Positions 1 through 10,949 of a stretch of 10,949 bases of DNA are shown in pieces. The translations under genes were made by a program, and so were the position numbers. The notes beneath the pieces are model-generated. The model had not been told where the DNA came from. It saw only the letters and a list, made by a program, of their open reading frames with translations, and did no database searches. Position 1 is the stretch's first letter; each line of letters opens with the position of its first letter. Source of the stretch: Candidatus Sumerlaeia bacterium (GTDB taxonomy: Bacteria > Sumerlaeota > Sumerlaeia > SLMS01). Location: NCBI GenBank assembly GCA_038208905.1, contig JBBQYG010000141.1, positions 1 to 10,949 of the forward strand. Direction: 5' to 3'.

Positions 1-206
1 GGGTGCAGCGTCTTGACTCGGCCATCCAGAATCTCGGGAAAGCCGGTGATGGCGGAAACGTCGACGACTTCGAGGCCCGCGCGGCGCAGGTGCTCCGCCG
101 TGCCGCCGGTCGAGATCAGGCGGATGTCGTGGCTGGCGAGGATGCGGGCGAAGTCGGCGAGGCCGGTCTTGTCGCTGACGGAGAGAAGGGCACTGCGGCT
201 GGGCAA
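1..206 (-). CDS. purH: Bifunctional AICAR transformylase/IMP cyclohydrolase, 5' part (runs off left edge)
   Basis: Not in the ORF track. Manual minus-strand translation gives (M)[67 protein letters not shown], containing the PurH MGS-like signatures [15 protein letters not shown] and [15 protein letters not shown]. An in-frame TGA lies at 239-237, so the start is placed at TTG 206-204, with GGAG 7 nt upstream. Confidence 0.95.
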
Positions 207-285
207 GGGAGGCTCCGGTGCGGCGGGGATGGGCGTTCATCTCCCCCGCGCGGTGGCGGGTCAACCCGTGAGGGGGGGGGGACTT

Positions 286-936
286 CTATTGCACCGTCTG
301 TCCCAGGCCCACGCGATGGTAGGTGCCCATCGCGACCGTTCCCCCGCTGCCGTCCGAGGGGATATCGATCTCCTGGGTGTGCAGCGTGGTGCCGATCAGC
401 CAGGCCTGGCGCGTCTCCAGCCCCTGCGCCGTGGTGCGGATCCAGAAGACCTTGCCGGCCTCGAACCGCCCGGCGAAGGAATCGCTGGCATTGACCGAGG
501 CGGTCGCGCGTGAGGTCAGGCTGCCGTCCTCCAGAATGCGATTCACCCAGGAGTCCACTTCCTCCGGCTTGCCTGCCGTCTTCCGAGTTGTGTGGGCGGT
601 CTGGATGTGTGCGGAGGAAGACCAGTACTCGCGGCGCGACTCGTAGGTGCCAAGTCTTTCGCCCGCGGTGGAGTACACGACTTCCTCGCCAAGCCACACG
701 CCGTCGAACGGCCCAAGGAGCAGTGCCATGGCGTCGCCACGCAGTTGCTCGTCGGTCGGGTTGATGGATCGGGCCACGAAGATGAGGAAGGCGAAGACGA
801 AGAGGGCGCCGAAAATATAGTGGCCCAGGCGGGACATGAGCAGGCGGTTGCCGATTGAGGCCTGGCGACGGTCAGGCTTTTCGGCATCTTCGCCGAGAGC
901 GGCACCGCGGGGTTCAAGAAGGTCGTGGGAGTTCAT
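286..936 (-). CDS. Hypothetical single-pass membrane protein (~216 aa) with a possible calycin/DUF1579-like beta-barrel
   Basis: Part of ORF 286..1122. Likely start ATG 936 (MNSHDLL...), with MSRLGHY as an alternative. Hydrophobic segment YIFGALFVFAFLIFVA is followed by FDGVWLG (GxW-like) and a C-terminal MGTYHR strand. Codon usage looks gene-like. Confidence 0.7.
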   Translation of the reverse strand: MNSHDLLEPRGAALGEDAEKPDRRQASIGNRLLMSRLGHYIFGALFVFAFLIFVARSINPTDEQLRGDAMALLLGPFDGVWLGEEVVYSTAGERLGTYESRREYWSSSAHIQTAHTTRKTAGKPEEVDSWVNRILEDGSLTSRATASVNASDSFAGRFEAGKVFWIRTTAQGLETRQAWLIGTTLHTQEIDIPSDGSGGTVAMGTYHRVGLGQTVQ

Positions 937-1172
937 TAGCCTGGGTGTTGGATGGGGGGCGATCTGTGGTGGAGCGCCGCCGCCGCGGGGGTGTTTCTTT
1001 TCCGGCCGGTACGGACCGTTTTCACTAGCAGGCAAGGCGGGATCGGATGAAAAGCATCCATGCGACCAGCCCCGTCGCCAATCTTCAACCATAGTAAGGG
1101 GACAGCCGGGCAGGTCTGGCAACTGGAAGCGAAGGGGATTCGAATGATTAAGACAAAGGAAGGGATTTCCTG

Positions 1173-3302
1173 ATGGAATTCGCCAGCATTCGTAAGGGCT
1201 TTTCCCTGCTTGCCGCCGGTATTTTCTCTCCTGTTCTCCTGTGCGCCGACCCGGTGCCCGATCCCGCCGCCGCTTACCTGCCGAAGATCGTTCTGGATGA
1301 ATTCAATCCCGACGTGAACGACGCGGCGAGGGCGAATTCGGCGGCTGCGCGCGGGGGGAAGCTCCGCATCCGCACGCCTGTCGATTACCAGCACCTCAAC
1401 AACCTCACCGTCACCGGCCAGCCAGAGCGCGTGGTCATCAACCACATGTCCGATTCGCTCGTGGACCAGGACTTCGAGACGCTCGAGTACTATCCCGAGA
1501 TGGCGTGGAGCTGGCGCGAGGCGGACCTGATCAAGACCAAGACCGGCGAGCAGGAAATCGGCCGCATCGTTGCACGCGACGCCGACACGGTGACCTTTGT
1601 GGCCGGCGCGTGGAAGACGACCTTTGGCAAGTTCGATGTGGTGCCGCCCGCCGAAGGCGCGACGCACGTTGTCTTGACGGAGCAGTGGGGCGGCGAGAAA
1701 TACGAAGGTCGCCTGCGCATCCGCCAGCACACGATCCAAGTGGACGCGGGTTTTGATTCTGCGCTCGCCGCCGGCGCGCGCAAAATCGCCATCGCGGAGC
1801 TGGACACGTGGGAGTTTCGGATCGGCACGGTGTCGGAAACGCGCCCCTTCGCCAAGGAGGCCGTGGTCTTCGACTTCCGCATTCGCCCCGGGGTCACCTG
1901 GAGCGACGGCGAGCCCTTCACCGCCGAGGACGTGAAGTTCAGTTACCAGACCCTCGTGAATCCCGCCGTCGATGCCCAGTCCCTTCGCAACCACTACGAG
2001 GATGTCGAGAGCTGCGAAGTCACCGATGGCGGCAAGAGCGTCGTGTTCAAGTACCGCAAGACATACTTCCAGGCACTCTCCTTCCTCGGCGGGCGCACGG
2101 GCGCCAGCTACTTCGTGCCGCGGCACATCTTCAAGCCCGAGCAATTTGGCGGCGACGAGAAGGCATTCGCCGAGGCCTTCAACAAGAGCGAGTTCAAGGA
2201 GCGCCCCGTCTATACAGGCCCGTACCGCCTGAAGGAATGGCGCCGCGAGGACAGCCTGACGATCACGCGGAACGAGAAGTACTGGAAGAACAACCTGCCC
2301 GATGGGGCCATCGCCAAGTGGAAGAAGGGCCAGCCCTGGCTCGACGAGATCACGTGGACGGTGTACAAGGAATCCGCCGCATCGACCAAGGATCTCCTGC
2401 GCGGCGTTCTCGACGTGGACCTCGACGTGGAGCCCTCCACCTGGGTGCAGGCCGACACGAACACGCCGGAGTTCCTCGCCGCGATGACGCGCGCGGAGAA
2501 GATCGGGTTTCTCTACACGTATATCGGCTGGAACCTGACCCGCCCGATCTTCCAGGACAAGCGCACCCGCCGCGCGCTGGCGATGCTGATCCCGCGGGAG
2601 GACATCTGCCGGAGCGTCCACCACGGCGTCGCCTTTCCCGTCGACGGCCCCATGTTCGTCAACGGACCCGGCTACGACAAGACGGTGAAGCCGATCGCCT
2701 ACGACCTCGCCGCAGGGCGCCGGGAGCTGGCCCGCGCGGGCTGGCTCGACCGCGACGGCGACGGCATCCTTGAGAAGAACATCGACGGCCAGATGGTCCC
2801 GCTCTCCTTTACCTACTCCATCCACAACGCCCGCGACTATCACCAGAAAATCGCGGACATCATCAAGGAGAGCGTCGAACAGGCGGGCATCCGCATGACG
2901 ATCCTCAAGAGCGACTGGACGATCTTCTCCACCACCGTGAAGGATAAGAATTTCGACGCCGTGCGCTTTGCCTGGGGCACCGAGATAGAGCCCGACCCGT
3001 TCCAGATTTTCCACAGCAGCCAGATGGAAAACAAGGGCGACAACTTCGTCTCCTACAAGAACGAGCGAGTGGACGAACTGTGCGTCCGCATCCGCGAAAC
3101 CCTCGACCCCGTCGCCCGTTGGGAGATGGCCCGCGAGGTCCACCGCCTCATCGCCGAGGACCAGCCTTATTGCTTTCTCGAGGGCTTCAAGGAAACCTAC
3201 TTCATCAACCGAAAGCTCCGCGGCGTGAAGCTCTACCCCGACCAGTACACCCACGATTTCACCGAGTGGTATTGGTCAGCGGTTCCGGAGAACAGGCGCT
3301 GA
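1173..3302 (+). CDS. ABC transporter peptide/nickel-family substrate-binding protein (SBP family 5, AppA/OppA-like), 709 aa
   Basis: Motifs RGGKLRI, PEMAWSW, FRIRPGVTWSDGEPFTAEDVKFSY, PVYTGPYRLKEW, YIGWNLTRPIFQDKRTRRALAM, WLDRDGDGILEK and NFVSYKNERVDEL. N-terminal signal-like hydrophobic stretch. Purine-rich RBS (AAAGGAAGGGA) upstream of ATG 1173. Confidence 0.93.
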   Translation: MEFASIRKGFSLLAAGIFSPVLLCADPVPDPAAAYLPKIVLDEFNPDVNDAARANSAAARGGKLRIRTPVDYQHLNNLTVTGQPERVVINHMSDSLVDQDFETLEYYPEMAWSWREADLIKTKTGEQEIGRIVARDADTVTFVAGAWKTTFGKFDVVPPAEGATHVVLTEQWGGEKYEGRLRIRQHTIQVDAGFDSALAAGARKIAIAELDTWEFRIGTVSETRPFAKEAVVFDFRIRPGVTWSDGEPFTAEDVKFSYQTLVNPAVDAQSLRNHYEDVESCEVTDGGKSVVFKYRKTYFQALSFLGGRTGASYFVPRHIFKPEQFGGDEKAFAEAFNKSEFKERPVYTGPYRLKEWRREDSLTITRNEKYWKNNLPDGAIAKWKKGQPWLDEITWTVYKESAASTKDLLRGVLDVDLDVEPSTWVQADTNTPEFLAAMTRAEKIGFLYTYIGWNLTRPIFQDKRTRRALAMLIPREDICRSVHHGVAFPVDGPMFVNGPGYDKTVKPIAYDLAAGRRELARAGWLDRDGDGILEKNIDGQMVPLSFTYSIHNARDYHQKIADIIKESVEQAGIRMTILKSDWTIFSTTVKDKNFDAVRFAWGTEIEPDPFQIFHSSQMENKGDNFVSYKNERVDELCVRIRETLDPVARWEMAREVHRLIAEDQPYCFLEGFKETYFINRKLRGVKLYPDQYTHDFTEWYWSAVPENRR

Positions 3303-3308
3303 GGCAAA

Positions 3309-3373
3309 GGCAGGGAGGAGGGATCGAGACGGGGTTGCATTGCATCCCTCGTCCCTCGGCCCTCCTCCCTGCC
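3309..3373. terminator. Long hairpin between convergent genes, probable bidirectional terminator
   Basis: Perfect 14-bp inverted repeat GGCAGGGAGGAGGG (3309-3322) / CCCTCCTCCCTGCC (3360-3373), with additional imperfect internal pairing. Lies between the SBP stop (3302) and the secA stop (3391). The T-tracts are weak. Confidence 0.7.
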
Positions 3374-3390
3374 GTTCTTCCCTGCTTTCC

Positions 3391-6846
<3,456 letters not shown>

Positions 6847-6860
6847 GGGAGGTTATCCTG

Positions 6861-6888
6861 GGGAATGGGGAATTGGGAATCGGGAATG
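6861..6888 (+). repeat. Heptamer tandem repeat (GGGAATN)x4
   Basis: gggaatg gggaatt gggaatc gggaatg, immediately upstream of the secA RBS. Confidence 0.85.
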
Positions 6889-6897
6889 GGACGGATG

Positions 6898-6921
6898 AAG
6901 AGCTGAGATTAAGAGCTGAGA
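6898..6921 (+). repeat. 11-bp direct repeat AAGAGCTGAGA x2 (13-nt period)
   Basis: Copies at 6898-6908 and 6911-6921. Confidence 0.8.
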
Positions 6922-6953
6922 CGAAGCATTGGGGACGGATCGGTTACGCCATC

Positions 6954-6982
6954 ATTCTATCCAAGCTTCCGGCGTTCGTCCC
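6954..6982 (-). promoter_or_regulatory. Candidate sigma70-type promoter for secA
   Basis: Minus strand GGGACG-N17-TAGAAT. The -10 matches consensus at 5/6 and the -35 is weak. Confidence 0.4.
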
Positions 6983-7007
6983 TTATCCCTCAGCCCTCAT
7001 CCCTTCT
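6980..7007 (+). repeat. Degenerate heptamer repeat (CCCTYMN)x4 overlapping the ogt 3' end
   Basis: cccttat ccctcag ccctcat cccttct. Encodes the ogt C-terminal EGMRAEG and its stop codon. Confidence 0.6.
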
Positions 7008-7531
7008 TTCTGGAGGAGCCATCGCTTCATTTCCGTTCCGCCGCCGTATTTCCCGATGCCGCCGGTGGAGGGGACCACGCGGTGGCAGGGGACCAGGAGG
7101 GGGATCGGGTTGGTGGACATGGCGCGGGCGGCGGCGCGGACAGCGCCCGGGTTTCCGGAGAGCCGGGCGAGTTCCGCGTAGCTCAAGGTGGAGCCGCGGG
7201 AAATCGCATGGCATCGACGGAGGACCGTGGCGGTGAACGCGGGGGCCTGGGGGAATTCGATGGGGATGTCGGAAACGTCGTCTCCGCGCAGGAAGAGCGA
7301 TTTCAGGCGGGTCGCCACCTCCGCTGCGCGGCCACCCTCGCGGGGGTCGGCGTCGGGTTGGGTGAAGATCGATCTGTGGATCGATTCCCGCTTTGCATCG
7401 CTCTTCACGGGAAGCCACACGCGCATGGCGTTGGCCCCCCGGCAGAGGACGTATCCGATTCCGAAAATCCCCGCGCCATAGGGCGCCCAGGACCACACCG
7501 GAGCCGGCCGGTCAGGCGCGCGGCGGACCAC
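6983..7531 (-). CDS. ogt: Methylated-DNA--[protein]-cysteine S-methyltransferase (MGMT/Ogt)
   Basis: AFTATVL...ISRGSTLSYAELARLSGNPGAVRAAARAMSTNPIPLLVPCHRVV...IGKYGGGTEMKRWLL, with the PCHRV active site. The start is uncertain (GTG 7531, GTG 7498 or ATG 7606). The longer starts overlap the upstream RGPP ORF extensively. Confidence 0.92.
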   Translation of the reverse strand: MVRRAPDRPAPVWSWAPYGAGIFGIGYVLCRGANAMRVWLPVKSDAKRESIHRSIFTQPDADPREGGRAAEVATRLKSLFLRGDDVSDIPIEFPQAPAFTATVLRRCHAISRGSTLSYAELARLSGNPGAVRAAARAMSTNPIPLLVPCHRVVPSTGGIGKYGGGTEMKRWLLQKEGMRAEG

Positions 7532-7898
7532 GGGTAGTCGCCTGCGACTGGGTTTGGGTTGCGGGGAGTGCTTGATTGCCGGGGAGCGTCGCGGCGACGC
7601 GGGCATTGCGCGCAAGGGCGGCCACGCCGGCCGCGGCGTGGGCGCCGTGGTGGGTGTGCAGGCCGATGCGCCCGGGCTCGCGGTGGTCGTCGTGGGCGAC
7701 CTCCAGGACTGAACGGTCCTGACGGCGCTCGCGGTCGGCGGGAAAGGCTCGGATCTCGGTGGTGGCCTCGCGCGCCATGATCCGGTTGGCCGGGATCATC
7801 CCGAGCGAGAAGGCACACGTCGCCGCCAACGGAATGATCACAATCCCAATGAAGAGCGGGGTGCGGTCAAAGAAGGATGTTGGCAAGGGGCGACTCAT
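7512..7898 (-). CDS. 128-aa membrane/secreted protein ending in RGPP; candidate ribosome-arrest (monitoring) peptide
   Basis: 3' half of ORF 7512..8258, from ATG 7898: MSRPLPTSFFDRTPLFIGIVIIPLAATCAFSLGMIPA...HDDH...HTHHGAH...QSQATTRGPPRA*. Codons in this frame mostly end in G/C. TTGACA lies 33 nt upstream. N-terminal hydrophobic segment, and RGPP two residues before the stop. Confidence 0.72.
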   Translation of the reverse strand: MSRPLPTSFFDRTPLFIGIVIIPLAATCAFSLGMIPANRIMAREATTEIRAFPADRERRQDRSVLEVAHDDHREPGRIGLHTHHGAHAAAGVAALARNARVAATLPGNQALPATQTQSQATTRGPPRA

Positions 7899-7931
7899 GG
7901 CAGGCGCTACAAGGCCCGCCGGGGGCCGGGC

Positions 7932-7987
7932 TGTCAAGGATTGCGGGCATAATCCCGCATTGACGGGCGGGGGAAGGGTGGTATTTT
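7932..7987. promoter_or_regulatory. Divergent promoter region with a central inverted repeat
   Basis: Plus strand: TTGACG (7960-7965)-N16-TATTTT (7982-7987) with a TGn extension. Minus strand: perfect TTGACA (7937-7932) but a poor -10. Between them lies TGCGGG-CATAAT-CCCGCA (7942-7959). Confidence 0.55.
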
Positions 7988-8045
7988 GGCGAGGTTGGGA
8001 ACAATGGATGGGGTGGAAAAAGTCGGATTGGAAAGGAATGTGGCC

Positions 8046-8249
8046 ATGAGGTGGCAGGACCACATTGCACAGGATCCCGATGTGATGCTCGGCAAACCCT
8101 GCATCGTCGGAACCCGGCTGACAGTCGAGTTGATACTCGACAAGCTCGGCCACGACATCACCTATGAGCAGTTGATGGCTTCCTATCCGGTTCTTCGGAC
8201 CGAGCACATTCAGGCGGCGCAGGCGTTTGCGGCGGTGGTTCCAAGGTAG
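8046..8249 (+). CDS. DUF433 domain protein (putative antitoxin-like wHTH), 67 aa
   Basis: MRWQDHIAQDPDVMLGKPCIVGTRLTVELILDKLGHDITYEQLMASYPVLRTEHIQAAQAFAA matches the DUF433 pattern I..dP....GkP.i.GTR..V..il........eei...YP.L....i.aa..fa. GAAAGGA RBS before ATG 8046. Confidence 0.9.
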   Translation: MRWQDHIAQDPDVMLGKPCIVGTRLTVELILDKLGHDITYEQLMASYPVLRTEHIQAAQAFAAVVPR

Positions 8250-8335
8250 CGTGGGCATCTCGCCCGCGCATTGGCAGTTATCGGTTTCCGCGTGGCCTTG
8301 ACAGTTCCCAGCGCGGGCGAGACGCCCACGCTACC
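8245..8335. repeat. GTAG-type REP doublet (REPIN-like inverted repeat), probably also a terminator
   Basis: GGTAGCGTGGGCATCTCGCCCGCGC (8245-8269) and GCGCGGGCGAGACGCCCACGCTACC (8311-8335) are 24/25 reverse-complementary. Each arm begins with GTAG followed by an internal palindrome. The spacer is 41 nt, and CTTTT follows the right arm. Confidence 0.8.
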
Positions 8336-8417
8336 CTTTTAGTCGATACGGTTTTTCGTGGTGCGCCGAGGGATCGGCCGAGAAAACTTGCCAAAGCCGG
8401 GAGGAACCCCCACCGCC

Positions 8418-10949
8418 ATGCACCACCACCGCCAACGCGGCAGTTCAGAAACCAAGGTCATCCTGGCGATGGTCGCCCTGCTGGCGATCGCGGCGGCGGC
8501 CGTGTTCCTGCGCGGGGGGAATCCAACCGGGTCGGGGAGCGGTGCCGCGGTGGATTCGCCCGATGGCGGCAGCGACGTGGCGTTGGTGGATCGCGGGGGG
8601 AAGTCGCTCCCCGGCGGTGAAGCGCCAACGGCGGGCGGCTCGGAACTGGGAAGCGACGCCGATCCGGCTCCCGTGCCGGCCGTCGCGCGTCGGCGCGCGG
8701 AGCCAGTGCTCAACATGACCTCCAATCTAACCACATCCCTGTTCACGACAAGCGACACGCTCGCGATAGGCAGCGGAACGGGGAACTTCGATGGCTCCGC
8801 CCCCGGTGTCGCTTCTGGGGAGGAATCCGCAACGCCCGAGGACGAGCGCGCCAGCATCGCGGGCGTTGTGCTCTCGCCCGACCGTGCGCCGGTGCCGGGG
8901 GTGCGCCTGCAACTGGAGGAAAACGCGAACGAGGGATGGGGCGAGGCCAAGGCCGCTTTTCTGGATCTGGCAAGCGGCGCCGACGGAACCTTCAGCCGTG
9001 GCGGCATACCGCCGGGAAGATACCAGCTCGCCGTGATTCCGCCTTCGGGATTTCCATACCGGCTTCCCAACGGCTTGAGCCTCATGCTCCACAAGGGCGA
9101 GACCCGCGATAAAATCGAGATCGTCCTCCAGCCCGGCGATCGCATCGAGGGCGTCGTTGTGGACGCGGCGGGCGAGCCGGTCGCCAAGGCCGCTGTCTCC
9201 GCGACCGTGGCGTTTGACCGCCAACAGGTGGAAACCGATGCGCAGGGGGGATTCGCCATCGAGGGTGTTCCGCCGGAGGGCGTGGTCGAGGCGCTGACGG
9301 TGGTGCACGCGGATTATCTGCCGCAGACGCGCCTGAATGTGCGCGCGCTGGATGGGACGCAGCGGTTCATCCTGCAGCAATCGAACAACATCAACCTGCA
9401 CGTGACGTGGGCGCTGGATAATACGCCGGTCACGCTGTACGCCTATCGGATGTTCCAGCCGGCGGTCACCGGGATCGACCAGCTCGCGGGGCGCGAGGAG
9501 CTGACGGTGAATTCGGAGGACGGCCGCGCGGCGCTGAATCACTTGAGATCGGGAAAGTGGCGGGCGGAGGTGACGGTGCTCGCCCCCGACGGCAATCCCA
9601 CCGACATCCGCGCGGGGGCGACGTTTGAGCTGCCGGCGGGGGAGAAGGGCCGCGACATCCCCATCCGCGTTACCGGGGGCGCCACGATCCGCGGAGTCGT
9701 CGTGCGCGAGGCCGACCGCAGTCCCATCGCCGGAGCGCGCGTCTATTTCACGAAGCCGAGCGATGGCTTTGGCCGCTTCCCCGATCCCGCCGCGGCGTTT
9801 ACGTTTCCCGAGGCCACCTCCGGCGCGCAGGGCGAGTACGAGTTCGTCGGGATGCCGCCGGGGAAGTTCACGCTCTATGCGGAATTCCACACGATGCGCG
9901 CCACGCGGCCCATCGACGTGGTGGTGGGGTACGAGGGGAACCCTGCACCCTCGGAGATCGTTGTCGCCGAGGGCGGCATCGTCTATGGCACCATCATCGG
10001 GCGCGATGGCAAGCCCGCCGTCAGTGGCCAGATATCCACCGCGTCGCTTGCCGTGAATGCCGATGGCTGGGTGAATCGCCAGAGCTTTCAGGCCGATGCC
10101 GAGGGAAGGTATCGCATCGAGGGGCTGATCCCCGGAATTCATTATCTTTGGGTGTATGTGGGTCAGGACGCCCGCGACGAGGCGATGGTGGAACTAAAGG
10201 CGGGGATGGAGGTGGAGAAGAATTTCGACTTCTCAGGCGCTATTAATATCATGGGCGTGATCACGGTGAACGGGGGCGACGCGCGGGCGTTCTTCGATCA
10301 GGCGCAGCTGGTCAGCGGGGGTTCCCACAAGGAGTGGATCCAGATCAACGCGGGCGGCTCCTACAATGCGCGCGTCACCACGCCGGGGCCTTATGTGATG
10401 GCGTTGATTGGTCCGCGCGATGTGCGCGGGTTCACGCCGCCGTTCGTGGTCACGGCGACTCCCCAGTTCCAGACGCACAATCTGGCGATCGAGGTCGCCG
10501 ACGCCCAGGTGGTTGTTGTCTATCCGGAGGACGTGACCTTCGCCCCCGGCCAGGTGATCCTGACGCCGCGCGATCCGGGAAGGCGCTATGCGTTTATCCG
10601 AATGCGCATGGAGCAGGAAAGCCAGAGCATCCTCCTAATCGGCGGCGAGTACACGGCCTCCTTTGCCACGCGCGACGGCGTGTGGCTGGGCGAGACGGAG
10701 TGGATGCGCGTGGGCGCGAGCGGCGAGAATATCTTCACCATCGACGCGCGCAAGGTTGCCAGCGGCATCCGCATCGGCGGGTGGGCGCCGGGTGAGCTTG
10801 ATCCGATCAACGTATCGACCCTGCAATTCGACGTCACCTCGATCCTGGAATCCACGGGCAGGGTCGAGGTCGTCTTGGACTACGAGACGGGCCGCCACGC
10901 GGTCGATACGCGCGCGGTGAGCCTGCTGGAGAACGGCCGCGAGATTTCC
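8418..10949 (+). CDS. Large membrane-anchored protein with multiple carboxypeptidase-regulatory-like (CarboxypepD_reg) beta-sandwich repeats, 3' truncated (>=844 aa)
   Basis: Missing from the ORF track because there is no stop in the window. Manual translation from ATG 8418 (GGGAGGA upstream): MHHHRQRGSSETKVILAMVALLAIAAAAVFL, a Gly/Ser/Pro-rich linker, then repeats SIAGVVLSPDRAPVPGVRL..GADGTF..GIPPGRY, RIEGVVVDAAGEPVAKAAV..TDAQGGFAIEGV, TIRGVVVREADRSPIAGARV..SGAQGEYEFVGMPPGKF and VYGTIIGRDGKP..ADAEGRYRIEGLIPG. The frame is open to 10949. Confidence 0.88.
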   Translation, partial: MHHHRQRGSSETKVILAMVALLAIAAAAVFLRGGNPTGSGSGAAVDSPDGGSDVALVDRGGKSLPGGEAPTAGGSELGSDADPAPVPAVARRRAEPVLNMTSNLTTSLFTTSDTLAIGSGTGNFDGSAPGVASGEESATPEDERASIAGVVLSPDRAPVPGVRLQLEENANEGWGEAKAAFLDLASGADGTFSRGGIPPGRYQLAVIPPSGFPYRLPNGLSLMLHKGETRDKIEIVLQPGDRIEGVVVDAAGEPVAKAAVSATVAFDRQQVETDAQGGFAIEGVPPEGVVEALTVVHADYLPQTRLNVRALDGTQRFILQQSNNINLHVTWALDNTPVTLYAYRMFQPAVTGIDQLAGREELTVNSEDGRAALNHLRSGKWRAEVTVLAPDGNPTDIRAGATFELPAGEKGRDIPIRVTGGATIRGVVVREADRSPIAGARVYFTKPSDGFGRFPDPAAAFTFPEATSGAQGEYEFVGMPPGKFTLYAEFHTMRATRPIDVVVGYEGNPAPSEIVVAEGGIVYGTIIGRDGKPAVSGQISTASLAVNADGWVNRQSFQADAEGRYRIEGLIPGIHYLWVYVGQDARDEAMVELKAGMEVEKNFDFSGAINIMGVITVNGGDARAFFDQAQLVSGGSHKEWIQINAGGSYNARVTTPGPYVMALIGPRDVRGFTPPFVVTATPQFQTHNLAIEVADAQVVVVYPEDVTFAPGQVILTPRDPGRRYAFIRMRMEQESQSILLIGGEYTASFATRDGVWLGETEWMRVGASGENIFTIDARKVASGIRIGGWAPGELDPINVSTLQFDVTSILESTGRVEVVLDYETGRHAVDTRAVSLLENGREIS

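Follow-up and report, generated by a model that had tools for sequence, protein, structure and literature searches.

How could a peptide that arrests its own ribosome govern a gene that does not lie next to it? To our knowledge, the characterised monitors of Sec and YidC (SecM, MifM, VemP, and one member of the RQH class) act by unmasking the ribosome-binding site of the adjacent gene. The DNA analysed here is a 10,949-nt stretch of a Candidatus Sumerlaeia bacterium (contig JBBQYG010000141.1, hereafter the window), in which a small upstream open reading frame (uORF) ending in a putative arrest motif is separated from secA by the alkyltransferase gene ogt. The family to which this uORF belongs cannot unmask an adjacent secA site in 22 of 24 genomes. 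We propose, with a probability of roughly 0.42, that the uORF stalls its own ribosome until Sec pulls on the chain, and that the stall covers the ogt start and raises secA at the transcript level.

The uORF occupies positions 7512..7898 of the minus strand and encodes 128 aa, from the ATG at 7898 to the TGA at 7512. Residues 15-35 are hydrophobic, and the C-terminus consists of RGPP followed by two residues. Downstream on the same strand lie ogt, recognised by its PF01035 match (stop at 6983), and then secA (6846-3391). The initial annotation had described a 128-aa frame with a hydrophobic N-terminus and RGPP near its stop at the head of a same-strand ORF-ogt-secA run, and the window reads exactly so. 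In the genome of the window (G000), there are 20,417 stop-to-stop frames that reach 100 aa. R[AG]PP stands within eight residues of the stop in 54 of them (0.26%), and among these 54 the uORF is the sole frame with a hydrophobic N-terminus; because such endings are few and no other is preceded by a hydrophobic N-terminus, the uORF is more than a chance frame. Third codon positions dominate the divergence in five of five close orthologue pairs (28, 21, and 71 mismatches at codon positions 1, 2, and 3 for the pair G001/G009), and the motif is written with all Gly codons, all Pro codons, and five Arg codons. Coding status follows from this third-position bias and from the varied synonymous codons of the motif. 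At E ≤ 0.1, any one Pfam or NCBIfam family had matches in at most one of 23 uORF members. The orthologues are small frames of 128-167 aa that carry no annotated function, and the Atlas model of the uORF protein (pTM 0.21, no feature match) gives no signal of a folded domain. The uORF is a real, order-wide coding leader gene.

One Sumerlaeota order is represented by 25 genomes, and 24 of them have an orthologue upstream of secA; in the 25th, G017, the contig ends after ogt. A search with the single protein matched all ten genomes of the same family, and a profile search had matches in 21 of the order's 25 genomes (G000 is one of the 21) and two chance matches among 50 others. Reading upstream of secA in the four profile misses gave three more orthologues. 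Matches in G054 and G039 (single protein) and in G041 and G047, as well as a second match in G024 (profile), had neither an adjoining ogt or secA nor the motif and were dropped as chance. Pattern searching of the genome contigs with the uORF gave no matches. Among the genomic orthologues, which come from related genomes and are not independent samples, linkage to secA is complete (24/24) and linkage to ogt nearly so (22/24). Two database searches returned 13 and 56 protein matches, and 49 of 60 database homologues differ from the genomic set in their last 40 residues, some only slightly.

Only three parts of the protein are conserved within the family: the hydrophobic segment, a [DE]RxRR cluster, and the motif, with mean top-residue frequencies of 0.50, 0.49, and 0.95, respectively. 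The spacer is barely alignable (0.24-0.25). One check suggested beforehand was whether the motif is kept while the spacer diverges, and it is, in 24 of 24 orthologues. The proposed layout of a monitoring substrate tied to secA, with a signal or transmembrane segment, a spacer, and R[GA]PP, is likewise conserved in all 24. Compared with the N-terminal part of SecA, the uORF has a rate of evolution roughly three times as high (median end branch 1.28 vs 0.42; the SecA tree was built without G009, G010, G011, and G023, whose sequences were too short), yet its motif takes no other form than RGPP or RAPP.

In the window, the RGPP motif comprises codons 123-126 (7521..7532, minus strand), with the predicted P-site codon at 7526-7524. 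Either RGPP (18 genomes) or RAPP (six) stands one to seven residues before the stop in all 24 genomic orthologues. The motif is also present in 49 of 49 further database proteins (RGPP 38, RAPP 11), a set biased by its selection with the profile. Among 72 distinct sequences there are 56 with RGPP and 16 with RAPP; P0056, in which the Arg cluster was not located, was left out of this set. In six of the first ten matches of the single-protein search the matched stretch stopped short of the motif, whose presence there is thus not an effect of selection by the search. RGPP and RAPP are the two strongest arrest cores reported in the available text of PMC12992588. In the RQH family, as the accessible part of PMC10987492 describes it, arrest depends on the Arg and Pro residues and is relieved by export, and the third motif residue occupies the P site; on this precedent the stall is assigned to the first Pro of R-G/A-P-P. 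The G000 proteome contains RAPP at 0.40 and RGPP at 0.37 of the expected frequency, vs 1.69 for AAPP; the depletion of AGPP (0.46) is about the same as that of RGPP, which weighs against the explanation preferred here. The uORF is, by prediction, highly likely to be an arrest peptide. It resembles the RQH class (uA_RQH; ApdA, ApdP; Fujiwara et al. 2024, PMC10987492), as far as the available text sets out that class, in being a small, unannotated, order-restricted, and secA-linked protein with an N-terminal localisation signal, a long variable spacer, and a C-terminal RGPP or RAPP. Judged from its sequence, it very probably works as the Sec-monitoring arrest peptides of that class do.

The N-terminal hydrophobic segment (residues 15-35; 7794..7856, minus strand) contains an invariant Pro-Leu and may be a signal peptide or a signal anchor. 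Assessed by hydropathy only, its best 15-residue Kyte-Doolittle mean is 2.1-2.7 in 24 of 24 orthologues, and the charge of the preceding n-region is positive in 20 and zero in four. From the Pro-Leu to the P site there are 100-120 residues, beyond the minimum of 30 taken for a spacer. A lipoprotein reading of the uORF was rejected, as Cys occurs in only 73% of 48 sequences.

A second element, at residues 49-59 (7722..7754, minus strand), consists of a short hydrophobic stretch followed by the [DE]RxRR cluster and is a predicted speed-bump or timer at the translocon. In every one of the 24 orthologues, including the three found by synteny, 69-78 residues separate the Arg cluster from the P-site Pro further on (SD 2.7). 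The distance is 67-80 residues in 48 of 49 other homologues, a figure partly constrained by the profile. The hydrophobic stretch has a mean hydropathy of 2.2-2.7 and is found at positions -4 to -2 before the cluster. Inside the cluster, Arg outnumbers Lys by 172 to 4, vs 987 to 118 overall. The length from cluster to P site is about five times less dispersed than the preceding, neighbouring segment (bootstrap 2.7-9.4; 19 genomes, after five close relatives were dropped). VemP of Vibrio, as described in the available texts, has a short hydrophobic segment at residues 78-81, then Arg-85, and arrests at codon 156, 71 residues further on; it resists release at SecY only with Arg and not with Lys (PMC7793623, PMC11470409). 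The uORF shares with it a short hydrophobic segment and then Arg, not Lys, about 71 residues before the P site, but it differs in sequence and in arrest motif, and its Arg cluster is flanked by acidic residues. Since the sequences are unrelated, the likeness between this element and that of VemP Arg-85 is one of geometry, from which a similar function may be supposed by analogy. The match in distance may be a coincidence because VemP is compacted in the tunnel, according to the same sources (PMC7793623, PMC11470409). The VemP element makes release dependent on SecDF and PpiD, and SecDF is encoded in five of five genomes tested here. Two further features recur in the uORF family, an acidic stretch after the Arg cluster (offsets -66..-50 from the P site) and an Ala-rich, weakly hydrophobic stretch at offsets -40..-34, approximately at the tunnel exit.

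The gene directly below the uORF, ogt, encodes an O6-alkylguanine alkyltransferase (6983..7531, minus strand; start GTG 7531 or 7498; PF01035, E 2e-27). In 22 of 22 genomes the chosen ogt start overlaps or abuts the uORF stop and lies -5 to +28 nt from the predicted P-site codon, and the first conserved Trp column of Ogt lies at +29..+41 nt in 21 of 22, whatever start is chosen. A stalled ribosome covers up to about +15 to +18, and an initiating ribosome needs about 20 nt upstream of its start. With its start under the stalled ribosome, ogt would thus be unable to initiate while the arrest lasts, and coupling would allow its synthesis once the arrest is relieved. Such a position, which the initial annotation did not remark on, rules out the SecM hairpin geometry for ogt. 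The frame of ogt relative to the uORF is +1 in ten genomes and +2 in 12, and a frameshift fusion of the two was rejected because of this variation.

The history of the operon bears on which gene the uORF may serve. Forty-eight genomes from outside the order were examined upstream of secA, over regions that contig ends sometimes cut short, and ogt was found within 2.5 kb of secA in 12 of the 48 loci, which belong to other orders or classes and to five families (f5 3/3, f6 2/2, f14 3/3, f16 3/3, f18 1/1; one f14 ogt lies about 1.1 kb from secA). It was absent from this position in all 36 loci of eight other families. No R[AG]PP leader was seen at the 12 outside-order ogt-secA loci (ten scanned by script, G026 and G035 by eye), and in a tree their ogt genes cluster according to family. 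Read most simply, these sequences point to an older ogt-secA pair that gained the uORF at its head in a single order. Within the order, two genomes, G003 and G005, have no ogt orthologue that we could find and keep the uORF directly before secA, an arrangement that the initial annotation had suggested looking for. It had also held that ogt was either a later insertion or the direct regulated target. The loci support neither ogt as a later insertion nor ogt as the necessary target, and this either/or is probably wrong, because families without the uORF have ogt-secA and two genomes keep uORF-secA without ogt. G003 (88% complete) and G005 (80% complete) nest in family f1 (support 99/96); in a comparison of one loss with two, p-AU was 0.147. 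Their other PF01035 genes are of the Ada type or generic, and no motif was found upstream of the four such genes scanned. The uORF next to ogt without secA occurs in 0 of 24 genomes. Since G003 and G005 keep uORF-secA without ogt, the uORF follows secA and not ogt, and secA is likely to be its selected target.

secA is present in a single copy (3391..6846, minus strand) and is separated from ogt by a C-rich spacer of 136 nt with short local repeats (6847..6982, minus strand). From the P site to secA there are 556-821 nt in the 22 genomes with ogt, and 136 and 147 nt in G003 and G005, respectively. The last two values resemble the corresponding distance of 82-146 nt in eight of the 991 published secA rows (PMC10987492). 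A -35-like hexamer, TTGACA, lies 39 nt before the uORF ATG (7932..7937, minus strand) and is a putative promoter element. Of the 24 orthologues, 21 have TTGAC at a distance of 35-41 nt upstream of the ATG. The accompanying -10 element is poor, and G000 has no genome-wide peak of TTGAC at that spacing. This arrangement suggests a near-leaderless uORF mRNA, and the same reading of the DNA makes uORF, ogt, and secA presumptive members of one transcript. A secA-proximal promoter had been proposed at 6954-6982. It proves to be a weak match (3+5, that is, 8 of 12 positions, below the scan threshold), and its last T is a G in a contig of 99.3% identity. An internal secA promoter is not conserved among the ogt-secA regions, where TTGAC occurs in 1 of 22 and the weak matches fall at scattered positions.

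How, then, might a stall at the end of the uORF act on secA? Translational models, which are taken up below, failed in the 22 ogt-bearing genomes, and this leaves transcript-level control or localisation. Granted that the uORF is an arrest peptide and that secA is its selected target, the transcript-level route is somewhat the better bet. Rho is encoded in G000, and both RNase J and RNase E in five of five genomes tested. C exceeds G at -90..-30 nt in 23 of 24 genomes, after which G exceeds C in the 5' region of ogt (C>G in 1 of 22); the skew at the uORF end is +0.21, vs a gene-end background of -0.03 ± 0.15. This C-richness is explained by a protein rich in Pro, Ala, and Ser, with little further contribution from the choice of synonymous codons (mean z +0.19 for C-G and +0.26 for YC; positive in 15 of 24). 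Against this route, a gene left untranslated beyond a stall, as ogt would be, is a textbook situation for polarity, and polarity would lower secA.

CruR of Bordetella (DUF2946) is a RAPP leader whose stall blocks Rho, and the available text of PMC9426467 thereby offers a model for control through Rho that tolerates distance. CruR and the uORF have in common a RAPP-type motif at the head of an operon and a C>G stretch at the 3' end of the leader. The uORF differs in having no CXXC, no match to DUF2946, and no long intergenic gap, as the next gene is overlapped, whereas CruR homologues, in the portion of the paper at hand, have long gaps and are not coupled (PMC9426467). CruR is characterised by a rut site at the 3' end of its leader and by Rho-dependent termination; the C>G stretch of the uORF, present in 23 of 24 genomes, does not go beyond amino-acid composition. 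Ribosome stalling also stabilises ermC mRNA, as stated in the part of PMC7509114 available.

In the reading that we prefer, a near-leaderless mRNA would run from the conserved TTGACA promoter through uORF, ogt, and secA, and translation of the uORF would, on close precedent, arrest with the first Pro of R-G/A-P-P in the P site. The N-terminal segment would engage SecYEG and SecA, and the hydrophobic stretch with its Arg cluster, some 70-77 residues upstream and at the mouth of the translocon, would resist export in such a way that only full motor activity frees the arrest. During arrest ogt could not initiate, and it would be translated by coupling after release; the geometry of this step is observed and its effect is expected from it. 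The final steps are the least certain. When export is poor, a ribosome that stays stalled for long may obstruct Rho bound to the C-rich 3' end of the uORF (the CruR precedent), hold off decay that depends on the 5' end (the ermC precedent), or do both, and more transcript may then reach, or survive through, secA. The fullest form of this scheme would be a two-way switch in which one stall silences ogt and raises secA 550-820 nt downstream, through Rho or 5' decay, timed by an independently evolved hydrophobic-plus-Arg element at the VemP distance. We regard it as tentative and somewhat doubtful; if it is true, screens limited to the gene adjoining secA miss a class of long-range monitors.

The arrest might instead set where SecA is made and not how much of it, if the arrested chain tethers the polysome to the translocon and SecA is synthesised at the membrane. 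Such a role has reportedly been ascribed to SecM. Under this explanation the distance to secA becomes irrelevant, ogt is a passenger, and the invariant linkage to secA needs no conserved RNA switch. Against it stands that it has no need of the tight spacing of the Arg cluster or of the hairpin predicted in G003, and we consider it unlikely, though the strongest of the alternatives.

A translational switch on secA could also have been missed by folding, either as long-range pairing across ogt or as an inverter, in which the secA site closes as ribosomes come off ogt. Its classic form is in fact predicted in G003, where the secA Shine-Dalgarno (SD) sequence pairs with the uORF end (P 0.86), masking lowers the opening cost by 5-7 kcal/mol, and the cognate helix comes first among 24. 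The ogt-bearing genomes behave otherwise: cognate pairing from stall to secA has no advantage over non-cognate pairing (p 0.38 and 0.44), and the control for an inverter through the ogt 3' end gives p 0.57 across the 22 genomes. In the same 22, the whole-ensemble opening energy, free minus stalled, has a mean of +0.26 kcal/mol, with a gain of at least 2 kcal/mol on stalling in three, which speak for such a switch; the difference between the ogt-translated and stalled states is -0.56 kcal/mol, with two genomes for and five against, and there is no signal of an SD-sequestering hairpin of secA. G005, which also lacks ogt, has no predicted hairpin switch. Pairing between uORF codons and the ogt start found no support (p 0.11). 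Rfam gave no match at E ≤ 1 within 6700-8400, and the folds of the stall region and the spacer in the window are no more stable than those of shuffled sequences (z +0.95 and +1.60). A translational switch is accordingly improbable for the family, and the route to secA may differ between lineages, because the ogt-less G003 has a predicted SecM-type hairpin.

If ogt itself were regulated, arrest would shut off the alkyltransferase under export or envelope stress and release would turn it on. The start lies under the footprint in 22 of 22 genomes, in both the +1 and +2 frames, the active-site PCHR of the enzyme is intact in all 22, and RAPP/RGPP uORFs precede diverse genes. Opening the ogt start site is also expensive, at 13.6 kcal/mol vs 7.3 kcal/mol for the secA site, yet this cost equals that of mid-gene control sites (13.4 kcal/mol). 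The uORF moreover stays with secA where ogt is missing, as described above for G003 and G005 and for the lack of any uORF-ogt pair without secA. We know of no physiological rationale for arrest control of ogt, and the odds on it are long. Equally long are the odds that the uORF encodes a small membrane or exported protein with no effective arrest in vivo, its motif having another role or forming the ogt ribosome-binding site: the motif alone is not sufficient for arrest (available text of PMC10987492), and its Arg-Gly codons double as an SD-like run in genomes where ogt starts at +5/+7, but the motif is also kept in genomes whose ogt starts at +17..+23, whichever frame ogt is in, and in those without ogt, all its synonymous codons are used, and the protein model gives no signal of a folded domain.

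Set against known systems, the operon geometry and the VemP-like element are what is new; the class of arrest to which the uORF very probably belongs is already known. The RQH screen took the gene in the same orientation upstream of sec and yidC genes, in the available description (PMC10987492), which places RQH members directly upstream of secA, secDF, or yidC. The uORF has this adjacency in G003 and G005 and lacks it in 22 of 24 genomes, where the next gene starts under the footprint instead of the 82-146 nt away seen in eight of the 991 RQH secA rows. The RQH secA table (991 rows) has no Sumerlaeota entry (PMC10987492), and arrest-peptide control would here be extended to a phylum absent from it. 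Like SecM, the uORF is the predicted Sec-monitoring leader of a secA operon, with an SD-sequestering pairing predicted in G003; unlike SecM, to which it has no sequence homology, it carries RGPP or RAPP and not the long RAGP motif, and the ogt-bearing majority has no hairpin switch. VemP controls secDF2 by a hairpin, according to the parts of PMC7793623 and PMC11470409 available, which also sets it apart from the model proposed here. The family provides natural controls, namely two lineages without ogt, one of them with a predicted classic hairpin. It makes testable a question that the accessible text of PMC12992588 leaves open, namely how RAPP/RGPP arrest regulates downstream genes, and the uORF family may be contained in the raw lists of that paper, which are keyed by genome id. 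With its hydrophobic-plus-Arg element some 70 residues from the predicted stall, the family also offers a second example unrelated to VemP, on which it can be asked whether such an element is a general rule for tuning release at the translocon. The literature covered, outside which most subscription papers fall, contains no report of the uORF family, nor of any arrest peptide whose effect reaches past an intervening gene.

Several other features of the locus were noted. Tandem and inverted repeats of 11-14 nt lie at 6861-6919 and 6980-7004, around the ogt-secA spacer, and similar repeats fill the 247-nt ogt-secA spacer of G018. Near its N-terminus, SecA carries an insertion of 130-150 residues (6262-6687, minus strand) resembling the C-terminal domain of acyl-CoA synthetases, which is found in families f1, f3, and f4. 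In G011 (f2) the uORF is present and the insertion is only short, and the uORF therefore looks older than the insertion domain. The secA gene of G023 (L034) is apparently frameshifted near codons 30-40, possibly through an assembly error. In f6 (L077 of G035 and L079 of G026), the SecA N-terminus is divergent and ogt follows a gene resembling a response regulator. At L090 (G051), in another order, a lipoprotein-like ORF with a QAPP/poly-Pro tail lies about 500 nt upstream of secA and is probably unrelated. Elsewhere in the window, a 278-aa ORF at 286-1122 (minus strand) has no Pfam match. A divergent DUF433 gene at 7960-8249 (plus strand) has its own sigma70-like site (7960-7987) and was not found at homologous loci; a 1-nt deletion at 8016 in a near-identical contig suggests that its true start is further downstream. 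A family-5 solute-binding protein of 709 aa is encoded at 1173-3302 (plus strand) and converges on secA.
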